DNA of 32,000 nucleotides, from contig NC_001263.1 in assembly GCF_000008565.1 (NCBI RefSeq), positions 1,612,649-1,644,648 on the forward strand. The letters run 5' to 3'. A program made the translations under genes and the position numbers. The notes beneath the pieces were generated by a model. That model was given only the letters and a program-made list of their open reading frames with translations, had not been told where the DNA came from and ran no database searches. Shown here piece by piece: positions 1 to 32,000 of the stretch. Numbering within the stretch: position 1 is the first letter of the stretch; every line of letters begins with the position of its first letter. Source of the DNA: Deinococcus radiodurans R1 = ATCC 13939 = DSM 20539 (GTDB lineage: Bacteria; Deinococcota; Deinococci; Deinococcales; Deinococcaceae).

Positions 1-693
1 TGCGGCTCCCAAGTTTGCAGCGGGTGTGGATGTCGGCATCAAGGATTTTGCCATCGTGACCGATGGCGTGAGGTTTAAGCATGAACAGAATCCGAAATAT
101 TACCGCTCCACCCTGAAAAGACTTCGTAAAGCTCAGCAAACCCTGTCCAGACGGAAGAAGGGCAGCGCACGTTACGGGAAAGCGAAAACCAAGCTGGCTC
201 GGATTCACAAGCGCATTGTCAATAAGCGTCAGGATTTCCTTCACAAGCTCACCACCTCCCTGGTGCGTGAGTACGAAATCATCGGAACCGAACACCTTAA
301 ACCCGACAACATGCGGAAAAATCGCCGCCTTGCACTGAGCATCAGTGATGCGGGCTGGGGTGAGTTCATCCGGCAGTTGGAATACAAGGCAGCGTGGTAC
401 GGGCGACTGGTATCTAAAGTCAGCCCCTACTTTCCATCTAGCCAGTTGTGTCATGACTGCGGATTCAAGAATCCCGAAGTGAAGAATCTTGCCGTCCGTA
501 CATGGACTTGCCCGAACTGTGGGGAAACCCATGACCGAGACGAGAACGCTGCGCTGAACATTCGGCGTGAAGCGTTGGTGGCTGCGGGAATCTCAGACAC
601 CTTAAACGCTCATGGAGGCTATGTCAGACCTGCTTCGGCGGGCAATGGTCTGCGAAGTGAGAATCACGCGACTTTAGTCGTGTGAGGTTCAAG
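1..693 (+). mobile_element. Right-hand part of an IS200/IS605-family element (ISDra2-like); the left part with tnpA lies outside the window
   Basis: The tnpB ORF runs off the 5' edge. A subterminal hairpin CACGCGAC-TTTA-GTCGTGTG (665-684) straddles the tnpB stop. I place the element end after GGTTCAAG (686-693), from recall of the ISDra2 right end and because host-like GC3-rich coding of the convergent gene starts at about 696. Boundary +/-5 nt. Confidence 0.8.
2..685 (+). CDS. tnpB: TnpB (OrfB) RNA-guided DNA endonuclease, C-terminal ~227 aa (5'-truncated by the window)
   Basis: The frame is open from nt 2 ([15 protein letters not shown]...). RuvC-I Asp lies in GVDVGIKD and RuvC-II Glu in IIGTEHL. 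A CxxC...CxxC zinc finger (CHDCGF / CPNCGETH) is followed by RuvC-III Asp in [10 protein letters not shown]. The C-terminus ...SENHATLVV matches my recollection of ISDra2 TnpB. Confidence 0.95.
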
Positions 694-709
694 AAGTGCC
701 CCTCCGCGT
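545..709 (+). ncRNA. Predicted omega-RNA (reRNA) of TnpB: scaffold from the tnpB 3' end/RE plus a ~16-nt guide from flanking DNA (694-709, AAGTGCCCCTCCGCGT)
   Basis: In established TnpB biology the guide RNA overlaps the 3' end of tnpB and reads across the RE. Visible helices are CAGACC(625-630)/GGTCTG(647-652), enclosing a CTGC-TTCG-GCGG mini-hairpin, and the 665-684 terminal hairpin. The 5' boundary is not determinable by eye and may start up to ~80 nt further upstream. Confidence 0.6.
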
Positions 710-1679
710 CGAACACGCGGGCGGTGGCGAGCAGGGCGGTGGCGGGCTGCACGTAAGGCCGCGCCTTGTCGGTAAAGGTGCGGTCTTTGACCGACTGCGA
801 GGGCGGCTGCGCCTCGGTCCAGAAGTCGCCCACGTACAGCGCCCGGTCCTTCGTCACGCGGCCCGTGGGATCACAGCTCGGGTCGATGCTGATGAGGTAC
901 ACCCCGTCCATATAACTCCCGACTGGTGCCCCTTCGAGCGCAATCGTGGCGACGCTCTTTTTGCGGGTGCTGGTGTAATTGAGTTGCGCAGAGAGACTGG
1001 TGTACTCGAAAGGGTCTGCGGGAGGCGTGGGCGGGGTCGGCTGGCTCGGCGCCTGGGTTTCGCAGACGTTCAGGTCGAAGTTGGTGTCCGGCGTGAGGGG
1101 CGGCTCCGTGATCGGCGCGTGGAAACTGAAGGAGCCGTTGTACTTCAGGCCACCGCTGACCGAGGCGCACAGAATGCCGTCCAGAGAGCTGGACGCATAG
1201 TTCGTCTGGAGCATCTGGGTCTGGGGCAGCGTGCCGCCTTCCGACGGCGGCCTGAAGCTCAGAATCCGCAGGCCGCTGCTCTTGGCGAGGAAGCGGTCCG
1301 CGGTGCTGAGCTGCACCAGTCCCCCGCCCTCGGCGTAGTGGGGGTAATTGTAGGTCCAAACGGTGTTGGCATAGGCTTCGCCCGGCCCGCGCACCACTTC
1401 CAGACGCACCGTGAGCGTGCCCGTCAGCGAACCGTCGTCCGAGCGCACGGGCAGCGTGATTTCCTTGCTGGCGGTGACGGTTTCGCCCGCCAGCGCCTGG
1501 GCGCGGAGGGGCTGGGCGTCCAAGCGGGCGCGGGCCGCCGTGAGACGGGCACTCTGCGCGGCGGTAGCCCGGGCAGCAGTGGCCTGGGCGGCAGTTTCAG
1601 TGGGGGCGGGGGTCACTTGGCGACCACAGGCGGCGAGCAGCAGCGGGCACAGCAGGGCAGCAAACAGGGGACGTTTCAT
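624..1679 (-). CDS. Hypothetical lipoprotein; its last ~23 codons and stop are supplied by the IS right end (chimeric 3' end)
   Basis: ATG at 1679-1677 is preceded by GGAGGAAG (1681-1688). The N-terminus [18 protein letters not shown] has a lipobox (LAAC). GC3-rich coding runs down to ~696, then the ORF continues into IS sequence ([22 protein letters not shown]). Confidence 0.75.
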
Positions 1680-1749
1680 ACTTCCTCCGAACTCAGGGGG
1701 AGGGAACCGGGCGGCGGACGACCAGGGCAGCGGAGTGGGCCGGGTCACG

Positions 1750-1782
1750 TTAAATAATTCACATTTTAAGCCATTGTTCAAG
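1750..1782. promoter_or_regulatory. AT-rich island in the divergent lipoprotein/gnd intergenic region (candidate promoter/operator)
   Basis: TTAAATAATTCACATTTTAAGCCATTGTTCAAG stands out in an otherwise ~67% GC context. It lies 95-127 nt upstream of gnd and 71-103 nt upstream of the lipoprotein start. No specific site is recognised. Confidence 0.3.
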
Positions 1783-1876
1783 CTCGGCCTTGCGGCGGCT
1801 ATCATGCCCGCACACTGGCCGTGGCCGTCTGGAACCACTCGGCACGGAACCGGTTCCACCGCGCAGGAGGTTGGTT

Positions 1877-4746
<2,870 letters not shown>

Positions 4747-4766
4747 GGGTGGCGGAGCAGCGGAGA

Positions 4767-4828
4767 GGGTTGATGGTCGATGGTCAATGGAGTTTTTTCC
4801 ATCACCTACCACCCATCACCCATCACCC
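4767..4828. repeat. Inverted array of heptamer repeats around a T6 loop (zwf-opcA spacer)
   Basis: Left arm TTGATGG TCGATGG TCAATGG (4770-4790), then AG + TTTTTT (4793-4798), then right arm CCATCAC CTACCAC CCATCAC CCATCAC (4799-4826). It folds by hand into an imperfect hairpin of about 16 bp in 3-4 helices. Confidence 0.6.
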
Positions 4829-4843
4829 TGACCGGAGGTCCCC

Positions 4844-5782
4844 ATGCTAGGTCCCGTGTCCACCAGCGTCCGGCAGGCGCAGGCCATCCTCGACGAGCTG
4901 TGGGCGCAGACCGGCGCCGAGACGCGGGCCTACACCGGCAATATCGTGGCGCTCACCGTCCGCAAGCACCTCGGGCGGGTGGAAGAAGCGCTCGCCGGGC
5001 TCGAAGGCCGCTACGCCGGGCGGCAGATTATCGGGGTGATGGACGGCGGCGGCGACCTGAAGGTGGACGCCGCGCTGATTGCCCAGCCGGCGGGGCTGTA
5101 CATCGAGCGGCTGACGCTGGGCGCCCGTCCCGAGCAGTTGCAGAGCGCGATTTTGCCGCTGCTGCGGCCCGCCACCGTCAACCACGTCTGGTGGGGCGCC
5201 GACCGCCGGCCCCACGGCCCGCTGCTGAGCGAACTGACCGAGATTGCCGACCAGGTGATTGCCGACAGCCTGACCCTCGACATTCCCCCGGCGCGGCACT
5301 ACGCGCTCGCCGACCTCGGCTGGAGCCGCTCGGCGAGCTGGCGCGAGGCGCTCGCGCAACTGTTCGACGCCCCCGACGCCGCCCAGCAGTTGCCCTACGT
5401 GCGCGAGCTGACCGTGCGCTACTCGGGCAAAAACGACCTTCCGGCGCGGCTGTACGCGGGCTTTGTCGCCGAGTGCCTGGGCTGGACGGATCTGGGGCGG
5501 CTGACCCTGCAAGCGGGCCGCTGCGGGCGCGAAAACGGCGACCTGTGCGGCGCCGAGCTGCGCGGCGAGGACGCGCAGGGGCAGCCGGTGCGCTTCTCGC
5601 TGAGCGCCGAGGCGGGCGGCGACGTGGCCCGCGCCGAAGCCGAGTGGGGCGGGCGCGTGCGGACTTCCGAAATCAACGTGCCGCCGATGAGCCTCGCCGA
5701 GGGGCTGGCCCGCGTCATGGCCCGCCCCGAGCGCGGCGAAGTCTTCGAGCGGGCGTGGGCGCTGGCAAAAGCGACGCTGTAA
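4844..5782 (+). CDS. opcA: OpcA-like glucose-6-phosphate dehydrogenase assembly protein
   Basis: A 312-aa ORF immediately downstream of zwf with GGAGG at 4834-4838. The zwf-opcA arrangement is known from cyanobacteria/actinobacteria. The family call rests on position and general resemblance, not a motif search. Confidence 0.65.
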
Positions 5783-5812
5783 GCGGCAATCACTCGCAAC
5801 AGCGGGAAAACG

Positions 5813-5842
5813 GCGCTTCGGACTCCTGTCCGGGCGCTTTTT
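5813..5842 (+). terminator. Rho-independent terminator after opcA
   Basis: GCGC-TT-CGGAC TCCT GTCCG-G-GCGC followed by TTTTT (5838-5842). Confidence 0.6.
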
Positions 5843-5914
5843 GCTGACAGAGGGCCGGTGAGGGCGTATGGTGTTTTGTCCGCCCCACTGTTTTCCCGTT
5901 TTCCTGGAGGTGTC

Positions 5915-8713
5915 ATGCGTTTTCCCGCTCCCCTGTTTTTGACTGCTCTGCTGCTGCTCGGCGTGCCCGCAGCGGCCCAGACTGTTTCCGCCCAGCCCGC
6001 GACGGCTCAGACCCCAGCCACCCAAACCCCAGCGGCTCCGGCAGCCGCCAGTGCCCAGCCCACCCTCCCGGCAGGCGTGCGCTTCGTGACCGAGGTCGAG
6101 GGCATCCGCGAGTACCGGCTGGGCAACGGCCTGCGCGTCCTGCTGTTTCCCGACACGTCTCAGACGACGTTTACCCTCAACACGACTTATCTGGTCGGCA
6201 GCCGCCATGAAAATTACGGCGAAACCGGCATGGCGCACCTGCTCGAGCACATGCTGTTCAAGGGCACGCCGACGAGCGGCAACCTGATGGAGCAGCTCAG
6301 CAAGCGCGGCGCGAGCTTCAACGGGACCACGAGTGACGACCGCACCAACTACTTCGAGACGATGACGAACAGCGGCGACAACCTCGAGTGGGCCATTCGC
6401 ATGGAAGCCGACCGCATGGTGAACTCGCGGGTCAGCGCCGACGACCTGAAAACCGAGATGACGGTGGTCCGCAACGAGTTCGAGTCGGGCGAGAACAACC
6501 CCTTCGGGCTGCTGTACAAGCAGGTGCGCTCGGTGGCCTTCGACTGGCACAACTACGGCAACACCGCCATCGGCAACCGCAGCGACGTGGAAAACGTGCC
6601 GATCGGCAACCTGAAGGCCTTCTACAAGACCTACTACCAGCCCGACAACGCGGTGGTCACGCTGGCCGGCAACTTCGACGAGGGGCAGGCGCTGACGCTC
6701 ATCGCCGACAGCTACGGCAAGGTTCGCCGCCCCTGGCGCACGCTACCCCGGCAGTACACGGAGGAAAACCCGCAGGACGGCGAGCGCAGCCTGACCGTGC
6801 GGCGGGTGGGCGACGCGCAGTACCTCATCGTGGGCTACCACATCCCCAGCGTGCGGCACCCTGACGCAGCGGCGCTGCAAGTGCTCGGGGAGCTCCTAAG
6901 CGACGAGCCTTCCGGGCGGCTATATCAGGCGCTGGTGCAGACCGGGCAGGCGACCGCCGCCGGCAGCATCACCAACCCCGGCAGCGACCCCGGCCTCGCG
7001 ACCTACGTGGCGATTCTCGGCAAGGACGACGACCTGCAAAAAGCCCAGGCCACGTTGCTTTCCACGCTGGAAAACGCCGCCAAGACGCCCTTTACCGAGG
7101 AAGAAGTCGCTCGCGTCCGCACCCGCGTCCTGAGCGGCTACGAGCAGGCCCTGACCAAGCCCGAAGCGGTGGGCGTCGGCCTGTCCGAAGCGATTGCGGC
7201 AGGCGACTGGCGACTGTTTTTCCAGGGGCGCGACGCCATCGAGAAGGTCACCCCCGCCGACGTGCAGCGGGTGGCGGCCACCTACCTCAAGTCCACCAAC
7301 CGCACCCTGGGCGCCTTCATTCCCACCGCGCAGCCTGACCGGGTGGCCGTGCCCGCCGCGCCGAGTGCCGCCGACGTGCTCAGGGACTTCAAGGGCCGCG
7401 CCGCCCAGAGCGCCGGGGAAACGATTGCGCCCGAGCCCGACGCCCTTGAAGCCCGCGTGCTGCGCGAAACGGTGGCGGGGGCGAAGGTCGCCATGCTGCC
7501 CAAGAAAACGCGCGGCGAGCGGATCGAACTGGTCCTGAGCCTCGACTTCGGCAACCCCGAAACGGTCCGCACCGGCAGCGACGCCGCCGACTTCGTGGGG
7601 CCGCTGCTCACCCGTGGCAGCCGCTCGCTGACCCGCCAGCAACTGCATGACCGCCTGGAAGCCGCCAAGTCGCAACTCGACGTGAGCGCGGGTGCGAGCG
7701 GCGCCACCCTGACGCTGAGCACCGACCGCCAGCACCTGCCCGAGGCGCTGGGGCTGCTGCGGCAAGTGCTGCGCGAGCCAGTCTTTCCGCAGGCCGACTT
7801 CGACGAGCTGAAAAAGGCGGCGCTCGACGGCACCGAGGCGGGCCGGGGCGACCCCGAGTCGGTGGCGGGCCTCGCCCTCGGGCGGGCGTTTATGCCAGCG
7901 GACGCCAAGCGCGGTGACCTCGCCTACGTGCCGACCCTCGACGAGAGCCTGCAAGACACCCGCGCCGTCACGCTGGCGCAGGTGCGCGACTACTACGCGA
8001 AGGTGTGGAACGGCGCGAACGCGCAGCTCGGCGTGGTGGGCGACTTCGACCCGCAGACCATCCGTGAGGCGCTGCCCACGCTGCTCGGCGGCTTCGACAG
8101 CGCCGTCAAATACGAGCGGGTCAAGCTGCCGCTGACCACCCCGGCGGCGCAGGACCTCGTGCTGAACGTGCCCGACAAGGCGAACGCCATCTACATCGCC
8201 CAGCTCAACTTCCCGCTGCGCGACGACCACCCCGACGCCGCCGCGCTCGACGTGGCCATGCGGATTTTCGGCGGCGGCACCGACTCGCGCCTCTTTGCCC
8301 GGTTGCGCCAGCAAGACGGCCTGAGCTACACCGTCGGCGGCGGCGCCCACACCAGCAGCCTCGACGAGAAGGGCAGCTTCACGACCTACGCCATCTTCAA
8401 CCCGGTCAACAGCGAGAAGGTCGCTGCCGGGATGCGCGAAGAACTTGCTCGCGCCCTGAAAGAAGGTTTCAGCGCGCAGGAAGTCGCCACCGCGCAGTCG
8501 GCGCTGCTTCAGGAACTGCGGGTGGGCCGCAGCGACGACGCCTCGCTCGCGGGGGCCCTCGCCTCGCAGGCCTACCTGGGCCGCACCTACGCCTTCAGCA
8601 AGCAGTACGAGGAGCGCGTGAAGGCAGTCACGCCGCAGGCCGCAGCAGCGGCGCTCAGGAAGTACGTGAACCCGGCGAACCTGGTGATCGTGCGGGCGGG
8701 GACGTTCAAATAA
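5915..8713 (+). CDS. Secreted M16 (pitrilysin/insulinase) family zinc peptidase, fused double-module form (~932 aa)
   Basis: GGAGG (5906-5910) lies before ATG 5915. Signal-peptide-like [22 protein letters not shown]. Inverted zinc motif HxxEH in [13 protein letters not shown]. The second half resembles the inactive M16 domain pair. Confidence 0.85.
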
Positions 8714-8769
8714 GGCTGAGTGGGGTGGGTTCATTCTCCCACAGCCGATAACTCTCCTCCACCCAGCGC

Positions 8770-8801
8770 ACGCCTCCCCACCACCGGGGGGCGTGTTTTT
8801 T
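8770..8801 (+). terminator. Rho-independent terminator after the M16 peptidase gene
   Basis: ACGCC(T)CCCC / GGGGGGCGT stem (8770-8779 / 8786-8794) followed by TTTTTT (8796-8801). Confidence 0.7.
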
Positions 8802-8875
8802 GGCCGCGCCGAGGGTGAGCGATTTCCTACGTCGGCGCTTGCCCGGCTCAGAAAAGCAGTCTCTAGACTCGCCCT

Positions 8876-10288
8876 ATGAACCCCAACACCCCCGGCACCG
8901 ACGTTCCCAGCGAGGTCTTACAGGAAACGCAGGCCCGTTTCATTCAGCGCGACCCCGAGCGCGAGGCGTGTCTGGAGCGGCTGAAAACGGGCGGCCCCCT
9001 CGCCGCCGAGTCGCCCGAACGGGTGGAGGCGCGGCTGACCCGGCTGGGCGTGCCGCAGCCCGAGGCGCAGGCACTGGCGCAGGGCGAGGCGGACGTCAAG
9101 AGCGTGGCGCAGCACCTGCCCGAAGACATTCGCCTGACCGCCGAGCGCGTGTTGGGCGCCAACGATCTGGTGGGCGTGGGATATCTCGACCAGGCCCGGT
9201 CATGCTCGCGGGCGGTGTGCCGGGTGGTCATCCGCGACAGCCGGGGCCGCACCCAGGGCTTCGGGACCGGCTGGCTGTGCAGCCCGCAGGTCATGGTGAC
9301 GAACCACCACGTGCTGGAGGACGCCCAGACGGCGCGGCAATCGGTCGTCGAATTCGACTACGAACTGCGACCCGACGGCACCTTGATGGAACGTACCACC
9401 TTCGCACTCGACCCCGAGCGGCTGTTTCTGACCTCGGAAGGGCTGGACTACAGCTTCGTGGCGGTGCAGGGCGACCCGTCGGGCTTCGGCTGGCTGCCGC
9501 TCTACAGCAGCGCCGACAAGAACGTGCTCGGCGAGGCCCTGAGCATCATCCAGCACCCCAGCGGTGAACCCAAGCAAGTCGCGCTGCGCGAGAACCGGCT
9601 GGTGGATCGCCTGCCCGACTTCCTGCATTACGAAACCGACACTGCGCCCGGCAGCAGCGGCAGCCCGGTGTTCAACGACGCCTGGGAAGTGGTGGCGCTG
9701 CACCACAGCGGCGTGCCCCGCCGCAACGCCCAGGGGCAGGTGCTCAAGCGTGATGGCCAGCCCTTGCGCGCGGGCGAGTCGGGCGACCAGATCGACTGGC
9801 TGGCGAACGAAGGCGTGCGCGTCAGCCGCCTGATGGAAGACCTCCAAACCCGCACCGACGCGCAGGGCAAGGCGCTGGTGGAAGACATCCTCTCGCCAGT
9901 GCGCCCGCCGCTCATCGGCAGCCCGCAGGTCAGCCCACGCGGGCCGGTGCTGGCAAGTGGCCCGGTCACGGACGCGCAAGCTGGCAGTCCCCAGACCAAC
10001 TCCAACGAGGCGCAGGCGGCGCGGGTCATTGACCTCGGCACGTTGAGCGCCGGGGCGGACGGGGCGTTGACGATGCCAGTTACGCTGAAGTTTCAGGTGA
10101 GTGCGCCGGAAGCGAAACCTGTGCCTGCACCGACTCCTGAGCCTACTCCCACGCCGGACGACGAGCCGGTGGACTTCCCCACTCCCCAAAATCCGGTCCG
10201 CAGACTCCCGCCCCACAACCCGGCGGCCAGCCTCCTTACCTTCCCGCCGACGACGCGCAGCAGGCCGAGCAGTACTACGCGGGCATGA
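8876..10288 (+). CDS. Trypsin-like (S1/Trypsin_2-type) serine protease with a ~120-aa N-terminal region and a Pro-rich C-terminal tail; no obvious signal peptide
   Basis: Catalytic triad contexts: GTGWLCSPQVMVTNHHVL (His), GLDYSFVAV (Asp), TDTAPGSSGSPVF (Ser). The hydrophilic N-terminus MNPNTPGTDVPSEVLQE has no hydrophobic h-region. The stop overlaps the next ATG (ATGA 10285-10288). Confidence 0.85.
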   Translation: MNPNTPGTDVPSEVLQETQARFIQRDPEREACLERLKTGGPLAAESPERVEARLTRLGVPQPEAQALAQGEADVKSVAQHLPEDIRLTAERVLGANDLVGVGYLDQARSCSRAVCRVVIRDSRGRTQGFGTGWLCSPQVMVTNHHVLEDAQTARQSVVEFDYELRPDGTLMERTTFALDPERLFLTSEGLDYSFVAVQGDPSGFGWLPLYSSADKNVLGEALSIIQHPSGEPKQVALRENRLVDRLPDFLHYETDTAPGSSGSPVFNDAWEVVALHHSGVPRRNAQGQVLKRDGQPLRAGESGDQIDWLANEGVRVSRLMEDLQTRTDAQGKALVEDILSPVRPPLIGSPQVSPRGPVLASGPVTDAQAGSPQTNSNEAQAARVIDLGTLSAGADGALTMPVTLKFQVSAPEAKPVPAPTPEPTPTPDDEPVDFPTPQNPVRRLPPHNPAASLLTFPPTTRSRPSSTTRA

Positions 10289-10992
10289 CGGCGAGCACCC
10301 CGCAGGCGCGGTTTCTGGCACTTTCGGAACTGCTGACGCGCACGCACCGGGCGCAGCCGCGCTACAACCCGGCGAGCGAGGTCTATCCCTGGGTGGACGT
10401 GTGGCCCGACGGCAAGCTGCGGTCCATCTACTCCGCGAGCGAGCATGACCCGCAGGAATTCATCGCCGCCGACCTCGCCGCGCAGGACCGCCGCGAACGG
10501 CTGGCTGCTCAGGAAAGTCTGGACGTGGACACCCTGGAAGACGCGGTGCCCTACAACTGCGAGCACGTGGTGCCCCAGAGCTGGTTCGCCAAGCGCGAGC
10601 CGATGCGCGGCGACCTGCACCACCTCTTTTCCTGCGAGCCGAACTGCAACTCATTCCGGGGCAACACGCCGTACTTCGATTTTCCCGACTACGGCGAGGC
10701 TCTCAGGACCGACTGTGGCAAGCGCGAGCCCGGCGAATTCGAGCCCGCTCACGGCAAGGGCGCCGTCGCCCGCGCCACGCTGTACTTCCTGCTGCGCTAC
10801 CCCGGCGTCATCCGCACCTACAGCGAGCGGCACCTGCACACCCTGCTCGGCTGGCACCGCGCCGACCCGCCCGGCGAGTGGGAACACCACCGCAACGCCG
10901 CCATCTTCGGGCGCCAGGGCAACCGCAATCCGCTGATTGACCACCCAGAGTGGGCTGAGCAGATTGCTTTTGGGGAAGGGCTGGGGCGTTAG
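10285..10992 (+). CDS. Endonuclease I (EndA/Vvn) family nuclease homologue, apparently lacking a signal peptide
   Basis: Family-like motifs NCEHVVPQSWF, GDLHHLFSCEPNCNSFRGN, KGAVARATLYFLLRY and IFGRQGNRNPLIDHPEW. The N-terminus MTASTPQARFLALSELLTRTH is not signal-like. Translationally coupled to the protease gene. Confidence 0.8.
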   Translation: MTASTPQARFLALSELLTRTHRAQPRYNPASEVYPWVDVWPDGKLRSIYSASEHDPQEFIAADLAAQDRRERLAAQESLDVDTLEDAVPYNCEHVVPQSWFAKREPMRGDLHHLFSCEPNCNSFRGNTPYFDFPDYGEALRTDCGKREPGEFEPAHGKGAVARATLYFLLRYPGVIRTYSERHLHTLLGWHRADPPGEWEHHRNAAIFGRQGNRNPLIDHPEWAEQIAFGEGLGR

Positions 10993-11024
10993 GAAGGCTC
11001 CGGATACCCTTACATACAGAAAAC

Positions 11025-11063
11025 AAAAAAGCGTCCGGGTCTCTCCCCGGACGTGCTTTTTTT
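11025..11063. terminator. Bidirectional rho-independent terminator between the convergent nuclease and VIT genes
   Basis: AAAAAA GCGTCCGGG tctctc CCCGGACG(T)GC TTTTTTT; the A-run and T-run flank a GC-rich stem. Confidence 0.8.
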
Positions 11064-11082
11064 GCCCCTTAATGCAGCAGAC

Positions 11083-11793
11083 TCAGGCTTTAATCCCAAA
11101 CAGGCTGCCCACCAGAGCGCTCAGGGCCATCGCCGCCGCGCCCCAGAGGGTCACCCGCAGCGCGCCTTTCCAGAGGTTGGCGCCGCCCGCGTAGGCAGCC
11201 AGAGCGCCGAGCACCAACAGAGCAAGCAGAGTCACCACCGTGACACCCACGCTGACCAGGTGGTGAGGGAGCAACACCGCCGCAATCACCGGGATAATGC
11301 CGCCAGTCACGAACGCCAGCGCCGAAGCCAGGGCCGCCTGAAAGGGCCGCGCCCGCAGTTCCTCGGTGATGCCCAGTTCCTCGCGGGCGTGGGTGCCGAG
11401 CGCGTCAGCGGCGGTGAGCTGCTCGGCCACCTGCCGCGCCAGCACCGGGTCTACGCCGCGTGCCACGTAGATGTCGGCGAGTTCCTGCAACTCGAGCTCG
11501 GGTTGCTCGCGCAGTTCGCGCGCTTCCAGGGCGAGGTTGGCGTGTTCGGTGTCGGCCTGCGACTGCACCGAGACGTATTCCCCGGCAGCCATAGAGGTGG
11601 CCCCCGCCACCAGCGCCGCCACGCCCGCGAGCAGGATGGTGCCGGGGGTGACGCCACTGGCCGCCGCCACGCCCACCACGATGCTCGACACCGACACCAC
11701 GCCGTCGTTGGCCCCCAGCACGGCGGCCCGCAGCCAGCCGATGCGCTCGGTGTTGTGTTTCTCGGGGTGGGGAATCAGAGTCGGGCTGGTCAC
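11083..11793 (-). CDS. VIT1/CCC1 family (DUF125) Fe/Mn transporter
   Basis: N-terminal signature HNTERIGWLRAAVLGANDGVVSVSSIVVGVAAA followed by multiple TM segments. GTG start at 11793 with GATAAT 6 nt upstream. Confidence 0.8.
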   Translation of the reverse strand: MTSPTLIPHPEKHNTERIGWLRAAVLGANDGVVSVSSIVVGVAAASGVTPGTILLAGVAALVAGATSMAAGEYVSVQSQADTEHANLALEARELREQPELELQELADIYVARGVDPVLARQVAEQLTAADALGTHAREELGITEELRARPFQAALASALAFVTGGIIPVIAAVLLPHHLVSVGVTVVTLLALLVLGALAAYAGGANLWKGALRVTLWGAAAMALSALVGSLFGIKA

Positions 11794-11806
11794 GTTGCCA
11801 TTATCA

Positions 11807-11839
11807 CCACAGCGGCGCCCCCGAAAGTTGTCGCTGTGG
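11807..11839. repeat. 8-bp perfect inverted repeat CCACAGCG-N17-CGCTGTGG just upstream of the VIT -10 element
   Basis: Read directly: 11807-11814 and 11832-11839. Confidence 0.7.
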
Positions 11840-11862
11840 GGGGCAGGATGGCAGGCGTCCCT

Positions 11863-11890
11863 TCATGCAGCGCAGGTCATGCAGCGCAGG
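11863..11890. repeat. Perfect tandem duplication of a 14-mer (TCATGCAGCGCAGG x2) in the VIT/acyltransferase divergent region
   Basis: Units at 11863-11876 and 11877-11890 are identical. Confidence 0.9.
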
Positions 11891-11946
11891 CCGTTTCACC
11901 CCGCCGTTAAGCGCCCCGGCTACCTTGGGGGCCTGGAGGTGGGCCG

Positions 11947-13113
<1,167 letters not shown>

Positions 13114-13127
13114 ACACAGGAGAAACC

Positions 13128-14159
13128 ATGTTCAGAACGAAATACGCACTCGCAGGACTGCTGCTGGCGAGCGGCGCTCAGGCAGCCAACATCACCCCCG
13201 CCGACCTCCGCTACGGCGGCGACAACTTCCGGGCGCTGGCCGCCGAGTCGTACCAGCTTGCCGGGCTGAAGGGCGACTTCGGCAGCTGGCTGGCCGACGC
13301 TTATCAGAAGGGCGGGGTGACGCTCTCGGGCGGCAAGACGCTCAGCGAGGCGCTCAGCAACCGCCGCGCCGAACTCGCCGCCGCCCGCACGCCCGCCGCC
13401 AGAGACGCGCTCGCCCGCGACACCGGGGCCTGGGCGCACCGCTTCATCAAGAAAGTGGTGCCGAAATTCAGCCTGGAACGCGGCTTCGAGTTTGCCAGCA
13501 TCGTCAAGACCGGCGAGCGGCAATGCCTGCTGCAAAGCACCATCATCGCCGGACTGCTGCAAGCGGCGGGGCTGGATTCAGGCCTGGTCATGGTCTGGAA
13601 AAACATGAGCGGCCAGGAAAGCAACCTCGGGCACGTGACCAGCGTGCTGCGCCTCCCCAGCGGCGCGGGCGACGTGCAGGTGGACGCCAGCGAGCCCGAG
13701 CCTTTCGCCACTCATCAGGGCCTACTCGCCTGGGTGGACGGGGGCTACCGCTTCCTCACGCCGACTTTCGGCCCGGCCAATCTGATGACCGGCTACGCGC
13801 GGGCGGACGGGAAAGGCACCGTCAAACCGGCGGCCCTCACTTTCCTGAGCCTGTCGTATCTCCGCTCGCAGTACGACTACTACCGCGCCGAGCGCGCGCC
13901 GGGCGGCGTGCTGGGCACCGGCGGCGGCAAGGCGACCCCGGCGGGGCTGAAAACCAGCGAAACCTACCTGCGAAAAGCCCTGGCCGAAGAACTGAACAAC
14001 GCGCTGGCCACCGGCGTCCTGGGCACCGTGCTCCGCAAGGAAGGCCGCGACGCCGAGGCGAAAGCGCAGTACCGCAAGGCCGGCGCCCTGTACGCCGCGC
14101 AGGGCCACACCCCGGCGAGCGTGGCGACCAATCTGGCGTGGGCGCGAGCGGGCAAATGA
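13128..14159 (+). CDS. Secreted transglutaminase-like (Cys-His-Asp) protein with a TPR-like C-terminus
   Basis: AGGAG lies before ATG 13128. Signal peptide [22 protein letters not shown] pattern [16 protein letters not shown]...NLGHVTSVL...VQVDASEP. The upstream part of ORF 12561.. overlaps the previous gene and is rejected. Confidence 0.55.
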
Positions 14160-14227
14160 GGCAGGTTCTCAGTGCCCCCCCCAAGAGCAGGCCCCCGTTG
14201 TGCGCGGGGCGCAGGGGTAAACACCCT

Positions 14228-15475
<1,248 letters not shown>

Positions 15476-15578
15476 AGCTGCACGGCGCACTTCATCTGTC
15501 CGTTAGGCACCGTACCTAACGTGACCTCACGCTCCCGGAGGTGATGCACTGCCCAAAGACAAGAGACGGAAATTCATC

Positions 15579-15623
15579 GACAGGAAAGAGGCAGTCTCCC
15601 CCGGAGCTGTCTTTTTTCCTGTC
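15579..15623. terminator. Long hairpin with a T-run downstream of the deacetylase gene
   Basis: GACAGGAAAGAGG-CAGTCTCC-CCC-GGAGCTG-TCTTTTTTCCTGTC. The inner GC stem is followed by T6 (15612-15617), and the outer arms GACAGGAAA/TTTCCTGTC also pair. Confidence 0.6.
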
Positions 15624-15702
15624 GCGTTGATAGTGGTTGCGGCGCATGGCACGCGGCCCCACATTCCATCTGACGCTGACCTGCCTTCCCTATGCTGAGG
15701 CC

Positions 15703-16370
15703 ATGAGATTTCTGGTGGTTGAGGACGAGCTGGACATTCGTCGCCCGCTGGTCGCCAACCTGCGTGAGGCCGGGTACGCGGTGGACGAGGCGGGCAGCGC
15801 CGCCGAAGCCCGCGAACTGGCCGGGAGTTTTCCTTTCGACGCCCTGATGGTGGATGTCGGGCTGCCCGAGGGGCCGCTGGCAGGCTTCGACCTCGTGCGT
15901 GACCTGCGGGCGGCGGGCAAGGCGAGTCCGGTGCTGTTTCTGACGGCGCGCGACTCGGTGACTGACCGCATCACGGGGCTGGACGCGGGCGGCGACGATT
16001 ACCTCGTCAAGCCCTTTCACCTCGGCGAGGTGCAGGCCCGGCTGCGGGCGCTGGTGCGCCGGGGCCGCGCCGAGGCGCAGAGTGCGCGCAGCTGGCGCGA
16101 CTGCGGCTGGACTGGACAAGCCGCGCCGTGTTCAGGAGCGGCGAGCGGGTGGCGCTGACCGCCAAGGAATTCTCGCTGCTCGAAGTGCTCGCCTCGCATC
16201 CGGGCCGGGTCTACACCCGCGACGAACTGATCGACCGGGTGTGGGACGGGCGCTTCGACGCCGAGTCCAACGTGGTGGACACCTACGTCCGCAACCTGCG
16301 GCGCAAGCTGGGCGACGAGGTGGTGCAGACCATGCGCGGCGTCGGCTACAGTTTTCCCGATGGAGACTGA
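15703..16370 (+). pseudogene. OmpR/PhoB-family response regulator with a frameshift between the receiver and winged-helix domains
   Basis: The receiver (MRFLVVEDELD...DALMVDVGLP...LFLTARD...DDYLVKPF) is in one frame up to ~16083. The DNA-binding domain (LARLRLDWTSRAVFRSGERVALTAKEFSLLEVL...VVDTYVRNLRRKL) is in the -1 frame from ~16090. The switch coincides with GCGCGC at 16084-16089. Confidence 0.85.
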
Positions 16371-16460
16371 CTGGGCGACCAAACGCAGCGTTGACGAAGC
16401 GGCGCGGCGTCCGCCTGCCCCTCTCCCGTCCGGCATTCGCCTCTTTTCCGTCCGTCGCTC

Positions 16461-17762
16461 ATGACCCTGCGCGCCCGCCTGACGCTGCTGACCGTGACGG
16501 TGGTGCTGCTCTCGCTGATGAGTTTTGCCGAGCTCGCCGGGTGGCTGCTCTGGAAAGCGGAACTGGGCAGCCTCACCCGGCAGCTCAACGCCCAGTCGCA
16601 GGCGCTGCTGGCGGTGGCGCAGAGCCGCAGCCCCACCCTGGACGCCACCGCCGCCGACATTCTGGAAGAAAAAGGCACTGCCGCCAGCGGGCGCATCTAC
16701 CAGGGGCAGACCCTGCGCTGGTCGGGCGGAGCCGATGGGCCGCCAGTGCTGGACGCGGCTTTCTTGCAAACGAGCGAGCCGCGCGCCGTGGAGCGGGTGG
16801 GGGACATCCTGGTCGCTTCCCGGCGTCAGGGCGAGTACGTCATTCAGGTGGGACGCAATCTGGAACCGCTCGAGCATCTGCTGCGGCGCTACGCCCTGCT
16901 CAGTGGGCTGAGCCTGCTGGCCCTGAGCTTGCTGGCAGGCTGGGTGGTCGCCAAGCAGGTGCGGCGGACGCTGCGCCCGCTCGAAAGCCTGGTGGGGCGG
17001 GTGCAGCAGCTCGACTCTCCCGACCCCATTCCCGCCCTGGAGCAGCCCGACGAGGTGGGGGCGCTGGCCCGCGCGTTGCAAAGCAGCCTCGACGCCCTGC
17101 GCGCCGAGCGGGAGCGCGAAACCCTCTTTCTGGCGAGTGCCTCGCACGAACTGAGGACGCCCGTGACCGCCATGCTCGCCGACGTGCAGCACACGCTGAG
17201 TCGCCCCCGGCCCCCCGATGAATTGCGCGCCGCCCTGATGCGCGCCGAACAGACCGCCAGCCGCCTGCGCCTACTCACCGGCAACCTGATGACGCTGACC
17301 TGGGTGCAGAGCCTCCCCGAGCCGCGCGCCGCCTGGCGACAACTCGACCTGCTGCACCTGGCGGGCGAAGCCGTCGACCGGCTGCAACCGCTGAGCCTGG
17401 GACGCGGCGTGGAACTGTGGCTCGACGGTCAGGAAGCCCCGGTGTCGGGTGAGGCGGGGCTGCTCTCAAGTGTTGCTGAAAACCTCATCGGCAACGCCAT
17501 CAAATTCACCCCGGCGGGCGGCGAGGTGCAGGTGCGGGTCACGCCGCTCCCCAACGGCGGCGCGGAACTCGTCGTGCAGGATACCGGCCCCGGTTTTCCA
17601 CCGGGCACGCTGACCGGCGCGTTCGTGCGCGGTCAGACCGACGTGGAAGGCTTCGGCCTGGGGCTGGCGGTGGTTCAGCAGGTGGTGGACGCCCACGGCG
17701 GCACGCTGGAACTGGGCCGGGCCGAAGGCGGAGGGGCGCGGGTCGTGGTGCGGCTGCCGTAG
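16461..17762 (+). CDS. Sensor histidine kinase (TM-sensor-TM-HAMP-HisKA-HATPase_c)
   Basis: H-box SHELRTPVTAM, N-box IGNAIKFTPAGG, G1 QDTGPGF, G2 GFGLGLAVV. Two hydrophobic segments flank a ~130-aa periplasmic region. Confidence 0.9.
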   Translation: MTLRARLTLLTVTVVLLSLMSFAELAGWLLWKAELGSLTRQLNAQSQALLAVAQSRSPTLDATAADILEEKGTAASGRIYQGQTLRWSGGADGPPVLDAAFLQTSEPRAVERVGDILVASRRQGEYVIQVGRNLEPLEHLLRRYALLSGLSLLALSLLAGWVVAKQVRRTLRPLESLVGRVQQLDSPDPIPALEQPDEVGALARALQSSLDALRAERERETLFLASASHELRTPVTAMLADVQHTLSRPRPPDELRAALMRAEQTASRLRLLTGNLMTLTWVQSLPEPRAAWRQLDLLHLAGEAVDRLQPLSLGRGVELWLDGQEAPVSGEAGLLSSVAENLIGNAIKFTPAGGEVQVRVTPLPNGGAELVVQDTGPGFPPGTLTGAFVRGQTDVEGFGLGLAVVQQVVDAHGGTLELGRAEGGGARVVVRLP

Positions 17763-17800
17763 CTGGCGCGCGGCGTGTGATTTCTGCAACTCCCAAGAAA

Positions 17801-17846
17801 CAGGCCGCCGTCCATCAACTACTGGAACGGCGGCCTGCTTTTCTTC
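17801..17846. terminator. Bidirectional terminator between the convergent kinase and hypothetical genes
   Basis: An 11-bp perfect stem CAGGCCGCCGT / ACGGCGGCCTG (17801-17811 / 17827-17837) is followed by CTTTTCTTCT and preceded by AAGAAA. Confidence 0.75.
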
Positions 17847-17850
17847 TCCC

Positions 17851-18285
17851 TTACTCCAGCACGTACCGCACGCCTTCCTCAAACCCGACCTGCGCCGTGT
17901 CGCCACGCCCGAGCACCCGGTTGCGGCGCCAGGGCATCCAGTCGGTCTGTCCGCTGGCACTCCGCAAGAAGCCGCGCACGCCGACTTCCACGTAGCGGGC
18001 CGGGCCGCCGAGCAGGGCAGCAAGCCCCGCCCGCACCGCCTCGGCGTCACGCAGCGGGCCGGTCAGCCGGGCGGACGGAACGCCCTCGCCCTGGCCGGGG
18101 ACCGGGGCCACCGGCCCGCGGTGCAGGGCCTGGGCGTGCGGGCGGTAGAGGTCCACCCGGAAGCCGTCGAGCACCCGCAGCGCGGCGATGGCCTGTTCCT
18201 CGGGCAAGCGGTCCACGAACGCGACGTGAATGTCGAGCTCGAAGCCGCGCACGCCCCTGTCGGTTTCGGGCTGCGGTTGGGTCAT
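17851..18285 (-). CDS. Hypothetical protein (144 aa), translationally coupled to the upstream DinB-family gene
   Basis: ATG 18285-18283 overlaps the DinB stop (ATGA). GC3-rich frame. No family recognised. The longer ORF-track start (18486) overlaps DinB and is rejected. Confidence 0.5.
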   Translation of the reverse strand: MTQPQPETDRGVRGFELDIHVAFVDRLPEEQAIAALRVLDGFRVDLYRPHAQALHRGPVAPVPGQGEGVPSARLTGPLRDAEAVRAGLAALLGGPARYVEVGVRGFLRSASGQTDWMPWRRNRVLGRGDTAQVGFEEGVRYVLE

Positions 18286-18836
18286 GCCTGCCGCTCCGGC
18301 TGCCCCTGTTGACCCTGACCGGCGCTGCGCTCCAGCAGCAAGCGGTGGCTCATCACGTGCGAGGCCAGCATTCGCTGCCAGTTCAGGGCGTCGAGTTCGC
18401 CGAAAAAGGGATGCCAGAAGGTCCGGTCCGGCGTGGCGCGCACCTGCGCCGAGACTTCCTCGGCGGCGGCACGGCTCTGCGCCCACTTGCCCTGTACCTC
18501 GTCCCAGGCGACGCCCTGCTCGCTCGGCAGCGAGGACTCCGGAGCCTGTCGCTTGCCGTCCTTGAGCACGCCGGGTTCCTGCGGCACTGGGCGCAGAGGA
18601 CGGTCAGACAGCAGCAGGCGCGTCACGCCGGTCACCGCGCCGTTGATGAGCATCACGTGCTCGACTTCCTGCGCGGGCGACCACTCACGGCCCGGCTGCA
18701 CCTGCTGCCAGTCGCCCTGGCGGGTCTGGACGTGCTGCCAGAAGAGGTCGAGTTCGCGCTTGAGGCGGTCACCCACCTCGGCGGGCGTAGCCCCGACAAA
18801 AGCGAGTACGGCGGGGTCTTGCAGAGGAGCAGTCAT
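18282..18836 (-). CDS. DinB/YfiT-like (DinB_2) family protein
   Basis: Four-helix-bundle-type pattern with His contexts QEVEHVMLIN and LASHVMSHRL. This family is expanded in Deinococcus (established knowledge). Confidence 0.65.
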   Translation of the reverse strand: MTAPLQDPAVLAFVGATPAEVGDRLKRELDLFWQHVQTRQGDWQQVQPGREWSPAQEVEHVMLINGAVTGVTRLLLSDRPLRPVPQEPGVLKDGKRQAPESSLPSEQGVAWDEVQGKWAQSRAAAEEVSAQVRATPDRTFWHPFFGELDALNWQRMLASHVMSHRLLLERSAGQGQQGQPERQA

Positions 18837-18870
18837 GCGGGCAGTCTACGGCCTGAGGCGTGGCCCCCAT

Positions 18871-19623
18871 TCACCCGATGAACGTTTCCAGCACCCCGAT
18901 GCCGTCCACTTCGACTTCCACCCGGTCCCCGCGCTGCAAGGGGCCCACCCCTTCGGGCGTGCCGGTGAGCACCACGTCGCCGGGTTCTAGCGTGACGAAG
19001 CGGGTGAGGTAGGTCAGAATCTGCACCACGTCGAAAATCATGTGACTGGTGCGCCCGTCCTGGCGGGGTTCGCCGTTCACGCGGGTCTGCACACGCACGT
19101 CGCTGGGGTCGAACTGAGTGACCAGCCACGGCCCGAGCGGGCAGAAGCGGTCGGCGGCCTTGGCACGGAACCATTGCAGGTCGGTCTTTTGCCGGTCACG
19201 GGCGGTGAGGTCGAGTCCGCAGGTGTAGCCGAGGACCGCGCCGAGCGCCTCGTCGGCCTTGAGGTTGCGTGCCCGCTGCCCGATGACCAGCGCGAGTTCA
19301 CCTTCGAAGTGGAAATTCTCGCTCCAGCTCGGGTACTCTACCGTGCCGCCGGGTTCGGCGAGCGCGTTCGGCCCTTTGAGAAAAATGCCGGGTTCGGCGG
19401 GCAAGTCGCCAGTGTCGTTGCCGAGTTCGCGAATGTGGTCCAGATAATTGCGCCCCACGCACACGATTTTGCTCGGCTCGGCGGGCGCGAGCAGCCGCGC
19501 CTCACTCAGGGCCAGCGTCTCCCCGGTGCGCGGGCCGGTCAGCCCCCTGGTCAGGTGAATGGTCTCGCCTTCCAGCACGCCCCACTGCGCGGCGCCCCGC
19601 TGCTCCACACGAACAATCAACAT
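18871..19623 (-). CDS. Fumarylacetoacetate hydrolase (FAH) family protein
   Basis: Typical FAH-fold stretches [27 protein letters not shown] and [16 protein letters not shown]. Confidence 0.85.
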
Positions 19624-19773
19624 GCGCCGAGCATAGCGGGCGAGGCCGCCTCACGCGGCTTTCCTACCGTTTGCCAAGTCCGGGCAGCATTTTCCATAAA
19701 GATTGCCGCTTTTCGGCTGTCAATTCCAGTCAAGTTCACGCTGGTGTTGGGCAAAAGGAGGACAATAGACGGC

Positions 19774-21078
19774 ATGACCACCGGCGCCCCCCCTTTCTCA
19801 GGCTCCAGCCCCCAGACAACTCGCCCCCAAACAGTGGCCGAGAAAATCCTGTCGCAGCGGGGAAGCGCCGCCGTGTACGCGGGCGACCTCGCGGTGGTGG
19901 AGGTGGATCAGGTGATGGTGGTGGACTCCATCGCCCAGAGCTTTATCGAGCGCATGGAGCGCGACCTCGGCGCCGTGCCGAAGTACCCGGAGCGCGTGAG
20001 CATCGTGGTGGACCACGTCGCCCCGGCGAGCACCGTCAGCGTGGCGCAGGCGCAAAAAGAAGCGCGTGAGTACGCGGCCAAGACGGGCGTGCGGCTTTTC
20101 GACGTGGGGCGCGGCATCTGCCATCAGGTGCTGATGGAAGAAAAGCTCGCGCAGCCGGGCTGGATTGTCCTGGGGTCCGACAGCCACTCCACGACCTACG
20201 GCGCGGTGGCGGCGTTTGGCTCGGGCATGGGCGCCACTGACATCGCCCTCGCCGCCGCGAGCGGCAAAACCTGGCTGCGGGTGCCCGAGAGCGTGAAGGT
20301 CACGCTGACCGGCGACCTGCGCCCCGGCGTGACCGCCAAGGACGTGGCGCTGGAAATGATTCGGGTGCTCGGGGCCGACGGGGCCACCTACCAGAGTGTG
20401 GAAATCCACGCCGGCGACCGCTTCACACGTGGCGAACGCATGACGCTGGCGAACCTGTGCGTGGAGGCGGGCGCCAAGGCCGGGCTGGTGGTCCCCGGCG
20501 GCGAAATCCTGACCGACTACGGCTACGACGTGCCCGCCTGGGTCTACCCCGACGAGGGTGCCGCTTACGCCCGCGAAGTCGAAATCGACCTCTCCGCCCT
20601 GCACCCCCGCATGAGTGCCCCGAGCGAAGTGGACAACGTGCACGACGTGGCCGAGCTGCGCGGCCTGAAGGTGGACCAGGTGTTTATCGGCACCTGCACC
20701 AACGGGCGCATCGAGGACCTGCACGCCGCCGCCGAGGTGCTGCGCGGGCGCCGGGTGGACCCCACGACCCGGCTGCTGGTGATTCCTGCGAGCAGTCAGG
20801 TGATGGAAGAAGCGCTGCAAGACGGCACGCTGCTCACCTTGCAGCGGGCGGGCGCGGTGCTCGGCACGCCGGGCTGCGGCCCCTGCATGGGCCGGCATCA
20901 GGGCGTGCTCGCCCCCGGCGAGGTCTGCGTAAGCACGTCGAACCGCAACTTCATCGGGCGCATGGGCGACAAGGACGCCCACATCTACCTCGCCTCGCCC
21001 GCCGTGGCCGCCGCCACTGCCGTGATGGGCCGGGTGGCGCTGCCTGAAGATGTGGCTCAGGTTGCGGCATCTGCTTGA
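19774..21078 (+). CDS. hacA: Aconitase-family dehydratase large subunit, short archaeal/Thermus type (homoaconitase HacA or LeuC-like)
   Basis: AAGGAGG (19755-19761) lies before the ATG. Motifs VDHVAPA, GRGICHQV, GSDSHSTTYGA, IGTCTNGR, and the Fe-S Cys cluster GCGPCMG. Assigning it to the lysine (alpha-aminoadipate) rather than the leucine pathway is inference from size class and lineage. Confidence 0.8.
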   Translation: MTTGAPPFSGSSPQTTRPQTVAEKILSQRGSAAVYAGDLAVVEVDQVMVVDSIAQSFIERMERDLGAVPKYPERVSIVVDHVAPASTVSVAQAQKEAREYAAKTGVRLFDVGRGICHQVLMEEKLAQPGWIVLGSDSHSTTYGAVAAFGSGMGATDIALAAASGKTWLRVPESVKVTLTGDLRPGVTAKDVALEMIRVLGADGATYQSVEIHAGDRFTRGERMTLANLCVEAGAKAGLVVPGGEILTDYGYDVPAWVYPDEGAAYAREVEIDLSALHPRMSAPSEVDNVHDVAELRGLKVDQVFIGTCTNGRIEDLHAAAEVLRGRRVDPTTRLLVIPASSQVMEEALQDGTLLTLQRAGAVLGTPGCGPCMGRHQGVLAPGEVCVSTSNRNFIGRMGDKDAHIYLASPAVAAATAVMGRVALPEDVAQVAASA

Positions 21079-21091
21079 GACAGGACAGAAA

Positions 21092-21129
21092 AGAGCAGGC
21101 CAACCCGTTGCGATGGGCTGGCCTGCTCT
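21092..21129. terminator. Strong hairpin between convergent hacA and the V4R-like gene
   Basis: AGAGCAGGCCAACCC / GGGCTGGCCTGCTCT (14 bp, one mismatch) with an 8-nt loop. Flanking U-runs are weak on both strands. Confidence 0.5.
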
Positions 21130-21142
21130 CTAAAAGTGCTGC

Positions 21143-21616
21143 TCAGAGTTCGGTGAACTCGAAGCGGTCATACTCGCCGCCGCGCAGCACGCTCTCGGTG
21201 TGCTGACCCAGGTAGGTCTTGCCGGTCACGGCTTCCAACGCGCCCCATACCGCGCCCAGGCTGAAGGTGCATTTGCGGTCACTGCCCGGCGCTTCTCCCG
21301 CGCTGCACACGGTTTCCTGGGTGTCGATCATCAGGCGGTCCCCCTGCTGGTACGAGCGGACCACGGCGCACAGGCGGGTGCCGTCCGCGCCGATGGCCTG
21401 ATTGAGCAGCGGCGCGAGCTCTTCGGTGGCGACAGGACGCCCCGCCACCCCGAGGTCATGGGCGAGCCGGTGGCCGCGCACCTTGCCGGCGTGGATAAAA
21501 GCTGCCGCCGCGCCGTCGGTGCCGAGGGTGTCTTCGACTCCGGTAATCACAGCCTTGAAGCAGACGACCGAGTTGAAGTCACCGAGTTGGGGCCGCAGGA
21601 CATTGGAATCAGGCAT
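21143..21616 (-). CDS. Hypothetical small-ligand-binding protein, V4R (4-vinyl reductase)-like C-terminal domain
   Basis: The C-terminal pattern ETVCSAGE...KCTFSLGAVWGALEAVTG...ESVLRGGEYDRFEF resembles the V4R signature (E-x2-C ... C-x-F-x2-G-x3-G-x2-E ... F-x-F). GGAG lies before the ATG. Confidence 0.45.
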   Translation of the reverse strand: MPDSNVLRPQLGDFNSVVCFKAVITGVEDTLGTDGAAAAFIHAGKVRGHRLAHDLGVAGRPVATEELAPLLNQAIGADGTRLCAVVRSYQQGDRLMIDTQETVCSAGEAPGSDRKCTFSLGAVWGALEAVTGKTYLGQHTESVLRGGEYDRFEFTEL

Positions 21617-21675
21617 GAGAAAGGCTCCTTTGAGGAAGAAAGAGGAAAGCAGGTGCGAGGAAAGGCCGCCTGAAA

Positions 21676-22050
21676 TCAGAGGACGCTGGCGACGGCCTGT
21701 GCGGCGTCGCGGGCTTCCATGTGCAGCAGCCCTAGGTTCGTTCCCGCCGGCGCCACCACTGCCAGCACCCCCTTTGCTCCCACCGAGTAAATGAACACCT
21801 GTCCGTCCATCCCACTCACCGACATCTCGTTCAGGCTGCCGGTACCCAGCGTGTCGTTGATGCGCTTGCCCAGACCCAGAGCCGTCGCGGCCATCGCCGC
21901 CACACGGTTGGCGTCGGTGTTGTCGCTGAACGCCTGCGCGATGGGCAGCCCGTCGGTGGTCGCCACCATCGCGCCGCGCAGTTCGGGCAGCGAAATCCGC
22001 AGATTCTGGAGAATGGACTTCAGGCGTTCGGGTTTACTCAGCATGGTCAT
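21676..22050 (-). CDS. Roadblock/LC7 (MglB-like) domain protein
   Basis: A 124-aa protein with the typical pattern LPELRGAMVATTDGLPIA...AAMAATALGLG...MDGQVFIYSVG...VLAVVA. AAGGAG lies 7 nt before the ATG. Confidence 0.75.
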   Translation of the reverse strand: MTMLSKPERLKSILQNLRISLPELRGAMVATTDGLPIAQAFSDNTDANRVAAMAATALGLGKRINDTLGTGSLNEMSVSGMDGQVFIYSVGAKGVLAVVAPAGTNLGLLHMEARDAAQAVASVL

Positions 22051-22101
22051 GGACGTGCTCCTTTGGGGCGGCCTGCACCGCGACTCGGCTCGCCGTTCAG
22101 G

Positions 22102-22132
22102 CGAATACTCTTATATTAGAATAATTGAATAT
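22102..22132. promoter_or_regulatory. Two tandem AT-rich 15-mers, each AATA-N6-TATT (candidate operator/promoter between Roadblock and ArsR genes)
   Basis: GAATACTCTTATATT (22102-22116), A, GAATAATTGAATATT (22118-22132). This 31-bp stretch is 81% A+T and sits 52-82 nt upstream of the Roadblock start. Confidence 0.5.
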
Positions 22133-22262
22133 TTGGGCCACTCGCTGCGGCCCTGAACGATTGCTATTCCACCTCAACGCCTCTGACAGCTCTCTGACCT
22201 GAGCGCCGGGCTGTGCGGTCAAGGCCGTCCCAGTTCAGCAGCGGAATAAATATAGTGAGGAC

Positions 22263-22592
22263 GTGAAACAGAGCCACCATCTGTACAAAGCGGCCCTGTT
22301 CCGCGCTCTGGGGCACCCGCTGCGGCTGGCGATTCTCGATTCGCTGCGCGACGGGGAAAAGACGGTCACGCAGTTGCAGGACCTGACCGGCGGTGAGCAG
22401 GCCGGCATCAGCCAGCACCTCAAAGTGCTGCGGCACCAGCACCTCGTGACCTCCCGGCGCCAGGGCACCCTGACCTACTACCGCACCGAGGACGCGGCGG
22501 TCTACCTCTTTCTGGACCTGGGCCGTCAGGTCTACGAAAACCAGCTTCAGCGCCAGCGCGAGCAGCTCGACCACCTGCAAAGCGAGTCCTGA
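22263..22592 (+). CDS. ArsR/SmtB-family transcriptional regulator
   Basis: wHTH signature LFRALGHPLRLAILDSL...TVTQLQDLTGGEQAGISQHLKVLRHQHLV. GTG start with TATAGT 6 nt upstream. Confidence 0.85.
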   Translation: MKQSHHLYKAALFRALGHPLRLAILDSLRDGEKTVTQLQDLTGGEQAGISQHLKVLRHQHLVTSRRQGTLTYYRTEDAAVYLFLDLGRQVYENQLQRQREQLDHLQSES

Positions 22593-22640
22593 GCCGCGCC
22601 CGTACCCCCCTTTTTCCTCTCCAACCGACAGAGGTTTTGT

Positions 22641-23159
<519 letters not shown>

Positions 23160-23174
<15 letters not shown>

Positions 23175-23534
23175 GCCCAGCCGCCGCAGGAGCGCCGCAG
23201 AAAAAATCCACTCCTCGGGCTCCTCGGTGCCGGTCACGCGCAGCAGGACGCAGCCCCGGTCACGGTAAAAGGCGCTGATTTTGGCCCAGGCTTCGTCCTC
23301 GGAGGCGGCTTCTTCCTCGATGTCTTCGAGGGTGCCCCACAGGTCGCCGTCCACCTCGGCGCTTTGCAGGGCTTCGGCGTGGCCGCTCAGGACGTAGGGG
23401 TCCACCGTTTCGCTCGCCGGGTAGGTTTCGCCTTCGACTTTCAGGTCCAGGCGGTCGTCGCGTTCGTACAGCCGGGCGAGAAGGGCGTCCCACTCGGGCA
23501 AGGTCAGGGTCAGGTCGGCGAGCTGTTCGGTCAT
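23160..23534 (-). CDS. Hypothetical acidic protein (124 aa)
   Basis: GC3-rich ORF. Its convergent 15-nt overlap covers the 3' end of hacB. No family recognised. Confidence 0.45.
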
Positions 23535-23656
23535 GGCGAGCAGTGTACCGGCCTGCTCCCCTTGCCGCCGCCCCGCGCGAACCGCACGGATTTCTAAAGC
23601 CGCTTCCTCATCGGGGCGGGAACCCGGCGCACGTCCGGCCCGTAGACTGAACCATC

Positions 23657-24682
23657 ATGGGACGCCCGAATCAAGTGGTCACCTCTTCGCCCCGCCGCGC
23701 CCGGTCACGGCGCCTGCTGGCCCTCGCCGCCTGCGGCACCCTGGCGCTGGGGGGCTTTTCCTTGCCTGCCGCCAGCTTTGTTCCCCCACTCAGCGTGGGA
23801 CAGGCCACCGCGCAGTCGGGCGGCGGCTTCGGCGGCAGCAGTTCGGGCGGCGGAGGCGGGTACTCGGGTGGCGGCGGCTACAGCGGCGGAGGCTATTCCG
23901 GGGGCGGCTACTCGGGCGGCGGATACTCCGGCGGGGGCTACAGCGGCCCCATCATCATCGGCGGGGGCGGCGGCTATTACGGCGGTGGGGGCGGCCTGGG
24001 CATCTTTCCTCTCATCATCTTCGGCCTGGTGATTTTCGGGGTGGTCGGCATGATGCGCCGCAACCTCGGCGGAGGCGGCGCGCGGGGCCTGAGCAGTCTG
24101 GGCAGCAGCGGCACCTCGCAGGCGGTCAGCGTGCAGCTCCTGCTCGCCGAGGGCGATGAGGTCAAGAGCGCCCTGCAACGCATCGCGCAGCAGGGGGACC
24201 CCGACACCAACGCCGGCCTCGCCCGCATGGTGCAGGAAGCCGCGCTGGTGGCGCTACGTCACCCCGAGCGCTGGGTCTACGGCAACGTGGAACGGGCGCA
24301 GGGCTCGGCGAGCGCGGCGGGCAACCAGGTGGGCGCCTGGGCCACCGAGGCCCGCGCCGCTTTTCAGGAGCAGACCACCAGCAACTACCAGAACAACGAC
24401 CCCAACACCGGGTTTCAGCACCGCACCGACTACAGCTACAACAAGGAAGTCGCGGACATGTACCTCGCCGTGACCATCGCCGTCGCCGCGCAGACTCTGG
24501 GTAATTTGCCCCCTGCCGGAGTCACCACCGCTGCCGAAGCCCGCGCCGCGCTGCTCGCCATCAGCGGCGTGACCGAGGGCGACCTGATCCGCGCCGAGGT
24601 CATCTGGAGCCCCGACACCGAGGGTGAATTTCTCAGCGAGGACGAGGCCATCGTGAAATACCCCAAGCTGACCAAGCTGTAA
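23657..24682 (+). CDS. DUF1517-like membrane protein with an N-terminal lipobox-like signal, a (G)GGYSG repeat region and one TM helix
   Basis: LLALAACG lipobox-like. GGGYSG-type repeats at residues 64-97. [22 protein letters not shown]. The C-terminal domain ends ...[26 protein letters not shown], as I recall for DUF1517. Confidence 0.6.
23846..23947 (+). repeat. In-frame tandem repeats of 15-18 nt encoding (G)GGYSG x6
   Basis: [31 protein letters not shown] read from the translation. The DNA units differ at wobble positions. Confidence 0.85.
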
Positions 24683-24745
24683 CGCAGAGCAGGAAGAAGG
24701 GACGGCCCGCCCTGCGGTGTCCGTCCCTCTTTGCGGCCCGCGGCT

Positions 24746-25327
24746 TCAGCGTCCGGCCTGCACCACGATGCCTTCTTCCTCACTCATCCGCACGATGTTG
24801 GCGAGGGTGTGAATCGGCACGTTCAGGTCGGCGAGGTGCTGGCGTCCGCCTTCGAATTCCTTTTCGATGACGCAGCCGAGGCCGAGCAGGGTCGCGCCGC
24901 TGTCGGCGATGATCTGACTGAGCGAGCGCAGGGTGCCGCCCGAGGCGAGAAAGTCGTCGATGACGACCACGCGGTCCTGCGGCCCCAGGTACTCGGAGCT
25001 GACGAAGAGGTCCACCGTGCCGCCCTTGGTGCGGCTGACCGACTGCGCCGTGTAGACCTGCTCGCTCATGGTCAGCGGCTTTTTCTTGCGGGCGTAGACC
25101 ATCGGCACGCCGAGCTCGGCGGCGGTCATGATGGCCGGGGCAATGCCACTCACCTCGATGGTCAGCACCTTGGTCGGCGCGAGCGGCGCAAAATGCCGGG
25201 CGAACGTCTCCCCCATCTCGCGGGTCAGCGCGGGGTGAAGCTGGTGGTTGACCAATCCGTCTACTTTGAGAAACCCGCCCGGAAGAACCCTGCCTTCGCG
25301 CTTAATCGCCTCGACCAATGACTGCAT
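24746..25327 (-). CDS. xpt: Xanthine phosphoribosyltransferase
   Basis: 193 aa. N-terminus [31 protein letters not shown]-binding loop [20 protein letters not shown] lies 7 nt upstream of the ATG. Confidence 0.9.
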
Positions 25328-25480
25328 ACGGCAAAGTGTAATGGACGCTGGCGGCTCAGTTCGATCGGCTCAGTTCGTCCGGGGGCCGTACTCGTAGACC
25401 GCCTGCCAGGGCTTGTACTGGGTGTCCACCCGGTCGGTGCGCGCGCCCGCCGCGTCCTTGATGGTGCGGGTGATGTAGAG

Positions 25481-25499
25481 CAATGGTTCGTGCAGTTTT
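25481..25499 (+). repeat. Left terminal inverted repeat CAATGGTTCGTGCAGTTTT
   Basis: It is the exact reverse complement of 26784-26802. Confidence 0.95.
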
Positions 25500-25534
25500 G
25501 AGGTCACAAAGAAAGACCCACCGAAAATGGGGCT

Positions 25535-26785
25535 GTGAACACACCGCTTCCAATGGGTCTAATGGCTATCCTACAGTACGTTCTCAGCGCGGTCCCGCTG
25601 CGCAAGACGCAGCGGAATTTTCTGACCGTGCTGCTTAGCGTATTTCTCGCTGTTCCTGGACGGCTGAACGTCCTGAACCTCTCCCGATATGCGGCCTGCT
25701 CAGAGAGTACGATCCGTCGTTGGCTGCACCGAAGTGACCCCGGGGCCATTCCCTGGGGCGCAGTACACCGGGCGACTGTGAGCACGGCGATTGAGAGTGG
25801 GCTGATCAGCCCACTGTGCGTTCTGGCCATCGACGCCTCTTTTCACCGCAAATCTGGTCAGCACACCGCACACCTCGGCTCGTTCTGGAATGGCTGTGCC
25901 GCACGGACCGAACGTGGGATCGAGCAATCCTGCTGTGCCCTGATTGACGTCCAGCACCGACAGGCATTTACGGTCGATGTCCGTCAGACCCGGACCGGGT
26001 CTGAGGCCCCGAGTCGTCTGGAACAGGCCGCTGACCAGCTGGATGACGTGTTGCTTGATCTCCAGACTGTTCCACGGCTTGATCTGGCCGCTGTGGTTGC
26101 GGATGGGAACTATGCGAAAGAATCCATGGTGGAGACCGTGACCGGTCACGGTCTCCCATTCATCTCCAGATTTCCTCGCAACGCCAACCTCAAGTATCTC
26201 TATACCGGCGAGCATCCCAGACGACGCGGACGGCCAAAAAAGTTCGACGGCAAGGTGGATTTCAGCGACTTGCAGCGCTTTGACCTCGTTTCTGAAACGT
26301 CGACCGAGCGGGTGTGGACTCAGGTGGTCTGGAGCGTGCAGTGGGCGCGAGAAGTGCGTGCAGTCGTCATCCAGCAGGTCGGTAAAAAGGGTCAAGTGAC
26401 GGGTTACGCGGTGCTGTTCAGCACCGCTGTGACGATGCCCGCTCATGAGGTCATTGCGCTGTACCGGAGCCGTTTCGAGATTGAACTGATCTTCCGGGAT
26501 GCCAAGCAGTTCCTGGGAGGCCAGGATGTGCAATTGCGGTCACAGCCAGGCATTGAGGCGCATTGGAACGTGGTCTTGCTGACCCTGAACCTCTGTCGCC
26601 TTGAGGCCCTGCGAGCAGCAGAGGGCGGACAGAATCTGGTGTTCAGTCTCGAAGACATGAAACGCAGGGCGTATAACGCCCTGCTGGCCCAAGTGATTTT
26701 GTCCAAGTTGGATCTCTCGGCCCGCTTTGAAGAATTAGAACATCTGCCGTCCAGTCCGCTAAATTTCGGCCTCAAAGCCGCCTAA
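25535..26785 (+). CDS. IS4-family DDE transposase (start uncertain: GTG 25535, ATG 25553 or ATG 25562)
   Basis: DDE contexts LAIDASF, VVADGNY and FEIELIF. The Y(2)R(3)E(6)K signature is readable in LYRSRFEIELIFRDAK. Confidence 0.9.
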   Translation: MNTPLPMGLMAILQYVLSAVPLRKTQRNFLTVLLSVFLAVPGRLNVLNLSRYAACSESTIRRWLHRSDPGAIPWGAVHRATVSTAIESGLISPLCVLAIDASFHRKSGQHTAHLGSFWNGCAARTERGIEQSCCALIDVQHRQAFTVDVRQTRTGSEAPSRLEQAADQLDDVLLDLQTVPRLDLAAVVADGNYAKESMVETVTGHGLPFISRFPRNANLKYLYTGEHPRRRGRPKKFDGKVDFSDLQRFDLVSETSTERVWTQVVWSVQWAREVRAVVIQQVGKKGQVTGYAVLFSTAVTMPAHEVIALYRSRFEIELIFRDAKQFLGGQDVQLRSQPGIEAHWNVVLLTLNLCRLEALRAAEGGQNLVFSLEDMKRRAYNALLAQVILSKLDLSARFEELEHLPSSPLNFGLKAA

Positions 26786-26802
26786 AACTGCACGAACCAT
26801 TG
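26784..26802 (-). repeat. Right terminal inverted repeat (AAAACTGCACGAACCATTG on the + strand)
   Basis: It is the exact reverse complement of 25481-25499. The transposase stop TAA (26783-26785) overlaps it. Confidence 0.95.
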
Positions 26803-28503
26803 GTAGAGGTTGTAGCCGTCCTGCGCCCAGTCCACCTGCTTGCTCGCGCCGGCGGGCAGGTTGGGGTTGAAGACGTACTGCGGCGCCGGGTGCGGCGAGC
26901 GCGAGAGAATGACGGCGGGCGAGACACTCACCGTGCGCTGCGGCTTGGTGCCCCACACCTGGATTTCGAGGCGGCTGGCGTTGTTGTTGTTCACCGTGCG
27001 AATCAGGATGGGCGCCCCGGTGTCGTTTTTCATCTTGAGGTCCACGCCGGGGTCGTACACGGCGGCCTCAAAACCGACTTCCGGCTCGTAGTACTTGACG
27101 CGGTAGGAGTGCTGGTTGCGCTCCACGACGGGCAAACCGGCCTGATACAGCGCCCGGAACGCCGTGGTGCTCACCTGGCATACGCCCCCGCCGAGGCCGT
27201 CCACCGTGCGCCCGCCGCTGATGATCAGCCCACCCACGAAGCCGTTTTCGGGGCTGATGCCGCCGAGCGACTGGAGGAAGCTGAAGTTCTCGCCCGGCGC
27301 GACCACCGTGCCGTCGATCTTGGCCGCCGCGTTGGCGACGTTGGTGCGCCGCTCGGCAGAGCTGCCGTAATACGTGCTGCTGCCGCTGGCAATGAGTTGC
27401 AACTTGGCCGGGCTGGGCAGGTCCGCGAGCTTGATGGCGGGCTGCTGCTGCACCGACGGGAAGGTAATGGTCGTCTTGGTGGGGTCGAGCAGGCCTTTGC
27501 GGAAGGCTTCGAGGCCCTTTTGCGGATCGGTCACGCGGCCCGGCTTTTCGCCGACCTTGCCCCAGACGCCGTCTCGCCAGGCATAACGGGCGTTTTGTGC
27601 GGGCTGGTCGAGCTGGTAGCTCAGGCTCTCGAACGCGCCCTTGAGGGTCTTGTCGTCGAGGACGATGCCCTCGGGCTTGACCCAGTAGAGGTTGGCGACC
27701 TGTAGCGGCCCGAGCGACCCGGCGCGGTCCGAGCCGTCGAGCTTGACGGTCACGCCGCGCATCAACTTGTTGCCGAGTTCGGCGTGCTTGCTCAGCTCGG
27801 CGGCGGTGTACTGGGCGGGCCACTCGGTCAGCGGCACCTTCAGCACCCGCTGCGAGGGGTCGGCGGCGAACGCCTTGGCCGCCGCTTCCGCGTTCGCCTT
27901 GCGGCCCGGCGTGTCGGGGGTCAGCACGGCGTAGCGGCGTGTTTTGGGGTCAAAGCCGACGGTGGCGTTCACCGGCTGCGTCGCCAGATCAGCGGTCAGC
28001 TTGCCGATGGTCGCCTGCGCCACGGCGGGGTCCACCTTCGTCACCAGCGGCACGTCCTGCGCCTTCGGCTGGGTCAGGTTCATCTGGCCCAGCACGCCCA
28101 GCGCCCGCTCGGTCCAGGGGCGGGCGTCACTGAGCTTACGGGCGGCGGCGAGGCTCGCCTGCGGGTCCACCTGGTAGCCCAGCTTGCCTGCGCTGAGGGT
28201 CCAGCTTTTGCCCGTGCCAGTGGCCTGCACTTCAATCTTCGGCTCCTTGGCCTGCGTTTGCTCGCGCACGGCAATGAGGGCCGCGTCGGGGGTCATGCCG
28301 CCCACATCCACGCCGCCCACCCGCAGTCCGGGGGCCAACTTGTCCGCCTGCGCCGACATTCCCAGGGCCAGGGCGCCGCCCAGTAGTCCCACAGCACCCA
28401 GGCCCAGGAGTGCAGTCTTCGTCGCTCGCGTCATCACTCCCTAGTGTATGCAAAAAACGGCTCCAAAGCGAAAAAGTGGACAGGCAAGCGGGACGTTTTG
28501 GTG

Positions 28504-29490
28504 TTACTCGTTCAGGTCTTCCTCGGCGGTGCGCTTGAGCGGATTGTTGCGGGTGATGGGTGTCTCGACCTCCGCGCCCAGTCGGGGCTGGTCACTCTCG
28601 CCGGGACCGGGCAGGAAGCGGTTCGTCAACGCCATCACGTCGGCGGTGAGCTGCGGGGCAAACGCCTGGACATAGCGCGCCATCAGAGCGGGGCCGCCCA
28701 CCATCACCTCGGCGTCGCCGCGCACCAGGGCGTCGGTGATGCGCTGGGCCGCCGTCGCCGCGTCGAGCGAGATGACCGGCAGGTTGTCGATGGTGGCGAA
28801 CAGGGCATATTCCTGCTCGTACTGGCCCTTGACCGTCGCCTGGCGGGGGCTGCCGGTGCGCATCAGTCCTGGGCAGACGGTGGTCACGGTCACGCCGTGC
28901 GCGGCGAGTTCGGAGCGCAGGCCCTGGCCCAGCCCCACCGCCGCGAATTTGCTCATGGAATACGGCACGAGGTGCGGCACCGCCACCTTGCCACCTATCG
29001 AGGTGACGAGCAGCACCCGGCCCTGGCGGCGGCTGAGTTGCGGCAGCAGCGTGCGAACCAGCCGCAGCGGGGCAAAGGCGTGAATCTCCATCACGTCACG
29101 GAAATCCTGTTCGGTCATGTTGGCGAGCGGCCCCGACTGAATCAGGCCCGCACAGTGCAGCAGCACGTCCACGTCGCCGAACGACTGCGCGGCGTCCAGG
29201 ATGTGCTGCCCGGCGCCGGGGTCGGTCACGTCGGCGGCGATGATCTGGACTTCGGCGCCGCGCCCGCGCAGGTCTTCGGCGGCCAGCCGCAGGTCGCGCT
29301 CGGTGCGAGCCACGAGGGTGAGCCGTGCTCCCCGCCCCGCGAGTTCACGCCCCAGCGCGAGGCCCAGGCCGCGTGAACCGCCGGTCAGCAGGACGTGTTT
29401 GCCTTGCAGGTCGTAGCGGGGAACAAAAGCGCGGCGACCCGCGAGGGCGGCGACTCCGGCGGCGAGCAGCAGACGTTTGGGCAGACGCAT
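28504..29490 (-). CDS. Short-chain dehydrogenase/reductase (SDR) with an N-terminal hydrophobic anchor
   Basis: TGGSRGLG cofactor motif and YSMSK catalytic YxxxK. Confidence 0.85.
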
Positions 29491-29521
29491 ACCTCAGTGT
29501 GGCGCGGCGCAGCCCCCGGCA

Positions 29522-29573
29522 CCGTTTAGAGTGAAGGCACGGTTTAGAGTGGGGGCCGGTTTAGAGTGGGGGC
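29522..29573 (+). promoter_or_regulatory. Three tandem copies of a 17-18-bp unit, each carrying TAGAGT; the last abuts the HIT start codon
   Basis: CCGTTTAGAGTGAAGGCA (29522-29539), CGGTTTAGAGTGGGGGC (29540-29556), CGGTTTAGAGTGGGGGC (29557-29573), then ATG 29574. Confidence 0.7.
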
Positions 29574-29930
29574 ATGGACAAGCCCGGCCCCACGTCGCCC
29601 CAGCCGACCCTGTTCGAGCGCATCATCGCCCGCGAGATTCCCAGTCAGGTGGTCTACGAGGACGACGACTACATCGCCATCAAGGACATTGCGCCCAAAG
29701 CGCCTATTCACCTGCTGGTGATTCCCAAGCGCGTGACCACGCGGGTGGACGAAATCACCGACCCGCTCGAAATGGGCCGGCTGTGGCTCAAGGCCACCGA
29801 AATTGCCCGCGAGCAGGCCCCCGACTACCGCCTGGTCGTCAACTGCGGCGCGGGCGGCGGCCAGATGGTCTTTCACACCCACATTCACATCCTGGCGGGC
29901 TGGGAGGGCGGCCCGGACAGCGACACCTGA
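29574..29930 (+). CDS. HIT (histidine triad) family protein, HinT-like
   Basis: [12 protein letters not shown]..., [14 protein letters not shown], and histidine triad HTHIHIL. Confidence 0.9.
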
Positions 29931-30643
29931 TGCCGGACGCACCATTCGACGCCGTGCTGTTCGACCTCGATGGCGTGCTCGTCGAAAGCGAAGGCATCAT
30001 CGCTCAGGTGTGGCAGAGCGTACTGGCGGAGCGTGGCCTGCACCTCGACCTCACGGAAATCGCCATGTATTTCACCGGGCAGCGCTTCGATGGGGTGCTG
30101 GCGTACCTCGCGCAGCAGCACGACTTTGTGCCTCCGCCAGATTTTCTGGACGTGCTCGAAACCCGCTTCAACGCGGCCATGACCGGCGTGACCGCCATTG
30201 AAGGCGCCGCCGAGACGCTGCGGGCGCTCCGTGCAGCGGGCGTGCCCTTCGCCATCGGCAGCAACAGCGAGCGCGGGCGGCTGCACCTCAAACTGCGGGT
30301 CGCCGGGCTGACCGAACTCGCGGGCGAACACATCTACGACCCCTCGTGGGTGGGCGGGCGGGGCAAGCCGCACCCCGACCTCTACACGTTTGCGGCGCAG
30401 CAACTCGGCATACTGCCGGAGCGCTGCGTGGTCATCGAGGACAGCGTGACCGGCGGCGCGGCGGGGCTGGCGGCGGGCGCGACCCTCTGGGGACTGCTGG
30501 TGCCGGGTCACCCCCATCCCGACGGCGCGGCAGCTCTCTCGCGGCTGGGCGCGGCCCGGGTCCTGACCTCGCACGCCGAGTTGCGGGCGGCCCTGGCCGA
30601 AGCGGGCTTACTCACGCCCGCGCTGACTCCTGACCTTTCCTGA
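29930..30643 (+). CDS. HAD-superfamily hydrolase (beta-phosphoglucomutase/phosphatase-like)
   Basis: The start overlaps the HIT stop (TGATG). Motif I FDLDGVLVESE, motif III/IV KPHPD ... VVIEDSVTG. The upstream part of ORF 29477.. is rejected. Confidence 0.85.
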   Translation: MPDAPFDAVLFDLDGVLVESEGIIAQVWQSVLAERGLHLDLTEIAMYFTGQRFDGVLAYLAQQHDFVPPPDFLDVLETRFNAAMTGVTAIEGAAETLRALRAAGVPFAIGSNSERGRLHLKLRVAGLTELAGEHIYDPSWVGGRGKPHPDLYTFAAQQLGILPERCVVIEDSVTGGAAGLAAGATLWGLLVPGHPHPDGAAALSRLGAARVLTSHAELRAALAEAGLLTPALTPDLS

Positions 30644-30689
30644 AGGCGGGCTTCAGCGCGAGGTCAGCCGCCGGGCCTAAGCTGACCGC

Positions 30690-31787
30690 ATGACGACTGG
30701 ACGTTTGGCAAAGTTCTCGCTGCTCGCCCTCGGCGCGGGGCTGCTCGCCGGGTGCGCCGTGACCGGCCCTGGCAACCTGCGCGTGCACGAGGCGACACTG
30801 TATGGCGCCGGAGCGCAGCGCATCGTGTGGGTGTACGGCGACCTCGGCAGCAATCCGAGCAGTTCGCTCAAGCTCGGGCAGGAAACGGTGACCTTGCGGG
30901 CACAGGTCAGCGACCCGCTCGCCACGCCGGGGTCGCTGAGCGTGAACGGCAAGGCCGCCTACGTGGGCCGCATCGACAACCCAGTGGTGCGCCTGACGCT
31001 GGGGCAAGACGCCGGGGGCCGCTTTACCGTGACGCCGCTGGCGGGCACCCGCGTGCAGTCGGTTTACTACACCGACGGCGCCCGCTGGCAGAAACTGAGC
31101 GCCGCTTCCGGCCTCGCCACCGCCAGCAGCGCGAACGGGCTGCGCGGCGCGGGGCAACTCACCGACGCCGAGGCCGACGCCCTGACCCGCGCCCTGTCGA
31201 ACCAGGGAGTGCTGGCGGTGGCCGTGCTCGACGAGGCGAGTGCGCCCGACGCGCGCCTCAGCGCCGAGCCGACCCCACAGGAGCAGCGCCGCACCGCGCT
31301 CTACGTGTTGAGCAGCTCGCAAATCACCCGCACCACGACCACCAGCACCACTGTGACGCAGACCCAGACCACCACGGGCGGAGGCCAGAGCATGAACACC
31401 GTCAACCTCAGCGAGGTGGCGCGCGGCACCAACGCGAGCGCCGAGAGCCCCAGCGTGATCGTGGCCCGCAACGCCAGCGAAGTCCGCTCGCTCTACGGCG
31501 TCGCCTATGGCCGGCAGACCGGCACCCCGGCCCTCCCCAGCCTGACCTCGGGTGAAGCCCTGGTCGGTCTGTTCATCGGTCAGCGCGGCACGGGCGGCTA
31601 CGGCGTGCGGGCGACCGGCGCAGATGTACAGGGAAACACCCTGAACCTGCGCGTCGAACTGACGGCCCCCGGCGCGGGCAGCATCACCACGCAGGCGATC
31701 ACCAGCCCCTGGGTCATCGTGCGGGTGGGCGGCAACTTCAGCAGTGTGAACGTGACCGACCAGAGCGGGCGGCCTTTTCCGCAGTAA
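30690..31787 (+). CDS. Lipoprotein with a Thr-rich linker and a PrcB_C-like C-terminal domain
   Basis: Lipobox LLAGC. The C-terminal pattern ALVGLFIGQRGTGGYGVRA...LNLRVELTAPGAGSITTQAITSPWVIVRV resembles the PrcB C-terminal domain from recall. Confidence 0.55.
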   Translation: MTTGRLAKFSLLALGAGLLAGCAVTGPGNLRVHEATLYGAGAQRIVWVYGDLGSNPSSSLKLGQETVTLRAQVSDPLATPGSLSVNGKAAYVGRIDNPVVRLTLGQDAGGRFTVTPLAGTRVQSVYYTDGARWQKLSAASGLATASSANGLRGAGQLTDAEADALTRALSNQGVLAVAVLDEASAPDARLSAEPTPQEQRRTALYVLSSSQITRTTTTSTTVTQTQTTTGGGQSMNTVNLSEVARGTNASAESPSVIVARNASEVRSLYGVAYGRQTGTPALPSLTSGEALVGLFIGQRGTGGYGVRATGADVQGNTLNLRVELTAPGAGSITTQAITSPWVIVRVGGNFSSVNVTDQSGRPFPQ

Positions 31788-31807
31788 GGGCAAGCAGCAA
31801 TAAAAAT

Positions 31808-31835
31808 CCCCCGCCACGTAGCGGGGGTTTTCGTT
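31808..31835. terminator. Rho-independent terminator (usable from both sides)
   Basis: AAAAAT CCCCCGC cacgta GCGGGGG TTTTCGTT. Confidence 0.8.
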
Positions 31836-31844
31836 GGGTCAGGC

Positions 31845-32000
31845 TCAGCGGTTGGGCACGAACTCGCGGTCGGCGAAGTCCCTCGCGGCGCGGGTCCGCG
31901 CTCGTCGCGCTCGCGGCTCCAGCGGCCTCCGCCTTCGCCCCGGCCTCCCGAGTTGCCGCCACGGTTGCCGTAGCCGCCGCGTCCGCCGCCGGAGTTGCCG
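31845..32000 (-). CDS. 3' end of a gene running off the window: Gly/Arg-rich (RGG-type) tail, frame ambiguous near the stop
   Basis: Well-adapted codons encode ...GNSGGGRGGYGNRGGNSGGRGEGGGRWSRERDERGPAPR in one frame. The terminal DFADREFVPNR* (stop 31845-31847) is in another frame. RGG tails are typical of DEAD-box helicases and RNA-binding proteins, but no catalytic domain is visible here. Confidence 0.35.
   Translation of the reverse strand, partial: RQLRRRTRRLRQPWRQLGRPGRRRRPLEPRARRARTRAARDFADREFVPNR

Follow-up and report, generated by a model that had tools for sequence, protein, structure and literature searches.

An ISDra2 copy at the edge of a Deinococcus radiodurans R1 window: TnpB fragment, omega-RNA, flank-derived guide and its natural target

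The ISDra2 system of D. radiodurans has been described in full detail. TnpB of this element co-purifies with a ~150-nt RNA which is made up of the 3' end of tnpB, the right end of the element and ~16 nt of the flank (Karvelis 2021). It cuts guide-matched DNA next to 5'-TTGAT, at 15 nt from this TAM in the non-target strand and at 20-21 nt in the target strand, and the D191A mutant is inactive (Karvelis 2021). In the role proposed for it, the donor joint left by TnpA excision is cleaved and then repaired from the sister copy (Karvelis 2021). TnpB generates this RNA itself, by trimming its mRNA from the 5' side (Nety 2023). The Meers 2023 preprint and later abstracts describe IS605-family TnpBs as homing endonucleases which act on vacant sites.

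The window analyzed here (the whole stretch of DNA, 32,000 nucleotides) covers positions 1,612,649-1,644,648 of NC_001263.1 from D. radiodurans R1 and starts inside an ISDra2 copy. The best explanation overall is that bases 1-692 represent the right-hand ~40% of ISDra2 (IS200/IS605), followed by a flank-derived guide, with the donor joint serving as TAM-plus-target (probability roughly 0.93). The system is already known and ISDra2 is its reference or type element. Work on this element established the nuclease activity guided by RNA, its TAM and the structure of the omega-RNA, as well as genome-editing tools. The preliminary description of this DNA, which was made from the sequence alone, had stated that the system is in the literature, and this is correct, as ISDra2 is the element where the RNA-guided nuclease TnpB was first characterised.

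TnpB fragment and omega-RNA scaffold

In the ORF list and translation, frame 2 of the + strand runs open from base 2 up to the stop codon TGA at 683-685. The 227 residues correspond to TnpB 182-408 and were found to be 100% identical (E = 4e-154) to the PDB entries 8BF8, 8EX9, 8EXA and 8H1J, which are structures of the D. radiodurans ISDra2 TnpB and carry the title 'RNA-guided DNA endonuclease TnpB'. Pfam analysis identified the OrfB_IS605 core domain PF01385 (86.3 bits against a cut-off of 30.5) and, in fragment residues 119-187, the Cas12f1-like_TNB domain PF07282 (92 bits, E = 2e-26, above the curated cut-off). Residue numbers were taken from the alignment to 8BF8. The coding features are given below.

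2-685, + strand: 3' portion of tnpB, truncated at the window edge; residues 182-408 and the stop codon 683-685 (open frame, PDB identity, PF01385 and PF07282)
29-31, + strand: codon of the RuvC catalytic residue D191, in GVDVG (alignment to 8BF8)
290-292, + strand: codon of the RuvC residue E278, in GTEHL (alignment to 8BF8)
449-520, + strand: zinc finger CHDC…CPNC with C331, C334, C351 and C354 (translation, Pfam Cas12f1-like_TNB)
539-541, + strand: codon of the RuvC residue D361, in HDRDENAA (alignment to 8BF8)

The RuvC triad of D191, E278 and D361 is complete in the fragment and identical to that of 8BF8, and the zinc finger or TNB, a CxxC…CxxC motif, is present between RuvC-II and RuvC-III. 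All the residues behind the earlier reading of a C-terminal TnpB half with three RuvC motifs and a zinc finger were recovered in this way. The same reading had placed the locus as an ISDra2-type TnpB with an omega-RNA embedded in its 3' end. With 100% protein identity and an identical 43-nt right end, the element is, as judged from its sequence, ISDra2 itself and not merely 'ISDra2-type'. The searched protein collection did not contain the ISDra2 TnpB, and the best match there was 84% identical.

The omega-RNA (reRNA) scaffold, with stems 1-4 and a pseudoknot, overlaps the 3' end of tnpB and stops at the right-end terminus. Scaffold nucleotide -n was mapped to window position 693 - n. The construct used for cryo-EM begins further upstream at -231, which is nt 462 (Nakagawa 2023, PMC10097598), and the longer form of the reRNA is ~150 nt (Karvelis 2021). 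The parts of the scaffold are positioned as follows.

577-692, + strand: omega-RNA scaffold, nt -116 to -1, overlapping the last 36 codons of tnpB (30/30 named nucleotides)
577-601, + strand: stem 1 hairpin GGUG.CUG...CAG.CACC with the loop GAA at 588-590 (fold)
588-590 with 688-690, + strand: pseudoknot of GAA with UUC, -5U to -3C with -103A to -105G (Nakagawa 2023 pairs)
609-661, + strand: stem 2, 609-612 with 658-661, enclosing stems 3a and 3b (pairing across 8 related elements)
616-622 with 645-651, + strand: stem 3a (cryo-EM pairing, pairing in relatives)
623-644, + strand: stem 3b with a UUCG loop (published architecture)
665-684, + strand: stem 4, CACGCGAC-UUUA-GUCGUGUG, 665-672 with 677-684, the loop being -20 to -17 (pairing in relatives)

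Conservation of pairing was analyzed in a set of 8 related elements which drew on the Deinococcaceae MAG L001, the Deinococcus plasmids L003 and L016 and the phage contigs L010, L012, L013 and L014. The published stems were paired in 92.9% of the cells, compared with 27-46% when the partners were slid by 1-3 columns. Stem 2 was paired in 100% of the cells and stem 3a in 89%, and 7 pairs had changed on both sides (compensatory in 3/4 pairs of stem 2 and 4/7 of stem 3a). All 8 pairs of stem 4 were 100% paired and invariant, except two one-sided C-to-U changes which are kept as U-G wobbles. In the loop of stem 1 the relatives keep GAA or GGA, the latter giving a U-G wobble in the pseudoknot. The stem 4 sequence has a second role as single-stranded DNA, in which form it is the subterminal hairpin of the right end that TnpA binds, and it is part of the Pasternak 2010 substrate.

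Two helices had been proposed in the preliminary description. The one at 665-684 is the published stem 4 of the omega-RNA, paired in all of the 8 related elements. The other, at 625-652, is a real 6-bp inverted repeat (CAGACC/GGUCUG) which also appears in the minimum-free-energy fold. It was rejected as a conserved pairing, being kept in 68% of the cells against 89% for stem 3a, with which it competes for 647-651. On this comparison of sequences, it is probably not the functional pairing.

Thermodynamic folding of 577-708, by a method which cannot model the pseudoknot, yielded an unremarkable z of -1.57 and recovered no stems of the known structure other than 1 and 4. Rfam 15 gave no match in 1-1500 at E <= 1, nor in the whole window at the gathering score. 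This silence reflects a missing model for the omega-RNA, and a family match is not a defining property of it. Searches of the window for long repeats, tRNAs and Rfam RNAs were all negative.

Right end, flank-derived guide and natural target

In the alignment with insertion-free D. radiodurans alleles, the window was 100% identical from base 693 onward. The ISDra2 copy ends at base 692 (…GGTTCAA), with the junction at 692/693. The empty site reads CCTTGAT/GAAGTGCCCCTCC and the occupied right junction GGTTCAA/GAAGTGCCCCTCC, where the slash marks the junction; to the left of it the insertion-free contigs read …GACTTCCTTGAT. The insertion is situated 3' of TTGAT, and on the right side no base is duplicated or lost (CCTTGAT/GAAGTG versus TTCAA/GAAGTG). 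The following two features meet at this junction.

650-692, + strand: terminal 43 nt of the ISDra2 right end, cleaved by TnpA after 692 (TTCAA^) (Pasternak 2010 oligonucleotide, empty-site alignment)
693-708, + strand: flank-derived 16-nt guide GAAGUGCCCCUCCGCG (empty alleles L005-L008; the ~16-nt length is from Karvelis 2021)

Published data place the end of the element at the same base. Bases 650-692 match exactly the first 43 nt of the TnpA substrate, ending in GGTTCAA, and this substrate is composed of the terminal 43 nt of the right end and, 3' of them, 20 nt of flank (Pasternak 2010, PMC2806898). The last nucleotides of the scaffold are -6G, -5U, -3C, -2A and -1A, and the tetraloop is -20U to -17A (Nakagawa 2023, PMC10097598). 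With -1 at 692, 30/30 of the nucleotides named in that work fit the window, and with -1 at 693 the number falls to 8/30. G+C content is 0.52-0.55 inside the element and 0.64-0.72 outside. An abrupt change to host coding at ~694 had been noted in the earlier reading; its abruptness is borne out by the jump in G+C and the identity with the empty alleles, while its position shifts to 692/693 in place of ~693/694.

A register in which the right end includes G 693 (…TTCAAG) would give the guide AAGTGCCCCTCCGCGT at 694-709 and the target TTGAT+AAGTGCCCC. This was the guide proposed in the preliminary description, and the G which follows TTCAA in 8/12 related junctions (window, L001, L002, L003, L004, L011, L012 and L016) can be read as a conserved terminal base. 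However, a terminal G belonging to the element would result in TTCAAGGAAG, and the window has a single G between TTCAA and AAGTGCC, as the empty allele has between TTGAT and AAGTGCC. As only one G is present between TTCAA and AAGTGCC, G 693 belongs to the host and 692 is the last base of the element. Elements with the same terminus show G, A, C or T after TTCAA (A, C, T and T in L010, L013, L014 and L015, respectively), and a base which varies among related elements belongs to the flank and not to the element. The shifted register also disagrees with the 43 nt of the Pasternak 2010 substrate ending in TTCAA, with the cryo-EM numbering ending in -2A and -1A, and with all but 8 of the 30 named omega-RNA bases. 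It is contradicted by the present data and almost certainly wrong.

The guide is 693-708, on which the empty site, the Pasternak 2010 substrate and the cryo-EM numbering agree. The flank 693-708 is the sequence found directly 3' of TTGAT in L005-L008. These empty alleles read CCTTGAT/GAAGTGCCCCTCCGCG, giving TTGAT-GAAGTGCCCCTCCGCG as the natural target; written as TTGAT+GAAGTGCCCC, the target is present in all four insertion-free contigs, which read CCTTGAT/GAAGTGCCCC. The earlier idea that the guide targets an element-free TTGAT allele holds in so far as such an allele exists and has TTGAT directly before the flank, but the sequence TTGAT+AAGTGCCCC named for it is absent from the empty allele. 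A flank which happens to begin with G makes the guide register easy to misread from sequence alone. Within the window the sole match of the guide is the guide itself, and no second target was found there. The occupied allele reads TTCAA-GAAGTGCC, with TTCAA and not TTGAT before the guide match.

The right-end terminus was also compared across relatives. Its last 30-36 nt (stem 4 and GAGGTTCAA) show almost no base differences between elements which are otherwise very different, at these positions.

660-692 of the window, 3001-3033 of L004, 1296-1328 of L002 and 7853-7885 of L010: conserved terminus
9807-9839 of L012, 6340-6372 of L013 (- strand) and 342-374 of L014: conserved terminus in further relatives

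TnpB identity to ISDra2 was ~50% in the phage contigs L010 and L012 and 34% in L002, a MAG, and tblastn detected no TnpB in the AT-rich element L004 of a C. botulinum plasmid and the phage-contig relative L011. The terminus is far more conserved than the TnpB proteins or the remaining omega-RNA. Of the 12 junctions (window, L001-L004 and L010-L016), 8 had G as the +1 base after TTCAA, 2 had T, and A and C were seen once each. In this small sample L004 and L011, with their common flank GAATTTA, are perhaps not independent of each other. G is also the first base of the ISDra2 left end (Pasternak 2010, PMC2806898). The TnpA-hairpin/omega-RNA 3' module (stem 4 and GAGGUUCAA) might be a horizontally exchanged cassette under both DNA and RNA constraint, or TnpA/TnpB might have a +1 G preference (TTGAT-G); we offer this only tentatively and consider it doubtful. 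To our knowledge, neither idea has been described earlier.

A check for IStrons (group I intron) found no Rfam families in four related loci, including the Clostridium plasmid and phage-contig elements. Other features of the relatives were observed in passing. In Deinococcus sp. QL22, the ISDra2-like element of L016 (440-480) appears to have TTGAC in place of TTGAT before its left end (…GGTGTTGAC/GGGTGAGGGGCACGTGCTCGTGAC), a boundary which was set by eye against the published ISDra2 left end. Its tnpB at 945-2170 (85% TnpB identity) is annotated as two 'transposase' CDSs, suggesting a frameshift. The Deinococcaceae MAG L002 possesses a second, very AT-rich tnpB with the same terminus and a seeming in-frame stop at 780-830 (…AAAAGAAAATAAGAAAAC…). 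This gene is possibly a pseudogene, and a G+C content as low as this is unusual for that genome.

Host gene, proposed mechanism and alternatives

The insertion has hit a lipoprotein-like gene of the minus strand, 13 codons ahead of its stop, and the gene has become a chimera.

624-1679, - strand: lipoprotein-like host gene, 351-aa chimera whose last 23 codons (624-692, stop included) come from the IS (ORF)

The uninterrupted gene encodes 341 aa in L005-L008. In a large assembly collection, the exact chimeric protein is restricted to two ~5-kb contigs, both of which end just inside the IS. The adjoining 6-phosphogluconate-dehydrogenase-like gene (1877-2974) is present on many D. radiodurans contigs (289 collection blocks); four contexts of it are listed, three of them complete chromosomes, and the insertion was found in 0/4. 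As the chimera is rare and the listed contexts of its neighbour are IS-free, the insertion is polymorphic. The number of ISDra2 copies is known to differ among laboratory strains, the published R1 genome having 7 and ATCC 13939 a single one (Pasternak 2010, PMC2806898), and the polymorphism fits this reported strain-to-strain variation.

The host gene carries a lipoprotein-type signal and has no Pfam match on record, and the guide of the omega-RNA runs antisense to the 3' end of this gene. In L005, L007 and L008, which lack the insertion, the adjacent gene has only a faint TTHB210-like match. The glucose-6-phosphate dehydrogenase ORF (2974-4746, 590 aa), which is called alike in all genomes, has an N-terminal low-complexity extension of ~105 residues, rich in Lys, Ala, Pro and Arg, ahead of the usual GATGDLA motif. 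A similar tail is present at the C-terminal end of the 6PGD-like protein encoded upstream of it. The AT skew is very strong, up to 0.62, in window 2700-3300, which holds the gnd 3' end and the zwf 5' end.

The visible part of the copy is TnpB 182-408 and the right end, while the left end, tnpA and TnpB 1-181 lie upstream of base 1. No left-end hairpin was found elsewhere in the window. We take the left junction to be TTGAT/GCTTGAGG (also given as TTGAT/GCTTGAGGGGCGCAC), directly after …GTCCTCGACTTCC. A scan of the metagenome collection gave no match to this predicted junction (TCGACTTCCTTGATGCTTGAGG) or to the 46-nt right end, and a scan of the genome collection returned no D. radiodurans ISDra2 copy, only a Deinococcaceae MAG. 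A literature search found no locus tags for this copy.

No promoter-like site or + strand terminator was found between tnpB and the flank, which is compatible with read-through. From published work on ISDra2, transcription of tnpB would be expected to read through the right end into the flank. TnpB would bind and trim the 3' part of its own transcript to a ~130-150-nt RNA, the last ~16 nt of which would be 693-708 (GAAGUGCCCCUCCGCG). The occupied site would be spared from cutting because TTCAA, and not TTGAT, precedes the guide match. Excision by TnpA, or the presence of an empty chromosome copy, would present the donor joint TTGAT-GAAGTGCCCCTCCGCG as TAM-plus-target. In this joint the cuts would fall ~15 nt from the TAM on the non-target strand and 20-21 nt from it on the target strand, and the element would be restored when an occupied sister or homologous copy serves as the template for repair. 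Our own extension of this scheme is that in D. radiodurans, which is polyploid and naturally competent, a new insertion might be pushed toward all the genome copies. Such homing or retention at this ISDra2 locus is what we infer by analogy with other IS605-family elements, in which it has been demonstrated.

Two other explanations bear on this scheme. The copy could be a decayed or truncated remnant, similar to the degenerate copy ISDra2*, and as such a relic which does not itself make an active nuclease. The window shows no more of it than the C-terminal 227 codons and the right end, and one inactive ISDra2 copy is present in the strain of Pasternak 2010 (PMC2806898). But neither the 684 coding bases nor the right end differs from the active reference. 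The insertion varies in presence between D. radiodurans genomes, a polymorphism which suggests a recent origin, and identical TnpB made from other copies could anyway load this right end and guide. We consider a relic quite improbable; the unchanged visible part and the polymorphism argue for a copy which would be both recent and intact. The other explanation concerns the function, which might mainly be to damp transposition, TnpB and its RNA reducing TnpA-driven excision and insertion instead of acting as a restoring homing nuclease. Earlier genetic work on ISDra2 reportedly found that TnpB lowers the frequencies of excision and insertion, which counts in favor of damping. According to Karvelis 2021, tnpB is dispensable for transposition, which can be counted on the same side. 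However, re-installation of the element at the donor joint would itself show up as an apparent drop in excision. The ISDra2 TnpB has been shown to cut next to TTGAT under RNA guidance, with the same scaffold and other guides (Karvelis 2021), and for related elements a role in retention or homing has been shown (Meers 2023 preprint and later abstracts). Damping as the main function is improbable, and retention through cutting of the donor joint is the preferred reading.

What is gained at this locus is the exact annotation of one natural copy, with its right end at 692, its guide at 693-708 and its natural target. The locus also represents a natural pair of occupied and empty sites in D. radiodurans, usable for studying TnpB retention or homing in the native polyploid host.

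Comparison with known systems

The closest system is the ISDra2 (IS8301) TnpB-reRNA reference, which shares with this copy the same residues 182-408, the 43-nt right end, the 30/30 omega-RNA nucleotides and TTGAT by the target. Within the visible part only the insertion site, and hence the 16-nt guide, differs: here the element interrupts a lipoprotein-like gene situated upstream of gnd-zwf-opcA, while the flank in the TnpA assay is GAGTCCCTTGG…. The homing TnpB/IscB systems of the IS200/IS605 family (Meers et al. 2023, 'Transposon-encoded nucleases use guide RNAs…') follow the same logic, having a guide from the flank, a TAM which equals the TnpA target, cutting of the vacant donor joint and repair from the occupied copy. 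As described there, the experiments used other IS605-family elements, whereas for ISDra2 the cutting has been shown and homing at the native locus would follow by analogy. IS608 of Helicobacter pylori, the peel-and-paste reference, shares single-strand Y1 (HUH) transposition and subterminal imperfect hairpins. It likewise duplicates no target when it inserts 3' of a short, fixed sequence, and it has a right end …TCAA, but its target is the tetranucleotide TTAC and that of ISDra2 is the pentanucleotide TTGAT (Karvelis 2021). Cas12f (type V-F) shares the core of RuvC and zinc finger (TNB), with a weak PDB match to 7L48, and the pseudoknot of its guide RNA is conserved with the TnpB omega-RNA. 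Cas12f works as a dimer with guides from a CRISPR array and a tracrRNA, whereas TnpB is a monomer with one RNA from the transposon end (Karvelis 2021).

What the first reader, a model, noticed from the sequence alone, without database searches (positions are those of the whole stretch)
8876..10992. Translationally coupled S1 serine protease + endonuclease-I pair without signal peptides: candidate protease-gated nuclease (conflict/defence-like) module
Seen: a 470-aa trypsin-like protease has a complete His/Asp/Ser triad, a ~120-aa non-catalytic N-terminal region and a Pro-rich tail. Its stop overlaps (ATGA) the start of a 235-aa Endonuclease-I-family protein with intact catalytic-looking motifs (EH, NxxRGN, QGNRNP). 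Neither N-terminus looks like a Sec/Tat/lipoprotein signal, unlike the neighbouring M16 peptidase, which has a clear one. The pair has its own -10-like element and is closed by a strong bidirectional terminator. Established: Endonuclease I enzymes (EndA, Vvn) are normally periplasmic or secreted non-specific nucleases that would be toxic in the cytoplasm. Trypsin-like proteases of this architecture recur as effectors or regulators in prokaryotic conflict systems. Inference: the two may form a two-component system in which proteolysis activates or restrains a non-specific nuclease, for abortive infection, programmed DNA degradation after damage, or nutrient DNA scavenging after non-classical export. 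I know of no description of this pairing.
Basis: partly seen in the sequence, partly recalled or inferred. Interest (0 to 1): 0.7.

Follow-up and report, generated by a model that had tools for sequence, protein, structure and literature searches.

The report
One split protease–nuclease fusion gene
The two "coupled" genes are the halves of one 705-residue protease–nuclease fusion gene, cut apart by a single missing base in this Deinococcus radiodurans sequence. The intact gene belongs to a widespread, largely uncharacterised family with no export signals that looks like a self-contained, protease-controlled cell-killing or defence enzyme.

Summary
The ORFs, the ATGA overlap, the catalytic motifs, the absent signal peptides and the flanking terminators are all present. 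The two-gene reading is wrong. The window is D. radiodurans R1 DR_1599/DR_1600 and lacks one C after position 10196. Four other D. radiodurans assemblies carry that C and encode one 705-aa protein. A 2024 strain comparison already lists this as "fusion: DR_1599+DR_1600".

All 88 related loci I held, from about 13 lineages, have one open frame across both domains. The protein has four parts: a novel ~100-aa helical N-terminal region, an S1 protease (H145/D191/S261), a disordered Pro-rich linker, and an Endonuclease I domain (E563-H564, N592).

The N-region plus protease is a constant module. It is also found fused to Endonuclease_NS, lipase, PLD, subtilase or phosphoesterase domains. No partner gene is conserved. 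A few loci have an adjacent EAD1–trypsin paralogue, which matches the predicted "NucA–trypsin" conflict system of Kaur et al. 2020.

DR1600 has been studied as the competence nuclease "EndA" by authors apparently unaware of the fusion.

Best reading (about 0.45): a latent cytoplasmic effector whose nuclease is gated by its own protease. It is an Endonuclease I variant of a known, predicted kind. Interest is moderate.

The parts
8768..8796 (+). Terminator-like hairpin plus T-run after the M16 peptidase gene. It separates the fusion gene from the upstream transcription unit.
   Evidence: 11-pair stem, 8 GC pairs, T-run
8876..10992 (+). The real gene (DR_1599+DR_1600, also called KDR_1599m or WP_027479872.1). 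It encodes 705 aa once the missing C after 10196 is restored.
8876..9211 (+). N-terminal helical region (aa 1-112) with invariant R21, R49, R53, R56, E90 and R91. It is always followed by Trypsin_2 and matches no known family.
9215..9895 (+). S1/PA-clan trypsin-like protease domain (aa ~114-340). Catalytic codons: H145 at 9308-9310, D191 at 9446-9448, S261 at 9656-9658.
9896..10237 (+). Disordered Pro-rich inter-domain linker (aa ~341-454), read by the first stage as a 'Pro-rich tail'.
   Evidence: (pLDDT <50 for residues 349-386 and 417-451)
10061..10111 (+). Short conserved motif inside the linker. The family consensus is DGxxTWTIPLxVSVRLG; here it reads ADGALTMPVTLKFQVSA. It is also kept in the Endonuclease_NS and lipase versions. 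Role unknown.
10196..10197 (+). Site of the missing C (DR_1599 c.1321_1322insC in other strains). It causes the frameshift that creates the false stop at 10286-10288.
10285..10288 (+). ATGA overlap. The ATG is internal codon Met471 of the fused protein. The TGA is a stop only in the shifted frame.
10238..10992 (+). Endonuclease I domain (fused aa ~455-705). It starts upstream of the annotated ATG with the conserved PY...YY segment. Key codons: C562-E563-H564 at 10558-10566 and C591-N592 at 10645-10650. C562, C587, C591 and C614 are invariant.
11031..11054 (.). Bidirectional terminator-like hairpin shared with the convergent VIT1 gene (11083..11793, - strand).

Best explanation
Shown: 8876-10992 is a single gene for a 705-aa protein. 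Its order is a helical N-terminal region, an S1 serine protease, a disordered Pro-rich linker, and an Endonuclease I domain. In this sequence (D. radiodurans R1, 1999 record) a 1-bp deletion in the linker at codon 441 splits it into DR_1599 and DR_1600.

Shown: the N-region plus protease is a constant module. Elsewhere it carries interchangeable degradative 'warheads': Endonuclease I, Endonuclease_NS, class-3 lipase, PLD, subtilase and metallophosphoesterase. The family has no export signal and no conserved partner gene.

Inferred: the protein is made as a latent cytoplasmic pro-enzyme. On a trigger sensed by, or relayed through, the N-terminal region (or by an EAD1–trypsin paralogue where one is present), the protease cuts in the linker. 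This frees or activates the non-specific nuclease, which degrades DNA in the cell. That would make it a single-chain, protease-gated suicide or defence effector of the 'NucA–trypsin' type, with Endonuclease I in place of NucA.

Confidence in the 'one gene, split by a 1-bp deletion' part is about 0.97. Confidence in the mechanistic part is about 0.45.
For: One gene:
- There is exactly one difference (a missing C after 10196) against four other D. radiodurans assemblies.
- The fused 705-aa product is indexed in 243 blocks of the assembly collection (206 contigs by the cluster count).
- PMC11219805 supplement lists '1321_1322insC Val441fs' and 'KDR_1599m 705 aa, fusion: DR_1599+DR_1600'.
- 88/88 loci from about 13 lineages have one open frame of at least 701 codons across both domains.

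Active enzymes:
- H145/D191/S261, E563-H564 and N592 are invariant. E563-H564 matches Vvn's EHVVP motif by inspection. N592 falls on the N of Vvn's VNGDRSN, which I equate with Mg-ligand Asn127 from chain numbering and memory.
- The protease fold matches FAM111A, V8/Esp and DegS.

Intracellular and latent:
- Only 1 of 287 family proteins has even a borderline N-terminal hydrophobic stretch. None has an N-terminal membrane anchor, and 14 have marginally hydrophobic internal windows that I did not examine further.
- SignalP 6 was negative in PMC11784314, though that run used the artificial 235-aa ORF.

Constant module with variable warhead:
- The N-region profile finds 454 cluster representatives.
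- 62/62 long representatives carry Trypsin_2.
- Their C-termini are Endonuclease_1, Endonuclease_NS, Lipase_3, PLDc_2, Peptidase_S8, Metallophos or an alpha/beta hydrolase.

Link to the predicted conflict system:
- EAD1+Trypsin_2 paralogues are adjacent in 4 of 88 loci.
- An Endonuclease I + S8 architecture exists (P0217).
- Rhizobial plasmid 'DNA/RNA non-specific endonuclease' proteins share residues 10-409 of the module. One lies next to SIR2 and ATPase genes.
- All three features match Kaur et al. 2020 System 3.

Accessory-gene behaviour:
- No neighbour is conserved across phyla, and there is almost no flank synteny within 25 Streptomyces or 11 cyanobacteria.
- The family also occurs on plasmids.
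Against: - No member of this family, nor of the NucA–trypsin system, has been tested for defence or cell death.
- PADLOC has no matching system.
- The D. radiodurans locus is among housekeeping genes.
- The only genetics (PMC11784314) reports that a DR1600 deletion abolishes natural transformation and sensitises cells to mitomycin C and high-dose gamma rays. The authors read this as a periplasmic EndA role.
- No autoinhibition or cleavage site is demonstrated. The AF2 model has low confidence in the linker and in part of the nuclease, with pTM 0.52.
- The N-terminal region has no recognisable sensor or adaptor fold.
- Endonuclease I enzymes are classically extracytoplasmic. The four invariant cysteines could be disulfides, which would argue for an oxidising compartment.
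Confidence: 0.45

Rival explanations
1. Exported DNA-processing nuclease. The fusion protein reaches the periplasm or cell surface by a non-classical route, perhaps using the helical N-terminal region. There its Endonuclease I domain converts incoming dsDNA for natural transformation and scavenges extracellular DNA after stress. The protease matures it or strips DNA-bound proteins. This is the 'EndA' model of PMC11784314. More generally, the family would be exported degradative exoenzymes.
For: - The DR1600 deletion mutant is reported as non-transformable, about 2 logs more sensitive to mitomycin C, slower to recover after 12 kGy, and unable to profit from added DNA.
- Characterised Endonuclease I enzymes (Vvn, EndA, Dns) are periplasmic or secreted (established knowledge; the solved relatives are all of that type).
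- All variable C-terminal domains are macromolecule-degrading hydrolases, as expected of scavenging or predatory exoenzymes.
- Four invariant Cys in the nuclease domain could be disulfides.
Against: - No Sec, Tat, lipoprotein or membrane-anchor signal appears in 287 family proteins from both diderm and monoderm lineages. SignalP was negative in the paper itself.
- The mutant was not complemented. Deleting 'DR1600' alone leaves residues 1-470 (N-region, protease, linker), so a truncated, possibly deregulated protease could explain pleiotropic phenotypes.
- Lipase, PLD and subtilase versions of the same module have no role in DNA uptake.
- From established knowledge, the competence nuclease EndA of S. 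pneumoniae is a membrane-anchored Endonuclease_NS protein, not Endonuclease I, and V. cholerae Dns (Endonuclease I) antagonises transformation.
- No competence genes are linked to the locus.
Confidence: 0.27
2. Polymorphic-toxin-like antibacterial effector. The constant N-terminal part directs delivery to competitors and the protease releases a variable C-terminal toxin domain.
For: - A constant N-terminal module with swappable C-terminal nuclease, lipase or PLD domains is the architecture of polymorphic toxins with releasing peptidases (Zhang et al. 2012, cited; otherwise from my own knowledge).
- Divergent paralogues with different C-termini lie side by side in Streptomyces L064.
- The family occurs on plasmids.
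Against: - No immunity-like ORF is conserved next to the gene in 88 loci, although the nuclease domain itself is 40-50% identical across phyla.
- No secretion-system genes or recognisable trafficking domains are present.
- There is no signal peptide.
Confidence: 0.08
3. In this strain the two ORFs are two working genes, with the nuclease translated by coupling at the ATGA and regulated in trans by the protease.
For: - The split allele is not confined to the 1999 record. Two independent read-based assemblies carry exactly the same 470+235 split: JGI sample 3300004930 and SRR4046661. It may therefore be a real allele of one laboratory lineage.
- Both domain-coding halves remain intact because the deletion falls in the linker.
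Against: - It would be a recent accident, not an evolved architecture. All other D. radiodurans assemblies and all 84 loci from other species are fused.
- The ATG is a non-conserved internal codon, and by eye I see no good Shine-Dalgarno sequence upstream of it.
- A product starting at Met471 would lack the conserved PY...YY start of the domain (Y455 and Y467 invariant, Y468 nearly so).
Confidence: 0.04

Closest known systems
NucA–trypsin ('System 3') predicted conflict system of Kaur, Burroughs, Iyer & Aravind, eLife 2020 (PMC7159879)
   Same: - A trypsin-like peptidase is fused to, or encoded next to, a non-specific His-Me-finger nuclease.
- A subtilase is sometimes added, and EAD1–trypsin paralogues are sometimes adjacent.
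- Deployment of the nuclease is proposed to follow proteolysis.
- Here the same N-region plus protease module is found on Endonuclease_NS proteins, including rhizobial plasmids. An Endonuclease I + S8 form exists. EAD1–trypsin neighbours occur in 4 of 88 loci.
   Different: - The nuclease here is Endonuclease I (PF04231), not NucA/Endonuclease_NS.
- There are no TM segments, and in D. radiodurans no multi-copy operon, EAD1 or STAND partner.
- The published system was counted in 45 organisms, mostly alphaproteobacteria. The scan here found at least 585 relatives in species genomes; the best 80, all full-length fusions, span about 13 lineages.
- The helical N-terminal region and the lipase, PLD and phosphoesterase versions are not mentioned in the text I read.
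- The published system is itself only a computational prediction.
Endonuclease I family: Vibrio vulnificus Vvn (1OUO/1OUP), V. cholerae and V. salmonicida Endonuclease I, E. coli EndA
   Same: - Pfam Endonuclease_1 scores above its cut-off.
- There is a sequence match to Vvn (E=4e-5).
- Catalytic E-H, the Mg-ligand Asn and the QGNRNP motif are kept.
   Different: - Those enzymes are ~210-230-aa periplasmic or secreted proteins with signal peptides and, from my own knowledge, disulfide bonds.
- This one is the C-terminal domain of a 705-aa signal-less protein.
- It has a 60-90-aa insertion.
- It has four family-specific invariant Cys next to the catalytic residues, at least three of which fall where Vvn has no Cys (C562 by motif comparison).
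D. radiodurans 'EndA (DR1600)' as described in PMC11784314 (Appl Environ Microbiol 2024)
   Same: It is the same locus, and that paper is the only experimental work on it. The deletion is reported to be transformation-deficient and sensitive to MMC and gamma rays.
   Different: - That paper treats DR1600 as a free-standing 235-aa periplasmic nuclease.
- It never mentions DR1599, a protease or the fusion.
- Its strain, ATCC 13939, carries the fused gene according to PMC11219805.
Protease-controlled effectors in prokaryotic immunity, and polymorphic toxins with releasing peptidases (recalled from my own knowledge, not tested here)
   Same: The shared logic is a latent toxic domain released or activated by a linked protease, with modular swapping of the toxic domain.
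   Different: Here the protease and the effector are on one chain. No sensor NTPase, CRISPR, cyclase or immunity partner was found.
FAM111A serine protease domain (8S9K), staphylococcal V8/Esp glutamyl endopeptidases, DegS/HtrA
   Same: They are the best structural matches to the protease domain (Foldseek E=7e-11 to 1e-8, target TM 0.63-0.75).
   Different: Identity is only 14-20%. This is general PA-clan fold similarity, so no functional inference is justified.

Membership tests
   The split is caused by one missing C. 88/88 other loci have one frame. Met471 is not conserved.
S1/PA-clan trypsin-like serine protease (Pfam Trypsin_2) | Profile match above the curated cut-off | tested here: met
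   97.2 bits against a cut-off of 27.6.
S1/PA-clan trypsin-like serine protease (Pfam Trypsin_2) | His/Asp/Ser catalytic triad present and conserved | tested here: met
   H145, D191 and S261 are invariant in 35 sequences.
S1/PA-clan trypsin-like serine protease (Pfam Trypsin_2) | Double beta-barrel fold | tested here: met
   The AF2 model has pLDDT 90-96 in the core. Foldseek hits FAM111A, Esp, V8 and DegS.
Endonuclease I (Pfam Endonuclease_1; Vvn/EndA) | Profile match above the curated cut-off | tested here: met
   101-106 bits against a cut-off of 25.
Endonuclease I (Pfam Endonuclease_1; Vvn/EndA) | Catalytic Glu-His and Mg-binding Asn | tested here: met
   E563-H564 sits in CEHVVPQSW, against Vvn EHVVPAW (by inspection). 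N592 aligns with the N of Vvn's VNGDRSN, which I equate with Asn127. All three are invariant.
Endonuclease I (Pfam Endonuclease_1; Vvn/EndA) | N-terminal signal peptide and periplasmic or secreted location | tested here: not met
   No hydrophobic N-terminus in the fused protein or its relatives. Actual location cannot be tested here.
Endonuclease I (Pfam Endonuclease_1; Vvn/EndA) | Vvn-type disulfide cysteines | tested here: inconclusive
   C587, C591 and C614 align with non-Cys residues of Vvn in the aligned part, and C562 corresponds to Trp by motif comparison. The N-terminal half was not aligned. Whether the four family Cys bind metal or form disulfides is unknown.
NucA–trypsin conflict system (Kaur et al. 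2020, System 3) | Trypsin-like peptidase coupled to a NucA/Endonuclease_NS domain | tested here: not met
   This protein carries Endonuclease_1, not Endonuclease_NS. Paralogous family members with the same N-module do carry Endonuclease_NS.
NucA–trypsin conflict system (Kaur et al. 2020, System 3) | EAD1–trypsin paralogue or multiple trypsin copies in the neighbourhood | tested here: not met
   None in the window or other D. radiodurans loci. Present in 4-5 of 88 related loci: L033, L038, L082, L085, and L064 as a paralogue.
NucA–trypsin conflict system (Kaur et al. 2020, System 3) | TM segments on the peptidase (in several cases) | tested here: not met
   No N-terminal membrane anchor was detected. 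A few proteins have marginally hydrophobic internal windows.
NucA–trypsin conflict system (Kaur et al. 2020, System 3) | Anti-invader or cell-death function through proteolytic release of the nuclease | not testable with these tools
   It is only a prediction in the source paper.
Known anti-phage defence systems (PADLOC-DB v2) | Match to a system-specific protein model | tested here: not met
   Only weak domain-level hits: RT-Protease_XI at 3.8e-6 and PDC-S45 at 5e-4.
Effector-associated domain EAD1 at the N-terminus | Profile similarity of aa 1-112 to EAD1 | tested here: not met
   No Pfam hit at E<=10. hhalign against three EAD1 domains gives probability 0.06%.
Polymorphic toxin system | Cognate immunity gene immediately downstream | tested here: not met
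   No conserved flanking ORF of 80 aa or more in 88 loci. The Deinococcus downstream ORF (L014 8155-8715) looks by eye like a DinB-family protein.
Competence nuclease EndA (S. pneumoniae type) | Membrane-anchored Endonuclease_NS-family nuclease | tested here: not met
   It is Endonuclease_1, not Endonuclease_NS. No anchor. No S. pneumoniae EndA among PDB sequence hits.
Competence nuclease EndA (S. pneumoniae type) | Required for natural transformation | not testable with these tools
   Reported for the DR1600 deletion in PMC11784314, but without complementation.

The most novel reading that the evidence does not exclude
The helical N-region plus S1 protease is the constant 'trigger' of a very widespread, experimentally untouched class of single-chain, signal-less, protease-gated suicide or defence effectors. 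At least 585 relatives were found in species genomes, and the 80 examined span about 13 phylum-level lineages, with further copies on plasmids. The warheads are swappable: Endonuclease I, NucA, lipase, PLD, subtilase, phosphoesterase. D. radiodurans 'EndA' is one of these effectors. Its reported transformation and DNA-damage phenotypes would then need re-interpretation. The naturally occurring split (window) and fused (ATCC 13939) alleles offer a ready-made genetic test.
Probability: 0.4. Interest if true: 0.7.

Novelty: new variant of a known kind. Interest (0 to 1): 0.5.

Why it matters
1. It corrects a gene model still in use. DR_1599 and DR_1600 are one gene. A 2024 genetic study of 'EndA' deleted only the C-terminal domain of a protease–nuclease fusion, so its phenotypes may reflect a truncated protease rather than loss of a periplasmic nuclease.

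2. It extends a small, purely predicted conflict system (45 organisms) to a large family with interchangeable hydrolase domains and a new N-terminal region. Its members occur in tractable organisms such as Deinococcus, Streptomyces, Bacillus cereus-group plasmids, Nostoc and rhizobia, so the 'proteolytic release of a nuclease' idea becomes directly testable.

3. A cytoplasmic Endonuclease I is unusual for a family regarded as extracytoplasmic. It raises the question of how self-DNA is protected.

Tried and rejected
- **Programmed frameshift.** Rejected. Other strains simply have one more C. By eye I see no canonical slippery heptamer at 10184-10198.
- **Pure Sanger error.** Not fully accepted. 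The same split allele appears in JGI 3300004930 and SRR4046661 assemblies, so it may be a real lineage allele.
- **Radiation-response regulation.** No RDRM-like palindrome (a consensus I recalled from memory) occurs anywhere in the window with up to 2 mismatches.
- **Sigma-70 promoter upstream.**
- **Conserved partner or immunity gene.** All-vs-all clustering of flanking ORFs in 88 loci found none across lineages. The Deinococcus downstream ORF looks like a DinB-family protein.
- **Phage origin.** Only two viral contigs matched, and only in the protease part.
- **NCBIfam.** Nothing near its cut-offs.
- **Kaur et al. supplement.** The one file held contained no D. radiodurans, Endonuclease I or NucA entries. 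I therefore could not check whether this family was in their data.


Full report
**1. What is in the window**

The window is D. radiodurans R1 chromosome 1, from the 1999 record. The two ORF products are exactly AAF11162.1/WP_010888237.1 (470 aa) and AAF11163.1/WP_010888238.1 (235 aa). A published comparison table lists these as DR_1599 and DR_1600.

The following parts of the finding hold:
- The ORFs are 8876..10288 and 10285..10992 on the + strand and overlap in ATGA.
- Pfam assigns Trypsin_2 (aa 130-275, 1.9e-27) and Endonuclease_1 (3.2e-30).
- A terminator-like hairpin follows the upstream M16 peptidase gene (8768-8796). A bidirectional one closes the locus (11031-11054).
- The M16 peptidase has an obvious hydrophobic signal-like N-terminus and the two ORFs do not.

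No sigma-70-type promoter was found. No RDRM-like palindrome was found either.

**2. The two ORFs are one gene**

Three observations in the window pointed to a frameshift:
- The Endonuclease_1 match starts only at profile position 18.
- The nuclease frame is open for about 45 codons upstream of its ATG, with no alternative start.
- Those codons read QTPAPQPGGQPPYLPADDAQQAEQYYAGM.

A homologue search with the 470-aa ORF then returned almost only 640-750-aa proteins carrying both Pfam domains. The closest had 96% identity and 705 aa, and contained that very sequence. The exact 705-aa protein (P0122, ANC71287.1 and others) is D. radiodurans' own and is indexed in 243 blocks of the assembly collection.

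Aligning the window gene with four complete D. radiodurans chromosomes gives a single difference in 2117 bases: a C missing after window position 10196. This matches the supplement of PMC11219805, which lists 'DR_1599 1321_1322insC Val441fs' and 'KDR_1599m, 705 aa, fusion: DR_1599+DR_1600'. That supplement finds the same 705-aa protein in three further resequenced R1 strains.

The deletion lies in the Pro-rich linker. The last 30 residues of 'DR_1599' are therefore out-of-frame. The ATG of 'DR_1600' is internal codon Met471, which is Val, Ile or Leu in relatives. The ATGA 'coupling' is an accident.

One caveat applies. The split allele is also present in two independent read-derived assemblies, JGI 3300004930 and SRR4046661. 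It may be a genuine mutation of one laboratory lineage rather than a base-calling error. PMC11219805 favours reference errors but says that resequencing of BAA-816 is still needed. A second 1-bp deficit at window ~16100, in the DR_1605 response regulator, has the same character.

**3. Anatomy of the real protein**

An AF2 model built on 35 homologues (mean pLDDT 73.7) shows four regions:
- Helices between residues 12 and 111.
- A beta-rich protease core from 114 to 340, with pLDDT up to 96.
- A disordered stretch from about 349 to 451.
- An alpha/beta nuclease domain from 455 to 705, with low confidence at 573-610.

Invariant residues across Deinococcus, cyanobacteria and other relatives include:
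- The triad H145, D191 and S261.
- The nuclease residues E563, H564, N592, R595 and N597.
- Four cysteines: C562, C587, C591 and C614.

N592 aligns with the N of Vvn's VNGDRSN, which I equate with the Mg-ligand Asn127. C587, C591 and C614 align with non-cysteine residues of Vvn. CEHVVPQSW corresponds to Vvn EHVVPAW by inspection, which places C562 opposite a Trp.

The best structural matches to the protease are the FAM111A protease domain, staphylococcal Esp/V8 and DegS/HtrA. This is generic PA-clan similarity.

A short motif in the linker is conserved even where everything around it is not. Its consensus is DGxxTWTIPLxVSVRLG, at window 10061-10111.

**4. The family**

The best 80 are all full-length. 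They come from Deinococcus, Cyanobacteria, Nitrospira, Acidobacteriota, Streptomyces (25), Planctomycetota, Myxococcota, Chloroflexota, Acidimicrobiia and Alpha-, Beta- and Gammaproteobacteria, at 37-47% identity outside Deinococcus. All 88 loci I held have one open frame of at least 701 codons over both domains.

A profile of the N-terminal 105 positions finds 454 cluster representatives among 1.84 billion proteins. All 62 representatives of 380 aa or more contain Trypsin_2. Their other domains vary:

| Other domain | Representatives |
|---|---|
| Endonuclease_1 | 16 (one also carries a subtilase, S8) |
| Endonuclease_NS | 7 (one also has a weak, sub-threshold alpha/beta hydrolase match) |
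| Lipase_3 | 2 (plus several) |
| PLDc_2 | 3 |
| Peptidase_S8 alone | 1 |
| Metallophos | 1 |
| Peptidase_C25 (N-terminal) | 1 |

Other observations on the family:
- In Streptomyces L064, two divergent paralogues sit side by side. One carries Endonuclease I and the other a GxSxG-hydrolase-like C-terminus.
- The module also occurs on plasmids of the Bacillus cereus group, rhizobia, Nostoc, Vibrio and Streptomyces.
- On Rhizobium johnstonii pRlX5, the Endonuclease_NS version is followed by SIR2-family and ATP-binding protein genes.
- Of 287 family proteins, one has a borderline N-terminal hydrophobic stretch and none has an N-terminal membrane anchor.

**5. Context**

Clustering of all flanking ORFs across the 88 loci finds no neighbour conserved between lineages. 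Synteny is almost absent within 25 Streptomyces and 11 cyanobacteria. It is only partial in Deinococcus, where the downstream ORF looks like a DinB-family protein. Neighbourhoods with called genes differ completely between D. radiodurans, two cyanobacteria and an unidentified genome.

Five loci have a second trypsin paralogue next door. Four of these are EAD1+Trypsin_2.

**6. Comparison with what is known**

Kaur et al. 2020 (PMC7159879, section 32) predicted a conflict system with these features:
- A trypsin-like peptidase and a NucA (Endonuclease_NS) domain, fused or in multi-copy operons.
- Sometimes an added subtilase.
- Sometimes an EAD1–trypsin paralogue.
- Found in 45 organisms, mostly alphaproteobacteria.
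[quoted passage not shown] It also shows the S8 and EAD1 features. I therefore regard it as the same kind of system with a different, and much commoner, nuclease, plus further warheads.

The N-terminal region itself is unassigned. It has no Pfam, PDB-sequence or Foldseek match, and it is not EAD1. PADLOC recognises nothing beyond weak protease-domain similarity.

**7. The experimental literature on this locus**

PMC11784314 names DR1600 'EndA'. It reports that the deletion mutant cannot be transformed, is about 2 logs more sensitive to mitomycin C, recovers slowly after 12 kGy, and does not benefit from added DNA. It also notes that SignalP 6 finds no signal peptide.

The paper never mentions DR1599, a protease or a fusion. 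The mutant could not be complemented. The strain used, ATCC 13939, carries the fused gene according to PMC11219805. Deleting 'DR1600' would leave residues 1-470. The phenotypes are therefore real data but ambiguous as to cause.

**8. How it most likely works**

Shown:
- It is one polypeptide.
- Both active sites are intact.
- The two domains are joined by a long disordered linker.
- There is no export signal.
- The trigger module is constant and the warheads vary.
- There is no conserved partner.
- It has an accessory-gene distribution.

Inferred: it is a latent cytoplasmic pro-enzyme. Its protease cuts the linker, either on its own or after activation by a paralogous EAD1–trypsin. This releases or activates a non-specific nuclease that destroys DNA in the cell, giving a suicide or defence effector. 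I put this at about 0.45.

The rivals are:
- An exported EndA-like or scavenging enzyme using an unknown export route (about 0.27). This is favoured by the genetics and by the habits of the Endonuclease I family. It is disfavoured by the universal lack of signals and by the lipase, PLD and subtilase versions.
- A polymorphic toxin (about 0.08), disfavoured because no immunity gene is present.
- Two genuinely separate genes in this strain (about 0.04).

The four invariant cysteines bracket the catalytic residues. They could be a structural metal site, as in many His-Me-finger nucleases, which would suit a reducing cytoplasm. They could instead be disulfides, which would suit export. I could not decide this.

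**9. Verdict**

It is wrong in architecture and in its claim of no prior description.

Novelty: a new variant of a known, predicted kind. Interest: 0.5. The value lies in correcting the gene model behind a recent experimental paper, and in exposing a large, testable family of protease–hydrolase fusions.

Noticed in passing
window ~16100 (gene ~15647-16372, + strand): A second single-C deficit relative to four other D. radiodurans assemblies. It frameshifts a response-regulator gene (Response_reg + Trans_reg_C, 241 aa in L001). PMC11219805 lists it as DR_1605 (pseudogene) 399_400insC.
   Followed up: partly
L093 (JGI 3300004930) and L094 (Logan SRR4046661), gene at 1501-3617: Two independent read-based assemblies carry exactly the window's split 470+235 allele. 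L094 is identical to the window over 4.4 kb, and L093 has two extra SNPs at window 11177 and 11179. The 1-bp deletion may therefore be a real allele of one laboratory lineage rather than a 1999 sequencing error.
   Followed up: partly
L064 3205-5265 (-) and 5950-8199 (+) (Streptomyces sp. CC208A): Two divergently oriented paralogues share the N-region plus protease module. One carries Endonuclease I. The other has a C-terminus with a GxSxG (HSLGT) hydrolase-like motif and no Pfam hit.
   Followed up: partly
L038 2816-5959 (+), L033 3-3104 (+), L082 9116-10402 (-), L085 5362-6600 (+): EAD1 (PF19955) + Trypsin_2 proteins are encoded directly next to the Trypsin–Endonuclease I gene in Thermomicrobiales, a deltaproteobacterial MAG and Nannocystis punicea. 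The Thermomicrobiales ones are about 1,040 aa with Ig-like C-terminal regions.
   Followed up: partly
L091 7935-14548 (Rhizobium johnstonii plasmid pRlX5): The Endonuclease_NS version of the module (784 aa) is followed by two small hypothetical genes and then SIR2-family and ATP-binding protein genes. Upstream lie peptidoglycan-binding, DUF3616 and M15 peptidase genes. The neighbourhood looks like a defence island.
   Followed up: no
window 10558-10560, 10633-10635, 10645-10647, 10714-10716 (C562, C587, C591, C614 of the fused protein): Four cysteines are invariant across phyla and sit right next to the catalytic E-H and Asn of the nuclease. Where an alignment to Vvn exists, they fall opposite non-Cys residues. 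They could be a structural metal site or disulfides.
   Followed up: partly
window 10061-10111: A short conserved motif (consensus DGxxTWTIPLxVSVRLG) lies in the middle of the otherwise disordered, non-conserved linker. It is also present in the Endonuclease_NS and lipase versions. AF2 does not place it confidently.
   Followed up: partly
L089 923-1660 and L090 5001-5561 (IMG/VR contigs): Two viral-collection contigs encode relatives of the protease part only (query residues 90-345 and 94-288). No phage copy of the full fusion was found.
   Followed up: no
L014 8155-8715 (+), and the equivalent ORF in L010, L012, L013: In five of eight Deinococcus loci, but not in D. radiodurans, the gene is followed by a ~186-aa ORF. 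By eye it looks like a DinB-family protein. This is local synteny only.
   Followed up: no
window 5858-8713 (+): The upstream M16 (insulinase-family) peptidase has a clear signal-like N-terminus. Its start is called differently in different assemblies (951 aa against 932 aa).
   Followed up: no
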